From a virus (taxonomy: Duplodnaviria > Caudoviricetes), in IMG/VR virus record IMGVR_UViG_3300023048_000002, positions 107,341 through 171,340 of that record: a DNA stretch of 64,000 bases; one strand, 5' to 3'. The notes below the pieces were generated by a model. The model worked only from the letters and a program-made list of their open reading frames with translations, had not been told where the DNA came from and ran no database searches. This document shows positions 1 to 64,000 of the stretch, one piece after another (within the stretch, counting starts at the first letter, position 1; every line of letters starts with the position of its first letter). The position numbers were made by a program, and so were the translations under genes.

Positions 1-429
1 ATGAAAGAACTGCTTTGTTTCAAATGCATGCTGATGCCAGTCAACACCTAGAGCGTATAGCTTCTCTGTGATGTAGTCACGAAGATCACCATAGTCAAAG
101 TTGTCATCCCATGCTACAGCTAACGCCTTATTGTTACCTACTTCAGTCATGACAATAACATATGTGTATGGCTTATACTGTGAACCGGGTACAGCATTTA
201 GTTTGATTAAGGATTTATCGATTTCATATGACTGGATATTCAAACCATCTAGTATCAAGTCTGCAATCCTAAATTCCAAATCCTCATATACTAATCTATT
301 GATGCTGTCAATATCATCTTCAGTTAGAACTGAATATCCCACATAGGTTGGGGTTACACTGAGAGTTACCACTACAGCATTCACACTACCATTCTCGTAA
401 TCACCCAACACAATATCAAAGCTGCTCAT
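1..429 (-). CDS. hypothetical protein (3' end runs off the window)
   Basis: Read by hand: ATG at 429 (MSSFDIVLGDYENG...), open to position 1; overlaps the end of 416-670. Confidence 0.7.
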   Translation of the reverse strand, partial: MSSFDIVLGDYENGSVNAVVVTLSVTPTYVGYSVLTEDDIDSINRLVYEDLEFRIADLILDGLNIQSYEIDKSLIKLNAVPGSQYKPYTYVIVMTEVGNNKALAVAWDDNFDYGDLRDYITEKLYALGVDWHQHAFETKQFFH

Positions 430-670
430 CATTATCTCCAAGTATTTCGCGTTCTAATCTATTGATCTGATAGCGTATGTCATTTAAATCTTTTAGTGTA
501 CTTATTTTATCATGGCACTCGTTATACTTCATATTATCCAACAATTGAATAATACGGCTCAATCTTTTTGCATGTTTGTTTAGTTTGGCTGCGGATTGTA
601 AATGACTATAGCATTCATCAAAGGGCTTAAGTTCAGCCTCTGAATCATAATGTTCAATATCATTTGTCAT
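416..670 (-). CDS. hypothetical protein
   Basis: 84-aa ORF, co-oriented with neighbours. Confidence 0.65.
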   Translation of the reverse strand: MTNDIEHYDSEAELKPFDECYSHLQSAAKLNKHAKRLSRIIQLLDNMKYNECHDKISTLKDLNDIRYQINRLEREILGDNDEQL

Positions 671-733
671 GGGGAGATGTCCTGTTTAATCGGATAATAC
701 ACGATATAGGACATGATGTAAAGTTTAAGAAGA

Positions 734-809
734 TGGTGGTGATGGTCGGACTTGAACCGACATTATCGTCTTTATGAGAGACGCGCTCTACCAATTAAGC
801 TACATCACC
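734..809 (-). tRNA. tRNA-Met/Ile2 (CAT)
   Basis: Cloverleaf GGTGATG/CATCACC-A-CCA, anticodon arm CGTCT-CTCATAA-AGACG; Met versus lysidine-Ile not resolved. Confidence 0.9.
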
Positions 810-853
810 AAAGAACCCTTTATTTAACGACGCGGGTAAGTCACGTCATCATC

Positions 854-944
854 TGGCGGAAGGTGAGGGATTCGAACCCACAAACCCCTTTCGGGGTCAA
901 ACACTTTAGCAAAGTGTGCTGTTCACCTATACAGTAGACCTTCC
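854..944 (-). tRNA. tRNA-Ser (GCT)
   Basis: ACACT-TTGCTAA-AGTGT, long V arm, G73-CCA. Confidence 0.9.
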
Positions 945-955
945 AATATAACTAT

Positions 956-1417
956 TTATTGCTTTGTTTTAAACTTTGCAAAGGCTTCACTTAACTTACC
1001 GGGAATGATGTCTTCCAACGTATACATGGTGACATTACCATCAGGCCATAGTGAAGTTTTTCCACTCTTTACTGATCCTCCTGCCTGCGTTCTAATCTTT
1101 TCGATTAAATCATTAAGACTTTTATTATTATCTTTACGAGTCTCAGTTTCTTTCTTAACTGCTTCGCGTTCTAGTTCTGGACCATCTTCTTCAGGAGTTA
1201 GATCATTAAGCTGCTTTAGCTTAGCTTTCAGCGTTTCAAGCTCTGCATTAAACTTAGCAATGACTGCTTTCTTATTTTCAATCTGCCTATTAATATCCTG
1301 AACAGCTACGATTTTTTCATTTCTTAAAAGCTGCTTAAGCTGCGCGGCACGATTTTCTGCTTCGTTAATCTGAGAGATGATATTATCTATAGAAACAGTT
1401 CCACTAAATTCGTTCAT
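956..1417 (-). CDS. coiled-coil hypothetical protein
   Basis: 153-aa ORF with AAGGA RBS, heptad-rich N half. Confidence 0.7.
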   Translation of the reverse strand: MNEFSGTVSIDNIISQINEAENRAAQLKQLLRNEKIVAVQDINRQIENKKAVIAKFNAELETLKAKLKQLNDLTPEEDGPELEREAVKKETETRKDNNKSLNDLIEKIRTQAGGSVKSGKTSLWPDGNVTMYTLEDIIPGKLSEAFAKFKTKQ

Positions 1418-1435
1418 TTTTTATCCTTGATATTA

Positions 1436-1527
1436 TGGAGGAAGGCATCAGAATCGAACTGAAACCGGATTTTATCCCGGTCCAACGCATTTCCAGTGCG
1501 TGACCACTCCTAGTGATATTACCTTCC
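1436..1527 (-). tRNA. tRNA-Ser (GGA)
   Basis: ACGCA-CTGGAAA-TGCGT, long V arm, CCA end. Confidence 0.85.
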
Positions 1528-1540
1528 TTAATTAAAATAA

Positions 1541-2320
1541 TCAAGCCCTATTATTTATAGGGTTTGACTTGTCTTTCCACTGCTTTCTACGTTTGCAATT
1601 GTGCTTCCAAGACTTTTGCATTTTCCATCTGCCACAAAAAACATCATCCCAAGTGTTTGGGGTGTTTGCAATCTTCGCACGGAAGGTTGGTTCACTATCA
1701 TCTTTGATTACAGCAGCCACCTTTCTGTGCAAGTAGTAAGTATGGATACGGCGATAGCGACGATAGAACCTGAACTTATACTCAGTATAATCCTCTCTGT
1801 AACGAGGCTGGATGTTGGTAGATTCTACATGTGCGTAGATTTCCTTGATCTTATCTGGATTACTAGACTTGACCACCAATGTAGCTCGGATCATTTCACG
1901 TAGTGCTTGTTCATGCTTATAAGAAGCAGTCCCGTACTTGTATACGTGAGTCTTTTTAACCATCTCAGATACATCGACAATATCACCTAGGCTATCAGTG
2001 ACGTAAAACCCCCACAGATAATCAGAAGTAGTATTGTCTCTATATTTTGGGACAGCAACATTATCACCATGCTCATCCACCACAACATCAAAATAATATT
2101 CACGAATCGTAGTCTTGTTGATCTTGAAAAGTGAATTTGTATCTTTTGTTTTCTTGGTGGACAATAGACTACTGAAACGGACGCCACTCTGTTTTAAAGA
2201 ATACGCATTCATTTCTCTGTAGAGTTCTTCGATATCATCGAAAGTCCCAATAGCACAATCTATCATTTTATCGTAGACGGTGTATGTCTCTTTCTTAACT
2301 TCAGTTGTTACTAGTTTCAT
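1541..2320 (-). CDS. hypothetical protein with basic C-terminus (P..WDD...KSWK...RRKQW)
   Basis: 259-aa ORF, strong AGGAG RBS. Confidence 0.75.
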   Translation of the reverse strand: MKLVTTEVKKETYTVYDKMIDCAIGTFDDIEELYREMNAYSLKQSGVRFSSLLSTKKTKDTNSLFKINKTTIREYYFDVVVDEHGDNVAVPKYRDNTTSDYLWGFYVTDSLGDIVDVSEMVKKTHVYKYGTASYKHEQALREMIRATLVVKSSNPDKIKEIYAHVESTNIQPRYREDYTEYKFRFYRRYRRIHTYYLHRKVAAVIKDDSEPTFRAKIANTPNTWDDVFCGRWKMQKSWKHNCKRRKQWKDKSNPINNRA

Positions 2321-2343
2321 TACTCTCTCCTAAATGTGTAAAT

Positions 2344-2385
2344 TCACATTCGAAAGAGTAAGAACCTCATGATGCTGTATTTCAT
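2344..2385 (-). CDS. putative leader peptide (uORF) MKYSIMRFLLFRM
   Basis: AGGAG RBS then ATG; overlaps the 5' arm of a hairpin that sequesters the RBS of 1541-2320. Confidence 0.55.
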   Translation of the reverse strand: MKYSIMRFLLFRM

Positions 2386-2399
2386 TTAGTTATCTCCTA

Positions 2400-2699
2400 T
2401 TAACGTCTTACCCAATCATACCCACAGAAGTAGGTATTACCATAACGGTCTTCACAGTACCTCTCAACACGAACCCACTCAGGAGAACGATAGTAAGATG
2501 GCTGATAAACAACATGTGGAACAACGACAACATTTGGACGATAGTAGCCACCACGATATCCACCATGATATCCATTACTATAACCGACACCACCATAACC
2601 ATGATATCCACCACCGACCACAACAGTAACATGTCCTGCGATTGCTGAAGATGATACCAAGGTTAAAGCTGCGATTGCAAGAAATTTAAATAGTTTCAT
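2400..2699 (-). CDS. secreted Gly/Tyr-rich protein
   Basis: Sec signal peptide MKLFKFLAIAALTLVSSSAIA; GYHG/GYY repeats. Confidence 0.7.
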   Translation of the reverse strand: MKLFKFLAIAALTLVSSSAIAGHVTVVVGGGYHGYGGVGYSNGYHGGYRGGYYRPNVVVVPHVVYQPSYYRSPEWVRVERYCEDRYGNTYFCGYDWVRR

Positions 2700-2730
2700 A
2701 ACTAGCCTTTAATTTTATTTAGTGTAAATG

Positions 2731-2763
2731 AAAAATCCCTAGAAGTCAACTTCTAGGGATTTC
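2731..2763. terminator. intrinsic terminator
   Basis: AAATCCCTAGAAG-TCAA-CTTCTAGGGATTT flanked by A/T tracts. Confidence 0.8.
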
Positions 2764-2790
2764 TTATTCATAGAGTATTTACTCAAATTA

Positions 2791-3486
2791 TTAGAAGCTG
2801 TAGCTGACGCCAACAATTCCATAATTGGCTAGGGCTACATTTGAGTCAGCCTTTCCACCGAATGAGTACTTACCATAAGCCTTTAGCTTGCTGGTTACAT
2901 CGAACGAAGCAAAGACTTCGCTGTTATTGTAACTATTCTGAGCAGTTTCCTTATAATGATAACCACTGACAGCAGCGCCGACAGTTAGGGTTGTAGTTAC
3001 TGGAACAGCAACACCGACCTTAGCATAGGTATTCTGGACTGGACCCCAACCCTGACCTACTTCAGCGAATAGAACATCGTATGATGCCTTTACACGGAAT
3101 TCTGAATATTCACCATCACGGAGCTTGCCGTTGCGAACAGTCTGGAATTCTGGTGCATTGTAAACATGATTTGCACTTACATCAAGCTTTAGCTTGTCAG
3201 TAACATCAAATGCATAACCAACACCAACATCACTGCGTAGCTGTGTATGTGCATTGACAGGAGCCGTATCGCCAGTCTTGTTGAAAGTACCAGCAACATA
3301 TAGACCCTTTACGCCCACATCACTTACCTTTACACCGAAACCTACGGTCGGATCATTTGAATATTCCTGACCACGATAATCATAACGGGAAGCCGCTGAA
3401 ACATCAGCAGATACAGACTGTGCCTGAGCTACAGTACCAGTGACCGCTAGAACTACACCACCGATTAGAGTTACGAACTTATTCAT
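2791..3486 (-). CDS. outer-membrane beta-barrel protein (TorF/Gcw_chp-like porin)
   Basis: Signal peptide, SRYDYRG..S..P motif, amphipathic beta strands, C-terminal GVSYSF BAM signal. Confidence 0.75.
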   Translation of the reverse strand: MNKFVTLIGGVVLAVTGTVAQAQSVSADVSAASRYDYRGQEYSNDPTVGFGVKVSDVGVKGLYVAGTFNKTGDTAPVNAHTQLRSDVGVGYAFDVTDKLKLDVSANHVYNAPEFQTVRNGKLRDGEYSEFRVKASYDVLFAEVGQGWGPVQNTYAKVGVAVPVTTTLTVGAAVSGYHYKETAQNSYNNSEVFASFDVTSKLKAYGKYSFGGKADSNVALANYGIVGVSYSF

Positions 3487-3513
3487 ATTTTTTCCTATTT
3501 AAGTTATTCATAT

Positions 3514-3542
3514 ATTATAGACTCGACAGTTTAATATGTCAA
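3514..3542 (-). promoter_or_regulatory. sigma70 consensus promoter for the porin gene
   Basis: TTGACA-17-TATAAT. Confidence 0.85.
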
Positions 3543-3556
3543 GAGTTAAGTATTAG

Positions 3557-4705
3557 TTAACCCTTGATTACATGTGGTACAAACTTGCTGGTATTCTTTG
3601 TTACAACTGTTGAGTCTTCACGAATGCCAACGCCACATGGTTCAGCACCAACAATCCAAGAACCAATCACTGCATAGTTATCACCGAACTTAGGCACTAC
3701 ACAGGTTTCCTGAATGATCATGGTTTCAGAACCATATACGCCTTCAGACGTATATTCACCATCTTCGCTGTTTACCGTAACGTTATTACCTTCACGAGCA
3801 AGGATCGGCTTCTTAACATAATACTGAAGTGTTCCCTCAACATACTCATCACTAAAATAAGCAGGTAGAAGGTTCGGATGGTTCGGAAACAGCTTCCAGA
3901 GAATAGGAAGGATAGCCTTGTTTGAGAGAAGCATTTTCCATACTGGTTCAATCCATGTCTTCATGGAATCAAATGCATGTTCACCAAAATCTTCTTCAAC
4001 CAGCCATTCCCATGGATAAAGCTTAAATAAAGCATTCATAGGACGATCATTCATATCAAGAAACTGCCCATCAGCATAGCCAATGTCATCAATCTTAATA
4101 TATCCTGTGGGAAGTCCTGCACGCTCAGCTACCGACTTCAGGTAAAGTGTTGTGATCAAATCTTCAACAGGTTCAGTGACACTGGTGAAATACAGACGAG
4201 TACCCAATGGTAGACGCGTCTGAATATATTCAAACTGTGATTCCATCGTCTCCTGAATTGAATTGTACTGGTCACGAGAATCACCAAAAACTTCTTCCTT
4301 CCAAAACCACTGGACAATGCTGGCTTCAAAAACTGATGTCGGTGTATCGGCATTGAATTCCAACATCTTGTAGTTACCATCCTTACCAATGGTAAAGTCA
4401 TAGCGACCATAAAGGGTTGGATCATTGCGATACCAAGACTTCTTGATTTCTTCAGCAAGAGATGGAGCAATATTAACATAATGCCATAGGTCGTCATTTT
4501 CAACAATGTAGTCTACGGCCTTCTCACAAAGCTTGAATAGCTCACGAGTAGCATCATAGATGGCATCAGTTTCACTTGTGGTGAATTCATAATAAGCATC
4601 TTCACGCCAATAGATACCATCAGCAGAATCATTGAAATATTCAAAACCAAGCTTACGGACTTTATTCTGCCAATCATGGCGTGGATCAATAACAATGCGT
4701 TTCAT
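3557..4705 (-). CDS. glutathionylspermidine synthase family ATP-grasp protein (YgiC/YjfC-like)
   Basis: LYGRYDF, MLEFNADTPT, FKLYPWEW, IEPVWKMLLSNK, KKPILAREG motifs; start moved to ATG 4705 (MKRIVIDPRHDW). Confidence 0.9.
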   Translation of the reverse strand: MKRIVIDPRHDWQNKVRKLGFEYFNDSADGIYWREDAYYEFTTSETDAIYDATRELFKLCEKAVDYIVENDDLWHYVNIAPSLAEEIKKSWYRNDPTLYGRYDFTIGKDGNYKMLEFNADTPTSVFEASIVQWFWKEEVFGDSRDQYNSIQETMESQFEYIQTRLPLGTRLYFTSVTEPVEDLITTLYLKSVAERAGLPTGYIKIDDIGYADGQFLDMNDRPMNALFKLYPWEWLVEEDFGEHAFDSMKTWIEPVWKMLLSNKAILPILWKLFPNHPNLLPAYFSDEYVEGTLQYYVKKPILAREGNNVTVNSEDGEYTSEGVYGSETMIIQETCVVPKFGDNYAVIGSWIVGAEPCGVGIREDSTVVTKNTSKFVPHVIKG

Positions 4706-4709
4706 TAGA

Positions 4710-5150
4710 TTAACCGCCAGCCGAGCCGAACGAGGCACGGGAAGCTGAGGAACCAAAGCCACCACGCGAAACCGAAGATGAGGAATATGCAGAGCGTGAA
4801 ACGCTTGCACGAGAAGCAACATAAGAACGCGAATTGTTGAAATTAACTGATGGTGCACGCGTGTTCATTACTGAACGTCCACCAGCCATTGGAACAGTGT
4901 TGTTATATGTTACACTGTTATCACGGTGCATGACAGCACCCCACGGATAATAGATTGGACTATAGAAGAAACCTGATGTTCCGCGATAGCAATCATTAGG
5001 GTGGGAGAAGTAACGCTGGCATTCAGACAATGAACTGTACTGTGACTGTAGGGAACGCTGTGAATCGCGCTGTGCAGCACGGTCAAACTCATCAGAGCCA
5101 CATGCCGTGAGAGTTAAAAGCATTGCTGCGAGTAGAGATTTGTTAAGCAT
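4710..5150 (-). CDS. YgiB/DUF1190-like lipoprotein
   Basis: Lipobox LTAC, YSSLSEC motif, C-terminal SRGGFGSS; directly upstream of the YgiC-like gene. Confidence 0.8.
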   Translation of the reverse strand: MLNKSLLAAMLLTLTACGSDEFDRAAQRDSQRSLQSQYSSLSECQRYFSHPNDCYRGTSGFFYSPIYYPWGAVMHRDNSVTYNNTVPMAGGRSVMNTRAPSVNFNNSRSYVASRASVSRSAYSSSSVSRGGFGSSASRASFGSAGG

Positions 5151-5217
5151 GAGAATATCCTCAAAATTGTGTTCGTATTATATTACATACGCCTGAATTA
5201 ATCCTGAATGGATTAAA

Positions 5218-5247
5218 ATAAAGCCCTCACTAGGAGGGCTTTATTTT
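5218..5247. terminator. intrinsic terminator
   Basis: ATAAAGCCCTC-ACTAG-GAGGGCTTTAT. Confidence 0.75.
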
Positions 5248-5981
5248 TAAGAGTTTTGATCTTGATCTGGTCTTACTGAACTTCGATAATTTCTGGTTAC
5301 TGCGGAGATATCCGCGTAAGCTGTTGCGGTACCTGCTGCATTCGCCATGAAGTTAGACGTGAAACCTTTGGTAATACCCAAGCTAGATGATACCTCAAAT
5401 GAATCCTGATTTGCACCTAGATAAATGAACTTCCAACCCTTAGCTTCAGCCTTGGTGATAAGTTCCTTAACCTTGGCATTGTCAAATTCTCTTGAAGAGT
5501 TCTCACCACCATCAGTTAGAATAGCGATTACATTATTCTTCTTGTTCTTGGCTTCAAGTTCAACAAGGGTAGTGCCAATAGCATCATACAATGCAGTCAT
5601 GCCGCGTGGAACATACTGGTCAGCAGTGATTTCCTTGACATCAGCTAGGGCTACTGAATTGAATAGTTCTTCATGCTTGTCATCGAAAATCTTAACAGTT
5701 ACGAATGCATCACCTAGATCGGCAAGCTTCTTCTGTTCGTTGATGAAAGAATTGATACCACCAATTGAATCCTTGATGATTGAATTCATTGAACCAGAGC
5801 GATCTAAGATAGCAGTGATATAAACTGCATTATCTGATAATAATTCATTCATCTTATCGTTAAAGCTTTTCGTAGCTTCATCAATAATTTTCTTCCTTTC
5901 ATCAACTGAAAGGTGATCCGGTAATTCTAGGGTAAATACTTTATTACCATTAGGTAATGTTTCTACTTTAACTTCAGACAT
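5247..5981 (-). CDS. von Willebrand factor A domain protein
   Basis: MIDAS DRSGSM, TALYDA, ILTDGGENSS. Confidence 0.9.
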   Translation of the reverse strand: MSEVKVETLPNGNKVFTLELPDHLSVDERKKIIDEATKSFNDKMNELLSDNAVYITAILDRSGSMNSIIKDSIGGINSFINEQKKLADLGDAFVTVKIFDDKHEELFNSVALADVKEITADQYVPRGMTALYDAIGTTLVELEAKNKKNNVIAILTDGGENSSREFDNAKVKELITKAEAKGWKFIYLGANQDSFEVSSSLGITKGFTSNFMANAAGTATAYADISAVTRNYRSSVRPDQDQNS

Positions 5982-6004
5982 AAAAAAGACTCCATTAGGA
6001 GTCT
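5982..6004 (-). terminator. terminator-like hairpin after the Thr tRNA/HNH unit
   Basis: AGACTCC-TAAT-GGAGTCT followed by T tract. Confidence 0.65.
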
Positions 6005-6042
6005 GAATATATCATGTTTTAATAATATGTCAATTTTTTAAA

Positions 6043-6118
6043 TGGTGCCCTCAGACGGAATTGCACCGCCGACCTTCTGATTACGAAACAGACATTCTAC
6101 TGACTGAACTATAAGGGC
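6043..6118 (-). tRNA. tRNA-Thr (CGT)
   Basis: GCCCTTA/TGAGGGC-A-CCA, loop TTCGTAA. Confidence 0.85.
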
Positions 6119-6120
6119 TT

Positions 6121-6203
6121 AATCGATTTGTACAAAATGTTTGATTTCTAATCGTTACTATACAATCGTAATCGATTTTGCGCAAAATGTTTGATTTATA
6201 ATT
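6121..6203. repeat. imperfect direct repeat, 2 x ~32 bp
   Basis: AATCGATTTGTACAAAATGTTTGATTTCTAAT and AATCGATTTTGCGCAAAATGTTTGATTTATAAT. Confidence 0.7.
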
Positions 6204-6205
6204 AT

Positions 6206-6883
6206 TTAATAACTCTTGCCGTCCTGATAACGTTGGCGTCTTGAATGCCTTCCATTACCTTTGTTTTTATTTTTATATGTTGGTGTTAGAGTGTGGCAGT
6301 TGGGACATAACAATCTAATATTATTTATACTACTATCTTCATGATTACCATTAATATGGTCAACTTCCAAAGTTATTTTTTGGCTATGCCAATCAGATAA
6401 CCCACAAAATGTATTTGAGCATTTGTATCCAAACAACAGGGAAAGCATTTTTCTTAATAGGCGATTAGATGCTGATGTTTTACCATCTATGAGCCATCCA
6501 TCTATCTTAACCCACAAATGATGTTGATCATCACATTCACGCGAACAATATTTTTTAGCAACGCTATGGTTTAGAGTTTTACAACAAAATAAGCATTTTC
6601 TTTTATTTCTTTTTAGATTATTGAAAATTGCAGCACATGAGTGACTACAAAATGTGTTTTCTTTATGATCAAATAAATTTTGACAATTTATACATGTCTT
6701 CTTCAACTTTTCAGTTAATGGAACAGCTATCCCAAAGTTGATCCAATTCTCATGCCTACCAAAAAGCTTTAAACATTTATTTTGATATGGTAATGCTGAA
6801 TCTTTATTTAATTCTATCTTAGAAGGATATCTATTGTTCTCCAATATGAAATCATTCAATTGTTTTATTTCTTTATCAAACAT
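6206..6883 (-). mobile_element. free-standing HNH homing endonuclease
   Basis: LEVDHINGN...NIRLLCPNCH motif plus N-terminal CxxC zinc fingers; inserted between Thr tRNA genes. Confidence 0.85.
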
Positions 6884-6940
6884 AAAAGGGTTTATCTATA
6901 TCTTGATAATATAGATAAACCCTTTTTAAGTCAATAAACT

Positions 6941-7030
6941 TGGAGCCGCCCACAGGATTCGAACCTGCGATGTAGGTATTACCATTCTTGCTTACAAGGC
7001 AAGCCCTTTCGACCACTCAGGCAAGACGGC
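6941..7030 (-). tRNA. tRNA-Thr (TGT) with long variable arm
   Basis: CTTGC-CTTGTAA-GCAAG, ~18-nt V region, CCA. Confidence 0.8.
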
Positions 7031-7039
7031 TCATTAAAT

Positions 7040-7122
7040 TGGTGCTGGACACAGGATTCGAACCTGCAACGTGGAATACCTGATTACAAAACAGGTGCCT
7101 TCAACCATTCAGCCAATCCAGC
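7040..7122 (-). tRNA. tRNA-Thr (TGT) with enlarged variable loop
   Basis: GCTGGAT/GTCCAGC-A-CCA, loop TTTGTAA, 11-nt V region. Confidence 0.85.
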
Positions 7123-7139
7123 ATTCTTAAATACGAATG

Positions 7140-7147
7140 TATTTATA
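7140..7147 (-). promoter_or_regulatory. T4-type late promoter upstream of Thr tRNAs
   Basis: TATAAATA; a TTGACC-17-TAAGAT sigma70-like promoter lies just upstream. Confidence 0.65.
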
Positions 7148-7235
7148 AACTTGTGATGAGATTTTAATCTTATCATTTAATTTAGTATCGGTCAAGTGAT
7201 CAATATCATCTTGACCATTCAAGAAGAAATCCTTA

Positions 7236-7610
7236 TTAACCCTTGGTGTCAAGATAGATTGCGCGTTTGACTTCAGGAGTTTCTTCGTGGGTTAGCTGGG
7301 TTAATTCTAATTTGATTGTTTTATCTGGATGTTCTGATGGAACCATAGTGACCAAGAGAGTATTAAACAATCCCGCTTCTTTACTTTCAAAATTTAGATC
7401 ATACTTCTTACCATACTTTCTAAAGATAGGAAGCATAGCACGCATGAGATAGAGTGGAAGATTCTTCTGTGGGAGAGCCTGTACATCTAGAACCTTCATT
7501 CCATCTGTTGGTGCAGCATTAGAAGAAACCAAGACAGCCTTAAACATAGGCTGTCTTGTATCAATAGCTTCTTCTAGCTTTTCATTTAGGTTGAAAATTA
7601 AATCAAACAT
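7236..7610 (-). CDS. hypothetical protein
   Basis: 124-aa ORF with ATAAATA upstream. Confidence 0.7.
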   Translation of the reverse strand: MFDLIFNLNEKLEEAIDTRQPMFKAVLVSSNAAPTDGMKVLDVQALPQKNLPLYLMRAMLPIFRKYGKKYDLNFESKEAGLFNTLLVTMVPSEHPDKTIKLELTQLTHEETPEVKRAIYLDTKG

Positions 7611-7632
7611 AGATTACTCAATAATCTATTAT

Positions 7633-8613
7633 TTATGACTTAATGCCCATCCAAGTGTCATCCAGCGATTTCTTGGTATCCATCAAGGCAAATTCTGAAA
7701 CGGTCTTGGCAATTTCAAATCCATTTCTCTTAAGTTCACTTGCCCATGCAATAACCCAATAATCATGATCATTACGGTTATTATCGGTTCGAATTGTCCC
7801 CATGATCTTAACCATTCCTTCTACATCACTACGCAATGCATTCTTAGAAATATGCAAGCGTGTTCCTCCAAAATGATTATTTGAAATCTCTCGCAATTTT
7901 GATAAATCATTTAGTTCAACAAAGATGGTGAAATGGCTCTCATAATATCCATCAGGATTTCCATCAAGGATAGGATGCCAAGGTACTGTTTCAATCTTTG
8001 TACGAATGACATCAAATCCATCAACATATAGCGTATTAATTAGATTATCAGCAAACATTTTAGCATCATCGTATGTACCGATGATTACGGATGCCGTTGT
8101 TAGTTGCTGCGGAGCATCACCTAAATCGAGGACAATAGCTTTTAAATTATTTAATGTCTTACAGTATTTTTCAAACACTGCAATATCAATTGGCTTTTTG
8201 TTCCAACGATCTTCGCTTAAAGTCAAGTGAATCTCAAATGGATACTTACCATCTGACTTATCTTGATCATTTCTCTTAGACCAATGAATAGCCTTATCTG
8301 ACAGCATAGAGGTAATATCACTATCTTCATACCCCAATGAATATGCAATTGATAATGCAACAAGCATCACATCAGCAACTTCGTCCAAAATTTTATCTTT
8401 AGATGCTATCTTGTGTCTAGCACCCTGAGCATTCTCGTGTGTGAGAACAGCATCAGCAAGCTCTCCACCTTCAATGAATAGCTTTGAGGATTTCTGGCTA
8501 AGGGTCTTCGTATCCTTTAGGGATAGTTGCTTAACAAGCGCTAAAATATCGTCTCTCATTCTGTTGGTCCTGATGTGTCCATGTTTTTGTAATGCTTTCT
8601 CTGTGCTAGGCAA
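7633..8613 (-). CDS. MazG-like NTP pyrophosphatase domain protein
   Basis: KLFIEGGELADA...DEVADV motif plus unknown C-terminal domain (EIHLT, RTKIETVPW, YYESH). Confidence 0.65.
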   Translation of the reverse strand: MPSTEKALQKHGHIRTNRMRDDILALVKQLSLKDTKTLSQKSSKLFIEGGELADAVLTHENAQGARHKIASKDKILDEVADVMLVALSIAYSLGYEDSDITSMLSDKAIHWSKRNDQDKSDGKYPFEIHLTLSEDRWNKKPIDIAVFEKYCKTLNNLKAIVLDLGDAPQQLTTASVIIGTYDDAKMFADNLINTLYVDGFDVIRTKIETVPWHPILDGNPDGYYESHFTIFVELNDLSKLREISNNHFGGTRLHISKNALRSDVEGMVKIMGTIRTDNNRNDHDYWVIAWASELKRNGFEIAKTVSEFALMDTKKSLDDTWMGIKS

Positions 8614-8903
8614 GAATCATGGAACTCTTTCGTAATCTTGATTTCACCATAGGTATTACCGGGAACCATATTACAAAATGCTTCATTCATTGATTTAAGT
8701 TGATCCCTTACCTTACAACACTTCATATGTCCACTGGAACTAGTGCCATTACTGTTAACTGTAATAGTGTATGGACAGTCTTTTTCTGGTTGCTTTATGC
8801 ATTTCTGTGTAATCGCTGATGGCTTACGATCAACAATGAATAGCCATACTATCAGAAGCAGAAAAATTAAAAATAATACAATTGATTCCATAATTATCTC
8901 CAA
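8556..8903 (-). CDS. membrane-anchored hypothetical protein
   Basis: N-terminal transmembrane helix, Cys-rich. Confidence 0.55.
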   Translation of the reverse strand: MEIIMESIVLFLIFLLLIVWLFIVDRKPSAITQKCIKQPEKDCPYTITVNSNGTSSSGHMKCCKVRDQLKSMNEAFCNMVPGNTYGEIKITKEFHDSCLAQRKHYKNMDTSGPTE

Positions 8904-8904
8904 A

Positions 8905-8932
8905 GAAAAAGGCTGGGTTCACCAGCCTTTTT
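8905..8932. terminator. intrinsic terminator
   Basis: AAAAGGCTGG-GTTCA-CCAGCCTTTT. Confidence 0.75.
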
Positions 8933-8935
8933 AAC

Positions 8936-9886
8936 TTAGTCGTTGTATGAGTCAGAAGATTCTTCATAACTTGACTCTTCTTCATCTTCCACTTCTTCAT
9001 ATTTGTCCTGAATATGAAGAAGTCGATCTAGTGCCGTAGTATCTTCAAAATGAAGCGTAGCCCAATTCTTGTTATAGACAACAGTCGTACCAATGCCGAT
9101 AACATTATGCGCTAGGAACAGTGGACGAAGACCACGAGTCTGAGGAACCATGCTTTCCATCATGCTCATGATGTCCTTATTGAAGTAACGCGGATCATCA
9201 AGAACTTCCTGTGGAAAGCTATCAGTGTTGATAACATTAACAAAGAATTCTGAATGCTGGAAATCTGGACCAGTAGGCTTGAATTCCTTAGTCTTACGCT
9301 TCTTTGTAGCTTTAACTGCATAGTCGTTCATGTGTTCAATAGCTTCAGCCATTGTGACACCTTCAATCTTAAACAGGCGACCATGCCACTCTAGTGAAGG
9401 CATCCAGAGAATACCGACTGCATCGTTAGCTGTTGGGGTTGATGTTAGCTTTGAATTCTTTTGTGTCAAACTATCTGCTGTAATGGTTACTGGACCACTA
9501 CTTGATACATTGAGGCTACCATCATTACTGATGTCAACTGTTGTTCCACCATTTGAAATCTTAATTCCAAATTTTGCAGCAGGAGCTACCTTTAGCGGCT
9601 CTACGATCTTAACAAACTCTAACAGATAGTCGATTAGCTGGCTGACGGTCTTATTGTTGAATGATTCTACCACATCAAGTTCAGGGATTTCAATTTCTAG
9701 CTCATCTTCAATAAGCATGATGAGTTCAATGATGTCAATAGAATCGGCTCCATAAAGCTCGCTTACATCTTCTATGGTATCAGAGAAATTTATATGCTCA
9801 ATGACACCAAAGGTCTCATTGGCAACATTGGTGATAATAGCCAATAGATCAACTACTGCATCAGGCTTTGATTTGTATGTCTTCAT
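8936..9886 (-). CDS. acyl-carrier-protein domain fusion protein
   Basis: YGADSIDIIELIMLIEDELEIEIP is an ACP helix-II signature with the pantetheinylation Ser; start moved to ATG 9886. Confidence 0.7.
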   Translation of the reverse strand: MKTYKSKPDAVVDLLAIITNVANETFGVIEHINFSDTIEDVSELYGADSIDIIELIMLIEDELEIEIPELDVVESFNNKTVSQLIDYLLEFVKIVEPLKVAPAAKFGIKISNGGTTVDISNDGSLNVSSSGPVTITADSLTQKNSKLTSTPTANDAVGILWMPSLEWHGRLFKIEGVTMAEAIEHMNDYAVKATKKRKTKEFKPTGPDFQHSEFFVNVINTDSFPQEVLDDPRYFNKDIMSMMESMVPQTRGLRPLFLAHNVIGIGTTVVYNKNWATLHFEDTTALDRLLHIQDKYEEVEDEEESSYEESSDSYND

Positions 9887-9908
9887 GGAAAATTCCGTTA
9901 TTTGGGTT

Positions 9909-9937
9909 ATTGTACTGTGTATAATATTACTTGTCAA
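9909..9937 (-). promoter_or_regulatory. sigma70 promoter for the ACP-domain gene
   Basis: TTGACA-17-TACAAT overlapping the PARP stop. Confidence 0.7.
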
Positions 9938-11210
9938 ATTCGCACAAGTAACGAAGGTTTGCCTGATCAAGGCTATAAACAATCATTTCATTATTAGCAA
10001 CGCCACTCTTACCACCAAGAGCTAGACAAGAGTCATATCCTGCTGGAATACGGCTGAGAGGTGCCGAAGGTGTATATGATCTTCCAAGGCTAACATCTAC
10101 TAAGAACATGAAACAATTATCATCATAACCACCGCCGCCCCAATAACCATGTGCATAGTTGAGTGACTTAGTACTCTGATCACTAAAATATAGACCATCA
10201 CCAAACATACGTCCGGTGATATGGTAGCCACCTGCTGAGGTTGGGATGATTAGTCCACCCTTAAGAATAGAGAGAACATTGAATGCACGGGTACCATGCC
10301 AAAGTTGCATTTCGTTCCCAATAACATCAAACTTCTTCTTATATGATGCTGTGCTGTTATCATTCTGAACTTCATACACATTCTTCAAACGAAGGTGTGC
10401 ACATGCGTGACGTGAGTTCATGTTTGAGGCATAGAACGTCTTTACCCTATCAATCACTGTCTGGTCTGAAACTAATTTCAAACTGTTATTGAATAGGCGT
10501 TCTGGTTCCTTCTTAGCATCATCAACACTTACAACAGGTGGAGTATAGTTCTGAATTGAGGTTTCAATCTGATCAAGAAGTGAGTTCTGATTCTGGAATG
10601 AGGAAATATCCGTAAAAAATGTTTCACCCCAACCGCGAGCGCGAGGAACCTTCTGTGGAATGATAGAAAGATAATCATTTAGTGTTTGGCTATATGAATT
10701 ACCAAAGTCCTGAGTATCAATGAAGTCCTTTAGGGAAATCAATACATCACGAGCCTTACTAACTGCTGGTAGCGTGATAGGACCAAGAACAGTCTTAACG
10801 ATACCATCAACGATATCGATCTGATCACCTGTAGCCTTTAGAAGCTGATATTTATTGATAGCTGATAGTCGATCTAGAAGCTTAGCCATTTCTGGATTAT
10901 TGTCAGCGATATCACGCTTTGCGATTATTGCAAGTGATTCAGTTGCAAGGGAAACCGTACCGCTTGCGGCAGGAGTTCCATTGTTTGTCATAACATCAAC
11001 TTCTCTGTACCCCTTTGATGCAGCAGTCTTTGACTTATAAACCTTGTTGAATGCAGCTTCGCCATAACCCTTCTGTTCGGTTACGCCGTTATCACCATTA
11101 CGACCATAACGCGCAGTTACAGAATCGTCATCGTTCCAGATAATTTCATAGAACTTGTTATTGTTATTACCGCTGTCAACTTTGACAAGCATTGCGTACT
11201 TTTTTGCCAT
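9927..11210 (-). CDS. WGR-domain PARP-family ADP-ribosyltransferase
   Basis: N-terminal NNNKFYEI...ARYGR WGR domain; LWHGT, GRMFGDGLYFSD..TKSLNY, NNEMIVY (H-Y-E triad). Confidence 0.92.
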   Translation of the reverse strand: MAKKYAMLVKVDSGNNNNKFYEIIWNDDDSVTARYGRNGDNGVTEQKGYGEAAFNKVYKSKTAASKGYREVDVMTNNGTPAASGTVSLATESLAIIAKRDIADNNPEMAKLLDRLSAINKYQLLKATGDQIDIVDGIVKTVLGPITLPAVSKARDVLISLKDFIDTQDFGNSYSQTLNDYLSIIPQKVPRARGWGETFFTDISSFQNQNSLLDQIETSIQNYTPPVVSVDDAKKEPERLFNNSLKLVSDQTVIDRVKTFYASNMNSRHACAHLRLKNVYEVQNDNSTASYKKKFDVIGNEMQLWHGTRAFNVLSILKGGLIIPTSAGGYHITGRMFGDGLYFSDQSTKSLNYAHGYWGGGGYDDNCFMFLVDVSLGRSYTPSAPLSRIPAGYDSCLALGGKSGVANNEMIVYSLDQANLRYLCEFDK

Positions 11211-11247
11211 TAGAGGTATCCCTTAGCTCAGATAAAGAATGATACAG

Positions 11248-11275
11248 AAAAGCCCTTGTTGTTAACAAGGGCTTG
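11248..11275 (-). terminator. intrinsic terminator
   Basis: AAGCCCTTGTT...AACAAGGGCTT followed by T tract. Confidence 0.7.
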
Positions 11276-11282
11276 AATGGAA

Positions 11283-12131
11283 TTAACGTGTAGCATTTAT
11301 TTTAGTTTCATATTGTATCAAAGCATCTACTACTTTGAACATATCAGAATAATAGAATCCCGAAACACCGAATGTATTGATTTCAACAACCCTTAAACCA
11401 TTGGGTGTATCTGCAATATCAATTACAAATGCATCGGCTGGTTGCCATCGATCAGCCATCGATTGTGCAAAATCCACAATCTTCTGATCAATGATTGAAT
11501 CATACTTTACCGTGTCACCAAGCTTGTAGGTTGATCCTGTGACTACCTTACCATCCACTACAAAGAAGCGATGTTCTGAGTAGATATCCTTTACAGATGA
11601 AACCGTGACTGGTGTATAAGCATTGAGTGATTTAGGATCAAAGCCATCTTCAGGTTTAAAATGAGTTAGATGACGCTTCCAGTCTGCGTAATATTCCTTA
11701 ATCATTGTCATACCGGTGAAGATCTTATCATCTTTAAATGGTCGAATGAAAACATCATAATCAAGGTCGGGGAGTTCACCAGCTAATGATACGAATGAAT
11801 CACCATTTAAAATATTGTCTAGTCCAAATCCCTTTGACCAATGATCAAAGTCAAAGTTTTGAGAATCAAAAGCACCCGGTGAGATGCCACGTTCCTTGAT
11901 TAATCTGGAAAATTTATGAGAGCCGAAGATGTATGTTGGAACACTGGAACTTAAGCATAGTTCCTCAGCCGTTTCAATCTGTAATGATGTTACATGATTT
12001 GGAAAAATCACATCTACAAACTCAAACAGATTACACAAAGTGTAATCTGTTTGAAAGAAGTCTAATGCCTTCAATAATTGTTCGTAGTGTGGTTCCCTCT
12101 TGAGAATATTCTCTTGAATAAGGAATTTCAC
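11283..12131 (-). CDS. ATP-grasp domain protein (DUF4343/R2K-like)
   Basis: FIRP..DDKIFTG, EHRFFVVDGKVVTGSTY, FVIDIA...VVEIN...SGFY. Confidence 0.85.
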   Translation of the reverse strand: MKFLIQENILKREPHYEQLLKALDFFQTDYTLCNLFEFVDVIFPNHVTSLQIETAEELCLSSSVPTYIFGSHKFSRLIKERGISPGAFDSQNFDFDHWSKGFGLDNILNGDSFVSLAGELPDLDYDVFIRPFKDDKIFTGMTMIKEYYADWKRHLTHFKPEDGFDPKSLNAYTPVTVSSVKDIYSEHRFFVVDGKVVTGSTYKLGDTVKYDSIIDQKIVDFAQSMADRWQPADAFVIDIADTPNGLRVVEINTFGVSGFYYSDMFKVVDALIQYETKINATR

Positions 12132-12811
12132 TTTCGCACTCCAAATAGATTTAGTGACGGGATGATAACATGGTTAATGTGTTCAATCTCATTCTGCATC
12201 TTTAGAATCATATTTTCAACGTAACGAAGTTGCTGTTTCGTTGCCTCTAGATTCTGTAGTGCCTGAAGCATCAATAGTCTACGATTGTAGAGTGTGTCAT
12301 ACATCAGGTTCTCTTTCTTTGTAGCGGATTCTGATGCTGCTGCCAATGTGGCAACCCAATCGACAATGTTAAGTGCTGCTACATTGTCAAGTAAATCAGA
12401 TACCACACGATGAATATTCTCCAAACGTAAGGATAACGACTTTACCTGAATCACATAATACTGTTTGTTTGGACGCTTAATGAATGAAGAAAAGAATGAC
12501 TTTGCTTTAGCTGCATCAACGACTTCACCCAAAAGCTTAGATGCATCAAGGCCATTGTAAACTCCAATAGCATCACTAGCTTGATTAACAAAATAGCTTT
12601 GTGCATGGAGGACTGACTTGCCCCAATTCAAAATCTTTATATTATCACCAGTAGCAAGATCACGTACCATCTGTGTAAGCTTAAGGGAATCCTTCCCATA
12701 AGCTTCTGCATAGTTTTCCTTCATAAACTTTACGGCTGATTCTAGTGAAACTCCTAGATCGCCGTAAACGGTTGCTGGTGGTTTTGAGTATTCACTATCA
12801 TCTGACATCAT
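12128..12811 (-). CDS. helical hypothetical protein (TelA-associated)
   Basis: 227-aa coiled-coil ORF directly downstream of the TelA-like gene. Confidence 0.65.
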   Translation of the reverse strand: MMSDDSEYSKPPATVYGDLGVSLESAVKFMKENYAEAYGKDSLKLTQMVRDLATGDNIKILNWGKSVLHAQSYFVNQASDAIGVYNGLDASKLLGEVVDAAKAKSFFSSFIKRPNKQYYVIQVKSLSLRLENIHRVVSDLLDNVAALNIVDWVATLAAASESATKKENLMYDTLYNRRLLMLQALQNLEATKQQLRYVENMILKMQNEIEHINHVIIPSLNLFGVRK

Positions 12812-12814
12812 AAA

Positions 12815-13909
12815 TTACTTCTTTGAGTATGCTGCGATTGTTTCCTGCTCAAGACGGGCAAGTTCTACCATGGTGATCTTGCGGGTTTCACGGGCTTCCT
12901 GTTCGATTTCACGAACCTTCTGTAGTGAACCAACAGTATCTTCATGTAGCTGCTTAATGGTGTCGAGATTGACTGCCTGACGCTGATTCAAACGTGCCAT
13001 GGCTTCAACATTCTTAGCATTAGCACTGCTTGCAGACTTAACTGTTTCATTGAATAGGTCGAATGTCTTGTTCTGTAGTGCAATAGCACCAGTCTGGCTC
13101 TGACTGATCAAGTCACCAGCAAAATACTGCTGATACATGGGGATGATCTTGGTTGTTACATCATCAAACGTACCAACAAGACTTGATGCCGTGCGCTTCA
13201 TCTGTGCAAGCTTTGGATCATATTCCATGGAAAGAATCTTGAATGACTCTAGGTCAACAATCTTCTTGTCGAGTTTATCAGAAAGATTCTGTAGATCATT
13301 TCGCTTATGGGCTTCATCAAGTGAAGCTGCTTCTGTGGGAAGCTGTTCTAGCTCAGCATTGACCTGTTCAAGAGCATCCTTGGCGATTTCAATATCCTGA
13401 AATAGGCTCTTGCAATAGTTATAGTTTCCTTCGATAAGGATATCGACATTACGAGCCTGCCTTACCTGAAGGTCACGTTCCTTTCCAATCTGTTTAACAA
13501 GAACATCAACACGGTCCTTTGCGCTATCAAATCGTGCTACAGCACGGTCCTTGATGCGAAGAGCCTTGTTTACAATCTTCTGAATCTTTCCAGTTTTATA
13601 CTTGTCTGCTGACAAATCCTTGGATACATCAATGAGTTCGTTTAGCTTTTCACCCATTGCTCCACCTTCAGAATTCTTCTGCTGGTCAAGAACCTTGGCT
13701 GCAAACGTGGCAAGATTCTTGCCAGATTCATTACCAATACTAGATACGAATTCTTCAGTGATAGGACGACCGATCTGCTTGCCCGGTGTAACCTGTGAGG
13801 TTGTCGAGACAGAAATAGCAGTGTTATAGAGTGGTACGTATGGATCGGATTTCATCGAAGGTTCCGTTGTTTCGTTGTTGGAGGGTCTATCCCAAATCTG
13901 GTCAGTCAT
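12815..13909 (-). CDS. toxic anion resistance protein (TelA/KlaB family)
   Basis: Helical pattern ARFDSAKDRVD, LDKKIVDLES, TKIIPMY, C-terminal E..RETRK. Confidence 0.75.
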   Translation of the reverse strand: MTDQIWDRPSNNETTEPSMKSDPYVPLYNTAISVSTTSQVTPGKQIGRPITEEFVSSIGNESGKNLATFAAKVLDQQKNSEGGAMGEKLNELIDVSKDLSADKYKTGKIQKIVNKALRIKDRAVARFDSAKDRVDVLVKQIGKERDLQVRQARNVDILIEGNYNYCKSLFQDIEIAKDALEQVNAELEQLPTEAASLDEAHKRNDLQNLSDKLDKKIVDLESFKILSMEYDPKLAQMKRTASSLVGTFDDVTTKIIPMYQQYFAGDLISQSQTGAIALQNKTFDLFNETVKSASSANAKNVEAMARLNQRQAVNLDTIKQLHEDTVGSLQKVREIEQEARETRKITMVELARLEQETIAAYSKK

Positions 13910-14004
13910 GATGTGTCATCCTTATTAGGTGGGAGAATTGTAGAGTTTAATTACATAACAATCAAGAACCAAATTCAGAATATTCAATTATAATTCAGGA
14001 AAAG

Positions 14005-14032
14005 AAAAAGCCGTAGATTTCTCTACGGCTTT
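14005..14032 (-). terminator. terminator after tRNA-Thr(GGT)
   Basis: AAAGCCGTAGA-GAAA-TCTACGGCTTT followed by T tract. Confidence 0.8.
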
Positions 14033-14035
14033 ATA

Positions 14036-14110
14036 TGGTTCCCACAGTAGGAATCGGACCTACGACTATTCATTACCAATGAATTATGTTACCATTATCA
14101 CTATGCGGGA
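14036..14110 (-). tRNA. tRNA-Thr (GGT)
   Basis: ATTCA-TTGGTAA-TGAAT, CCA. Confidence 0.85.
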
Positions 14111-14117
14111 TTAATTT

Positions 14118-14192
14118 TGGCTGGCCTAGATGGATTCGAACCACCATCAAATCTTTCAGAGAGACTTATCCTAACCGTTGGACGATAGGCCA
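14118..14192 (-). tRNA. tRNA-Gln (CTG)
   Basis: TGGCCTA/TAGGCCA-G-CCA, loop CTCTGAA. Confidence 0.9.
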
Positions 14193-14200
14193 TTATAAAC

Positions 14201-14863
14201 TTATTTATCTGTTTCTTCTTTAACTGCAACTAAAGGATATTTATATGGTGAGACTATACCATCAACAAAATGTTTCGTCAAGGCTTCATCAGATAAAATC
14301 CAATATTCATTGGCTTCTCTTTGTAGTAATTCTTGTACTGGCATTCCGGTGCGCTTAGATGCATTAACATTTAAATCAAAGATTAACATCTTTAACATAG
14401 TCAATCTGTTCTCGGCATGCTCTAACTGATCTGAAGAGATAGTTGTTCTTGCCTGATGAAACATAATGATGGCATGTGGAAGCATGTAACGTTTAAATCC
14501 ATACTGGTGAATATATGCTGCCATGCTTGCAGCAGTACCAACCACGACAGTATAGACTGGCCTCTTTGATGCCTGCATAGCATCGATAATTCTCAAGCCA
14601 GACATAACATTACCACCCGGTGAGTCAATAAACAAGATAATAGGCTTGTCTGTACTTACATCTTGAAGATCATGAATCTTCTTGATTACCTGATAAGCAG
14701 TAAAATCATTTACTTCACCATAAAGTGTTACAGTATTCTGGTCATTCAATTCATCCTTAGATGATGGTGACGCTGAACAGCTAACTGTAGTAGTTAGTAC
14801 AAACCCTAGAACAACGAACAAGGACAAACTTTTAAACCATTGCATACTGTTTTTACTCCCCAT
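14201..14863 (-). CDS. clpP: ClpP-family protease with N-terminal signal/lipoprotein anchor
   Basis: IDSPGG, AASMA (Ser), IMFHQ (His), EAL..HFVDGI; hydrophobic N-terminus ending in TVSC. Confidence 0.85.
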   Translation of the reverse strand: MGSKNSMQWFKSLSLFVVLGFVLTTTVSCSASPSSKDELNDQNTVTLYGEVNDFTAYQVIKKIHDLQDVSTDKPIILFIDSPGGNVMSGLRIIDAMQASKRPVYTVVVGTAASMAAYIHQYGFKRYMLPHAIIMFHQARTTISSDQLEHAENRLTMLKMLIFDLNVNASKRTGMPVQELLQREANEYWILSDEALTKHFVDGIVSPYKYPLVAVKEETDK

Positions 14864-14938
14864 GTTTAAAACTATTTATGGAAGAGCCTACACATTATTT
14901 TCATGTAAATCAAACCTTTAATTCACATACGTGAAAAC

Positions 14939-14962
14939 AAAAAAAGACGCCTAAGCGTCTTT
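14939..14962 (-). terminator. terminator after tRNA-Gln(TTG)
   Basis: AAAGACGC-TTAG-GCGTCTTT followed by T tract. Confidence 0.8.
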
Positions 14963-14966
14963 GAAA

Positions 14967-15040
14967 TGGCAGCGGATGCAGGATTCGAACCTGCGATGGA
15001 GCATTCAAAGTGCCCTGCCGTACCACTTGGCTAATCCGCT
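14967..15040 (-). tRNA. tRNA-Gln (TTG)
   Basis: GGGCA-CTTTGAA-TGCTC, CCA. Confidence 0.9.
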
Positions 15041-15050
15041 ATATTTTTAA

Positions 15051-15131
15051 TGCCTCGTGATGGGATCGAACCATCGACCTTTTCCTTATCTATCCTAGTA
15101 AGGAACACTACTTCCTCTGAGTTAACGAGAC
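15051..15131 (-). ncRNA. tRNA-like gene with 14-nt anticodon loop and no encoded CCA
   Basis: Acceptor GTCTCGT/ACGAGGC, T arm GATGG-TTCGATC-CCATC, anticodon arm TTCCT-[TACTAGGATAGATA]-AGGAA. Confidence 0.65.
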
Positions 15132-15137
15132 ATATTT

Positions 15138-15211
15138 TGGTAGTTCCTAACAGAATTGAACTGTTGTCATTGCCATGTAAAAGCAAGGTTTTTCCATTAA
15201 ACTAAGGAACC
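15138..15211 (-). tRNA. tRNA-Val (TAC)
   Basis: TTGCT-TTTACAT-GGCAA, CCA. Confidence 0.88.
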
Positions 15212-15217
15212 ATAATC

Positions 15218-15292
15218 TGGTACATCGTGAGGGATTCGAACCCCCGACAATTTGCGAGTCATGCAAACACTCTACCGCTGAGCTAACGATGC
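15218..15292 (-). tRNA. tRNA-Val (GAC)
   Basis: TTTGC-ATGACTC-GCAAA, CCA. Confidence 0.88.
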
Positions 15293-15300
15293 ATAATCTT

Positions 15301-15522
15301 CTATTTATTGTCAGTGGGGGAAATTCCCATAGACTTTATTAATCGTCTAGCCCATTTAATTGGTGATGTTACACTATTTTGACGATTTAATTTTTCTTGA
15401 GATTCTTGAGATTCTTGAACCATCAAAGCAAGACCTAATAGTTCAGCACGCCTTGGATGAAGTTTCTCACCCTTAATGTTGTCTATTACTTCTTCTATAG
15501 TAAGAAGTGAGTTCGTTTTCAT
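15301..15522 (-). CDS. hypothetical protein
   Basis: 73-aa ORF coupled to the upstream gene (ATGA overlap). Confidence 0.65.
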   Translation of the reverse strand: MKTNSLLTIEEVIDNIKGEKLHPRRAELLGLALMVQESQESQEKLNRQNSVTSPIKWARRLIKSMGISPTDNK

Positions 15523-15773
15523 AGTAATTGGTTCTTAGCTGTGTTGTAAGTTAGTTCTTGAACAACTAATCCACCATCTTCATCATCATGGGCTAGAACC
15601 TTAATACCAAATTCTTCAAACCCTGCTCTTACACCATTTGTGATTTGTTTTTCAATTCCATCAAAATCATGGAAGTTACCAAATGGAGTATACTCTTTAA
15701 CAGACTTGTGTACAAACTTTTCCTTGCCGCACCAAAGTTTCTTAATCTTATTTTTATCTTTAGTCTTTAGCAT
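15519..15773 (-). CDS. hypothetical protein
   Basis: 84-aa ORF. Confidence 0.65.
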   Translation of the reverse strand: MLKTKDKNKIKKLWCGKEKFVHKSVKEYTPFGNFHDFDGIEKQITNGVRAGFEEFGIKVLAHDDEDGGLVVQELTYNTAKNQLL

Positions 15774-15939
15774 AATTTTCTTCCATGGTCTTGAGTTCTT
15801 CTTTCAAAGTTTCCCAATACCTTTTACTCTGACTGTACCAACGGCTAGTACCATTTTCTCTCAGAATTCTTTCATGGTTATCTATCTGATCTTTCTTTTT
15901 GGCAATCAATAATGCCAATTCTTCTTTGTCATTTATCAT
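15760..15939 (-). CDS. hypothetical protein (59 aa, MINDKEELALL...)
   Basis: Read by hand, below the track cutoff; fills the gap after a TTGACA-containing upstream region. Confidence 0.55.
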   Translation of the reverse strand: MINDKEELALLIAKKKDQIDNHERILRENGTSRWYSQSKRYWETLKEELKTMEENYAKD

Positions 15940-15979
15940 GCCAATAAATTAACATCTTATTTTATATCTGTCAATAGGT

Positions 15980-16918
15980 TTATTTTGGTGCTGGCTCATC
16001 TTCATCGCGTGATCTAAAGTAATCTTTCAGTTCATCTCGGAGACTGATATATCTATCTGAACCATCATCAACAAGATAATTTAATCCCTGCCAATCTTTT
16101 CTAAGGTCAGTATAAGGATTGTACTGGTTATCTACCAATATCTTCCATCTTGTTCCGTATGAGCGGTTGCTCTTCTTTCCATGATAGTTATGAATAAGAA
16201 GACCATGAACATATCCAATATTTCTACGAAGCTTCTTGGCTTTCTCACCCCATTCAACGAGAGCATTAATATATTCAGGAGAGCAAGGATAACTAACAGA
16301 ACGACGAATGTCATCCATAAATCCACATGCCATCTGAAAATCACCTGATCCAACAATTGAGAAGTCGATCAATCCATCAATCACTTCCATAGCATGGCGA
16401 GTTGCTGCCCATGCATAACCACAATGACCTGAATGCTTGTTGTAGTCGTTAAGGATAACACCGGTCTTATGATACTGGTAAACCATTCCCTTCATAGGAA
16501 TAGAACCATTAGATGTAATGCGGTTAAAGTTATCATCAATATCAATTGTCTCGCTGAACAACTGCACGACTTGGTAATGATGAAGTTGATGAATTGTTTC
16601 CTTCACCCAATCTGGACGAGCGAATAATACATCAGCATCAATCCATGCAACATATTCCCAATCTTCAGGAAGATGCTGTAAGCCAATGTTAATGAGATTT
16701 TCTTTGTTCCAAAGTTCATTCTTTGTTCTTACCTGAACATGATGTGGATTATCTTTATGTGTAACCTCATAAGGCCTGTCAGCAAATGCTGCTTCTACGG
16801 TAATGAGTGTTGCACCAGCAGCATGAATTCTTTCAGCGAATTCACGATAAAGTTTGTATCTGCTACGGTATCTAAGGGGATTTGAAACAACAGTTATTAC
16901 GTATAGTGTATTTTTCAT
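15980..16918 (-). CDS. GT-A fold glycosyltransferase-like protein
   Basis: LWNKENLINIG, WIDADV (DxD), GHCGYAWA, GSGD motifs. Confidence 0.7.
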   Translation of the reverse strand: MKNTLYVITVVSNPLRYRSRYKLYREFAERIHAAGATLITVEAAFADRPYEVTHKDNPHHVQVRTKNELWNKENLINIGLQHLPEDWEYVAWIDADVLFARPDWVKETIHQLHHYQVVQLFSETIDIDDNFNRITSNGSIPMKGMVYQYHKTGVILNDYNKHSGHCGYAWAATRHAMEVIDGLIDFSIVGSGDFQMACGFMDDIRRSVSYPCSPEYINALVEWGEKAKKLRRNIGYVHGLLIHNYHGKKSNRSYGTRWKILVDNQYNPYTDLRKDWQGLNYLVDDGSDRYISLRDELKDYFRSRDEDEPAPK

Positions 16919-17111
16919 TTTATAATCAGAAGGCTATTAATATTTTACGAAATTCCTTTATGGCACCCAAAAAATACGTAAGAAATAGCGTATTTTCGTG
17001 AGATTCTACTCCACCAAACAGAAAAGCCAGACAAAAGTCTGGCCGATTATGTACTTAATTATTTATGTATAGTGTCAATTTTCTGACTGTAGATTTTTGA
17101 GAAATTTCGTA

Positions 17112-17393
17112 TTATTGCCTGTTAAACATGATGACTTCTTTGCCGCCATATTCCTTTCTGATCCTAGTTATTCCAAGATCATCAAAGCTACATATCCAGT
17201 CTGAATCTTTGGATGGTGTACTACCAATCTGATGCTGATGAAACCTATACTCACCATTGGTCAATTTAGATTCAACATAATCCCTATCCTTTGGTTCCTT
17301 ATAGAGGCCACCACTTCTAGCCATGTCAAGAAGATAGTCAAAGAATTTTTGACGTAGTTCATAATTTTCAGTGATTATATTCTTGAGTCTCAT
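17112..17393 (-). CDS. hypothetical protein (putative head protein, MRLKNIITE leader)
   Basis: 93-aa ORF with ATAAATA upstream. Confidence 0.6.
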   Translation of the reverse strand: MRLKNIITENYELRQKFFDYLLDMARSGGLYKEPKDRDYVESKLTNGEYRFHQHQIGSTPSKDSDWICSFDDLGITRIRKEYGGKEVIMFNRQ

Positions 17394-17409
17394 ATGAATC
17401 CATTTTAGA

Positions 17410-17916
17410 TTATTTATTTAATAGATTGCTAATCTCATCAAACCTATCATCAACACCAAGCCTCTTTAGCCAATTATTAAAATATTCATTAAGCTCATCT
17501 GATCGAGGATGTGTTCCATCATGATAGATTAAGAAATCTTTATAATTTTGAATCTTATCTGCAATCAACATGTTATTGACTTCATCCATAGGACTCAAGG
17601 CAATCTCTTCAATACTTTCTATCTTTCTATGACTAAGATATTGATTTGCAATGTTTCGATATTCCATGGTTAACATAGCGACATATGGGTCAACCTTATT
17701 AATGAATCCATAGTTCTTTGAGAAGTCTTCGTCAGCCTGAAATAATGGATGGAGGCAGAATGCTCTCTTTGCATCTGATCCCGCATGAATCATCTCTAAA
17801 ACAGAAATGCCTTCATCAATATGATTCATTAAAGCTACACCACTACGTTTAGCAGTACGATCACCATAGAACTGTTTAATCCATTGGTACTCATTTGTAT
17901 ACTTAGTATATTCCAT
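17410..17916 (-). CDS. hypothetical protein, possibly HD-domain-like
   Basis: NHIDEG...LHP...IADKIQN pattern resembles a degenerate HD hydrolase. Confidence 0.5.
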   Translation of the reverse strand: MEYTKYTNEYQWIKQFYGDRTAKRSGVALMNHIDEGISVLEMIHAGSDAKRAFCLHPLFQADEDFSKNYGFINKVDPYVAMLTMEYRNIANQYLSHRKIESIEEIALSPMDEVNNMLIADKIQNYKDFLIYHDGTHPRSDELNEYFNNWLKRLGVDDRFDEISNLLNK

Positions 17917-18379
17917 TTAAAAATTCCGTAGGGTCAATAAGTGATTCTGGCATGGGATCGTTATGATACCACCATACTGTCTTAGTTGTGCCAGCTTTAT
18001 GTATTTCAAAATGTAACATACACGTAGGTGTAACACCTTTATCCTTTTTCAGGACTTGCTTAATGTTTCCTATATGATCACCAACCTTAACTGGATGACC
18101 AACAGTTACGCCATCAAGTATGTCTATTTCACCGTAAACGAGGACACCAGACGATCCCTCTACAAGGAGTGCCCAAGTATCGTTCCACCATGGGGAATCC
18201 GCGTGTGAGCCTGTGAAGGCTTCTATGGCTACAACAATTCCATCTTCGATAGCCATAACTAGGTCACCATCATTACAATAAATGTCGATACCAGTGTGTG
18301 TATCAAATCTGCGAATGGAGCCGAATGCACCGGGATCACCTACAGTAGGGATTGGGTGTGTGTTAGTTACTGGTTTCAT
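17903..18379 (-). CDS. M23 family metallopeptidase
   Basis: HTGID (HxxxD) and LHFEI motifs. Confidence 0.8.
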   Translation of the reverse strand: MKPVTNTHPIPTVGDPGAFGSIRRFDTHTGIDIYCNDGDLVMAIEDGIVVAIEAFTGSHADSPWWNDTWALLVEGSSGVLVYGEIDILDGVTVGHPVKVGDHIGNIKQVLKKDKGVTPTCMLHFEIHKAGTTKTVWWYHNDPMPESLIDPTEFLNGIY

Positions 18380-18701
18380 GATTATCGTATTCAAAGATTC
18401 TTACTTCGTAAGATTGGTTACTAACATCACGGCGAAGAAGTGCAAGACTGATCGAAAAATTACCAAGATTGAATTCATGGATTTCAGTGAAGTGGGTGTC
18501 CATCATACCTGCTGGTTCACCACCGTGCTTTCTGGCGGCTGCGATTCTCTGGTAAGTGCTTCTACCAATCGATCCTTTCATGATCACAACATCGATTCCC
18601 ATTTCATCGAAAATCTTATTGATGATTTTCATATGGACATCTGGAATCTCCATTGGGATTCGTGGATCACTGTAACCTTGATTCCAATCTGGCTTGTTCA
18701 T
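18363..18701 (-). CDS. hypothetical protein
   Basis: 112-aa ORF. Confidence 0.6.
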   Translation of the reverse strand: MNKPDWNQGYSDPRIPMEIPDVHMKIINKIFDEMGIDVVIMKGSIGRSTYQRIAAARKHGGEPAGMMDTHFTEIHEFNLGNFSISLALLRRDVSNQSYEVRIFEYDNHETSN

Positions 18702-18721
18702 CTTTAAAATTCTCTTAAATG

Positions 18722-18752
18722 AAAAAAACTCTTAGGATATCCTAAGAGTTTT
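18722..18752 (-). terminator. terminator ending the large tRNA array
   Basis: AAAACTCTTAGGA/TCCTAAGAGTTTT followed by T tract. Confidence 0.8.
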
Positions 18753-18757
18753 AGTGT

Positions 18758-18832
18758 TGGGGACCACGGAGAGGATCGAACTCTCTTATTCTGATTCACA
18801 GTCAGATACATTACCATTATGATACGTGGAAC
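18758..18832 (-). tRNA. tRNA-His (GTG)
   Basis: TCTGA-CTGTGAA-TCAGA, G-1/C73, CCA; two acceptor-stem mismatches. Confidence 0.8.
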
Positions 18833-18840
18833 ATATAACT

Positions 18841-18932
18841 TGGTGGTTCCTGTAGGATTCGGACCTACATCGTTCGGTTATCTGCCGATCATGTCTTATA
18901 AGGACACCGCACTACCATTGTGCTAAGGAACC
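18841..18932 (-). tRNA. tRNA-Ile (TAT) with long variable arm
   Basis: GTGTC-CTTATAA-GACAT; V arm TCGG-CAGATAA-CCGA; CCA. Confidence 0.85.
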
Positions 18933-18937
18933 GTAAT

Positions 18938-19014
18938 TGGGAGTCGGTAGTAGGTAACGAACCTACATCTGCAACTACTACCGCTGCATGTTCTACAATT
19001 GAACTACACCTATC
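18938..19014 (-). ncRNA. atypical tRNA-like gene (anticodon not assignable)
   Basis: D arm GTTC/GAAC, T arm GTAGG-TTCGTTA-CCTAC, 6-bp anticodon stem with GGTAGTA loop, irregular acceptor, CCA. Confidence 0.6.
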
Positions 19015-19021
19015 ATAAAAA

Positions 19022-19098
19022 TGGCTCTTCGGGTGAGATTCGAACTCACGATCCTCTGATTAACAGTCAGATGCATTAGGCCGCTATGCTACCGAAGA
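19022..19098 (-). tRNA. tRNA-Asn (GTT)
   Basis: TCTGA-CTGTTAA-TCAGA, G73-CCA. Confidence 0.92.
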
Positions 19099-19104
19099 AT
19101 AAAC

Positions 19105-19180
19105 TGGCGATCCGGGTGGGGCACGATCCCACGACCCCAAAATTAACAATTTTGTGCTCTACCAACTGAGCTACCGAATC
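19105..19180 (-). tRNA. tRNA-Asn (GTT)
   Basis: CAAAA-TTGTTAA-TTTTG, G73-CCA. Confidence 0.9.
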
Positions 19181-19187
19181 ATAAAAC

Positions 19188-19279
19188 TGGTGGATGTGAC
19201 AGGATTTTCGCCTGTACTACTGCGGCAGGTTGCGTCATCGGCTTCCTGACGTAGTGTCTTAAACTTAACTTACACACCC
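19188..19279 (-). ncRNA. tRNA-like gene with non-canonical core
   Basis: Acceptor GGGTGTG/CACATCC-A-CCA, T-like arm ACAGG-CGAAAAT-CCTGT, internal CGTCA-9nt-TGACG hairpin. Confidence 0.6.
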
Positions 19280-19295
19280 ATAACTATTTGTGGAA

Positions 19296-19428
19296 TGGTT
19301 GGAATGGTTGGAATTGAACCAACATCACTGGCCTATAAGATCGAATCGTTGTCATTTGACCGCCTAAGCGTCTACCTAAGTAGAAACGATCTTTTGCCTA
19401 GCGCTCTACCTATTGAGCTACTATTCCA
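19296..19428 (-). ncRNA. tRNA-scaffold RNA with ~63-nt branched insert replacing the anticodon loop
   Basis: Canonical D arm GCTC-AATAGGTA-GAGC, T arm GTTGG-TTCAATT-CCAAC, acceptor and CCA; insert folds into a four-way junction. Confidence 0.7.
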
Positions 19429-19440
19429 TAAAACTAAATC

Positions 19441-19515
19441 TGGCAGAGCTAACGGGAATCGGACCCGTTTCTTATCCGTGACAGGGATAAATAATAACCA
19501 ATATACCATAGCTCT
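19441..19515 (-). tRNA. tRNA-Asp (GTC)
   Basis: TATCC-CTGTCAC-GGATA, G73-CCA. Confidence 0.88.
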
Positions 19516-19524
19516 GTAAAACTT

Positions 19525-19740
19525 TTAATCTTTCTTAATCCAAGCTAACTTAAGATGTGAAACTGGCTTATAGCCTGCATCAATTAACTCTTGTTCAGTT
19601 GGCCCATTCTTTGCAGCTTCAATATAGTCTTGCAAAGGTTTAGGGTCCATAGACTGAACACTTAGTAATTCTTCAGCAAACTTTCGTGGAATATCTATAC
19701 GAAGCTGTTTGATCAATTCTTTACGTTCTTCTTTTGTCAT
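19525..19740 (-). CDS. hypothetical protein
   Basis: 71-aa ORF inside the tRNA array. Confidence 0.65.
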   Translation of the reverse strand: MTKEERKELIKQLRIDIPRKFAEELLSVQSMDPKPLQDYIEAAKNGPTEQELIDAGYKPVSHLKLAWIKKD

Positions 19741-19754
19741 ATTTTTCTCTAAAT

Positions 19755-19839
19755 TGGTGGGACGCGCAGGAGTCGAACCTGCCTAGAACTTTCGTTCGCT
19801 GATTAAGAGTCAGATGCACAACCGCTATGCCAGCGTCCC
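19755..19839 (-). tRNA. tRNA-Lys (CTT) with variable arm
   Basis: Loop CTCTTAA; V arm GAAC-GAAA-GTTC; CCA. Confidence 0.85.
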
Positions 19840-19844
19840 AAATT

Positions 19845-19919
19845 TGGCGGAACATACGGGGATCGAACCCGTCTCAGCGCATAGACAGTGCGCCAGCCTC
19901 ACCAGATGCTTCATGCTCC
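19845..19919 (-). tRNA. tRNA-Asp (GTC)
   Basis: GCGCA-CTGTCTA-TGCGC, G73-CCA. Confidence 0.88.
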
Positions 19920-19920
19920 A

Positions 19921-20112
19921 TTAAAAATTTTTCTTCTTAAGTTGATCTAACTTTCGCTGACCAACATTACTTAATGAATTAAGAATTTCTTTATCAATTT
20001 CATGTAAAACAGCATCTACGATATGTCGAGTGCCTTTCTTTAATTGTTCTTCGGTGAACATTGGATACTTTTTTGCCAATTGATCTATTTCTTCAAATGT
20101 TATTTCAAACAT
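19921..20112 (-). CDS. small protein with major-capsid-like motif (EIDKEIL)
   Basis: 63-aa ORF, AAGGA RBS. Confidence 0.6.
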   Translation of the reverse strand: MFEITFEEIDQLAKKYPMFTEEQLKKGTRHIVDAVLHEIDKEILNSLSNVGQRKLDQLKKKNF

Positions 20113-20128
20113 TTTTTATCCTTTAATG

Positions 20129-20205
20129 TGGTGGTTCCTATAGGTTTCGCACCTATGACCTCACGGTTATCAGCCATGCGCTCTAACTATCTGAGCTAAG
20201 GAACC
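20129..20205 (-). tRNA. tRNA-Ile (GAT)
   Basis: CATGG-CTGATAA-CCGTG, CCA. Confidence 0.92.
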
Positions 20206-20214
20206 ATTTAAAAC

Positions 20215-20300
20215 TGGTGTAAGCGGTTGGATTCGAACCAACGTTTCCGCTAGGAGGCAGATTTACAGTCTGCTGGCATAAACCACTCGCCCACGCTTAC
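20215..20300 (-). tRNA. tRNA-Tyr (GTA)
   Basis: GCAGA-CTGTAAA-TCTGC, V arm, CCA. Confidence 0.92.
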
Positions 20301-20308
20301 ATAATTAT

Positions 20309-20533
20309 TTAATCTAAATCACAGTCGCTAATTTTATTATCTTTCATTAGATTCTTCAAAGCTTCAATCATCGGTTTATCGATATCTGCCTGAGTTACAC
20401 CAATCTTGGCGAACTCTATCATGATTTCTTCTTTTAAGATTCTAGCTAATTCATCTTCTACATCAATTCCTAATTCAGTTAAACGTTGAATATCTTCATC
20501 TGAAATTTTCTTATCTGACATAGTACTTTCCAT
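20309..20533 (-). CDS. small protein with major-capsid-like motif (GIDVEDELARILKEEI)
   Basis: 74-aa ORF with its own TTGACA-17-TATCAT promoter (~20542-20570). Confidence 0.6.
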   Translation of the reverse strand: MESTMSDKKISDEDIQRLTELGIDVEDELARILKEEIMIEFAKIGVTQADIDKPMIEALKNLMKDNKISDCDLD

Positions 20534-20583
20534 TTTTTATCATGATATCGAGCTATAAGCTGGTTGTCAATGATAATTTGAAT

Positions 20584-20659
20584 TGGTGAAGTCGATTGGA
20601 ATCGAACCAACGACGCGAACCTTTTCAGGGTTCCGCTCTACCAACTGAGCTACGACTTC
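20584..20659 (-). tRNA. tRNA-Phe (GAA)
   Basis: GAACC-CTGAAAA-GGTTC, CCA. Confidence 0.92.
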
Positions 20660-20808
20660 ATATTCTTCCAGTGTATCTTACAATCATTACGATTAACAAG
20701 TACTGGGATTTTCATATCTGGATTATCTTTCAACTCTTGAACAAGACGTTCGCGCTTTTTTCGCTGCAATTTATCCCATTCTTCTTTCGACAAGAATTTA
20801 ATATCCAT
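20650..20808 (-). CDS. hypothetical protein (52 aa, MDIKFLSKEEW...)
   Basis: Read by hand; GAGGT RBS; TTGACA-16-TAAGAT promoter at 20821-20848; stop overlaps the tRNA-Phe 5' end. Confidence 0.55.
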   Translation of the reverse strand: MDIKFLSKEEWDKLQRKKRERLVQELKDNPDMKIPVLVNRNDCKIHWKNMKS

Positions 20809-20857
20809 TTCTACCTCTACATCTTACAATGGTTATTTTCATTGTCAAGTTTTAATT

Positions 20858-20948
20858 TGGTGGGTGAGGACGGATTCGAACCGCCAACGCTTTTTAAAGT
20901 CCTGTTTTACAGACAGGTGTGACACTTACCAATAGTCACCACTCCCCC
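20858..20948 (-). tRNA. tRNA-Tyr (GTA) with enlarged D arm
   Basis: CCTGT-CTGTAAA-ACAGG; D stem GTGAC/GTCAC; CCA. Confidence 0.85.
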
Positions 20949-20965
20949 ATTACGGTATTTAAATT

Positions 20966-21040
20966 TGGTGGGTCTGGTGAGAATTGAACTCACTACGGTC
21001 GGATTAAAAGTCCGGTGCCTATCCATTTAGCTTCAAACCC
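20966..21040 (-). tRNA. tRNA-Lys (TTT)
   Basis: CGGA-CTTTTAA-TCCG, CCA. Confidence 0.9.
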
Positions 21041-21080
21041 AAATTTCGTTTTCAATTGTTAAACAACATTTTGTAGCAAT

Positions 21081-21105
21081 AAAAAAGCCCGCTTTTCGCG
21101 GGCTT
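21081..21105 (-). terminator. attenuator terminator upstream of the tRNA array
   Basis: AAGCCCGC-GAAAA-GCGGGCTT-TTTT, between the promoter and the first tRNA. Confidence 0.85.
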
Positions 21106-21131
21106 CTTTTCTGTTCCTTGTGGAGGGAGAT

Positions 21132-21230
21132 TTACATCTCTTGCGTTCCACTTCCTTCAGATAAAGAAGCACCATGACTATTTTTATAATCATTATTATG
21201 ATCGAAGTTTTTAATAAACTTGTTATTCAC
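21132..21230 (-). CDS. attenuator leader peptide MNNKFIKNFDHNNDYKNSHGASLSEGSGTQEM
   Basis: GTG start, weak GGA RBS, TAA stop; codons 2-17 all N/K/F/I/D/H/Y, matching the downstream tRNAs; contains the antiterminator strand. Confidence 0.75.
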   Translation of the reverse strand: MNNKFIKNFDHNNDYKNSHGASLSEGSGTQEM

Positions 21231-21258
21231 TGGGTGCGTCCGTTTGGTTAGTGGAGGA

Positions 21259-21307
21259 ATCTTAACATGATATTCTATCTTGTCAAGTCCTGTTAAATCT
21301 ATTTATA
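21259..21307 (-). promoter_or_regulatory. tandem late (TATAAATA) and sigma70 promoters for the leader/tRNA array
   Basis: TATAAATA at 21300-21307; TTGACA-16-TAAGAT with TGn extension at 21259-21286. Confidence 0.7.
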
Positions 21308-21311
21308 GTTG

Positions 21312-21752
21312 TTACTGAAGTTTGTCCAACTTTTTCAATTTTCCAGTTAATCTAATATCTGGATTGCTCACTGAAAGTAGAAGATTAGCTTTCATTGCTT
21401 CAGAGTTGGCGTAATTCTGTCCAGTTGTCATGCTTACCATTTTACCGTCAAACTTTAGAAGACTATGGTAGGTATCCTGACCACCATCCATTGCAAAAAT
21501 CTCAATCTTGATAGTGTTGTAATTTTTCAGTTTGATAAGTTCAAACAATGTAGCTAAAGCGTAGTCTATCTCATAAGTAATTGCAAGTAACAGCTTATCT
21601 CCTATTTCATCGCTCGTATCGCTCGTATCGCTCTTCAAGTCGTAGTTTATAACTTGATTCATCAATAGTTCACTGTCTATGGCGTTGCTTGAAATTCTCA
21701 ATCTAAATCTATTGGATAGGGAGGGCATGTAAAAGCTATCTGTAAATTGCAT
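21312..21752 (-). CDS. tail tube (gp19-like) paralog
   Basis: MP..SNRFRL, IEIFAMDGG, NYANSEAM motifs recalled from jumbo myophage tube proteins. Confidence 0.5.
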   Translation of the reverse strand: MQFTDSFYMPSLSNRFRLRISSNAIDSELLMNQVINYDLKSDTSDTSDEIGDKLLLAITYEIDYALATLFELIKLKNYNTIKIEIFAMDGGQDTYHSLLKFDGKMVSMTTGQNYANSEAMKANLLLSVSNPDIRLTGKLKKLDKLQ

Positions 21753-21808
21753 ATAATACCTTATTGTTTCAGGTATTTAGTGTACATCTAAAAAATTAAA
21801 AATCGTCA

Positions 21809-24415
21809 TTATGCTGGCTTAAATGCTGCCATTAACACTGCTGTATCAACTGTTCCACTTGCTGTCCACGATCCACTATAAGAGCCAATTGTTGAAGCTC
21901 TCGTATATGATGTTGCACCAACAACATAACCAAGGCTTGTTAATTCATTGACTTTAGTGTAGCCAGTGCTTGGGGTACATGTAATGGTTGCTGCGTAAGA
22001 GTTTACACCAATGAAGCTGAATACTAGTCCACCAGCTACTGCTGTTGCTACTGCTGTTCCTGTGAATGGGGAAGTGCTGGTAGCTACTGTGCTGAAACTA
22101 TCTAAAGCTATACCATTTCCATTTCCACCTGTAATAACTTCAGTCATCATCACTGATGGGTAGTCACTATCATAGGTAGCTGTAATTATATGGTTAGCAC
22201 CACCTGTTCCCTTTGCACAATAGAATAAGTGAACAAATCTTGTTTGTCCAGTATTTGTTGATGACAACTGATATCCACTTACCACCGGTGTATATGTGTT
22301 AGAAAATGTGTCTGTTATCACTGGAACATAACTTGATGCTGAAGTTACAAAAACAATGAATCCACTACCGGATACTTGTGTAGTTACTGGTGCTGTTGAT
22401 CCTTTTGAATAGTCTGTATATGAACCCTGTGATGCTGATCCAATATTAAACAACATTGCTCCAACTGATGGGGTTGGGGTTGGAGATAATGAGATTGATG
22501 GTGTTATTGATGGTGTGACTGTATGTGATGCGGTTGGTGTTGGGGTTTTGGTTGTTGTCTTTGTTAATGTAATTGTTGGGGTAATTGAATGTGTTGGGGT
22601 TACTGAAATTGTTGGTGAAGGTGTTGGTGATACTCCACCTGCTGATGTTATTGATGGTGTCAATGAGAGGGTAGGTGTTACCGTTACTGAAGAAGTAACT
22701 GTAATTGAAGGCGTCAATGTTGGTGTAACAGTTACCGGCGGTGTAGATGTTACTGAAGGTGTTATGGTAATTGACGCCGTAACTGTTGGTGTTATGGATA
22801 ATGAAATTGTTTGAGTTACGGATGGTGTCTGTGTTACGGATGGTGTGATAGTTGCACTAGGTGTAGATGTGTTTGTTGATGTTATAGATGGTGTAATAGT
22901 TGGCTCAGGAGTTTGAGTCAATGAAGGTGTGTTAGAGACTGATGGTGTCAATGTTGCAGTTTGCGTAGGTGTGACAGTTGATCCCGGTGTGTTTGTCATA
23001 CTAGGAGTAATTGAAAGAGTCTGCGTCACCGTAGGTGTAGCTGTTTGTGTTGGTGTTTCAGTAGGCAATGGTGTCATGCTTAAAGATTGTGTTACTGAAG
23101 GTGTTTGTGTGTTTGATGGTGTATTAGTAACTGATGGTGTTACTGTTATAGTAGGTGTCAAGCTTAAAGATACTGTAGGTGAAACTGTTACAGAAGTCGT
23201 TACTGTAGGTGTTGGTGTTCCACTCACTCCCGGTGTATTGGTCACTGATGGTGTAAGTGTTGGTGAAACTGTTATCGATGGTGTGGCTGTTACCGTTGGA
23301 GATAGTGTGACGGATGGAGTTACACTCAATGTTGATGTAACAGTTGGTGTGGTTGTGTGTGTAGGCGTTAATGTAACAGATGGTGTTAATGTAATAGATG
23401 GTGTTAATGAAATTGTAGCTGTCATCGTAGGTGTAGCTGTTGGTGTTCCTGTTACAGCAGGTGTTAACGTCTGCGTTGCTGTAGGTGTCGTTGTTTGTGT
23501 TGAAGTCAACGTAACTGATGGTGAGTTGGTTGGTGTCAAGGTAACACTTGGCGTAGCCGTTTTTGATGGTGTTGGCGTTGGTGTAGTGGTTCTTGTTTGT
23601 GTAGGAGTTAAGAATGGAACCTGAGTTCCTGTTGGTGTTAATGAGATGTTGTCATGAGACAAATCCATACCATTAATAATGTAATAACTACCTGATGGTG
23701 GTGAGAGTTTATAGTCTGGTCCAGAATATAATGTAAAGGTTATTGACAGTGATCTGGTTGAGCCTGTATTAAAAGAGAATTCTACTCTTCCACTATCACT
23801 GTAATCACCACCAACAATACCAGTGGAATCAGCTTTAATAGAAAATAGACCTTCGTCAGAATCACCAAAAATATCAATGGTCAAATAACGTGCTGTACTT
23901 TGATTGAAATTGAAGGCGAGGTGGTAGGAAATATTTGGAATAACGTCTACTTCAGATGAGAAAGAAACAACATCTGAACTGTTACCAGCCTGCGATAATA
24001 ATTTAATACTAGATGATCCTAGAATATCAACTCTACCATTGTAGGAATTCCACTCAACAGTATCCGTTGAAAGTAGATTTAATCTTTCATAATAGCTCAA
24101 TGAAACAGTCACAGATGGGGTGACTGTTGGATATGGTGTTCGTGTTACTGGTGGACTTGGTGTTTGTGTTAGCGTTGGTGTAGGTGTGATCAAGAACTGT
24201 CTTTTAATATCAGCATAACTTTTTAATGCAAACAATTGTGATTGAGAGAACTCATCAATTGTGTTTGTATCTGACATCATAAATTTGTAATGATATTCAC
24301 CATCAACAACACCAAGTACTTCGACACAGACACCATTACGGTAGTTCAAAGAACTATCCAACATCCATGCTACATCTTTCACCCTATAAGGGTAGCCGTG
24401 AATGTTTACGTTCAT
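21809..24415 (-). CDS. large Thr/Pro/Ser-rich (mucin-like) late protein
   Basis: ~390 aa of TPS/TPT repeats between globular domains; TATAAATA at 24441-24448. Confidence 0.8.
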   Translation of the reverse strand: MNVNIHGYPYRVKDVAWMLDSSLNYRNGVCVEVLGVVDGEYHYKFMMSDTNTIDEFSQSQLFALKSYADIKRQFLITPTPTLTQTPSPPVTRTPYPTVTPSVTVSLSYYERLNLLSTDTVEWNSYNGRVDILGSSSIKLLSQAGNSSDVVSFSSEVDVIPNISYHLAFNFNQSTARYLTIDIFGDSDEGLFSIKADSTGIVGGDYSDSGRVEFSFNTGSTRSLSITFTLYSGPDYKLSPPSGSYYIINGMDLSHDNISLTPTGTQVPFLTPTQTRTTTPTPTPSKTATPSVTLTPTNSPSVTLTSTQTTTPTATQTLTPAVTGTPTATPTMTATISLTPSITLTPSVTLTPTHTTTPTVTSTLSVTPSVTLSPTVTATPSITVSPTLTPSVTNTPGVSGTPTPTVTTSVTVSPTVSLSLTPTITVTPSVTNTPSNTQTPSVTQSLSMTPLPTETPTQTATPTVTQTLSITPSMTNTPGSTVTPTQTATLTPSVSNTPSLTQTPEPTITPSITSTNTSTPSATITPSVTQTPSVTQTISLSITPTVTASITITPSVTSTPPVTVTPTLTPSITVTSSVTVTPTLSLTPSITSAGGVSPTPSPTISVTPTHSITPTITLTKTTTKTPTPTASHTVTPSITPSISLSPTPTPSVGAMLFNIGSASQGSYTDYSKGSTAPVTTQVSGSGFIVFVTSASSYVPVITDTFSNTYTPVVSGYQLSSTNTGQTRFVHLFYCAKGTGGANHIITATYDSDYPSVMMTEVITGGNGNGIALDSFSTVATSTSPFTGTAVATAVAGGLVFSFIGVNSYAATITCTPSTGYTKVNELTSLGYVVGATSYTRASTIGSYSGSWTASGTVDTAVLMAAFKPA

Positions 24416-24456
24416 GTATATCCTATAATATCGATCAAAATATTTATAAGATTAAA

Positions 24457-24482
24457 TAAAAAAGGGTCACGTAATGTGACCC
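24457..24482 (-). terminator. intrinsic terminator
   Basis: GGGTCAC-ATTAC-GTGACCC followed by T tract. Confidence 0.75.
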
Positions 24483-24491
24483 AGTTCACAC

Positions 24492-24995
24492 TTACATCAA
24501 TGGTAAGTGACCTGTTATAATTTTTAATTGGCTATCCCAAGCTGGTCCGATTGCCAATGTGGTGAAGGTTGGTACACCGTGGAACTCAGTCTTGCCGGAA
24601 TCCTGAATCAGACAGTTGAGAAGACCAGCTTCCTTTGCTTTCTGTTCGATTTCAAGAAGTTCTGCTTCAGAGTTTACAGATACACAAATCTTGGTAAAGG
24701 TACCGTCGAGCCATGCTTCAAATGCAGTCCCTTCATAGTATTCAATGACCTTCTTTGTCTTACCGGTTGGACCCAAATCATTAAACCCATATTCAGTCTT
24801 TGAACGCTTCAACACAGCACCTAAACTTGCGTGGGCAACCTGTGCTGCAATCTTACCTTTACGCATATTCAAATCTTTACGTACAACGATGATCTGCTTA
24901 GCAGGACCACGTTCTACAATCATCTGTTTGCGTCTATCTTTCTGTTCTTGCTTGATGGCGGCACGTTTATCAAGGAATTTCTTTATATAACTCAT
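24492..24995 (-). CDS. pth2: peptidyl-tRNA hydrolase, Pth2 type
   Basis: KQIIVVRKDLNMRKGKIAAQVAHA, IQDSGKTEF, TTLAIGP. Confidence 0.92.
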   Translation of the reverse strand: MSYIKKFLDKRAAIKQEQKDRRKQMIVERGPAKQIIVVRKDLNMRKGKIAAQVAHASLGAVLKRSKTEYGFNDLGPTGKTKKVIEYYEGTAFEAWLDGTFTKICVSVNSEAELLEIEQKAKEAGLLNCLIQDSGKTEFHGVPTFTTLAIGPAWDSQLKIITGHLPLM

Positions 24996-25513
24996 GATTT
25001 GCTTGCCTCTAGGATTTTCATCCACTTCTGTGACTTCTTGGCAATGTATACCTGAAGTTCACTGATAATTTCTTCTGGTGTCATTGTTGGGTTCATCTTT
25101 GATACAGAATCTAGAGCGCAATTGATGACATCTGCACATTCACCGAATTCTGATTCACCCATTGGCTTGTTGATCTTACCACGCTTAATCTGAATGGCTG
25201 TTACAAGCTCGCCATGTTCTTCTGTCAGCTTATGTAGAACATCGTCTACCGTCCAGCTTGCAGGTGCAGTGCGGCCAATCTTGATGATATCTAGGAATAG
25301 ATCACGGAAGTCCGCTTTCTTCTGTTCTACTTCCAACTTCTTGAGTCGGAATTTATCAGCAGATACGAGGAATGAAACGGCTAGCATTTCTTCCATCTTA
25401 ATCGGGTCTTTGTAGGTTTCTGATCTGATCTTCTCTGGCTCAACGTAATCAAGAATTTCTTTGATCTTTTGCTTTGATAGTTCAATCGGGTTTGTGTTGG
25501 TAATGTTGCTCAT
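24992..25513 (-). CDS. MazG-like NTP pyrophosphatase
   Basis: KLTEEHGEL...GECADV motif; start at ATG 25513. Confidence 0.75.
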   Translation of the reverse strand: MSNITNTNPIELSKQKIKEILDYVEPEKIRSETYKDPIKMEEMLAVSFLVSADKFRLKKLEVEQKKADFRDLFLDIIKIGRTAPASWTVDDVLHKLTEEHGELVTAIQIKRGKINKPMGESEFGECADVINCALDSVSKMNPTMTPEEIISELQVYIAKKSQKWMKILEASKS

Positions 25514-26031
25514 GCAGAGTAATCCATAATGTCGAGTAATCGTTGATCCCAAAATTCATTATACATGTTAATGACTGGAACGTTATTTTCTGATGCGATT
25601 GATATTGCTTGGCCTGTTCCACCAGTACGTCTTGATCTTGTTTTGTGGGTTTCACAGCCATCCTGCGTCCAACATAACACAAATGTTGCTGGTGATGCAA
25701 GGTCAAGACCTAAAACTTGATGGACGTTTCTAGCCATTAATTTTTTAACTGATTGCTTTAAGCCTTTCCAGTTAGGGTGATATTGAGAAGCAATGTATTC
25801 AGCTTCATCATCTTGTTCAAACAATTTTGAAGTACTCTTACCGAACCCTTTCCATGGAATATATATTTCCATATTTCCATTAGTACATCCAAGTTCAAAG
25901 GCCATGTCCGCACCCGGAGCATGGCCTGAACGAAGTGTATAATTTTCCTGTAAGGCACCAGCAATTTTGGTCATCTTGCGAAGAATCCGTTTAGGTGACT
26001 CGCGTGATCCAATTCCAGAATATGCGTACAT
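25510..26031 (-). CDS. SLOG/DprA-like nucleotide-binding protein
   Basis: YSGIGSRE, LRSGHAPGADMAFE, ARNVHQVLG, GGTGQA. Confidence 0.8.
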   Translation of the reverse strand: MYAYSGIGSRESPKRILRKMTKIAGALQENYTLRSGHAPGADMAFELGCTNGNMEIYIPWKGFGKSTSKLFEQDDEAEYIASQYHPNWKGLKQSVKKLMARNVHQVLGLDLASPATFVLCWTQDGCETHKTRSRRTGGTGQAISIASENNVPVINMYNEFWDQRLLDIMDYSA

Positions 26032-26042
26032 GCCTGTTTCCT

Positions 26043-26633
26043 TTACTGTGATAAGCTTAGCATATGGTCTCTGTAAATGCTCATTTCAGCAATCGAGAAT
26101 TTGATGTCATCTAAACCGCGATGGCTTGATGGTGCTAGCTTTAGAGCATCAGCCTTACGATAAACGTCAGGTAGAATTCTCTTATAGACTTCCTTGAAGC
26201 TAGATACATCGATTAAACGATAATGCAAGAACTTTGCAAGCATTGGCATCTGCGCATCAATGAAATTCCTATCCAATCGTACACTATTACCACAGATTGG
26301 TGATGAACCCGGCTTGACGCCATGCTCAGTCAGGTATGCACAAATCAATGAATCGGCTGCTGATGTTGTGATTGCAGATTCCTGAATGTCATAAAGAAGA
26401 CCATTACTTGTGTGCATATTCAAAACATAATCATCCATCAATTCCAGTACATATTCAATAGGGTGGAAGATAACAATCTTCAAGCCTTCATCGAGAATGT
26501 TAAAGTATTCATCAGTGATGTGCAGGCCGACTTCAAGAATCTTGTGCTTTCTGCAACCTTCCATCTGATTATCACCGTCAAGACCTGTTGTCTCAAGGTC
26601 AATCCAAACTAATTTATTATTCATTAAATTCAT
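26043..26633 (-). CDS. orn: oligoribonuclease
   Basis: WIDLETTGL, MHTSNGL, CGNSV..DRNF, HYRLIDVSS, HRGLDDI. Confidence 0.92.
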   Translation of the reverse strand: MNLMNNKLVWIDLETTGLDGDNQMEGCRKHKILEVGLHITDEYFNILDEGLKIVIFHPIEYVLELMDDYVLNMHTSNGLLYDIQESAITTSAADSLICAYLTEHGVKPGSSPICGNSVRLDRNFIDAQMPMLAKFLHYRLIDVSSFKEVYKRILPDVYRKADALKLAPSSHRGLDDIKFSIAEMSIYRDHMLSLSQ

Positions 26634-27140
26634 TTATCCGTAGGTCATACACATAGGACATTGGCCTTCGTATATTCTATATTGGTCAACATCAACAATT
26701 GTTGTCTGTACACCGGGTGAAGTAAGCTTTGATGTTACTTCACCAACATTTTGTGTAACAGCTTTGAAATTTTCTGGTAGTTGATAATGTCCATGTGGTG
26801 CAGGCTTACCAGTTTCATCAAGATTTACAAATACAATTTCTGCAACCTTGACAATCTCTTGCTGGGTTCTCTTATTTCTTAAAGAACAGCCTACTGTAAT
26901 AGATGTCTTACCAACCTTTACTACTTCCATACCAATCTCAACGATTTCACCCTTACGTGCTGGTGCTTTGAAGTCGATGGTACTCATGACCTTTGTAACT
27001 AAATGAATAGGGTACTTCAACTGACAGTAAGCAAAGATTGCAGCCTCTTCATCAATCCATTCTAAAGCTCTCCCGCCGAACAATGTTCCAGCGGGATTTA
27101 AGTCTTTGTCCATAACCATCTTTCTGGTTCGGTATTCCAT
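26634..27140 (-). CDS. acyl-CoA thioesterase (hot-dog fold)
   Basis: DLNPAGTLFGG..LEWIDE, VGKTSI, VFVNLDE.GKP. Confidence 0.88.
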   Translation of the reverse strand: MEYRTRKMVMDKDLNPAGTLFGGRALEWIDEEAAIFAYCQLKYPIHLVTKVMSTIDFKAPARKGEIVEIGMEVVKVGKTSITVGCSLRNKRTQQEIVKVAEIVFVNLDETGKPAPHGHYQLPENFKAVTQNVGEVTSKLTSPGVQTTIVDVDQYRIYEGQCPMCMTYG

Positions 27141-27320
27141 TTAATATCCTTTCGTATTCTTGTACCATCTTCCCTTCAGTTGAAATGAAGTTGAAAAAGT
27201 TGGAATCAATATTAGCTTGTCTTCACATTTTTCACAAGTCTGGTTTTCAGCATTTGCGAATGAAACGATCTTATCTTCTTTGGTGTCACACTTAAGACAC
27301 ATGTAAGTATGAATTGGCAT
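27141..27320 (-). CDS. FmdB-family zinc-ribbon protein
   Basis: Read by hand: MPIHTYMCLKC...CEKC...FQLKGRWY. Confidence 0.75.
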   Translation of the reverse strand: MPIHTYMCLKCDTKEDKIVSFANAENQTCEKCEDKLILIPTFSTSFQLKGRWYKNTKGY

Positions 27321-27874
27321 TAGACACTCTTAATTACGAAAGGGGCAGACACTCCGGCAGAGTGTGCTGATGCAGCTTCTAGAGCCATTGTAATTCTTTT
27401 ATCTGGTGTCAGCTTCTTATCCAGACGTTCAGAGGTGAACATTGAACCAAGCGCCAAATCATCACCACAACCACATGCATCATAATCAAGCGATGGAATA
27501 CCTACTTGGAAATCCGTATCAATTTGATATAGCTGGCTCTTATATCCTAACAAGAAAATGCCACCAAGAACTGAATGATCTTCATCATCCTTGGGTAGGA
27601 ACCCATGTTCCTTGTAACATTCAATAAGTGATGGGATGAATGTTCTAACCAAATATTCCATGTCTTCAACGCCTTCCATACGTGCTGGAATGTCGAATGC
27701 ATAGCGGATGATCTGGCCCATTCTAAAAGAAGATGTGAATCCGAAAATCATTTCATCCTTTACAAAAACCTTTTCATCAACTCTTACGGTCTTCTGAAAG
27801 TTGGTGTTTGATCCTAAAGAATCACCACCGATGTAAATTTTATCGTTATGTTTTAGCCCTACAATACAAGTCAT
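27320..27874 (-). CDS. HslV/proteasome-like Ntn peptidase
   Basis: N-terminal MTCIVG, GGDS, GCG...ALG motifs. Confidence 0.75.
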   Translation of the reverse strand: MTCIVGLKHNDKIYIGGDSLGSNTNFQKTVRVDEKVFVKDEMIFGFTSSFRMGQIIRYAFDIPARMEGVEDMEYLVRTFIPSLIECYKEHGFLPKDDEDHSVLGGIFLLGYKSQLYQIDTDFQVGIPSLDYDACGCGDDLALGSMFTSERLDKKLTPDKRITMALEAASAHSAGVSAPFVIKSV

Positions 27875-27877
27875 TTA

Positions 27878-28423
27878 TTAACCTACTTTCTTCAAAAATT
27901 TTGATTTCTTTTCTAACGCTGTTTTGAAGTCTTCAATATTATCAACCTGCGTGATTCCATATCTCTTACAAATGATATCTACATTTCCCTTTCTAAAAAA
28001 CTTCTCAGGACACAATACTACAGCCTTCTCCGGGAATTTACCTGCTATCAAACCTAGCTCTGCTAAAGTGATAGGTGATTGGGTGTTCTCATCAAAGTAA
28101 ACAATTACCAGACTAGAGTTTTCAATATGGGTTAGCTCCCATGTTACCTGCTCATTAAATTGTTTATTTTCTATGGTCTGCTTCCATGAAGAGTCCCAAT
28201 CATCTCTACGTGGATTTACAATATAAATGTTGCTGAATGTCTCTAACAAATCTTCCGTAACTTCAGTCTGCCAATCCTTAGCCTTACCCATTTCAATGGA
28301 GCCAGCCAAGAAAACTGTAACTGAATTATCTCTAGGAACAATCACCTTTTCTGGTGCTTTAAAAACTCTATTTCGTTCTTTTTCTTCTTTACCTAAAAAT
28401 ACTTCTTCAAAAATCATACTCAT
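27878..28423 (-). CDS. nucleoside 2-deoxyribosyltransferase-like protein
   Basis: VFLAGSI, NPRRDDW, QVTWEL, SPITLAELG. Confidence 0.85.
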   Translation of the reverse strand: MSMIFEEVFLGKEEKERNRVFKAPEKVIVPRDNSVTVFLAGSIEMGKAKDWQTEVTEDLLETFSNIYIVNPRRDDWDSSWKQTIENKQFNEQVTWELTHIENSSLVIVYFDENTQSPITLAELGLIAGKFPEKAVVLCPEKFFRKGNVDIICKRYGITQVDNIEDFKTALEKKSKFLKKVG

Positions 28424-28832
28424 TCCTATTCTGTAATTTTATATCCATTTCTACGATAAGTGCATCACATTGTCTGTTGCACAAATCAAGATAAACTCTT
28501 TCATGTAGGTTCTGTCTTCGATCAAAATCTGAAAGAAGAACTATTGAATTCATATAATCTCTTCCAATAGTTCTTGAATCATCATATTTTTCAATTGTTA
28601 CATACTTAAAAATTTGATCAATAAGTGCCATAGTTGGAGCCATATCTTTTGATCTAAGATACTCTACATAACTATTTTTCAATTGGTCTCTTATGTTGTG
28701 GGGGGTTATTGTAAAAACAAACCATTTAATCCCATCTTGCGTTATAGTTTCTATGATTTTTTTCATTAGGAACTTAGTGCTACCACATCCTCTACTTGGT
28801 TTTTTCAACCATATAATGTTATTCTTCACCAT
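28407..28832 (-). CDS. hypothetical protein
   Basis: 141-aa ORF overlapping both neighbours. Confidence 0.6.
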   Translation of the reverse strand: MVKNNIIWLKKPSRGCGSTKFLMKKIIETITQDGIKWFVFTITPHNIRDQLKNSYVEYLRSKDMAPTMALIDQIFKYVTIEKYDDSRTIGRDYMNSIVLLSDFDRRQNLHERVYLDLCNRQCDALIVEMDIKLQNRNEYDF

Positions 28833-29385
28833 AATCAGTTACAATCTCTCTATTACCCATGTAAGAAACAATTTCATCAAGGTGGAATGGACGACCTTCA
28901 TACTTTCCAGTAATCCATTTACTATCGATCCCAACATCAACGGATTTTCCTAAAGGTGGCATTTTTCCATGAACATGCCCAAAGAGTTGGAAAGAACCTC
29001 TATTGCTTCCATCCCATGATCGCATCGGGTAGTGTGACATAATTATTTTTATTTTGTTATCAAATCTTAACTCTCTGTAATGCTGAATAGATTTGAATAG
29101 TCCCTGATCAAGATATTTCTTTCTTTCATTGAAAATAGCTTTATCATGGTTTCCTAGAATCAAATGTTGTTGACCTTTCAATCTACTAAGAATTTCAATC
29201 GTCTTTTCAGTATTACCAAATGAGAAATCTCCAAGGTTCCAGACATGATCTAGATCATGTACGTTTGCGTTATTCCATTCAATGAATGCATCATTCATAT
29301 CTTCCACAGATTCATATGGTCTGCCTGTGAATTTCAGAATGTTCTTATGATGGTAGTGTTGATCACTAGAGAACCATGTGTTCAT
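28819..29385 (-). CDS. calcineurin-like metallophosphoesterase
   Basis: SDQH, LGDF, GNHD, SHYP, GHVH. Confidence 0.9.
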   Translation of the reverse strand: MNTWFSSDQHYHHKNILKFTGRPYESVEDMNDAFIEWNNANVHDLDHVWNLGDFSFGNTEKTIEILSRLKGQQHLILGNHDKAIFNERKKYLDQGLFKSIQHYRELRFDNKIKIIMSHYPMRSWDGSNRGSFQLFGHVHGKMPPLGKSVDVGIDSKWITGKYEGRPFHLDEIVSYMGNREIVTDYGEE

Positions 29386-29512
29386 TTTTATTATTTCCTT
29401 TACCCGCCCGATTATATCATGTAAAGATTAATCTATCAATATCAAAAGATGTTGATTTTATATGGTTCACTCTATATCATCCAATAAATAAGAATACTAT
29501 TGGAGTTCTTTC

Positions 29513-29857
29513 ATGAAAATTTTTGATATCCTGACAGAAGATGTTGGCGCAGCAGTGGCCTATAAGAATCTGTCACCCCTACAGATTGGCCTTTTGAAGA
29601 AAATTGCCGCAGGTCGTTTTGATGTTCAGGTTGCTTCGCCACAAGCTCAGGATGCATTTGACCAGTTGGCTAGCTATCGTCTAGTTGATGATTTAAGTGG
29701 TGAACTGACGCCTAAGGGTCAGGCTGCTCTAGCTCTTGCTCAGAAGTATGGTACATTCAAGTCAACTGCTGGTACGCGTCCTGCACAGCCTCAGGATGAT
29801 CAAGCACCGGATGATGGTAGCTTTGAAGATGATCTAGATGCAATTGACATCAGCTAA
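29513..29857 (+). CDS. late hypothetical protein (MKIFDILTE leader, wHTH-like)
   Basis: GGAG RBS, ATAAATA at 29484-29490. Confidence 0.7.
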   Translation: MKIFDILTEDVGAAVAYKNLSPLQIGLLKKIAAGRFDVQVASPQAQDAFDQLASYRLVDDLSGELTPKGQAALALAQKYGTFKSTAGTRPAQPQDDQAPDDGSFEDDLDAIDIS

Positions 29858-29876
29858 GTTTCTATATGCTATAAAC

Positions 29877-29906
29877 AATAAAAGCGCCTTTCGGCGCTTT
29901 TATTTT
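29877..29906. terminator. bidirectional terminator between convergent genes
   Basis: AATAAAAGCGCC-TTTC-GGCGCTTTTATT. Confidence 0.85.
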
Positions 29907-29923
29907 ATCTGTGATTTGTGATA

Positions 29924-30553
29924 TCACTTCTTATTGAAGATATCCGAAAGGAACTTATTAAATTCCTTGGCAAAATACTTCTGTGCCGCTGGATCATACT
30001 GCATCTGTTCTGCAAGAGTTAGGGTCTTGATACCAGACTTCATCTGCTGAAGAGATTCATATACTGGAACAGGCATTGCACCGGCTGCTGATGGAACGCA
30101 TACGATATCTACGGTCTGAACCATGAAGTTTTCAACAATACCTTCATTAGTCACTGATCCTGCGCCACGGGATGAAACACCCGGACGGAAACCATTCTTA
30201 ATCAATTCCTTTGCAATTGAGCCATATGGAGTATTAAGAATCTTCATCTTACCTACAGCATTGTTACCATCCATTCTAACTTCAGTAATAACGTGTGAAA
30301 CCGACTGTAATTCAGTCATTAAACGATCTGCCGGGTGATCCAATTCACCAGCTACGCTACCATGAGACTTAATAGTCTCATTAAGACTAGCAACAGCCTT
30401 GACCATTTCATCTAGAGGGTACACACGACCATTACGATTTTTAATCGAGGCCTGCATGAAAATACCATTCAAGTATACATCCTTGCCTTCATTACTAGCT
30501 TCAGTAATGATGTTACCTTCATTGGCGTTTAATGATTCAATTAGTAATTCCAC
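29924..30553 (-). CDS. prohead core protease (T4 gp21-like)
   Basis: GIFMQA..KNRNGRVY, GELDHP, GVSSRGAGS, DIV..PSA. Confidence 0.93.
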   Translation of the reverse strand: MELLIESLNANEGNIITEASNEGKDVYLNGIFMQASIKNRNGRVYPLDEMVKAVASLNETIKSHGSVAGELDHPADRLMTELQSVSHVITEVRMDGNNAVGKMKILNTPYGSIAKELIKNGFRPGVSSRGAGSVTNEGIVENFMVQTVDIVCVPSAAGAMPVPVYESLQQMKSGIKTLTLAEQMQYDPAAQKYFAKEFNKFLSDIFNKK

Positions 30554-30562
30554 TATTTTTCC

Positions 30563-31042
30563 TTAAGCCTTCTTACTGGCTTTAACGTTATCTATAATCT
30601 TTTTGGCCTTTGCCTTAGCTGGGCCATCCTTGTTCGTTACTTCACCGTCCTTACCATCTTCAAAGCTACTAATGTTCTCTTTAGATTCATCGCGGTTTGG
30701 AAGCTTCTGGATTTCTGATTCATAATCCTTAACTTCGTTTAGCTTGTGTTCTTCGCCAACATGGACATAGAGGTCTTTCAAGCTATCGAACTTCTTTGAC
30801 TTGCCACCTGATGCGGTGTATTGAATACCCTTATCATCATCAGCATCATGCTTAACCTTGCCAACAGCCTTGCCGTTTACAAATAGGTCTTCGCCCTTTA
30901 GCTTAATTGGTGACTCTTCTTTTTCTCTCAAGACATCCTTGGCTTTCAAAGTTGAGTAGGTTTCCCAAGCTGCCTTGGCTGCTACATCATCTTTCTTAAT
31001 TACTGCATCAACGAAATCTCTTAAATGTTGTTTTGTACTCAT
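30563..31042 (-). CDS. putative prohead core protein
   Basis: Charged protein between portal and protease; N-terminus similar to 31495-31638. Confidence 0.55.
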   Translation of the reverse strand: MSTKQHLRDFVDAVIKKDDVAAKAAWETYSTLKAKDVLREKEESPIKLKGEDLFVNGKAVGKVKHDADDDKGIQYTASGGKSKKFDSLKDLYVHVGEEHKLNEVKDYESEIQKLPNRDESKENISSFEDGKDGEVTNKDGPAKAKAKKIIDNVKASKKA

Positions 31043-31054
31043 ATCATATCCTCG

Positions 31055-31240
31055 TTAGTTTTTAGCGTTAGCATATAGTAGATACTGAAGAAGAGAATTT
31101 ACTTCTTCCTTATCGTGATCCTGTTTGGTTGGTTCTTCTGTTGTAGCCTTTCCATCATCAATATTTTCGTCTCCTAAAATATAACGATAAGGGGCAAGCT
31201 TGACATCATTAAGGTGTTTTTTAAAACTACCTACTTTCAT
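31055..31240 (-). CDS. hypothetical protein
   Basis: 61-aa ORF in the head operon. Confidence 0.55.
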   Translation of the reverse strand: MKVGSFKKHLNDVKLAPYRYILGDENIDDGKATTEEPTKQDHDKEEVNSLLQYLLYANAKN

Positions 31241-31491
31241 GCTGCACCTCCTGATGCACCACCAGCCGATCCACCAGAACCACCGGCAGAACCGCTACCA
31301 TCTGCTGATGCACTAGCACCAGTAGAAGATGAGCCATCCGTGGCTCCATTTCCATCCGTAGAACACTGTCCGCTCAAGTTCGAACCCAATCCACCATAGA
31401 CAGATTGCTTCACCTTATTAACAACCTTCTTAGGCTTTTTATCCTTGAAGGCGTTAGGGAGTTTCGAACCAAGCACATCTAAAATCTTCAT
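31237..31491 (-). CDS. hypothetical protein with Gly/Ser/Ala-rich tail
   Basis: 84-aa ORF in the head operon. Confidence 0.55.
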   Translation of the reverse strand: MKILDVLGSKLPNAFKDKKPKKVVNKVKQSVYGGLGSNLSGQCSTDGNGATDGSSSTGASASADGSGSAGGSGGSAGGASGGAA

Positions 31492-31494
31492 GGA

Positions 31495-31638
31495 TTAAAC
31501 GCCATCCTTTGATGGTGCTTCCTTGAGTAAATCTTTTGATTTCATTTCAACATAAGCGTGATGAAATTCCTTCGCTTTCTGCTGGTCGCCATTAGTCAAT
31601 GCTTGTACCATTTGACTCAAATATTCTTTTGGTGTCAT
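31495..31638 (-). CDS. small prohead core protein (gp67-like position)
   Basis: Read by hand, 47 aa MTPKEYLSQMVQAL...; AAGGA RBS; ATAAATA at 31672-31678. Confidence 0.55.
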   Translation of the reverse strand: MTPKEYLSQMVQALTNGDQQKAKEFHHAYVEMKSKDLLKEAPSKDGV

Positions 31639-31690
31639 TTATAGAATTCCTTCACAGTGTGTGATTATCATTATTTATGTTCGTAAGCTC

Positions 31691-33376
31691 TTAAGACTGC
31701 TTTTCAGATGATTTACTTGGTGATGATGTTTTGCTATCTGGCGTTTCAGAGCCGGTATCTGTCTCGGTATCATCGCCTTCACCACCGTCATCTACATCAC
31801 CTAAATCACCACCAAGATCACCACCTCCACCACCAGTTAGACCACCATCGTAGCCACCAGAGTCAGCATTATTTGGTGAGTAAATCTTAGCCATATTCTT
31901 CTTGCCACCATTTGGATCAAGACCTAAGTCCTCAGCCTTCATACGTTCATTCAGGATCAACTCTTCTTTAGTTAGACCCAAGTACTTAGTACCAATGAAA
32001 CGTGGGGACAACCATTCAATACCTGAAGCTGATATAGCCAAGTTAACCAATGAACTATTAATTTCATTATCACGCGATTTCTTGAAGTTGCTTGGTGATG
32101 GTAGAACAATCTTATAAACAGTAGGATCAATATTGACCTTCATGTCGTTCTGTAGGAAACGCTTGAATTCTCGGTCTAGAACATCTTCAAAGTGAACCTG
32201 AAGCTGTTCAATATATAGTGTGAACTTGATTTCCTGTTGATATGCAATACCGACCTTACCGTCATTAAATGGTGTACCACCAGTTGCGGTGTTATCCATA
32301 TATGACTGAGGAATACGCAAAGCTCTCCACATCTTATTGTAGAAGTAATCCAATTCCTTCAATTCACCTAGACCCTGACCGCCCGGTAGAGTTTCTACTG
32401 TTGAACCCTGACCATTTCTCATAGCGAAGAAGAAATCTTCATTCATTGAGGTTGGTGAGTAGATTGATTCGACCTGATTACCGCCACCATATGGTGATGG
32501 AATCTTTCTCTGTTTAATTTCATTTTTAGCATTTTCAAGAATCTGAGCCTTCAACTGTGGTGGGGTATTACCCAATTCAAGTTTAAAGACACGCTTTTCC
32601 GGTGCACGCTGGATTCTGTAAATCAATACTGAATCTTCAAGCAACTGCTTCTGCTTAAAGGTTCTGTAGATAGCACGAAGAATTGACTGACTGAACGGAG
32701 CTTCATCTGACATATCATCATGTAGGCCAAAACGAATCACATCTTCGGCATTATAGTTTTCAACATTATATGATTCTGATGAAACCCCCGGAGTCTGAAA
32801 ACTTACGTTATCAATTGCTTTATCATAGTCATTTCTTATCTGCCAACCTAGGATGTTATGAACATCACTCTTTGCCACGGCGGCCCCAATAACATGCTTT
32901 GGGTGTACATATGCAAATGGTTTAGATATTTTCTGTCCTCTGAAAAAGAAAGAGTCTCCATACTTAATAGTGTTTCTAACCAAGAAATATAGACGGCGGT
33001 TCCATCTATGTACATTACACCAAGTTCTCAATGCTGCCTGTAGAGTTACAACATGAGATGATGGTACGTCTTGCTCGTTACCAACTGTAATTTGAAGTTC
33101 CAAAGGCATATCACTCTTTGGGTTATTACCAATAATTTCTTCAGCGATGATATCCAATGCTCTAGATACGTCAGTATCTTCATCCATCATATCGAATTCA
33201 CGATATCTCTGTAATCTTGCAGAGCTACCCTGAATGAGCTTGTTCATCCAACTGTAATTACCATATAAACCCTGATCACCAGATGTGTCCTGAGAGTCGG
33301 ACATGCTAACTTTGGCCGATTGAGGGTCAATAATTTTATAGAATTTGGTAATTTTTCCGCGATCTGATGCAGCCAT
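31691..33376 (-). CDS. portal protein (T4 gp20-like)
   Basis: LLEDSVLIYRIQRAPEKRVF, EDFFF, VETLPGGQ, ALRIP. Confidence 0.95.
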   Translation of the reverse strand: MAASDRGKITKFYKIIDPQSAKVSMSDSQDTSGDQGLYGNYSWMNKLIQGSSARLQRYREFDMMDEDTDVSRALDIIAEEIIGNNPKSDMPLELQITVGNEQDVPSSHVVTLQAALRTWCNVHRWNRRLYFLVRNTIKYGDSFFFRGQKISKPFAYVHPKHVIGAAVAKSDVHNILGWQIRNDYDKAIDNVSFQTPGVSSESYNVENYNAEDVIRFGLHDDMSDEAPFSQSILRAIYRTFKQKQLLEDSVLIYRIQRAPEKRVFKLELGNTPPQLKAQILENAKNEIKQRKIPSPYGGGNQVESIYSPTSMNEDFFFAMRNGQGSTVETLPGGQGLGELKELDYFYNKMWRALRIPQSYMDNTATGGTPFNDGKVGIAYQQEIKFTLYIEQLQVHFEDVLDREFKRFLQNDMKVNIDPTVYKIVLPSPSNFKKSRDNEINSSLVNLAISASGIEWLSPRFIGTKYLGLTKEELILNERMKAEDLGLDPNGGKKNMAKIYSPNNADSGGYDGGLTGGGGGDLGGDLGDVDDGGEGDDTETDTGSETPDSKTSSPSKSSEKQS

Positions 33377-33411
33377 TTAGTTATCTCATAATGTTGTATT
33401 TATTAATGCGT

Positions 33412-36225
33412 TTAAACCGAGCTTTTAGCTGATCTTTGACTGAAATCTAAATGATCAGCATATGACTTATAAATTGAGCCATTCTGAGCCAGCTTAGCCT
33501 GATCAAGATTAGTCTCAGACTTACCATCACGTTCATTCATTTCTTTATTTGACTTTGCAATTTCTAGTAATAGGTCTTCTACCTTATCAGAGCGGCCAGC
33601 CTGTGCATCAGCCAATAGCTGATTCTGAAGCTGTTGGCTGATGAGATTTGATGGTGATGAAGATGCAGCAGCCGCCACAGATGGAGATGCATCATTTGTT
33701 GGTGCAATCGAATTATACCCAACACTACCACCAGCAAGATCAACACCATACTTATCCTTATAATTTGATCTTAATTCCTCAGCCTTGGAAACTGCCATAC
33801 CTTGTCCAGATGTTCCTTTAACTGTTACTGCAAGCTTCTGTGCAGCAGTAACAGCATTAAGGTCATTCATTCTTGAATTGGTTGCAGTCTGCGACGCATC
33901 ATATTTTTTATTACTGTTCAAGGCATCTTGAGCTGAATCACTACCAAAAAACGCTGCCATTTTAGCTAGGTTTTCACCTATGAAATCACCAGCTTTTGTT
34001 CCTTCAAGTAATGTTTTATTGATTACGGTACCAATACCCCAACCAACAGCACCAGCAGCGGCAACCCATCCTGTGGCAGCTAAAGCACTTCCACCAGCAC
34101 CAGCAGCAATACCACCGGCTGCAACTGAGACACCTTCACCCACTGCTGTACCTGCGGCAGCACTACCCATTGAACCTAATACTCTTCCGCCAGCTTTCTT
34201 AATTAACTCACCTAGAATAAAACCACCAGCAGTCTGTACTACAGCATTAACTGCCGAACCAATAGGGTTTTGAGTAAATCCCTTTACGGCCTGTGTTGCT
34301 TCAATAATAGCTTGAGAAAATCCACTAGGTCCAGTCAGACCATCAACAGCCTTAGATAAAGAATCATCAAAGGTCTTTGTTCCTGTCACATTACCTTGAG
34401 TTTTACCCTGCTGATTAATTTTTCCCCATTCAGTATCAAATTGTTGCCTATTAACACCAATACCCTGTAACTGTGTGTTAATGGCTTCATTATACATAGA
34501 GCTAGTATTACCCTTAGCAGCAGACTGCTGGGCTTTAATTAATCGACCCTGATCACTAGCTGCAATTGATTTAGCAATACTACTATATCGGTTAATATCG
34601 GCGGGATCAGTTAATGTACTGACACCCCCAGCAGAAGATACGCTCTGGAAAAATTTATCATCTTTATCGTTAATTTTAGAATTAGGGTTAGCCTGATTAT
34701 ATTGCTGAACCTGCATTGCTGAACCTATTTGAGTTTTAATCAAATTTTCAAGCCCAGCATAACGTTTATTTACCGCTTCTTGCTGCATCTGTTTTTGCAT
34801 ATCAAGACTGATACCCAATGCAACATTTAGTTTTGTTCTTTCGTAGATTTCTTTATTAATAGCCTTTGATCGTTCGGAATCTGACTTATCAGCATACTTT
34901 TGATTAAGTACTGACAATTCTCCCATATCACCTAGGCTGTCATAGAAGTCTTTTAATGCGCCATCTGTTACACCAATCTGTTCTGAGAATTGGTGCATTA
35001 ATCCCATCTGGACTTTTTGTCCTTGAACATCGCCAGCATTGACGCCAACGCCCTGTGATGTCTTCTGATAAGCCAATGCTGTTTCTAATGCATCCTTACC
35101 ATAAACACCAAACTGATATGCTGTCTTTTGTAGTGAAGCTAATTGAGTATCAAATCCACTATACTCATTACCACCACCCAAACCTCTTAATGCTTGACGA
35201 TTACTGCCAATCAAATCTGATCGCTGAGATTCAGACACCCCCATGAGAAGCGAGCTTCCATAGCCACTTTCAGGGATGTTATTCTTCATACGAGCCATGT
35301 AATCGTTGAATGCCATTGGGATGGCTTCAGTGAATAGTAGCTTACCTGCTTTAATCAAACCGTTCTTAAGTGCAACAACGCCCTTAGTTAGATGTTCACC
35401 ATTTGTCTTTGCATTATCTACAAGGATTTCAGCAATACTGTCATTGGTTTGCTTAAGATGTTCTACACCACCAGTTATCTTATTAATGACTTTTAGATAA
35501 TCTTCATTTGAAGTATTGATATCATTGATATTCTTCAAATACTCAACATCGGCCTCATTAAGGGCGCCAGTAGCTTTATTCAACTCAATAAATGATTCTG
35601 TTATTTCATTGAATTCTTTACTTAGACCTTCTATTGATGTCTTCTGCTCTTCGATAGACTTGTCAAACTCATTAAGAGTTTTTTGTAAGTCGCTTGTTTT
35701 CTTCTTACTATTTCTAGCCTTAATAAGATTCTTTTCAATTGCGGCTCTCTTCAATTCCAAATCTGAGAGTTTAGATGTTGCACTCTTTAAGGTATCGACA
35801 GCATCTTTGTGCTTCTCAATACTTTGTGCAGCCTTAGTAGCACGCTTGTCCAAGTCATCCAAGGTCTTAACAAAATCATCACCAGCTTTCATCATGTCAA
35901 CAATCGACAGGGTTGCCTGACGTTGCTGATCATTTAGCTTGCGGGTGTTCTTCTCTAGAGCATCAAAAACCTTATCAAGTCCCTTTGTGGCTAAGGAAAT
36001 CTTTTTGAACATGTTACCCAATTGCTGGGCAGCATCACCATTATTTTTAATGGCATTTCTAAGAGCATCAGTATTAAGACCAGATTCACCATTTTTGAAA
36101 TTGTCATATCCCGTCTTTTGACTTGAATATCCACTGCTCGCAGCAGAACCACCTAATGACTTGGTTAGAGAATTAAGGGAATCGACTAATTGTTTGACTT
36201 GGTTTGGATCGATAGTACCGGCCAT
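33412..36225 (-). CDS. large helical virion protein, tape-measure-like
   Basis: 937 aa, coiled coils and Ala/Gly-rich hydrophobic segment; ATAAATA at 36250-36256. Confidence 0.5.
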   Translation of the reverse strand: MAGTIDPNQVKQLVDSLNSLTKSLGGSAASSGYSSQKTGYDNFKNGESGLNTDALRNAIKNNGDAAQQLGNMFKKISLATKGLDKVFDALEKNTRKLNDQQRQATLSIVDMMKAGDDFVKTLDDLDKRATKAAQSIEKHKDAVDTLKSATSKLSDLELKRAAIEKNLIKARNSKKKTSDLQKTLNEFDKSIEEQKTSIEGLSKEFNEITESFIELNKATGALNEADVEYLKNINDINTSNEDYLKVINKITGGVEHLKQTNDSIAEILVDNAKTNGEHLTKGVVALKNGLIKAGKLLFTEAIPMAFNDYMARMKNNIPESGYGSSLLMGVSESQRSDLIGSNRQALRGLGGGNEYSGFDTQLASLQKTAYQFGVYGKDALETALAYQKTSQGVGVNAGDVQGQKVQMGLMHQFSEQIGVTDGALKDFYDSLGDMGELSVLNQKYADKSDSERSKAINKEIYERTKLNVALGISLDMQKQMQQEAVNKRYAGLENLIKTQIGSAMQVQQYNQANPNSKINDKDDKFFQSVSSAGGVSTLTDPADINRYSSIAKSIAASDQGRLIKAQQSAAKGNTSSMYNEAINTQLQGIGVNRQQFDTEWGKINQQGKTQGNVTGTKTFDDSLSKAVDGLTGPSGFSQAIIEATQAVKGFTQNPIGSAVNAVVQTAGGFILGELIKKAGGRVLGSMGSAAAGTAVGEGVSVAAGGIAAGAGGSALAATGWVAAAGAVGWGIGTVINKTLLEGTKAGDFIGENLAKMAAFFGSDSAQDALNSNKKYDASQTATNSRMNDLNAVTAAQKLAVTVKGTSGQGMAVSKAEELRSNYKDKYGVDLAGGSVGYNSIAPTNDASPSVAAAASSSPSNLISQQLQNQLLADAQAGRSDKVEDLLLEIAKSNKEMNERDGKSETNLDQAKLAQNGSIYKSYADHLDFSQRSAKSSV

Positions 36226-36339
36226 TTATAAAATCCGAAATATATGGATTATTTATCCATATGAATTTTAAAGAAGACTTGTAATTTTATTCAGGGTTTG
36301 TTAATATACATAAATTAAAACAGGGGTTTATAGCCTACT

Positions 36340-36930
36340 ATGCCAGCCAAGAAAACAACAGAAGCCATCAGCGTTCCAGTTACCGAAGAAATCGTAGCCT
36401 TCAATATTGAAGATTTAGATACTATTTTAGATAATCCGCGAAAGCCAAAAAAGAAAAAGAATTATATTAATAATGCAGACTTACTCAAAGAATTAGAAAT
36501 AAGTAATACCAAGGGTAAGATGACAACTGAATTAACTAAGATGTTAATGATGCTTACTCACCGCTTCGCAATGAAGGGTAGATTTGCCAACTATACGTAC
36601 AATGAAGACATGCAGGCATTTGCATTATTCACAATTGTAAGAGTCTGGCATAAGTTTGATTCAACAAAGAGCAACAACCCATTTGCTTATTTTACTCAAA
36701 CCATTAAGAACGCATTCTTCCAGTATGACAATACCGAGCGTGCACAGAGAGATGTTAAAGATAAGATTCGTATTACACAGGGTGAAGCTCCATCATTCTC
36801 ATTCCTTGATCGTAACGGCCATGATGACTTTGATTCGAATTTATCCAGCAGTGATTCAGTTGAACTGTTGTATAGTTCACCAGATCATTTTGATGATTCA
36901 CAAGGAGTAACACCGGATGAAGAAGCTTAA
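36340..36930 (+). CDS. late transcription sigma factor (T4 gp55-like)
   Basis: KNYINNADLL, FANYTY.EDM, SNNPFAYFTQ...NAF; precedes gp47-gp46. Confidence 0.88.
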   Translation: MPAKKTTEAISVPVTEEIVAFNIEDLDTILDNPRKPKKKKNYINNADLLKELEISNTKGKMTTELTKMLMMLTHRFAMKGRFANYTYNEDMQAFALFTIVRVWHKFDSTKSNNPFAYFTQTIKNAFFQYDNTERAQRDVKDKIRITQGEAPSFSFLDRNGHDDFDSNLSSSDSVELLYSSPDHFDDSQGVTPDEEA

Positions 36931-37966
36931 AAAGTGCGCAATGTTTACGGACATCCATTTCGGACGCCGTAACAACAGTGAACTCCATAATAAAGATTGT
37001 TTTAACTTTGTCACTTGGGTCTGTAGTCTAGTTACAGCAGACCCAAGCATTGACCATGTAGTGTTCTTGGGTGACTGGCATGAGTTGCGTAATGCAGTTA
37101 ATGGTTTAACCCTTGACTACTCATATCGTGCTGCAAGGCTTCTTAACGATCTAGGACTACCAATATTTTTCATTGTTGGAAACCACGATCTTTATTTTAG
37201 AAACAACAGAAATGTCTTTACAACTACACCATTTGAGTCTCTATCTAATTTTAGAATTATTGACAAGATCACTGTAGTAGAAGAGATGGGTGACAAGGGT
37301 GGTGTCGTTTCACCTTTCTTATTTGAACCGGAATTTCCACAGCTATTGCAATACCGTGACTATCCAGTTTTGTTTGGTCATTTTGAATTCAAGGGATTTG
37401 TGATCACCGGTGATACGGTTACTAAGGATCATGGTCCTGATCATACGCTCTTCAAGTCATTTGCTAGAATATTCTCAGGTCATTATCACAAGCGTCAGCT
37501 TCAGGACAACGTTGCATACATTGGTAGTACATTTCCAATGGATTTCAGTGATGCAAATGATTCTGCTCGTGGTGTCGGTATCTTCGATTATAAAACTAAT
37601 AAGTTAACTTTTATCGATTGGGAAGATTGCCCAACATACGTTGTATGTAAGATTTCAGAAGTCCTAGAGAATCCTAAGAAATTCTTGAAAGAAAGATGTA
37701 CGGTGAAGTGTTATGTTGATGTTGATCTTACCCATGAAGAATCCATTGAATTACGTGCTAATTGGATTAAGAAATATAAACTACGCGAGTTGTCATTAGA
37801 TGAAGGCTTCAAGATGGATGAAAACCTAGATGGTGATGATTCTCTTGAAGGTGATTTAGTATTCGATTCAATCGACAACATCATTGAAACAAAACTTAAT
37901 ACAATTTCTGTAGACAAGATAGATGCTAAGGAATTGGTTAAAATTTACAAAGGACTAAAGATTTGA
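36917..37966 (+). CDS. recombination nuclease (gp47/Mre11/SbcD-like)
   Basis: TDIHFG, LGD, GNHD, GHFE, SGHYH. Confidence 0.92.
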   Translation: MKKLKKCAMFTDIHFGRRNNSELHNKDCFNFVTWVCSLVTADPSIDHVVFLGDWHELRNAVNGLTLDYSYRAARLLNDLGLPIFFIVGNHDLYFRNNRNVFTTTPFESLSNFRIIDKITVVEEMGDKGGVVSPFLFEPEFPQLLQYRDYPVLFGHFEFKGFVITGDTVTKDHGPDHTLFKSFARIFSGHYHKRQLQDNVAYIGSTFPMDFSDANDSARGVGIFDYKTNKLTFIDWEDCPTYVVCKISEVLENPKKFLKERCTVKCYVDVDLTHEESIELRANWIKKYKLRELSLDEGFKMDENLDGDDSLEGDLVFDSIDNIIETKLNTISVDKIDAKELVKIYKGLKI

Positions 37967-40224
37967 GTACACCAATTGAATTCTTATACCTAACCATGAG
38001 AAATTTTCTTTCTTATGGTAACAATCGTACAACTCTAAATCTCCGTTTCGATGAGCCAACTCTAGTAGTTGGCCGAAACCTTGATGACATGACTAATGGA
38101 CAAATGGAATCTAATGGGGCAGGTAAGACGACCCTAATTAATGCATTAGCATGGGTGATCTATGACAAGACTGTAACTCCTATCAAGAAAGACAAGCTTG
38201 TCAACTTTGTAAACAAGAAGAATATGGAAGTCATTCTCATATTCAAAAAGAACAATAAGTTTTACAAAATTCACCGCTATAGAAAGAACAGTTCTCTTGG
38301 TGGTGATGGTGTGCGTATCTATGAATCAGATAACATGGATTTTGATACAGCACGAGCCGAAGACCCATCGCGAGCGGATATTTCAGAAGATAGCATTCGC
38401 CTAGGTACCAAGCAGATTGAACGAATCGTTGGTATGCCTTTTGAAATTTTTGTTCGAATTGTCATCTACAGTGGTTCTATGGAATCATTTCTTTCTCTAC
38501 CTGTTACATCTGCAACTGCTGGTGTGGCAAGCCAATCTAAAATCATTGAAGAATTATTTGGCCTGATTGAAATTACAGATAAAGCCAAGGTTCTGAAAGA
38601 TGAGATGAAGGAAGACAAAGATAATCTTGAAAGCCTAAAGAAGATTGGTGAAGAGATTACTAAACAGAGAGTCATGCATCAAACCCAACTAGATTCAGTT
38701 AAGAATAGAATTGATGTTTGGGAAAAGAACAAAGATGAGTTGATTGAAACACTAAAGAATAAAATCAATTCCCTATCTGAAACTGATTTTGAATACCAAG
38801 AAGTCTGCTTCAAGGAAATCAAAAAAGTAGAAGATGATATTTCTGAAGCATCATCCACATTAAAACTGAAGGCATCAGAGTTAAGGAATGCTAATACTAC
38901 AGTTGATGGTAGTAAAACATGGCAGTCAGACAAAGATGCGAAACTTTCAAGCATTTCAGCCAAGTTGGGTAAGTTTGAAGAGAAGGATTTTGACGCTGAA
39001 ATAGAATCAATGACTACTGTTGATAATCTAAAGTCTCAAATAAATGAACTTAAGAATGAAGCAAGAGATTTCAATAAGCTTACCGCAGATGCAGACAGAG
39101 AGATGTCTAAGATTGCTGATGAGCGTGAACACTTAGATGGAAACAAATGTCCATACTGTCTACAGCAAATGGGAATGGATTCAGTTAAGGAAAAGATTGC
39201 CAATCTAGATATTAGGCATGGTGCAGAATACAAGATCAGTGCAACAAACATTAAGAAGTTCAAGGCTCATCAAGAGAGTATTGGAAACCTATCGGTGAAA
39301 GTCGAAGAGCTTGAAGAGATGATTTCATTCAAATCAATCTCTGAATTGAATCGCTATAGATCAGACCTTAATGATTTGAAGAAAGAACTTGAGTTCACAG
39401 AGAAGCAAGAGAATCCGTATACTGATATTGATAGCATTAAGGGAGTTGCTTTAAGCCTTGAGAAGCAGATTGTAAAGCTAGAAGCCAAGCTTGAAAAACT
39501 CAAGAAAAAAAGTACTCTGCTTAATAATGAAATAATCTACAAATCATATGCTGCAATGGTTGATGATAGATCGAAGATTGACAGCTTGAAGAATGATCTT
39601 CTTAAGGAAGAAGCTTCAATCAATCCTCACACCGATACTTTGAATGATCTTAAAAAGTTTGAAATTGATGATAAAAACTCTAAAGAGATTGATGCTCTTG
39701 AAAAGGTTCTGTTTCATAAAACATTCTTACATAAGCTTCTAACAAAACCTGATTCGTTCATCAGAAAGACATTGTTGAACCAGAACCTTCCATTCTTAAA
39801 TAAGCAATTGAAAAGTTATCTAGATATGTTGAATCTTCCACACAAGGTAGAATTCACAGAAAAATTGACAGCAGATATCAGCAAGTTTGGTAATGAATGG
39901 GATTCGGACAACCTCTCGCGAGGCCAGAAGGCAAGAGTCGATATTGCACTGTCCTTCGCCTTCAGAGACGTCCTACAGAAGCGTTACGGTAAGATACCCT
40001 TCTGTGTGTTGGATGAGTGTCTGGACAACGGCCTGAGCCCAACTGGTGCGCAGCATGCAGCTAAGATGATCAAGAAGATTGCTGAGCGTGACAAGATTTC
40101 AATGCTATTAGTAACACATAGAGAAGAGATTACAACGTTCTTTGATCACACGTTAGAGATTGAGTTAGAACGAGGATTCTCCCGAATACTTGACTCTAGA
40201 ATATCAGAAACAACTAGCGCATAA
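37963..40224 (+). CDS. recombination ATPase (gp46/Rad50/SbcC-like)
   Basis: NGAGKT Walker A, CPYC zinc hook, LSRGQ, LDE Walker B; TTG start. Confidence 0.92.
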   Translation: MSTPIEFLYLTMRNFLSYGNNRTTLNLRFDEPTLVVGRNLDDMTNGQMESNGAGKTTLINALAWVIYDKTVTPIKKDKLVNFVNKKNMEVILIFKKNNKFYKIHRYRKNSSLGGDGVRIYESDNMDFDTARAEDPSRADISEDSIRLGTKQIERIVGMPFEIFVRIVIYSGSMESFLSLPVTSATAGVASQSKIIEELFGLIEITDKAKVLKDEMKEDKDNLESLKKIGEEITKQRVMHQTQLDSVKNRIDVWEKNKDELIETLKNKINSLSETDFEYQEVCFKEIKKVEDDISEASSTLKLKASELRNANTTVDGSKTWQSDKDAKLSSISAKLGKFEEKDFDAEIESMTTVDNLKSQINELKNEARDFNKLTADADREMSKIADEREHLDGNKCPYCLQQMGMDSVKEKIANLDIRHGAEYKISATNIKKFKAHQESIGNLSVKVEELEEMISFKSISELNRYRSDLNDLKKELEFTEKQENPYTDIDSIKGVALSLEKQIVKLEAKLEKLKKKSTLLNNEIIYKSYAAMVDDRSKIDSLKNDLLKEEASINPHTDTLNDLKKFEIDDKNSKEIDALEKVLFHKTFLHKLLTKPDSFIRKTLLNQNLPFLNKQLKSYLDMLNLPHKVEFTEKLTADISKFGNEWDSDNLSRGQKARVDIALSFAFRDVLQKRYGKIPFCVLDECLDNGLSPTGAQHAAKMIKKIAERDKISMLLVTHREEITTFFDHTLEIELERGFSRILDSRISETTSA

Positions 40225-40226
40225 AG

Positions 40227-40254
40227 AAAAAGCCCGCTTTCGCGGGCTTTTTTA
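40227..40254. terminator. bidirectional terminator
   Basis: AAAAAGCCCGC-TTTC-GCGGGCTTTTT. Confidence 0.85.
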
Positions 40255-41859
40255 TTACTTGATGATTGAGTCTTTAAACCACTTCGGTGTCTGTCTGTCC
40301 ATGAACTTCAATAGACCTGCAAATGATTCATCCAAAATGTAGGTATAACCCCAATCATCCTTTGCACGGACTACACGGCCAGAACCCTGAATAATACCGA
40401 TCATTGCCTGACGCATGTACCACTCCTTTGAAAGCTCTTGTCTACGTTTGACCCATGCATCTCCCAAATATGGATACGGGACTTTAACGATGATGGAGAA
40501 ACGTCCTCTGTCATGTTTAAGATCGAGACCTTCGGTAATACTTGGGCTAATTAAGATAGATGGAATTTCATTGTTATTTGAAGTAAATTTTTCAATCACT
40601 TCATCACGAGAAGATTCCGCTTCTGGATTATGGTGCATTATTCGCTGTTCAATCTTACCGTCAAGCTGTTCGATCAACCAGTTTGCTACTTGGAAACTAG
40701 CAGTGTGGATAATTCCAGACTGACCTTCATGCTGTTTACAGATTTCAATGATACCGTCAATCATACGCCTACGGTCACCTTTCTTGTCGTCTCCATCCCA
40801 CCCATAAGTCATCTTGGATTTTGGCGTATATAGAACTGGACGATTTTCTAGCTCAAATTCAGAATCGACAGAAAGGAAGGCGGTTTCACTGGCCGGAATC
40901 CCCATATCACGGCAAAATGCATCTTTATCTAGAATGGTGGATGACATGAACAAGAACCTATCGGCCATTGGCTTCATGTAGGTGTTGAACATATCTTTAC
41001 CATAAAGTGGCTTGAATTTAAAATATGTCTTGTCTTTGATGAGTGCAAATTTATCAATCAATTTACTTCTATCTTCGCCAAGGTACTCACCAAGAATAGT
41101 GATATGTTCCTTGATATCTTTTAGCTTGTTGATAATCTCTGCATCTGATTTGCTCATCGTTTCGTCATTTTCGTATTTGGACATAATTTCATCCGCTACT
41201 GACTTGACAAGGCGATACTCACTCTCAACCGCTGGTAGGTATGTCTCTTCGATCCAATCCAATGCATCATCTTCATTACGCGGATAATGAAATTTTACCT
41301 TAAACTGACGGCAGCGCTTTTCACCAATCTGTAAAGCACGGAACTCAGTTAGGTGATGCTCCAATGTATGACATTCATCTAGAATCATGAGCTTTCTTTT
41401 CTTGATTCCGATGGTCTCTGACAACATGAAATATAGGAGAGCTAAGGTGTAATTCATTACCACATTAGGTGATGAACGAACTGCATCCATGGCGTCTCTA
41501 TGTGGGCACTTAACACATTTAGGTTTAATGTCGCTTCCGATGTCGCAATTGGTGTCTTTCGATTCACATCTGTAATTTGATTTGCCATAGATGGAAAAGA
41601 GACGTGCCCTTTCAAATGAATCCTGATACTGCTTCTGAAGAATTTTCTGAGGTGTTAGAATAAATGAACTACCCATAGATTCAGCAAGATATGCGCTATA
41701 ATTCAAACCAATAGGTGATTTACCACCACCTACGGGAACTTCACATAGAATGTATTTAATATTTGGTGGAAGGTTTTCTACCCACTGAAGTACCTTTTCC
41801 TGTGATGCACGAGGTTTTGAATTTGGCATAGGCCAAAAATTTAGAATGGATGTTGTCAT
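40255..41859 (-). CDS. DinG/Rad3-like SF2 helicase
   Basis: PVGGGKS, DECH, SST, EGLD, KVPYP, QGSGRVVR...D. Confidence 0.9.
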   Translation of the reverse strand: MTTSILNFWPMPNSKPRASQEKVLQWVENLPPNIKYILCEVPVGGGKSPIGLNYSAYLAESMGSSFILTPQKILQKQYQDSFERARLFSIYGKSNYRCESKDTNCDIGSDIKPKCVKCPHRDAMDAVRSSPNVVMNYTLALLYFMLSETIGIKKRKLMILDECHTLEHHLTEFRALQIGEKRCRQFKVKFHYPRNEDDALDWIEETYLPAVESEYRLVKSVADEIMSKYENDETMSKSDAEIINKLKDIKEHITILGEYLGEDRSKLIDKFALIKDKTYFKFKPLYGKDMFNTYMKPMADRFLFMSSTILDKDAFCRDMGIPASETAFLSVDSEFELENRPVLYTPKSKMTYGWDGDDKKGDRRRMIDGIIEICKQHEGQSGIIHTASFQVANWLIEQLDGKIEQRIMHHNPEAESSRDEVIEKFTSNNNEIPSILISPSITEGLDLKHDRGRFSIIVKVPYPYLGDAWVKRRQELSKEWYMRQAMIGIIQGSGRVVRAKDDWGYTYILDESFAGLLKFMDRQTPKWFKDSIIK

Positions 41860-42024
41860 TTACACTATTGCCTGATATTAGAAGTGACAAGTCTAGCATA
41901 GGATACATGATGAAACAACCAAGAACATATGCGCTAATAAGATACACAAACGAAAATGAACTGAGGTACGAAGTGAATTTTCTCTCGCGTAGCGGGACAA
42001 CGAATTTCGTTAGTAAATGCAATA

Positions 42025-42095
42025 TATTAGGCACTTATTAGGCACTTATTAGGCACTTATTAGGCATATATTAAGTAATATATTACTTAATATAT
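42025..42095. repeat. 11-bp tandem repeat (x3.8) plus 30-bp perfect palindrome
   Basis: TATTAGGCACT repeats at 42025-42066; ATATATTAAGTAATA/TATTACTTAATATAT at 42066-42095. Confidence 0.85.
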
Positions 42096-42099
42096 TAGA

Positions 42100-42630
42100 A
42101 TGTGTTATTAAGGCAATTCTAAAGACATGCGCTTTGCTTATGTCTTTAGCATCTGATGCTTTATTATGTATTGGGATATATTAATAAATTTCCTACCCTA
42201 CCCCCGTTTATTACATTAAGAACAAATACATTCTTAATCGGGTAAACTAGTTCAACTACCAAACCCAACACATTCATCCCATAGCGTCATTAGGATCGAT
42301 AATACATACGATTGCTTACATATTATACGGCTGTCTCAACTTATTCTATCCAAGAACAAGCATCCACTTCCATCACCTTAAGAGGGTGATAGTGTTTTTA
42401 GTGAGTCAAATAATTATAGAAAAGTCCAAATCTCGGTAAACTATATCTCTATACTATTCTCACATAGACCGTTCGGGTATACAGAACATAGTTCGCTCTT
42501 ACTTACTATGTTCCAGCCCTCCGTCCTTCGGTATTGCACCTACTAGATCAGCCTATTCAAGATTTCTAATTTTTATCACATCCTGTGAATTGCAACCATT
42601 AATGAGTCATTCATCAATGGATAGCTTTTT
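42100..42630 (-). ncRNA. candidate large structured non-coding RNA
   Basis: No ORF of 60 aa or more; several long hairpins; TTGACA at 42649-42654 upstream. Confidence 0.35.
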
Positions 42631-42665
42631 ATCATTAAAAATAGAGATTGTCAAGATTTAAAATA

Positions 42666-43766
42666 TTATCTGGTCAAGAAGTCTTTGAAAGAACTCTTAC
42701 GACCCTTTAGAATTTCGCCTCGACGGCGTAAACGGTCTTCACCTGTTAGTCTTGAGTTCAATGGACCCTGTTCATCACGGTCTGGATTACCACTTTTAAT
42801 GAAATTGGCTACCACCTTACCAAAATCAGTTAGTTCTGGTCTTTCGTTACCTGAGTTGGTTACGACACCATCTTGAGCCATTTGGTCAAAGTTAGCTTTG
42901 CATCTTACACCACTACCACCAGCAAGCGCAACGATCCATGCCTTGTCGCACTTACTTTCCAAACCATTAATGTATTCTTGTGCACGGATAGCCGCTTCAG
43001 ATGAGCGTGGTGAATTTTTATCCACTGACCTATCCAACTGGTTCTGTACCAAGGCCTTATCGGCAGTCATACGATCAAGACGGCTAGAGATGTTTCTGTT
43101 GAATGAACGAAGATGGCGGTAGTCAAACTTCGCTAGAGTATCAAAGAATTTAGTTAGCAGTTTATCATTTACCAAATTCTGCGAGTTGATGAAACCAACG
43201 TCACGCAAAGTGGCATAAGATTCTGGATCACTATCCTGTAGGCCATCGACACGATTGGTGTACTTCTTCTTGGAATCCTTTGAATTCTTCAAACCCTTAA
43301 GAAGAGCATACTCCTTAAGAGTCAAACGAGAATAGATATCAATGATGTGCTGTTCATCTGGTGGAAGTGACTGGTACCATTCCTGATCCGCTTCACCCTT
43401 AGCCTGCTGAACAGTACCGCGAAGCTCCTTAAAGGATGCATTATTAATGGAATCCCATTCATGAAGGCTCTTAGCTACGTCCTGAACGAACTTGCTGCCT
43501 CTTGGAGTAACATTATACTTGCCATTTTCTTGCTTGATCAAACCATGCTTAAGTGCAATGTCTTTTAGGATCATTGTATTTTGAAGGGTCTGACGGATAT
43601 CAGGGTTTAGTTCATCACCTCTGTTCTTCAAGTTAGATTCCATACGAGGGAAGTCATGGGCTTTCTTGAATGCACCAGCTATCCAACCTACTGTTGGACG
43701 CTTAGTTGAACCATTTTTTTCGATTGCATCTGCAATCTCTTGATATACCTGTTGGGAAGTAGCCAT
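42666..43766 (-). CDS. late hypothetical protein
   Basis: 366 aa, ATAAATA at 43789-43795; wHTH-like wing motifs. Confidence 0.7.
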   Translation of the reverse strand: MATSQQVYQEIADAIEKNGSTKRPTVGWIAGAFKKAHDFPRMESNLKNRGDELNPDIRQTLQNTMILKDIALKHGLIKQENGKYNVTPRGSKFVQDVAKSLHEWDSINNASFKELRGTVQQAKGEADQEWYQSLPPDEQHIIDIYSRLTLKEYALLKGLKNSKDSKKKYTNRVDGLQDSDPESYATLRDVGFINSQNLVNDKLLTKFFDTLAKFDYRHLRSFNRNISSRLDRMTADKALVQNQLDRSVDKNSPRSSEAAIRAQEYINGLESKCDKAWIVALAGGSGVRCKANFDQMAQDGVVTNSGNERPELTDFGKVVANFIKSGNPDRDEQGPLNSRLTGEDRLRRRGEILKGRKSSFKDFLTR

Positions 43767-43778
43767 ACTATAAGCCTA

Positions 43779-44483
43779 TTATTGAGAATATTTATCTTTT
43801 TTAATTACTTCATAGAGAATCTTGGCATCATTCATATCTTCAATTGGTTTTGGTACCGTTCTCATCTTGAGAATGATATCCTGATATTCACGAAGAAGAT
43901 CAACATATGGACACTGGATTGACTTGTGTTCAGTCAGTACTCGGTACATTTCTGGTTTCTTGAAACTACCACCAGCAACACCATCACCATTTCGATATTC
44001 GTATTTCTTTACCTTGACGCCCTTGACGATAGGGTCATATGTTATCTTAGCTGCTTCTAATTTCAACTCCGCAGGAGCATAAACTTTTATATTAGAAGAA
44101 ATCTTATCAAATAGTTTCTTTCTAAGAAGAGTGCTGAAGGTTACAAGGTCAATCAATGGGCCAGCAGTTGATGAATAACTATACCCTTCAATACCAATGT
44201 AGGTGTCCTCACCATCATTGATATTTGCCTTGATTGTTTCTACAATATGGTCCGTCAAAGAATCATACCCAATCAATTTAAGGATTTCTTGTTCGGTATG
44301 GACAGCACTCTTAATATAGTTAACCCAACTATAAGTGATGTATGGATCACAGATTTCAAACCATTTGGTTAGATTTCCTGACTTTTCAGACACTCCATAT
44401 TCTTCTTTAGCGAATATGAATTTTTTATCATTGACAACTAAGGCAGTACAGGTTAAGGATGGGTCTAAGGCAATTATATTCAT
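43779..44483 (-). CDS. RuvC-like (RNase H fold) nuclease
   Basis: IIALDPSLTCTA, IEGYSY, EDMNDA acidic motifs. Confidence 0.7.
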   Translation of the reverse strand: MNIIALDPSLTCTALVVNDKKFIFAKEEYGVSEKSGNLTKWFEICDPYITYSWVNYIKSAVHTEQEILKLIGYDSLTDHIVETIKANINDGEDTYIGIEGYSYSSTAGPLIDLVTFSTLLRKKLFDKISSNIKVYAPAELKLEAAKITYDPIVKGVKVKKYEYRNGDGVAGGSFKKPEMYRVLTEHKSIQCPYVDLLREYQDIILKMRTVPKPIEDMNDAKILYEVIKKDKYSQ

Positions 44484-44484
44484 A

Positions 44485-44727
44485 TTAGTAGATTGGGGGA
44501 GTGTTCTTCTTTGATAATTCTGTTTCTATTCTTTCTTTAATAAATTCTGAAATGATTTCTTTCTCTAGTGGTGTCAGTGCGAGCATTTCATCTTTTGATA
44601 ATGCTCCACGCATGAAATACATCATTTCGATACCTGATTTATAGAGTCCTTTGACTTGACCCTCAAGACTGCTATTCAGCTTAGCTATTAGCTGTCTATT
44701 TCCTGACTTGAGGGTTGAGTAAAAAAA
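44485..44727 (-). CDS. gp51-like baseplate/tail assembly segment, probably expressed as a -1 frameshift extension of 44688-45497
   Basis: YFMRGALS..EMLALTPLEKEII..FIKE motif; overlaps the gp26-like gene at a T7 slippery site. Confidence 0.6.
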   Translation of the reverse strand, partial: FFYSTLKSGNRQLIAKLNSSLEGQVKGLYKSGIEMMYFMRGALSKDEMLALTPLEKEIISEFIKERIETELSKKNTPPIY

Positions 44728-45497
44728 CTTACAGGGTTGAGACTGATTGGGGTTGTTCTCTTCTCCCCACAATACTTGCAAACAAATTCATGTTCCAATC
44801 GCATACCCCAAACATTGATTCTCTGAATATTTTCTAGAATCTTGTATTGGAACTCACGATCAAGGTCTCTAACGAAATCTTTAATGATATCTTGATCCTC
44901 ATAGGTATCAACTGATGAGATGCTTGCAACCAAGTTATCGATGAAGGTCGTGTAAATGCCATCGGGCGTTTCAAAATCTCCTGCACCCTGATTAATCTCA
45001 ATCATTTTAGCGAAAGTGACATATTTGGTTTTGAATACGAAACCATTTAGAGTGAAATTAGCATTTGCTAACTCATCTTCAGTCATCTCTTTTGTCTTCT
45101 TCATAAAGCTAGATACAGGTACTTCAAGGTCAACATACTTAGCCTTTTCACAGTCACATTTATATGGGACTGTCATGATGTCACCGTATGAGACCTGACG
45201 CATTGCGGTCAGGATAAAGTCTACATCCTTGGATAATAGCTCCAATGGCTTCTGTACCTGTGGACAGCAACGGCTGATAACCTTCTGAACGGCAGTCCCT
45301 TGGAATAACATATCAGGAGTGCGGAGATAGATTTCATCCAATGTAGTCATCGGATATACGAGAATTTCACCATCAACCACTTCATCAGCTAATTCACCAT
45401 TAGTGTAAGTCAAGCCTTTTGATGGTATACGATAAGTTACGCCCGGCATTCTGCCGCTCTTTAGTAACTTATTTTTTAGTGGATTTGTTTCTGACAT
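44688..45497 (-). CDS. baseplate hub/tail assembly protein (T4 gp26-like)
   Basis: IPSKG, YPMTTLDE, DVDFIL..MR..SYG, CxC and CxxC, C-terminal NP.SFF. Confidence 0.8.
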   Translation of the reverse strand: MSETNPLKNKLLKSGRMPGVTYRIPSKGLTYTNGELADEVVDGEILVYPMTTLDEIYLRTPDMLFQGTAVQKVISRCCPQVQKPLELLSKDVDFILTAMRQVSYGDIMTVPYKCDCEKAKYVDLEVPVSSFMKKTKEMTEDELANANFTLNGFVFKTKYVTFAKMIEINQGAGDFETPDGIYTTFIDNLVASISSVDTYEDQDIIKDFVRDLDREFQYKILENIQRINVWGMRLEHEFVCKYCGEKRTTPISLNPVSFFTQPSSQEIDS

Positions 45498-45595
45498 TTG
45501 AAGTTCCTGATTTCGAAATTATTTATCCTATACAAAAAATGCCGAAATTTGTGTTTTAGGTATGCAGATAAATAAAATGTATAGAGGACTAATCA

Positions 45596-46543
45596 ATGCC
45601 AGCGTCTTATTCGGATACCGCAGCACCAGCTACATATAATTTTGATCTTCCTAGCGGTACGAAAGTAACCACATTGGAACAGGTCAAAACTCTTTCGGCT
45701 AAAGATGCTAAACAATTACAGAATTTTGCTAAGGATGCCCAAGGTGGTCAGCCTGATTTGAGTAATGATCCTAAGCTACAACAGCTTTTTGATGCTGCTG
45801 GTCAGAGAGTCAAAGAAACCTCTACTGGTAGTGGACTTAATAAACAGTTACAAAATAAAGTAAGCGGTCTTACACCAACTGACAATACTCCCGGCATAGA
45901 ACTTAATCAGGGCATTGATTATGTTGATAGACGAGCTATGGTTGAACAAAATAATGCTCTTAAGAAAGTAGCACTTGTAGGTAGTTATGGTACTGGCGCA
46001 CGACCATTGACTGGCGATATCTCAACAAGCGGTACTATCCAGAACCAGAACAAAGATCAGCAAATCGTAGTTTTTGATGTAACACCAGAATTAAGTGAGA
46101 GTGGATCAACTGTCCTAGTTGATATTGGTGATATCCGTGCCGCAGCAAGTATTGTCATTTATATGGGTAGCCCGAGTAGAAGCTTTTCTATTAATGCAAA
46201 GTTTGTATCCCGTGATGCAGATGAGGCAACACAGACCTATAAGAACATTGTCAATCTAAAAGCATGGCGTGAGCCACAGCTAGCACCGGGTGTTGGATTT
46301 AATGCTGAACCGGAAACATTAAGACTATTCGCTTATGAAGGAACTCTGAAAGGAATTCCTGTAATGATTCAGTCCCTTAATATTTCATGGTCACCAGAAG
46401 TAGATTATATTAGTGATAATAGTGGAAATCCGATTCCCATTATTCAGGATGTTACTATTCAGTTAAAAGAAGTAAGAAGCTTCGATGACTTGAAAACATT
46501 TGATTATTCACAGTTTAGAATCGGCAAATTGAATACTTGGTAA
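45596..46543 (+). CDS. baseplate/tail-tube initiator-like protein
   Basis: FDVTPEL..S, PETLRLFAY, IPVMIQSLNISW...VDY; first gene of the late baseplate operon (ATAAATA 45568-45574). Confidence 0.55.
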   Translation: MPASYSDTAAPATYNFDLPSGTKVTTLEQVKTLSAKDAKQLQNFAKDAQGGQPDLSNDPKLQQLFDAAGQRVKETSTGSGLNKQLQNKVSGLTPTDNTPGIELNQGIDYVDRRAMVEQNNALKKVALVGSYGTGARPLTGDISTSGTIQNQNKDQQIVVFDVTPELSESGSTVLVDIGDIRAAASIVIYMGSPSRSFSINAKFVSRDADEATQTYKNIVNLKAWREPQLAPGVGFNAEPETLRLFAYEGTLKGIPVMIQSLNISWSPEVDYISDNSGNPIPIIQDVTIQLKEVRSFDDLKTFDYSQFRIGKLNTW

Positions 46544-46548
46544 AGAAA

Positions 46549-46884
46549 ATGGCATTTAAATTATATCAAAATAAAAGTTCTCTTGATCGTAAGTATTCAA
46601 GATTCGTAGCTGGTGGTACTACTGAATTAATCGGTAATTTTTTAGGTTGGTGGGAGAAAGCAGATATCCCTACTAATTATCTAGATGATGGTAAATTCAC
46701 TATCACCAAAGAATTTGAACATAGACCAGATAAAATAGCCTATTATGTTTATGGTAGAGAAGATTTTATGTGGCTTGTTTTGCAGTATAATAACATCGTA
46801 GATATCAATGAAGAGCTTGTTACTGGTACGGTACTCAAGCTACCTTCATATTCAAGAGCGATGTATAACTTGGTTAATAATTAA
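46549..46884 (+). CDS. baseplate wedge subunit (gp53-like, LysM-related)
   Basis: RPDKIAYYVYG..DFMWLV..YN.I.D....L..G..LKLP. Confidence 0.8.
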   Translation: MAFKLYQNKSSLDRKYSRFVAGGTTELIGNFLGWWEKADIPTNYLDDGKFTITKEFEHRPDKIAYYVYGREDFMWLVLQYNNIVDINEELVTGTVLKLPSYSRAMYNLVNN

Positions 46885-48710
46885 TGGCTGACACTGACAA
46901 TGCACCACAGAATCCACTCTTACAGTATAAGTCTTATACGACTAAGAATATTCTGGTGGCTTTCACAACAACATCTGATGCAGTTAATACTAAAATAGAT
47001 TACACATTAGGTGAAACTGGAACACAGTTTAATGGTACAGGCTGTGATAAGCCTGCCATTGTTGTTGTTAATGAGTTTGTAGATTATAAATTTTCTATTG
47101 TAAACCACCAAAATGAATTTTCATTCCATTCATTTTTTGATAGATCAACATCATCAATGACAGGATCGCTTACAATCACCGATTCTGTTGGTGGTTATTT
47201 TCAAAACTTTATGCGAGACCAAGTAGCCATTAAATTAGGTATTGCTCAGTCACATGTTGTGTTTGCCTTAAAGACTTGGTTTATTGGAACAACAAAGACT
47301 GATGAGCAGTTGATTTTATCAACAAAGCCATTGATCTTTCACATGATCAATTTAACGCACTCTTTTAATGATACAGGTTCCCAAAACTTTTACTCATTAA
47401 TGTATGTTGCAGATTACAATACATTTGGTCTACTACCCAACTTTTCCAGAATGTTTCAGATGACTGTAACGCATAAGGATAGTGGACAACATGCCGAGAC
47501 TCCTATTGTTAGTCAGTCAACTGATCTAATTGCTAAAAGAAAACAGCTTGAATCCTATAGAAGTAAAAGAATTACTAATGATAAAACCATGATGAATATT
47601 CGTGATGTCATGGAAGGATTTGAAGCTGGCTTAAAGAATATGAAGTTTGCGCCCAAGTCACAATTGCAATCTTGGATGGGAAATATCAGAAGTGATTATG
47701 TTAATAAAATAGAACCATATGATCAGAAAAAATCAGGTGGTGAGCTTCCTATCGAATATAATATTCACTTAGATTCAATCTATGATAATTACGTTATTGA
47801 TAATAGAAATCTAACTTATGAGCAACCTGAACAATCACAGGTTGCTGCTGGTATTAAAAGCTTTCAAGTAAAACCGGGTAAAAGCTTAACTGCTACGGTT
47901 AATAACTTAATGAAGCTATCCAGTCAGGTCGGTGAAGATGCTAGAGTTGGTTTGGATATGCAGAAAAGCTATAAATGTAACATGTCAACGATCAAGACCT
48001 GTGATGACAAATATCAGTTTGATGTCCATATCGCCCATTACATTGTTCCTAAGAACACACAGACTGTTGATACTGGTCCCGGTAATGATGAAAGCTTTTT
48101 GAATCCATTAATATTCACTTATCAGGAATCAGCCAAAGATAGAGATATTATCAATATCTCAACGTCAATGTTTTCAGACAGTGATCTTTCTATCCTAGAA
48201 CAACCTAATACCAGCAATGATAATAGAGTAGTTGTAGGCAATCGTGAACAGATTACAGTTGAAAGAAGTTCATCGGCAGGATTCTTCAATACCTCATTTA
48301 GTGGTGTGAGAGGAATGGCTGATCCTAAGAACTATAGCCTTGAGCGCCCAAATGGGCCAGTGTCAATTGACAACTTGGTCAAAACAAATCTTTCACAGAC
48401 ATCAAGATTATACATTACCATTGTCGGTAATCCTAATTTACTATCTGATCTTTTTAGAAATCCACAAAAAGTTGTAGATGAAGATGAGGACTCACCATTT
48501 TACTATAAGTACCCTGAGTACTATCCGATGTATGCAAAACTTAATTTGTATTTGAAGCCTTCTAGCTCCATCGGTATAGAAAACGCAAAAGACATTCCTA
48601 ACCAGTATTATTACACTGGTTATTACCATTTAGGAAAAGTTACCACGAATATCACTGGTAACCTTTTCACCCAAGTATTAGAACTTTATAGGACTGATGA
48701 TCAGACATGA
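46884..48710 (+). CDS. baseplate hub protein (gp27-like position)
   Basis: NPL..Y.SY N-terminus, ITIVGNP, GYY....V......FTQ.LEL C-terminus. Confidence 0.6.
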   Translation: MADTDNAPQNPLLQYKSYTTKNILVAFTTTSDAVNTKIDYTLGETGTQFNGTGCDKPAIVVVNEFVDYKFSIVNHQNEFSFHSFFDRSTSSMTGSLTITDSVGGYFQNFMRDQVAIKLGIAQSHVVFALKTWFIGTTKTDEQLILSTKPLIFHMINLTHSFNDTGSQNFYSLMYVADYNTFGLLPNFSRMFQMTVTHKDSGQHAETPIVSQSTDLIAKRKQLESYRSKRITNDKTMMNIRDVMEGFEAGLKNMKFAPKSQLQSWMGNIRSDYVNKIEPYDQKKSGGELPIEYNIHLDSIYDNYVIDNRNLTYEQPEQSQVAAGIKSFQVKPGKSLTATVNNLMKLSSQVGEDARVGLDMQKSYKCNMSTIKTCDDKYQFDVHIAHYIVPKNTQTVDTGPGNDESFLNPLIFTYQESAKDRDIINISTSMFSDSDLSILEQPNTSNDNRVVVGNREQITVERSSSAGFFNTSFSGVRGMADPKNYSLERPNGPVSIDNLVKTNLSQTSRLYITIVGNPNLLSDLFRNPQKVVDEDEDSPFYYKYPEYYPMYAKLNLYLKPSSSIGIENAKDIPNQYYYTGYYHLGKVTTNITGNLFTQVLELYRTDDQT

Positions 48711-51337
48711 TGGAACAAGACCAACTGTTGGACATCCTCAACAAGAGATTTTCAACAAACCAGAAAGGCGATTATTATCACACTGAAATCGGTATCACTA
48801 CCGGTGTTGTTGTGGATACTGACGACCCGCTACAGCAGGGTCGCTTGAGAGTATTTTGTCCAGCATATGGTGATGATCCAAGTAAAATCTTCCAGCTTCC
48901 GTGGGCAGTTTATCTTGCACCGTTTGGGGGAACGATCAATAACAACCAGTTTGAACGTAATGGTCAGACTTCTAATGGTTCTGTGAGCTATGGTTTTTGG
49001 GCTATTCCAGAAATGGGAGCTAATGTCGCAGTTGTCTGTATTGATGGTGACATGCGTAGACGTGTTTATCTTGGTACGATCTTCGATCAACAGGAAACCC
49101 ATACTTTAATTAATGGTAGATATAATTGGGGTGCTGGTGGATCAGCAGATGGTCCACTGACATCTAGTGGTGATCCCATTGAGCCTGCATATAGCAATGC
49201 CAAGTCAGCCTATGCTGGAAAGAATAGTTCACCAGAATGGCAGTCCCGTGAGGCTGAATACACTGTTGCGGCTGTCAGTAAAGATGTTAACCAACCACCA
49301 ACACCAGATAAGTCAAGCTATCTAGATCAGCAGTTTGGTGAGATTAGCGAATTCCAGCAGTTTCCATTCAATAAAGATATTGTTGGTGGTCATGGCTATG
49401 ATTGGTCAGGTTTCCAACATATCCCATTCAAATCTTCAAGAGCATTCGGCATGTCAACGCCGGGCTTCCACAGCATTGGTATGGATGATCGTATTACAAG
49501 TAATCGTATGAAGTTTAAGACATCATCAGGTCATCTATTCCTAATGGATGATACTAATGAGCGCATCTACATAAGAACAAACAAGGGTAATAATTGGATT
49601 GAAATGGATTCATCCGGCAACATTGATATGCATTCTGAAAGAAGAGTGTCAATTCATGCTGCGAAGGATATGAACTTTACATCTGATGAAACCATTCGTA
49701 TGACAGCAACCAAGGGCATTCACATGTATGCCGGTGGTCAGAACTTGAATCCTCCACTATCTGCCGCTCCGGCTGATGGACAGATTAGAATTCAAGCTGC
49801 TGATGATTTACATCTTGTATCCAAGAATCTAAGACAGCTTTCATTTGATGACACTATCTTTGAAATTGGTGGAAACCATTGCATGAGTATTGGTGGTACA
49901 TCAAAGACACAGGTACACGGTGACATCGATTTGATTACTAATGCTGGTGACTTCAACACAACAATTACTGGTAATTATAATCTTGCTGTCACTGGTAATA
50001 TTGTTGAATTCGCCAATGGTACAGCATCACTATCATCACATGGTGATCTAAGCTTCTATTCATTCTATGGTCAATTGAACATGGGTTCACAGACCGATGT
50101 CGTAATGAAGTCTGTCAGTGGTGGTATTACCATGGAATCAGTTGGTGGTAACTCTGGTGGTACTGGTAGTATTACTCTAAAGACACCAAACTCACAGATC
50201 GCAGTCAGCAACATTGGTGCAGCTATCTCTACGAACGGTTCAATGAGCATTTCGTCAGGTACAGATATGTCCATCGGTACGAATAAGCCTTCACCTCAGG
50301 TGCAGCCATTCCCTGATGAGTCAAAGGTTCCAGCAGTTTCATGTGACAACCTACCTGCTACGGTGCCTATTGCTGGCTTCAGTGGTGCAGACTTGGCCGC
50401 TCGTGTAGCTTGGAATGCAGGTTTCCGTGGTCAGTCATTGACAATTGCTGTTGCTATTGCAGGCGCAGAATCAAGCTTTAACTCAAATGCTAAGGGTGAC
50501 GTAGGTCTTGAAAATGATAAGTGGGGTCCATCCATCGGATTCTGGCAGGTTCGTTCCTTGAAGAACCCATCAGCATACAGCTATCCAGACACATTGCGTG
50601 TGGAAACAGCATTGTATGATCCACAAACCAACGCTAACGCAGCATATGCATTCTCATCACATGGTACGAAGTTTGGTGCATGGTCTACTTACACAAGTGG
50701 AAATTACTTGAGTTCTGGAAATATGAACCCAGCAGTCACCGCCATCACAAACATGTGTGCCTCAGCAACAACTCCACCACAGGGACTATCAGATTTTATG
50801 ACTGTTTCTGGTATTACTTCTCGTGAAAGCAACCTTGATCTTCTTGTGGGAACATGTAATGGTGGTTCTGCAATCTCAATCGGTATAGCAGGCATTTCAT
50901 TGCAGTCCTTAGTAGACATTAACATACATGCTTTGGCTGCAACAGGTTTCGGTGTTAATGGACAATTCTCCGCACCATTGGTCAGCGGTGTTATTAGTCA
51001 GGTAAACATGCTTTCAACTGAGTTGAATACTCTTTCCTACTATTCAAGCTTGGCCTTGACTGCGATTGCATCTGCATTGAACGCATTGAGTGGTGGTGCA
51101 TCAATCCCACACTTCAATCTAGAGTTCCCAATCGATATTCAATCAATTTTACAGGCATTCTCATTGAGTGGTATTTCATTGCCATTGAACTTCACGGCTC
51201 TTATTAATATGTTGACTAGCGGCCTATGCCTACAGTTGCCCACGATCCCAGCAATCTCAATCCCAAGTTTTCCGGGTAATGTACAGTCAATCTTCCAGAG
51301 TGAAAACTTTAATATAAATGGAGGTACAATCCTATGA
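48707..51337 (+). CDS. baseplate central spike (gp5/VgrG-like) with lytic transglycosylase-like domain
   Basis: DDPLQQGRLRV OB fold, SYGFW..PE.G, beta-helix repeats, AIAGAESS..GFWQV..DPQTNA..WSTY. Confidence 0.85.
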   Translation: MMEQDQLLDILNKRFSTNQKGDYYHTEIGITTGVVVDTDDPLQQGRLRVFCPAYGDDPSKIFQLPWAVYLAPFGGTINNNQFERNGQTSNGSVSYGFWAIPEMGANVAVVCIDGDMRRRVYLGTIFDQQETHTLINGRYNWGAGGSADGPLTSSGDPIEPAYSNAKSAYAGKNSSPEWQSREAEYTVAAVSKDVNQPPTPDKSSYLDQQFGEISEFQQFPFNKDIVGGHGYDWSGFQHIPFKSSRAFGMSTPGFHSIGMDDRITSNRMKFKTSSGHLFLMDDTNERIYIRTNKGNNWIEMDSSGNIDMHSERRVSIHAAKDMNFTSDETIRMTATKGIHMYAGGQNLNPPLSAAPADGQIRIQAADDLHLVSKNLRQLSFDDTIFEIGGNHCMSIGGTSKTQVHGDIDLITNAGDFNTTITGNYNLAVTGNIVEFANGTASLSSHGDLSFYSFYGQLNMGSQTDVVMKSVSGGITMESVGGNSGGTGSITLKTPNSQIAVSNIGAAISTNGSMSISSGTDMSIGTNKPSPQVQPFPDESKVPAVSCDNLPATVPIAGFSGADLAARVAWNAGFRGQSLTIAVAIAGAESSFNSNAKGDVGLENDKWGPSIGFWQVRSLKNPSAYSYPDTLRVETALYDPQTNANAAYAFSSHGTKFGAWSTYTSGNYLSSGNMNPAVTAITNMCASATTPPQGLSDFMTVSGITSRESNLDLLVGTCNGGSAISIGIAGISLQSLVDINIHALAATGFGVNGQFSAPLVSGVISQVNMLSTELNTLSYYSSLALTAIASALNALSGGASIPHFNLEFPIDIQSILQAFSLSGISLPLNFTALINMLTSGLCLQLPTIPAISIPSFPGNVQSIFQSENFNINGGTIL

Positions 51338-51660
51338 CTCTAGTAGTAAATGCAGATGTGGTAACAGGATTACCAACTTTTCCAGTAGATGGAGTGTATC
51401 AAGCATTCATGCCTAAGATCGCATCACCGGCATGTCTTTCTCAAGCTGATAACGCTCCTTGGACAAATAGAGTACCAGCGCATGAACCATGGGCTAGAAC
51501 CATGATGGGTAATTCCACTACAAATGGTCCAAGTGATGAGTCAGGGTTCAACACCGGACACGAACCACAGTTCGCAGATGATGGCGGTAAGGCATCTGAG
51601 AGCATCAATAGAGTGGAAGGTGATGACACGATACCTCGTGGACAATTCTGGCGCAGATAA
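51334..51660 (+). CDS. gp5-associated small protein (RVPAHEPW motif)
   Basis: GGAGG RBS, ATGA overlap with gp5. Confidence 0.65.
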   Translation: MTLVVNADVVTGLPTFPVDGVYQAFMPKIASPACLSQADNAPWTNRVPAHEPWARTMMGNSTTNGPSDESGFNTGHEPQFADDGGKASESINRVEGDDTIPRGQFWRR

Positions 51661-51683
51661 ATATTTAATTATCGGATATGTAA

Positions 51684-52055
51684 ATGGATCAGTATATTGG
51701 GTTTTCTACCCTTGAATTTCAGAATAACAAAAGCCTTATTCTAAAAAATGCCAACTTAATCAAGCAAGACTTGATAAACAACATTTTTACGAAAAAGGGT
51801 GAAAGGGTCATGATGACCACCTATGGAACACGAATCCCTGATTTGGTATTTGAACCACTAGATGATGCGACAGTTTACATAGTACAACAGGATATCACTC
51901 AGGTTTTCGACAATGACCCTCGTGTTAAGTTGCAAAATCTTTCTGTGATCCCACTTTACGACCAAAGCACTATCATGGTGTTTGCAGACGTTTATTATAC
52001 GTATTTGAATTTCAGCGATAAACTCGACCTGAATATTAAATTCGTAGACGCTTAA
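51684..52055 (+). CDS. baseplate wedge protein (gp25-like)
   Basis: TKKGERVM...YGT.I.DLVFEPLD, DPRV. Confidence 0.9.
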   Translation: MDQYIGFSTLEFQNNKSLILKNANLIKQDLINNIFTKKGERVMMTTYGTRIPDLVFEPLDDATVYIVQQDITQVFDNDPRVKLQNLSVIPLYDQSTIMVFADVYYTYLNFSDKLDLNIKFVDA

Positions 52056-52082
52056 ATAAATATTAGAAATTTTGAGGTTATA

Positions 52083-54977
52083 ATGGCACGAGTAATTAAC
52101 AGAGCGGAAACATGGGAAGCAGCGTATGAGGCTTTCCAACAAGTAAACTTTACCGCATGGGATTTCGATAGCATCAAGAAATCGCTATTGGATTATCTTA
52201 AGGTTTATTACTCAGAAGAAGATTTCAATGACTACATCGAATCTTCGGAACTAGTTGTCATTCTTGAGCTATTCGCCTATGTAGGTGAATTGATCGCCTA
52301 CAGACAGGACATGAATGCTCACGAGAACATTCTAACAGATGCAGATAGAAAAGAATCTGTCCTTAGACTTGCTAAACTTTTATCTTATAATGCCTCAAGA
52401 AATCTACCAGCCCGTGGTTTGGTAAAGCTAACTTCAATATCCACAACAGAACAAATCTTTGATTCTCGTGCAGTTGATCTAACTAATAAGACAATTTACT
52501 GGAATGACCAGAATAATGATCAGTGGAAGGACCAGTTCCTAACTATTTTAAATAGAGTGCTGGCACAACCATTTGGTACAGTGCTTCCTTCAGATCGCGT
52601 ACAGGTACAGGATGTCGTCTTCGAACTTTATGGGATGAACAACAATCCATTGACTAATAACGTTATTACTTATAATATTAACGTTACTGGTCAAACCTAT
52701 CCAATGGAAGTTGTTAGCTCCCAGCTAGATCAGTACGGACCATATGAAAAGCGTCCCGAAAAGAATTTACAGATGAATCTATTGTATTTGTCTGACGGTC
52801 TTGGTGACTCATCAGACAACACAGGATTCTTCTTCTTTACGAAACAGGGACAGATTCAGAGAACAACAGCAAGCTTCGATGGTGTTATCCCGAACCAGAC
52901 TTTTGATATCCTGATTAAGAACTCAAACAACACTGACGTTTGGGTAAACAATATTGATGAAATCACTGACCAGATAATTGTCGGTGACGGTAGTACTGAA
53001 CTACGCGAAGGTGAATGGGTTAAGGTAGATATTGCAAACTCACAGAATATTATCTTCAACACCAACCCAAATAGAAATAAGTATGAACTTGAAACCCTAA
53101 CTGATGACCAGTTCAGAATCATCTTTGGTGATGGTAACTATGCTAATATTCCTTCTGGCAAGTTTGAAATTTGGTCAAGAACATCAGCTAATGATGATTT
53201 GGTCATCCCTGCCAATGCTATTCAGAACATTTCAGCTTCAGTCCCTTACGCTGATAACAGCGGTAAGCGTCAGACCTTCTCATTTGCATTCTCTCTAGTA
53301 GATTCAATTCAGAATGCTGCACCGTCAGAAGATATTGAACACATTCGTAGAACTGCACCTGCTGTGTATTACACTCAGGATCGTATGGTCAACGGACGCG
53401 ACTATAACGAATTCATGCTTCAGGACAATAGCATCCTAAAGCTACGTACAATTAATAGAACATTTGCGGGTGATTCAAAGTATATTGAATGGCATGATCC
53501 AAAAGAGTATTATGATAATGTAAAACTATTCTCTGACGATGGTGTGATTTATTTTAATCAATATAATATTGAACAGCGTATCGCTCCGGGAACATTACCA
53601 GCAGCAGACTACGGCGCTAACGTCAATCTTTCTAATGCTTTGATTGCTAATTATCTTGAACCAATCCTTTCAACGGATGACTTTTATGTTAAGTCACTAT
53701 TGGGTGGTGTTATTCCTTCACTAGTAAGAACTAATTTTACTACAAATGAAAAGGCTCAGATAAGCTCAGCTATTTCAAACGCAGTAAATGCGCCACCTAA
53801 GACGGTATGGCTATCATTTAACGTTCAAACAAATAGCTGGTCTGTGGCACTAAATCAACCATTAGACTATTGGGTTTCAGCAGAGTTACAGACTGATGGT
53901 TATTGGAATATAACCTTTCTAGGAACTCGCATCATCATGCATAGTGATGGCTTGGATTTCTGGATCACAAATACGAATGCTAAGACGATCACATACGATA
54001 CTTTAAATGGTAATTATGATCAGATCACTATCTTGGCTGCTAATACCAGTGCTACGGGTCAGATTTTGACCTCAAACTATCCATTAAATGTAACCCAACA
54101 ATATATCTACGAAACTGGTGAAGAGAAAGGTACTGAAAGTATCCATGATGTTTTACTATTACCGGGTGATATTAATGGTGATGGTATTCCAGATTATATA
54201 ACACTTTCTTATTTGATATCACCATCGACATTCGTGTATTTCTCAAGAGAATGTACTGATGCGTGCGAGTGGACCTATGTTGCCTACTCAGCATCCACTC
54301 AGGCTGCATGGCAGGCTGACCAAGACGCGGGAACAAGTCTATGGAAGAGAGAGCAGGGTAGAGAAGGGATCAACTTCCTATGGATGCACAGAACGCCTAG
54401 ATACCATCTTGTCGATCCATCAGCAAGTAACATCATGGATGGTTATATTATCACCAGAGGATATTACACATCTTTAAGACAGTGGTTAACCGGAAAGATC
54501 GATCAGAAGCCTACATCTCCAACACCATTTGAGTTGAAGTCAAGCTATGATTATCTAATTGAAAGCAAGATGATTTCCGATACCTTGATTCTACATCCCG
54601 GTAAGGTTAAGCTTCTATTCGGTAGCAAGGCAAGTGCACAGCTTCAGGCATCTTTCAAGGTTGTCCGCTCATCGAACACATCGATGACAAACAATCAGAT
54701 CAAGACAGCAATCGTTGATGCGGTCAATACTTACTTTGACATCAATAATTGGGAGTTTGGACAGTCATTCTACTTTACTGACTTATCAACCTATATCCAC
54801 TCATCATTGCCAAACAATATTTCTTCCGTAGTCATCGTACCTAGCTATTCATCAAATGTATTTGGTGATATGTTCCAAGTTCAGGCTAAAGAAGATGAAA
54901 TTATTCAACCAAGCATATCGGTTGATGACATTCAAATTGTTGATTCATTGAACCCAAAGACGCTAAGACAGTTTTAA
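52083..54977 (+). CDS. baseplate wedge protein (gp6-like)
   Basis: DFDSIK, FNDYIESSE, SVLRLAKLLSY, FGDG, QDRMVNGRDY. Confidence 0.9.
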   Translation: MARVINRAETWEAAYEAFQQVNFTAWDFDSIKKSLLDYLKVYYSEEDFNDYIESSELVVILELFAYVGELIAYRQDMNAHENILTDADRKESVLRLAKLLSYNASRNLPARGLVKLTSISTTEQIFDSRAVDLTNKTIYWNDQNNDQWKDQFLTILNRVLAQPFGTVLPSDRVQVQDVVFELYGMNNNPLTNNVITYNINVTGQTYPMEVVSSQLDQYGPYEKRPEKNLQMNLLYLSDGLGDSSDNTGFFFFTKQGQIQRTTASFDGVIPNQTFDILIKNSNNTDVWVNNIDEITDQIIVGDGSTELREGEWVKVDIANSQNIIFNTNPNRNKYELETLTDDQFRIIFGDGNYANIPSGKFEIWSRTSANDDLVIPANAIQNISASVPYADNSGKRQTFSFAFSLVDSIQNAAPSEDIEHIRRTAPAVYYTQDRMVNGRDYNEFMLQDNSILKLRTINRTFAGDSKYIEWHDPKEYYDNVKLFSDDGVIYFNQYNIEQRIAPGTLPAADYGANVNLSNALIANYLEPILSTDDFYVKSLLGGVIPSLVRTNFTTNEKAQISSAISNAVNAPPKTVWLSFNVQTNSWSVALNQPLDYWVSAELQTDGYWNITFLGTRIIMHSDGLDFWITNTNAKTITYDTLNGNYDQITILAANTSATGQILTSNYPLNVTQQYIYETGEEKGTESIHDVLLLPGDINGDGIPDYITLSYLISPSTFVYFSRECTDACEWTYVAYSASTQAAWQADQDAGTSLWKREQGREGINFLWMHRTPRYHLVDPSASNIMDGYIITRGYYTSLRQWLTGKIDQKPTSPTPFELKSSYDYLIESKMISDTLILHPGKVKLLFGSKASAQLQASFKVVRSSNTSMTNNQIKTAIVDAVNTYFDINNWEFGQSFYFTDLSTYIHSSLPNNISSVVIVPSYSSNVFGDMFQVQAKEDEIIQPSISVDDIQIVDSLNPKTLRQF

Positions 54978-55042
54978 TTAAATCACGAATTTTTGTTTAA
55001 TTCGAACTCAATAAATAGTACGATAAACTATGTCGGACTATA

Positions 55043-58000
55043 ATGAGCGATTACAAGAAACCAAGAACTAATTTAAATGACTTCTTGCCTGAGCAGAACC
55101 GTTCTGCTTTCTTAAAGAATCTTAATGAGAATCTATTCAATAGATTTTTGACAAAAGATGAATTCGATCATGTAGTCGGCATCATTGGTGATGCCGACCC
55201 TAATAGTCCACTTAAACAGATTAAAGAATCCACTGCTTACCGTCAGTCTGAGCAGTTACAGCCTATTGCCTCAGTACAGGTAGGTTCTGAGAATAATTAC
55301 CTTTCATTTGAAGATTTCTTAAAGCGTCTTTCTCGTTTAGATGTTGATACATCCAAGTTTGACCAGTGGGGACGTACCCTACAGTTCAACTATGTCCCAC
55401 CTGTAGATATTGATAAGATCATTAACTATCAGGATTATTACTGGAATGCTGATGATGTCAATGATCTTCCAGATTATATTACAGTAAAGAACCAACAGAA
55501 TTGGGCTCTAGCTCGTAGTATCGAATTCAAGAAGGCCATCACAAAGGTACAACAGGCATTTCCTGTAGTCATTACTGATAGTCATCGTCTCTACATCACC
55601 GGTAATGCATTGGCTAGCTTTACGGCTGGTGACTCTATTCTATTGGCCGCACCAAATAACGTACTAGCGATCAATGTTATTCAATCCATTAGTTTGAATC
55701 CTGCTACCGGAAGATCAGAAATTCTTCTAAGAGATAGCATGGATGGTAGTGCGTACACATCCATCTACAACTTTGAAATTGACATAAAATCAATCAACTC
55801 AGATAATTCATTCACCGTTGCTGGTGATTTAACAAATATTTTCACCGCAGGCTTTGTTTTCCTAACTCTTCATGATGCTGATGAGAGAAACGTTCTATGG
55901 ACAACAGTTAGTGCCACATTCAGCACGAGCAACAACTCTACTAAGATTGTTGTCGATAAGACCATCGAAGCAAATGCTTCTTATAAAGAAATTTCTTTAC
56001 TGCCTATGGCATCATTAGCTGATGCTGAATACCAGTCAGTAAGTGGTGATGGTGATATCAATTATAATAGTCCATGGGATAATACCTATTTGGGTTCCTT
56101 GATATGGTTTCGCGACCTTCCAATCCTTTCCTCTGGTTCTGGTTACAGTCAGTTGGGTGATCATGGTATCTATGATAATGCATTTAATTTTATTAATATG
56201 CAGATTAGACCGGGTGATACCCTACAGTTAACCAACGGCCCTATTACTGGTGAGTACCAGATCATTTCAGTTGAACAGAACTTTTTGGGCATTGACTCAA
56301 GTATTAGAATGTTCACAAAGACTGGTCTTCAGTACAACATCTTAAGACAGACAATCTATGATTATCTGATCAATGACGTAGCACCTACCTTCCCAAATCT
56401 TTATGATTTGTGGGTTAATTCTACAAATGATACACTTAACCAGTGGAATGGCTCTACATGGCAGGTTGTTGTAGAAAACATTTCCATTCTTGTTTCAGCC
56501 GCACATCAGAGATATAAGCTATCGTTAAAACAGACTGATGCATGGTCTGTTTCAAATAAGTGGGTGCATAAGAATCAGCTAACATCTTTCTCTGGTAAAT
56601 CTCGTGCACAGCTTCCAATTATCGAATTTGATCCTTTCCTAGAATTGACCGATACTTCATATGCTGAATACGAGTGGAAGTACAGAAAGCTTGCTACTGA
56701 CTTGTACAGTACCACAACAGCACAACCTAGTTTGTTTGAAGTATCTGATGTAACAATCACTAATGCCACCAATCCAGAATTTATCTTTGTAAATGCCAGA
56801 ACTCTTCTTTTAGATAAGAAGTTTGGTAATTTGGTAAATGATATTCTTCCGGGTTCTCGTGTGAGATTGACAGGCTTTGCAAACAATACTGGATTGTATT
56901 ACGTAGACTCAGTTCAATTCAAGCAGCCAACTGTCACTTCAGCGTTCCAGACTTACATTCGTTTAACTGAAAGTGTACCAAATCCATTCGATCTAAAGAT
57001 TGGTGCTAGTGTTGGTCCAGAGAAGACCTCACAGGGTGACACATGGGCTGGATTTGATAAACATTGGATTTTCTATGGTATGAAGGATATTACGGCATCT
57101 AGCGTAAGTCCAACCAAGAATCCTATGTTGGATATCTTTGTTAAGTCATATGTTGACACAACCTATAACTATGAGACCAACGTAGGCCTAGTATGGCAGA
57201 CGCTTTCATACTTGAATGATGGTAATTACGGTGCTGTTATTCGTTTTGATGACAGCCTACATTCATTAGTTCTTTATGATGATTATCAGGAAGGTGACAT
57301 CCGTGTTTATCTAAACGGTGTCCGTCAGTACGGTAACTTCCAAGATGTCCGTTCAAACATCAATAGTGACTATGTTGGAACCATCGTATTTGATTCAAAT
57401 GTTGTCTTTAACAGAGGTGATGCAATCCGTGTCGAACTAGGTGAATACACCATAGAAGATATCGGCAGAAGAGCATTGCGTTTAGTCACAAACACAAATC
57501 TTGTTGATACTACACTTCCTTATGATTTGGTTAATATCACCAGATATCGTAAGCTTGAGCAGGATAAGCAGGATAAGAATATCTATCCATACTTCAACGT
57601 GTATGACGTTGAAGGTAACCCAAAGCAGATTGCTTCTCGCATTTTTATGTTCAGAGAAGATCAGTCCTATGACATTAATTCTTACATTTTAAAGAGAATT
57701 GTATTTGATGCTGATACGAAGGACTATGGGTTTGTCCAAGAATTGTCAGACACTACTACGGGCGAATTGTACTCATACAAGAACTTCTCGCAACCTAACT
57801 ATCCTCTCCAAACGATTTGGAAGCGAGGCGTTAATAATGAACAGTATGTTCCAAAGCAGTTGTCTGATGGTTCTTGGGACATTCCAAATCCTTGGTTCTA
57901 CAACATCAATCATGAACTTAGATCAGATATTAATCTGACTGAGTTGTACAAGCATTTCTCATCAATTATTTCTTTACAGAAAGTACCGGGTGTTGCCAAC

Positions 58001-61000
58001 TCTGCCAACATTAACCAGATTTACTTGAGTGATAATATCAACTTTGGTATTGGTGGTACGATCAAGGAACATAATAACGGTCTTGATCTATCAGTGTCTT
58101 CAACATTTGTTAACAATGTCACGCCATTGATGTTGATTCAGTTTGCACATGATCAATATATCAATTCATATAATTATATTCAGGAAGAGTTTACGAAGAA
58201 TGTTGTTGATTACCTAACAGGCAACACAACTCTAGCAAATCTTTCAACCATCCAGACTAAAGTAAACGATGTCCTTAGAGCCAGTTTTGAATCAAATGAA
58301 AAATTTGATGAATGGTTTGGTGATAGTACAACCTATAATGATGCAACACGTCTTGGTGTTAAGAGTTGGATTGCAACTCTACCATACCTAGGATTAATGG
58401 GTAAGTCAGCACCATATACATTATTTGATTCTAAGCGTGGTATTAATAGTGTCGCCTGTCATGATGGACATTTACAGGATGTGTTGATTCAGCCATCAGT
58501 TGTTCAGTCATTCATGATTAAACTAGCCAAGGCTGGCGTTACAACACAGACCATAACTACGGATGCTACAGCGTTCCCATCAGCAACATCTGGAACCATA
58601 GTGATTCGTGTTAACACAACATCAAAGACAAGAAATGTTTACAGATTGGCTACCTCAGGTAAGTGGGAAATTGTCAATTTTAATCAGATTTTAGCAACTG
58701 CTGTATTGAGTATCGAGCAGGCATTGTATGATGGTTGCCCAACATTTGATAAGATGAATTATGATTTTGATTCTGTAACATCAGATTCTCGTTTTGTTTC
58801 ATTGAACAACACTCAATTCAGTATATGGGCGAAGGCAAATGGTATCAAGTCTCCATTATTGAATTCAACATTTGCTCAGAATAACGCATTCACTTGGAAT
58901 TACGAGTTCACAACGATTGAGAGTGATCCAGTTTCAGGATTACCAACTTATAATTCTGCTGCTAGTTACCAGAAGCTATACCGAAACCTATATGGAACAT
59001 CATTCCCTAACCTTGAGCCATGGAAGCTACAGGGATATACTGATATCCCTTCATGGTGGGTTGTAACCTATGCCGATGATTCGGGTACTAGAAAGTGGAA
59101 GTCCATCATGTGGACAAACATTGTTAATGGTACGGTTCCAACAGGTAGACTACTACCAGATGGTAAGACAACATCTACTGGAATCATCAATCAAATCACA
59201 AAGAAATTTACTTATATTCCAGTAAACATGGATGGCACCAGCACATCTGATGGTTATGCATCAGATGATCTATTACCACCATACTGGAATAGTGGCAATT
59301 CAACCAACCCAAGAATCAAGACACCATTTGATGCTAATTCTGAACAAACAGTAATTACACCAAATGTCGATTACACATTTGGTGATGGTAATCCAAATGA
59401 ATGGGAATGGCAGACATCAGCACAGGGACTATATGACAAGCTAATTGTAGCTTTCAAGATCGATCCTATTACTTTTATGCATGATACTTTCAACGGTGAC
59501 AACTTCCGCAAGATTAACTGCTTGGATGTTGATGCAACCACAAAGAAAGTATTCTCACACACAGACACCATTTTCCATGGTGATTTGGATTCTGATGGTA
59601 ATGTATTCTATTCAAATGGTCTGAACCAATGGTATGTTCAGTACAATAGATATCACGGTTTTGATGGTGAAGCTTCAGAATTTAAGCCAGTGTGGAAGAA
59701 TTGGGATACACAGCTTTCCTATCTATTCTCTTCCTACATTGACACTCCAAGTCTCGATGTAGATAGTCAGATTTTTGATATCACAGGAAAAGATTATACT
59801 GTAAACGTTAAGAAAACCTATGGTTTCGAAGACCAGTGGTTGGATGCGTTGAATGCATCGGTCCTAAGCGTCCCTTCAAAGTACTCTAAAACCCGTGACA
59901 ATGGTGTAGGTTGGACAGTACAGTTCGATTCAACATCACAGACTGGTAGAAATATTAGCTTCTATGGTAAGGAAAACTTTGACTTCCGTGTTGTCAAGAA
60001 CTCAAATATCTTTGAAATCTTCTCTTACAGTATTGCAGATATTGGTATCACTGAACCAAAGATTTATGTCACCGCAAACTATGCTGAAACTGTACAGTTG
60101 GATGACCTAACAGGCTTCACTGGTGCTTCTCAGTACTCCGCGACCGCCACCATTGGTAGTGTGGGCTACCCATTGATACTAACAGCCTCTAACGCTGCTA
60201 CGATTGCTGATGCTATCGACACTATCAATATTCAGTTGAATAATGTTGGTATTGCATTCATCAACAATGGTAACATTTCAATTCAGGCTAACGGTAACAT
60301 AAGTATTACCGACAATGGTTTGTTTGCAACATTACATAATACATATGGTGGATTCTCAAACCAGATAAACACCGGCTATGAATTTGACAAGTATTTTGAT
60401 TTGTCAGGTAACTTGACGGGTGTTCTTTATGAAGGTGTTGATTTCACGGTCACAAGTTCAACACAATTTGATGGCACCTACACTATCAAGTCTGTTTACT
60501 ATAACATTCAGGATTCTATTACAAGAATATTCGTCAACGAATCTGTCACTCTGACATCAGGTACTAAGGATGGTTTGGTTGCACCAACTTCTAGAAGAAC
60601 ACTTCCAACCACATGGGTTGCTGGTACAGAACTATATCTAACTTCTGATGGTATGCTACCAACACCATTTGATGATATGACACCATATTACTTGATTCCA
60701 ATAGATTCTTATAGATTCAAGTTAGCTGGGTCAAAGGATGCTTCGCTTAAGGGTACTGGTGCTATCACTGCATTGACTGATGCAACATCACAGCAGTATG
60801 TTGGAAGAATTCAGACAACATTTAAGGCTCTAGGTGGAACCAATGCATCAAACTCATGGAGAGTGCACCACTCTGACACACGCCAAGTAATGGATATGGC
60901 ACAACCATTGTACATTTCTGGTGTTCAGCAGATGGTTGACTTCATCAGTGGTTACTCTGATTACTTGGAAAGCATTGGATTCTCAACCAACACAACCGAT

Positions 61001-64000
61001 ATTGCTAACTACGATGACCAGACTGGCCGTCAGAACTCATGGCAGGTTGAGATGGAGAAGTTCATTAACTGGCTATATGTCATTACATCCAGCCGTCAAA
61101 CTGATGATCTAATCTATCAGGTAACCCCTGACTACCCAAACAGCAGATTCCTATACAGTCAGAGTAATATAAACATTGCTAGCGCGCAGGCTGGTATCTA
61201 TCAGCGTGTGATCTTGATGCCAGTTGAGGATGGGACTCTACCAGAACCATTCAATAATCCATTGAAACAGCACATCCCATACTATGTCATCAAGTCAAAT
61301 GACGGAAAGGGATTCCAGTTGGCTTATACTAATACCGATGCTGGATCAGGTAACTATATTCCATTAGGCACTCCGGGCGTTGGATCAGTATTCTTCAAGA
61401 TTTACAAAGATCAAGCTGAATATCCTGAATTTGCCTTGAATCCATACAAGAAGGCAGTATCTATTAGTCACCCACAGGGAATTTTGTCAGATATTATTTC
61501 AAATGACAGAAAAGACATCCTAACTAACCAGAAGATTTATGATCAGACTGGTAGAGCTATAACGCATGATATGTTGATGGTCCTAAGAAAGGATGAATCA
61601 AGCCAAGCATTCCTAACTGATGCTATGGTTCGTGCTAATGCTATCGTTACCGATCCTGCTTATATCGCTGGTATGCACGTATTCATCGATGGTTATGAGC
61701 ATGTTCTCGTATTCAATGATTATTCAGTTTCAAATAACCTGATTTATGACTCATTCTTAGGTCTGAGAACTCAGCGTTTCTTCCTTGAATTTAACCGTTC
61801 ACCAAACATGACATTACGTCCAAACGTTGGTGGTTTCGTAGTACACAATGATGACTTGATGCAGAACTTTGAATCTGCGGTCAATGATCTTCGTTATATG
61901 TACGACACCTATAATGTGCAAGAATCAAAGCTTCTAACACAGCGTGTTAGAAAGTCTATGGGTTATGATGGTCAGCCAGAATATATGGCTGATCTTAACA
62001 TTAACCCTAAATCTTCCTTTATCTTCCACCGTGGTATGATTCAGAATAAGGGTACAAATCTCTCAATCGATGCCTTCACAAACCAGTCTCTATTCAATGG
62101 CGCAGAGTTAGATGAATTTTGGGCATACAAATTGGCACGCTTCGGTGATTCCAAGGAAAAGAACTACATCGAATTCAAGTTGACTCGTGAAGATTCAATT
62201 AAGAAAGAACTACGTGTAGAATTTGTAAATCCTGAAGAAAATGCGTTCAACAGTACATTCACAACAATCAGCCTTGCAGATACGACAAGATGGTGGGATC
62301 AACCAGACGTATTGGATAAGATGGCTCCAAGCAAGTCATTCTATTTCAACACCAGAGTTACCGCTATTTCCGAGCATCAGGAAAGCAATCTTAAGTTAGT
62401 AAATGGTAATTATCTGTTGGCTTTGGATAATGTATCTGATGGCGTTATCATCACATACTTTGACACCATCAGCGGTAACACAAAGCAGATGGTTAATCTA
62501 ACCGATTACCAATTAATCAATGCTAAGACTGTTATGTTCACAACTAAGACGATCCCAACCAACTATGTGAACATCACAGTAAGTTCCTTGACTTATGACT
62601 ATAATGCCCACACACCAACTGTCTTCGTTGACAAGGCTGCTGGCGTTATCGTAAATCAAATTGCTATCTGGAACCCAGCATTCGGTCAGTACAATCAGTA
62701 CCCGTATTCTTTAATTGATATTAAGAGTGCTACCGATCCAGCGGTCTATGAAGTAGACTTCACTGGCGGAACATATAATTATATCTGGAAAGAAGGTAAG
62801 AATGACAAAGTATGGTTAGACCTATCGGCTGAAGCCTATCTACCATATTACGATGCAGGTATCTACCCTAATATCGATGATAGAATCACTAATTGGGGTA
62901 AGTTAGCTGACTTTGGTTCGCTAACCATGTATCAGTGGACTGAATCTACTGTTCTACCATCATTGTATGTTGATACCTTCCCAAATACTGGTACACCTAA
63001 GACCAACCTATACAAGAACACTGGAACACAGAATGCTCCTGTTTGGGTTATCCAGAAGCCAGCACAGTTTGATGTGATTACAGGATTTGTCGATAATTCT
63101 ACCGTTGTTCCATTTACTGGTTCTGTAAATGTTTATAGAAATGGTATCTTTGACATGGTATTGGATTTGACACAGGTTACGTTGAACCAGTACGCACATG
63201 GTGCATTGATCCCTAATCAGACCATTAAGCCTTCTGTGCAAGATTACATTACTTTGATTCTACCAGTTGCAACACCTACACAGGATGACTTAACTAATTT
63301 GGTTTACAAGTATGACACACCATACTCAACCTCAATTAGCGTTAACGAAACCAATGGTGATGAAATTACCTATTACTACTATTGGGTATCTAATAAGGTA
63401 AACAAGATTACAAGCACTTCAAATTATACTTCAACTATTCGTCAGGCTCAGAAGGATTTGATCAACAATCCAAATCCTTACATGATCCTAAGCGGTCTGC
63501 GTTATGCTGATGATGGTTTCGGTGTTGTGTTTGGTAATGCATTTGATACAAACCCATATGATTTACCTGTGAGATATTCACAGTTGGTTATCCGTGGCTT
63601 AAAAGGCTTGGTAAGCGAAGATGAAAGATATGCTCTAAGATTCACAAGAGACTTCACATTACGAGACAGACTTCCAGTCAATGGTGATATCTACAACTAT
63701 GCTTCAACTAATGGTTTAACATCACCACTTGGTTTGAAGAATGTCCATTATGAGTGGAAGCTATTCCGTGAGAAGCAGACTCAGAAAGTCGATATGTTCC
63801 TATGGGAAAAGCTAATATCATCATTGGTAGGCTATCCAGTTGTAAATAAAATCATAGACTCTTCAACACGAATCCCAGCATTGGATCGAATTCTATTCGA
63901 TGGTATCTACGGTACTGATACTCAATATGGTTTGGGCGATGAACAGATTTTTGTTTCATCTGAACTAGGTCTAGGAACCATTCAGGCTATTTTGAATGAC
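55043..64000 (+). CDS. giant virion/baseplate structural protein (partial, at least 2986 aa)
   Basis: ATG 55043 after ATAAATA (55011-55017); frame spot-checked open at several points (DIDKIINYQDYYW, EPWKLQGY, DEFWAYK..FG) and at the window end; follows gp6. Confidence 0.8.
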   Translation, partial: MSDYKKPRTNLNDFLPEQNRSAFLKNLNENLFNRFLTKDEFDHVVGIIGDADPNSPLKQIKESTAYRQSEQLQPIASVQVGSENNYLSFEDFLKRLSRLDVDTSKFDQWGRTLQFNYVPPVDIDKIINYQDYYWNADDVNDLPDYITVKNQQNWALARSIEFKKAITKVQQAFPVVITDSHRLYITGNALASFTAGDSILLAAPNNVLAINVIQSISLNPATGRSEILLRDSMDGSAYTSIYNFEIDIKSINSDNSFTVAGDLTNIFTAGFVFLTLHDADERNVLWTTVSATFSTSNNSTKIVVDKTIEANASYKEISLLPMASLADAEYQSVSGDGDINYNSPWDNTYLGSLIWFRDLPILSSGSGYSQLGDHGIYDNAFNFINMQIRPGDTLQLTNGPITGEYQIISVEQNFLGIDSSIRMFTKTGLQYNILRQTIYDYLINDVAPTFPNLYDLWVNSTNDTLNQWNGSTWQVVVENISILVSAAHQRYKLSLKQTDAWSVSNKWVHKNQLTSFSGKSRAQLPIIEFDPFLELTDTSYAEYEWKYRKLATDLYSTTTAQPSLFEVSDVTITNATNPEFIFVNARTLLLDKKFGNLVNDILPGSRVRLTGFANNTGLYYVDSVQFKQPTVTSAFQTYIRLTESVPNPFDLKIGASVGPEKTSQGDTWAGFDKHWIFYGMKDITASSVSPTKNPMLDIFVKSYVDTTYNYETNVGLVWQTLSYLNDGNYGAVIRFDDSLHSLVLYDDYQEGDIRVYLNGVRQYGNFQDVRSNINSDYVGTIVFDSNVVFNRGDAIRVELGEYTIEDIGRRALRLVTNTNLVDTTLPYDLVNITRYRKLEQDKQDKNIYPYFNVYDVEGNPKQIASRIFMFREDQSYDINSYILKRIVFDADTKDYGFVQELSDTTTGELYSYKNFSQPNYPLQTIWKRGVNNEQYVPKQLSDGSWDIPNPWFYNINHELRSDINLTELYKHFSSIISLQKVPGVANSANINQIYLSDNINFGIGGTIKEHNNGLDLSVSSTFVNNVTPLMLIQFAHDQYINSYNYIQEEFTKNVVDYLTGNTTLANLSTIQTKVNDVLRASFESNEKFDEWFGDSTTYNDATRLGVKSWIATLPYLGLMGKSAPYTLFDSKRGINSVACHDGHLQDVLIQPSVVQSFMIKLAKAGVTTQTITTDATAFPSATSGTIVIRVNTTSKTRNVYRLATSGKWEIVNFNQILATAVLSIEQALYDGCPTFDKMNYDFDSVTSDSRFVSLNNTQFSIWAKANGIKSPLLNSTFAQNNAFTWNYEFTTIESDPVSGLPTYNSAASYQKLYRNLYGTSFPNLEPWKLQGYTDIPSWWVVTYADDSGTRKWKSIMWTNIVNGTVPTGRLLPDGKTTSTGIINQITKKFTYIPVNMDGTSTSDGYASDDLLPPYWNSGNSTNPRIKTPFDANSEQTVITPNVDYTFGDGNPNEWEWQTSAQGLYDKLIVAFKIDPITFMHDTFNGDNFRKINCLDVDATTKKVFSHTDTIFHGDLDSDGNVFYSNGLNQWYVQYNRYHGFDGEASEFKPVWKNWDTQLSYLFSSYIDTPSLDVDSQIFDITGKDYTVNVKKTYGFEDQWLDALNASVLSVPSKYSKTRDNGVGWTVQFDSTSQTGRNISFYGKENFDFRVVKNSNIFEIFSYSIADIGITEPKIYVTANYAETVQLDDLTGFTGASQYSATATIGSVGYPLILTASNAATIADAIDTINIQLNNVGIAFINNGNISIQANGNISITDNGLFATLHNTYGGFSNQINTGYEFDKYFDLSGNLTGVLYEGVDFTVTSSTQFDGTYTIKSVYYNIQDSITRIFVNESVTLTSGTKDGLVAPTSRRTLPTTWVAGTELYLTSDGMLPTPFDDMTPYYLIPIDSYRFKLAGSKDASLKGTGAITALTDATSQQYVGRIQTTFKALGGTNASNSWRVHHSDTRQVMDMAQPLYISGVQQMVDFISGYSDYLESIGFSTNTTDIANYDDQTGRQNSWQVEMEKFINWLYVITSSRQTDDLIYQVTPDYPNSRFLYSQSNINIASAQAGIYQRVILMPVEDGTLPEPFNNPLKQHIPYYVIKSNDGKGFQLAYTNTDAGSGNYIPLGTPGVGSVFFKIYKDQAEYPEFALNPYKKAVSISHPQGILSDIISNDRKDILTNQKIYDQTGRAITHDMLMVLRKDESSQAFLTDAMVRANAIVTDPAYIAGMHVFIDGYEHVLVFNDYSVSNNLIYDSFLGLRTQRFFLEFNRSPNMTLRPNVGGFVVHNDDLMQNFESAVNDLRYMYDTYNVQESKLLTQRVRKSMGYDGQPEYMADLNINPKSSFIFHRGMIQNKGTNLSIDAFTNQSLFNGAELDEFWAYKLARFGDSKEKNYIEFKLTREDSIKKELRVEFVNPEENAFNSTFTTISLADTTRWWDQPDVLDKMAPSKSFYFNTRVTAISEHQESNLKLVNGNYLLALDNVSDGVIITYFDTISGNTKQMVNLTDYQLINAKTVMFTTKTIPTNYVNITVSSLTYDYNAHTPTVFVDKAAGVIVNQIAIWNPAFGQYNQYPYSLIDIKSATDPAVYEVDFTGGTYNYIWKEGKNDKVWLDLSAEAYLPYYDAGIYPNIDDRITNWGKLADFGSLTMYQWTESTVLPSLYVDTFPNTGTPKTNLYKNTGTQNAPVWVIQKPAQFDVITGFVDNSTVVPFTGSVNVYRNGIFDMVLDLTQVTLNQYAHGALIPNQTIKPSVQDYITLILPVATPTQDDLTNLVYKYDTPYSTSISVNETNGDEITYYYYWVSNKVNKITSTSNYTSTIRQAQKDLINNPNPYMILSGLRYADDGFGVVFGNAFDTNPYDLPVRYSQLVIRGLKGLVSEDERYALRFTRDFTLRDRLPVNGDIYNYASTNGLTSPLGLKNVHYEWKLFREKQTQKVDMFLWEKLISSLVGYPVVNKIIDSSTRIPALDRILFDGIYGTDTQYGLGDEQIFVSSELGLGTIQAILND

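Follow-up and report, generated by a model that had tools for sequence, protein, structure and literature searches.

A probable ribosome-mediated leader-peptide transcription attenuator was identified between two promoters and an array of 12 tRNA genes in the window, the 64,000-nt stretch of DNA analysed here, which derives from an uncultured soil phage of ~346 kb with 39% G+C (the contig analysed was 171 kb). On the minus strand the locus consists, in order, of a TATAAATA motif, a sigma70-type promoter, a 32-codon ORF with a GTG start, an intrinsic terminator and the tRNA genes (Table 1). Attenuation of the trp/his/ilv type had been proposed in an initial annotation; the features named there were all located as annotated on the minus strand when the sequence was read, and the proposal gained support from four orthologous leaders of metagenomic relatives, in which the ORF, codon bias, antiterminator, terminator and tRNA set are kept. 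The role of phage tRNA genes has been argued for decades, with proposals that include codon compensation, substitution for a host pool in decay and evasion of anticodon nucleases, and to our knowledge the regulation of their expression has hardly been addressed. Attenuation of this kind is known for amino-acid genes, but publications describing it for tRNA genes, or a sensing leader that regulates phage tRNAs, were not found in a literature search.

Table 1. Coordinates of the features of the leader and the tRNA array within the window.
Feature	Position	Strand	Basis
TATAAATA, T4-late-type promoter motif	21300..21307	-	sequence read
sigma70-type promoter: TTGACA, 16-nt spacer, TGtTAAGAT	21259..21286	-	consensus scan
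P1 5' strand GGA-C-GCACC, just before the start codon	21233..21241	-	full-length MFE folds
Leader ORF, GTG start, 32 codons plus TAA	21132..21230	-	sequence; kept in four relatives
Sensor, codons 2-17, every one Asn, Lys, Phe, Ile, Asp, His or Tyr	21180..21227	-	codon-run tests
P1b hairpin AUGAUUAU-AAAA-AUAGUCAU, codons 13-19	21174..21193	-	predicted in 5/5 leaders
Region 2, codons 20-25, GGUGCUUCUUUAUCUG	21158..21173	-	folds, duplex energies
Apical nested hairpins GUGGA/UCCAC and GAGAU-GUAA-AUCUC, holding the stop codon	21120..21151	-	folds
Region 3, CAGAAAAGAAGCCC, antiterminator 3' strand	21100..21113	-	folds; overlaps terminator 5' arm
Intrinsic terminator AAAAGAAGCCCGC, loop GAAAA, GCGGGCUUUUUU	21081..21110	-	-19.6 kcal/mol
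Spacer, terminator to first tRNA, 40 nt	21041..21080	-	promoter scan and leader comparison
tRNA array, 12 tRNAs	18758..21040	-	ARAGORN
Terminator closing the array	18725..18752	-	terminator scan; conserved in L018

Layout of the locus and the leader reading frame

The tRNA genes were predicted with ARAGORN and follow one another in the order Lys(UUU), Tyr, Phe, Tyr, Ile(GAU), Asp, Lys(CUU), Asp, Asn, Asn, Ile(UAU), His, in agreement with the annotated content of exactly two Lys, two Tyr, one Phe, two Ile, two Asp, two Asn and one His tRNA; four small ORFs are interspersed among them. A total of 24 tRNAs was counted in the window and 32 in the contig, grouped by amino acid. The TATAAATA motif or a near-identical one was found 9-31 nt upstream of the first tRNA in the other tRNA groups examined, and no analogous leader was found upstream of the other six groups examined in the contig. 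Also nearby, at 24492-25025, is a conserved gene for a peptidyl-tRNA hydrolase (PTH2).

Both promoters claimed upstream of the ORF were present, the TATAAATA motif being one base off its implied position. The sigma70-type promoter is composed of TTGACA at 21286-21281 and TAAGAT at 21264-21259 and was classed as extended -10 because of a TG at 21267-21266, from which a transcription start near 21252 would be expected. The -35 hexamer, the 16-nt spacer and TGTTAAnnT are common to all five leaders, in which only -10 positions 4 and 5 differ, and the late-type motif is likewise retained in the relatives (the L027 version being CATAAATA). No promoter was recognisable by scanning the 40 nt between the terminator and the first tRNA. 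A warning in the initial annotation that internal promoters might uncouple distal tRNAs was correct: sigma70-like promoters were found at 20848-20821 and 20570-20542, and these two can feed the distal ten tRNAs independently of the leader.

The ORF was recovered from its GTG at 21230 to a TAA at 21134-21132, as annotated, and encodes VNNKFIKNFDHNNDYKNSHGASLSEGSGTQEM. The described run of codons for seven amino acids was complete (16/16, codons 2-17) and is the longest across the six frames of the 171-kb contig, the runner-up outside the locus reaching 12 codons; among the long ORFs of the phage, the best 16-residue window contained 14/16 such residues and the best N-terminus 11/16. The in-frame run was reproduced in one of 20,000 shuffles of the 48-mer that encodes it and in none of 50,000 in a second shuffle test, corresponding to an overall p of about 5e-5 or less. 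Only one frame of the run avoids TTA, ATG, GAA, AGA, ACA and stops, and stops occur in both of the others. Ile, Tyr and His are each represented by a single sensor codon, and sensitivity to a mild shortage of these would therefore be low.

The ribosome-binding site had been described as weak, and the only Shine-Dalgarno-like sequence is indeed a GGA at -11 to -9. Across the five leaders the GGA is found 8-13 nt upstream of the start, more distant in the relatives than in the window; it is weak, but lies inside the G-rich window used by the phage's genes. No significant PHROG or Pfam match was obtained for the leader peptides or the adjoining small ORFs. A 44-aa ORF at 21193-21059, predicted by gene callers in L009 and L018 and used as the route to locus L018, was rejected as a gene because it crosses the terminator hairpin and its frame carries stops in the sensor of L027, L031 and L034.

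Alternative RNA structures

Downstream of the sensor the transcript can adopt mutually exclusive folds. The pairing of region 2 with region 3 that had been claimed was reproduced as a stem of 14 bp with two 1-nt bulges, enclosing the nested hairpins. The terminator was likewise verified, its extent being set at 30 nt that end 40 nt before tRNA-Lys; the terminator scan lists it from the opposite strand. Each of the five leaders, when its transcript was ended before the terminator 3' arm, gave the region 2:region 3 stem as the minimum free energy (MFE) fold. The entire antiterminator stem-loops were calculated at -23.8 to -29.8 kcal/mol (z of -3.6 and -4.8 in the two tested), and the region 2:region 3 duplexes at -16.1 to -17.2 kcal/mol (p 0.0015-0.005 against shuffled region 2). 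In every leader the stop codon is positioned inside the region 2:region 3 loop, 14-22 nt before region 3, and the apical hairpins, which vary in sequence among the relatives, all fold and contain it. Folds were calculated with and without a ribosome footprint: masks at codons 2-14 kept the antiterminator, and masks at codons 19-28 abolished it. However, the antiterminator is already preferred by the ribosome-free truncated fold, which counts against an attenuator.

The terminator core is invariant in the five leaders and is a generic module, with copies at 7 contig loci. When all 14 strand copies were compared, the leader copy was the only one with its 5' flank fully sequestered by upstream sequence (-26.5 kcal/mol here versus -5 to -19 kcal/mol for the other copies).

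Region 2 serves both as the 5' strand of the antiterminator and as the 3' strand of a further helix, P1, in which its 5' part is paired with the sequence that includes the sole SD-like GGA. Every full-length fold contained P1, in which L031 and L034 have a compensatory change of one A-U pair to C-G; its duplex energies of -9 to -14 kcal/mol (p 0.09-0.25) are not significant alone. P1b is a candidate RNA polymerase pause hairpin and displays U.G to C-G changes across the leaders, together with one A-U to U-A double change in L027. RNAalifold, run on a MAFFT alignment, recovered P1b and the terminator and missed P1 and the complete antiterminator, as the register of the helices differs from one lineage to another. 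Therefore, the folds were compared sequence by sequence.

Orthologous leaders and alternative explanations

The comparison encompassed five sequences from three lineages, namely the window and the relatives L018, L027, L031 and L034 from soil, rhizosphere and litter sequencing runs, whose neighbouring protein is 81%, 46%, 36% and 31% identical, respectively, to that of the window. The ORF and the antiterminator pairing were present in all four orthologues, and the promoter block, an antiterminator of -16 to -17 kcal/mol and the terminator were retained in each. The position of the start is constant, with ATG in three relatives and GTG in one as in the window, the leader length is 29-32 codons, and the frame is the sole one open in all five. 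Codons of the seven-amino-acid set make up 16/16 of the run in L018, 14/16 in L027, 16/17 in L031 and 16/17 in L034, and composition-keeping shuffles gave p values from below 2e-5 to 1.6e-3 across the leaders. The match is imperfect in the relatives, with codons outside the set: codon 4 is Val GUA in three of the leaders, and one leader carries a Gln CAA codon; a tRNA matching either was not found in the relatives' arrays. The L027 sensor has a single Lys codon. The arrays downstream in L018, L027 and L031 encode the same seven amino acids, with one CAU tRNA in two of the three and one unassigned tRNA in L031 as extras, and the short L034 contig shows tRNAs for Tyr, Asp and Phe.

Residue swaps between the leaders are radical (D/I, H/K, K/D, F/N/I) and all within the set, and the C-terminus and the length of the peptide vary. 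The region 2:region 3 pairing is kept in L031 and L034 via coordinated changes on both strands. Of the five sensor changes between the window and L018, four affect the third position of a codon and none leaves the set; no substitution was found in codons 15-28, region 3 (one inserted A) or the terminator stem, compared with differences at 21% of third positions in the neighbouring gene. Assembly of four sequencing runs gave short contigs only, one of them L009 itself, and a 151-nt fragment from it carries a synonymous AAT-to-AAC change at codon 2.

Several searches yielded no leader. The leader and the 868-aa neighbour, searched against a phage collection at the DNA and protein levels, gave tRNA-Lys matches only or none, the 146-aa neighbour gave no related loci among viral contigs, and exact patterns (leader start, region 2, tRNA-Lys, promoter block, region 2 plus terminator) gave none or chance matches in viral contigs. 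A metagenome scan with a region 2 20-mer returned eight loci, all rejected as unrelated, five of which represent a conserved 'GASLSEGG' motif of one bacterial gene family, presumably acetyl-CoA hydrolase/transferase genes. The more distant kin L019-L026, found through the M23 peptidase gene, possess tRNA arrays, but in the 12-kb stretches covered no tRNA was preceded by a terminator at a distance of 100 nt or less, and no leader follows the gene at L041, the locus of a 30%-identity homologue.

The conserved RNA elements might instead constitute a conditional terminator set by a non-ribosomal factor (a phage or host protein, an RNA or transcription kinetics), or a terminated small RNA of ~170 nt with its own function, the ORF and its composition then being by-products of an AT-rich, weakly structured 5' half. 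This is judged unlikely, although conservation across the locus is highest in P1b, the region 2:region 3 stem and the terminator. Two of the five sensor changes between the window and L018 convert U.G to C-G in predicted hairpins, and the His-to-Gln change in L027 forms a compensatory pair with a second change; because several seemingly synonymous changes strengthen predicted helices or sit in their bulges, a constraint on the RNA only can explain part of the pattern. The weak Shine-Dalgarno sequence, with its GGA doubling as part of P1, points the same way, as does the precedent of T4, which encodes small stable RNAs within its tRNA region. However, AT-richness as the cause of the codon bias is rejected in all five leaders by the composition-keeping shuffles, the codon avoidance is confined to one frame, the other two carrying stops, the start remains ATG or GTG at a constant position, the stop codon is always within the antiterminator loop, and no Rfam family scored above threshold.

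Alternatively, the ORF could be an ordinary gene for a small protein of 29-32 aa with its own promoter and terminator, with tRNA expression resting on leak-through or an unrecognised promoter; its correspondence with the tRNA set would then reflect the general AT-rich amino-acid usage of the phage. Such a gene would fit the conservation of the ORF, its start and some peptide segments (MNN, HN.DY, S[HQ]GASL), the presence in the array of other small ORFs with promoters of their own, and the conserved TTTAACAATT at 21054-21063 between the terminator and the first tRNA. However, this explanation is considered quite improbable, as the conserved residues coincide with RNA helices and the remainder varies non-conservatively yet within the set, there is no PHROG family match, and TTTAACAATT is neither enriched nor recurrent in the window; the conserved and specific region 2:region 3 complement and the position of the stop inside the antiterminator loop are left unexplained. 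A chance origin, from an AT-rich and partly repetitive intergenic stretch beside a generic terminator, is very improbable and is largely refuted by the orthologues: the sensor 48-mer is among the ~ten most AT-rich of the contig and includes an imperfect (NAT)6 repeat that also yields a 14-codon run on the opposite strand, and the terminator is a reused module, but the elements are conserved in three lineages with a flanking protein 31-46% identical to the window's, chance is rejected by the shuffle statistics in every leader, and the terminator copy is an outlier among the 14.

Proposed mechanism and comparison with known systems

In the attenuator mechanism, which presumes leader translation, ribosome stalling, coupling to RNA polymerase and a physiological signal of this kind, transcripts from either promoter, the early sigma70-type one or the late-type TATAAATA one, would meet a strong terminator before the tRNAs, and only those passing it would reach tRNA-Lys(UUU) and tRNA-Tyr, the remainder of the array following by read-through. 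A leader ribosome would decode the 16 sensor codons, which specify Asn, Lys, Phe, Ile, Asp, His and Tyr, and, if decoding were fast, would move onto region 2 and then to the stop codon. Since the region 2:region 3 loop encloses the stop, region 3 would be left free, the terminator would form and transcription would end; a steric block by the ribosome at the stop codon is assumed in this step. If any of the seven aminoacyl-tRNAs were scarce, the ribosome would stall upstream of region 2, so that region 2 and region 3 could pair, the 5' arm of the terminator would be sequestered and the polymerase would read into the tRNAs. The outcome would be negative feedback, matching phage tRNA output to the decoding demand for these codons. 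Since the sensor codons and the switch are kept in four relatives, the tRNAs are probably made when those codons decode slowly.

The attenuator predicts more read-through when any of the seven named aminoacyl-tRNAs is limiting and no rise when Gly, Ala, Ser or Leu is limiting, the codons for these (20-24) being inside region 2. If the reading is true, a leader that reads the decoding speed for the codons served by its array would render the tRNA supply self-adjusting, and the element would represent a compact natural multi-input sensor of translation state, useful in synthetic biology.

Array and sensor both represent amino acids of AT-rich codons (Phe, Tyr, Ile, Asn and Lys, plus Asp and His), so the system may provide a demand-matched tRNA supply for AT-rich codons, a simpler purpose than counter-defence. 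The initial annotation had inferred the latter, namely an inducible counter-defence circuit against anticodon nucleases, of which Lys and GUN-anticodon tRNAs (Tyr, His, Asn, Asp) are known targets. The leader would then be an alarm for a catastrophic loss of specific host tRNAs: nucleases would cut either tRNA-Lys (PrrC, PARIS) or the GUN-anticodon tRNAs (colicin E5-like enzymes, retron Ec78 PtuAB), and stalls on single sensor codons would switch on nuclease-resistant phage replacement tRNAs. Sensor codons that occur only once are better suited to an all-or-none depletion than to a graded starvation; the counter-defence role is nevertheless rather doubtful. Studies of phage tRNA compensation reportedly concern the tRNAs themselves. 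In PMC10264068 and PMC11555353, phage tRNA sets are treated as compensation for host tRNA loss or anticodon nucleases, and the present array resembles such sets in covering Lys and the GUN-anticodon tRNAs (Tyr, His, Asn, Asp).

Like T-box riboswitches, the element would combine a terminator/antiterminator choice in a leader with tRNA status and translation-related genes. Recognition of uncharged tRNA by T-box leaders is direct, needs no translation and relies on a specifier loop and a T-box bulge; such features were absent here, the antiterminator having only two 1-nt bulges, with no Rfam T-box match at an E of 1 or below. The pheST attenuator of E. coli, with its pheM leader, is a single-amino-acid sensor that targets an aminoacyl-tRNA synthetase. 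It would share with the present element the adjustment of a component of the decoding machinery through the sensing of tRNA charging by a leader peptide, but pheST is a host gene, in contrast to the phage location and putative tRNA targets here.

A close parallel in layout is offered by the multivalent attenuators of enterobacterial amino-acid operons, such as ilvGMEDA (ilvL, 32 codons, Ile/Leu/Val) and thr (thrL, Thr/Ile), to whose wider family trpL, hisL, leuL and pheL also belong. As in ilvL/thrL-type leaders, a promoter-proximal short ORF of ~30 codons contains regulatory codons for several amino acids, the 5' arm of the terminator can pair alternatively with upstream sequence, and a stalled ribosome would favour the antiterminator. 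By sequence the element is no member of these families, whose Rfam models scored below their gathering scores (Trp_leader 25.8 bits versus 41; Thr_leader 23.9 versus 55), and the arrangement differs in its details: unlike in those leaders, seven amino acids would be sensed, some via one codon, region 2 is located within the ORF, the stop codon is in the antiterminator loop rather than before region 2, and the '1' strand is formed by the 5' UTR and ribosome-binding site instead of the regulatory codons. The present element also belongs to a phage and would regulate tRNAs rather than biosynthetic enzymes and, if the attenuator reading is true, classical attenuation would be extended beyond amino-acid metabolism to a viral decoding machinery.

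Leader ORF and its relatives

The minus strand from 21307 to 21040, when re-read, matched the initial annotation exactly, and the leader ORF, terminator and antiterminator ahead of the tRNA array are judged moderately likely to form a ribosome-mediated attenuator. Leader codons 2-17 (NNKFIKNFDHNNDYKN, the sensor) belong without exception to Asn, Lys, Phe, Ile, Asp, His and Tyr (the set), and this run of 16 is longer than any other in the contig's six frames (12 is the next outside the locus). The 48-mer of the run is among the approximately ten most AT-rich in the contig, and composition-keeping shuffles of it reached 16/16 in frame once in 20,000 and never in 50,000 trials (two tests). In the long ORFs of the phage the seven amino acids account for 37% of residues, with at most 14 per 16-residue window and 11 at any N-terminus. 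Because an imperfect (NAT)6 repeat makes up part of the run and thereby gives the opposite strand a 14-codon run, low complexity is a contributor to the run and not an explanation of the whole. The weak Shine-Dalgarno (SD) GGA at -11 to -9 falls within the interval where the phage's genes are G-rich.

Word-based and pattern searches for relatives found little; homologues of about 81-83, 46, 36, 31 and 30% identity came from an exhaustive HMMER search for which the neighbouring 146-aa protein was the query. The order homologue, promoter block, leader ORF, terminator and tRNA array was kept in four of the five homologue loci (the metagenomic relatives L009/L018, L027, L031 and L034); at L041, the most distant, another gene directly follows the homologue. 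Both the ORF and the antiterminator pairing proposed for the window are retained at L018, L027, L031 and L034. The leader start position is identical in all five leaders (ATG in three, GTG in two), their length is 29-32 codons, and their frame is the only one open throughout. Exchanges between lineages are chemically radical, yet stay in the set and never lead to Glu, Arg, Leu or Met, which a folded peptide would permit, and conservation (N-D-Y, S-H, G-A-S-L) falls exactly on the positions within the antiterminator, helix P1 (5' UTR strand with region 2, the antiterminator's 5' strand) and hairpin P1b (codons 13-19). In L018, L027 and L031 the array serves the same seven amino acids, with one additional CAU tRNA each in L018 and L027 and one tRNA unassignable by ARAGORN in L031; the short contig L034 carries Tyr, Asp and Phe tRNAs.

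Between the window and L018, the neighbouring gene differs by 10.5, 7 and 21% at codon positions 1, 2 and 3, and the sensor has five changes, which all stay in the set and of which four affect third positions (chance of each pattern about 0.05). Codons 15-28 and the terminator stem have zero substitutions, and one inserted A is the sole difference in region 3, the antiterminator's 3' strand. In two of the third-position changes a U.G pair of a predicted hairpin becomes C-G, so coding and RNA constraints are not fully separable.

Leader peptides, in-set codons ahead of the Ser codon, and shuffle p
Leader	Peptide	In-set	p
Window	VNNKFIKNFDHNNDYKNSHGASLSEGSGTQEM	16/16	<2e-5
L018	VNNKFINNFDHINDYKNSHGASLSEGSGN	16/16	<2e-5
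L027	MNNVNIQNFDHNIDYKFSQGASLSDDNETQGG	14/16	1.6e-3
L031	MNNVIFKNYIKHNDYDFNSHGASLSSGVGEG	16/17	2e-5
L034	MNNVNFKNYIKHNDYDFNSHGASLLDERESI	16/17	4e-5

Terminator module and predicted RNA folds

The terminator core AGCCCGC-GAAA-GCGGGCT with its A/T-tract flanks is bidirectional and recurs almost letter for letter at seven loci of the 171-kb contig, the other six copies lying mostly directly after ordinary stop codons and between convergent genes. When the 78 nt ending in the 5' arm were folded for all 14 strand copies, the leader copy alone had its 5' flank fully sequestered (-26.5 kcal/mol), whose counterparts reached -5 to -19 kcal/mol and paired 0-9 of the 14 nt. By these predictions the leader terminator is generic and its upstream pairing partner is not.

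The claimed pairing of regions 2 and 3 around the stop codon was borne out as a predicted stem-loop (z = -3.6 against dinucleotide shuffles). In predicted folds, full-length RNA at equilibrium preferred the terminator plus P1, and a transcript ending ahead of the terminator 3' arm preferred the antiterminator. Folding with and without a ribosome footprint, the check proposed in the initial annotation, gave a dependence on position: the antiterminator stayed with masks at codons 2-14 and was lost with masks at codons 19-28.

In the shortened transcript the region 2:region 3 stem was predicted for each of the five leaders (duplexes -16.1 to -17.2 kcal/mol, p 0.0015-0.005 against shuffled region 2; stem-loops -23.8 to -29.8 kcal/mol), with an apical part that varies and always contains the stop codon. 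Both strands are changed in L031 and L034 relative to the window (GGGGCUUCUUUG with CAAAGAAAGCCC), the pairing being kept in a shifted register. P1b (AUGAYUAU/AUAGUCAU) was predicted in 5/5 leaders, and its A-U to U-A double change in L027 is also an Asn-to-Ile and His-to-Gln change. P1 formed in every full-length fold, showed a single A-U to C-G compensation and was not significant alone (p 0.09-0.25). The element fits no known Rfam family. The region 2 20-mer (GASLSEG codons) is letter-identical to the 'RGASLSEGG' stretch of one bacterial gene family, presumably acetyl-CoA hydrolase/transferase genes, on five unrelated metagenome contigs (L010, L012, L014, L015 and L016), a likeness taken as coincidence.

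Promoters, tRNA array and neighbouring genes

Across the five leaders the block (T/C)ATAAATAGATTTAACAG plus CTTGACAAGA shows no variation, the spacer is always 16 nt and the -10 is TGTTAAnnT; judged by sequence, a real extended-10 promoter would be expected to look like this. The remaining tRNA groups examined have TATAAATA, or a variant differing by one base, 9-31 nt ahead of their first tRNA, and neither an ORF nor a terminator intervenes; this motif, not over-represented overall (16 observed, ~23 expected), looks like a dedicated late-type promoter of tRNA groups. Only in the Lys-to-His array are ~260 nt with a second promoter, ORF and terminator inserted between motif and first tRNA. Since the 40-nt spacer behind the leader terminator has no recognisable promoter, at least tRNA-Lys(UUU) and the first tRNA-Tyr probably depend on read-through, and the two internal sigma70-like promoters, against which the initial annotation had rightly cautioned, could feed distal tRNAs. 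Between terminator and first tRNA, TTTAACAATT is kept in 4/5 leaders (TTTTACAATT in L031) although the first tRNA is Lys in the window and L018 and Tyr in the others; a processing signal, protein site or weak promoter are possibilities.

The window covers the final 64 kb of an IMG/VR virus record that is 171 kb long and estimated to be 49% complete, and the same phage (39% G+C) is present in ENA as a 346-kb contig (L008). All 32 tRNA genes of the 171-kb contig lie on the minus strand, grouped by amino acid, and the annotated extent and content of the array held: 12 tRNAs for the seven amino acids, in the order Lys(UUU), Tyr, Phe, Tyr, Ile, Asp, Lys(CUU), Asp, Asn, Asn, Ile(UAU), His. Several called tRNAs are of unusual length (Ile-UAU 92, Lys-CUU 85, Thr 90 and Val 83 nt). 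Three tRNA-like elements were without an ARAGORN call, two scoring 25-27 bits with the Rfam tRNA model. Four small ORFs with SD (52-74 aa) lie between tRNAs, two preceded by sigma70-like promoters; none matched Pfam, and relatives have different small ORFs at such places.

Conservation extends to a neighbouring gene for the peptidyl-tRNA hydrolase PTH2 (Pfam E = 6.6e-33): in the window and L031 it sits two genes upstream of the leader, and in L027 immediately ahead of the 154-aa homologue. A functional link with the tRNA region is possible, since this enzyme recovers tRNA from peptidyl-tRNA that has dropped off. The 868-aa ORF had no Pfam or phage match; within its stretch the GC skew switches sign, and on the ENA contig the gene caller gave shorter genes, partly on the opposite strand. 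Its positional counterpart in L031 is a 1019-aa protein with DUF5122 repeats.

Coordinates of features (window unless a contig or locus is named)
Feature	Position	Strand	Remark
Late-type motif TATAAATA	21307-21300	minus	
sigma70-type promoter	21286-21259	minus	TTGACA-16 nt-TAAGAT, extended-10 TG
P1, 5' UTR strand	21241-21233	minus	predicted pairing with region 2
Leader ORF	21230 to 21134-21132	minus	GTG to TAA
Antiterminator	21173-21158 : 21113-21100	minus	region 2 : region 3; encloses two small hairpins and stop codon
Region 2 20-mer	21154-21173	minus	
Leader terminator	21110-21081	minus	
TTTAACAATT	21054-21063	minus	
tRNA array	21040-18758	minus	from tRNA-Lys(UUU) start
Internal promoters	20848-20821; 20570-20542	minus	sigma70-like
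Small ORFs	20650-20808; 20309-20533; 19921-20112; 19525-19740	minus	
tRNA-like element	19296-19428	minus	D and T arms; ~70 nt replace anticodon arm
tRNA-like element	19191-19279	minus	CCACCA at end; kept in L018
tRNA-like element	18942-19013	minus	
Terminator after array	18752-18725	minus	
868-aa ORF	21809-24415	minus	
PTH2	24492-25025	minus	
PTH2, relatives	L027:3423-3935; L031:440-820		
Other module copies (L002-L007)	contig 15507, 22380, 50449, 89531, 103360, 147571		last = window 40231
TATAAATA-type motif, other tRNA groups	1559, 7147, 14245; contig 4767, 105616		

Proposed mechanism and comparison with known systems

Translation of the leader would start from the weak SD. A ribosome stalled at codons 2 to ~15 would keep P1 open, and region 2 could then pair with region 3 as soon as the latter emerges; an unstalled ribosome would cover region 2 and afterwards the stop codon within the loop, leaving region 3 to the terminator. 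Pausing at P1b, a steric block by the terminating ribosome and the in vivo signal are further steps that we infer. Because the shortened transcript already prefers the antiterminator when ribosome-free, termination may require active translation and not P1.

Array and sensor share the amino acids whose codons are AT-rich (Phe, Tyr, Ile, Asn, Lys), together with Asp and His; on the simplest reading of the purpose, this AT-rich phage would adjust its tRNA output to demand by feedback. An inducible counter-defence against anticodon nucleases is possible, because the set includes known targets of these enzymes and a sensor codon that occurs only once would be best suited to detecting severe depletion.

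The leader anatomy fits classical attenuation. Full-text literature searches turned up no account of tRNA genes or phage tRNA arrays being under leader-peptide attenuation; attenuation itself is a known kind of control.
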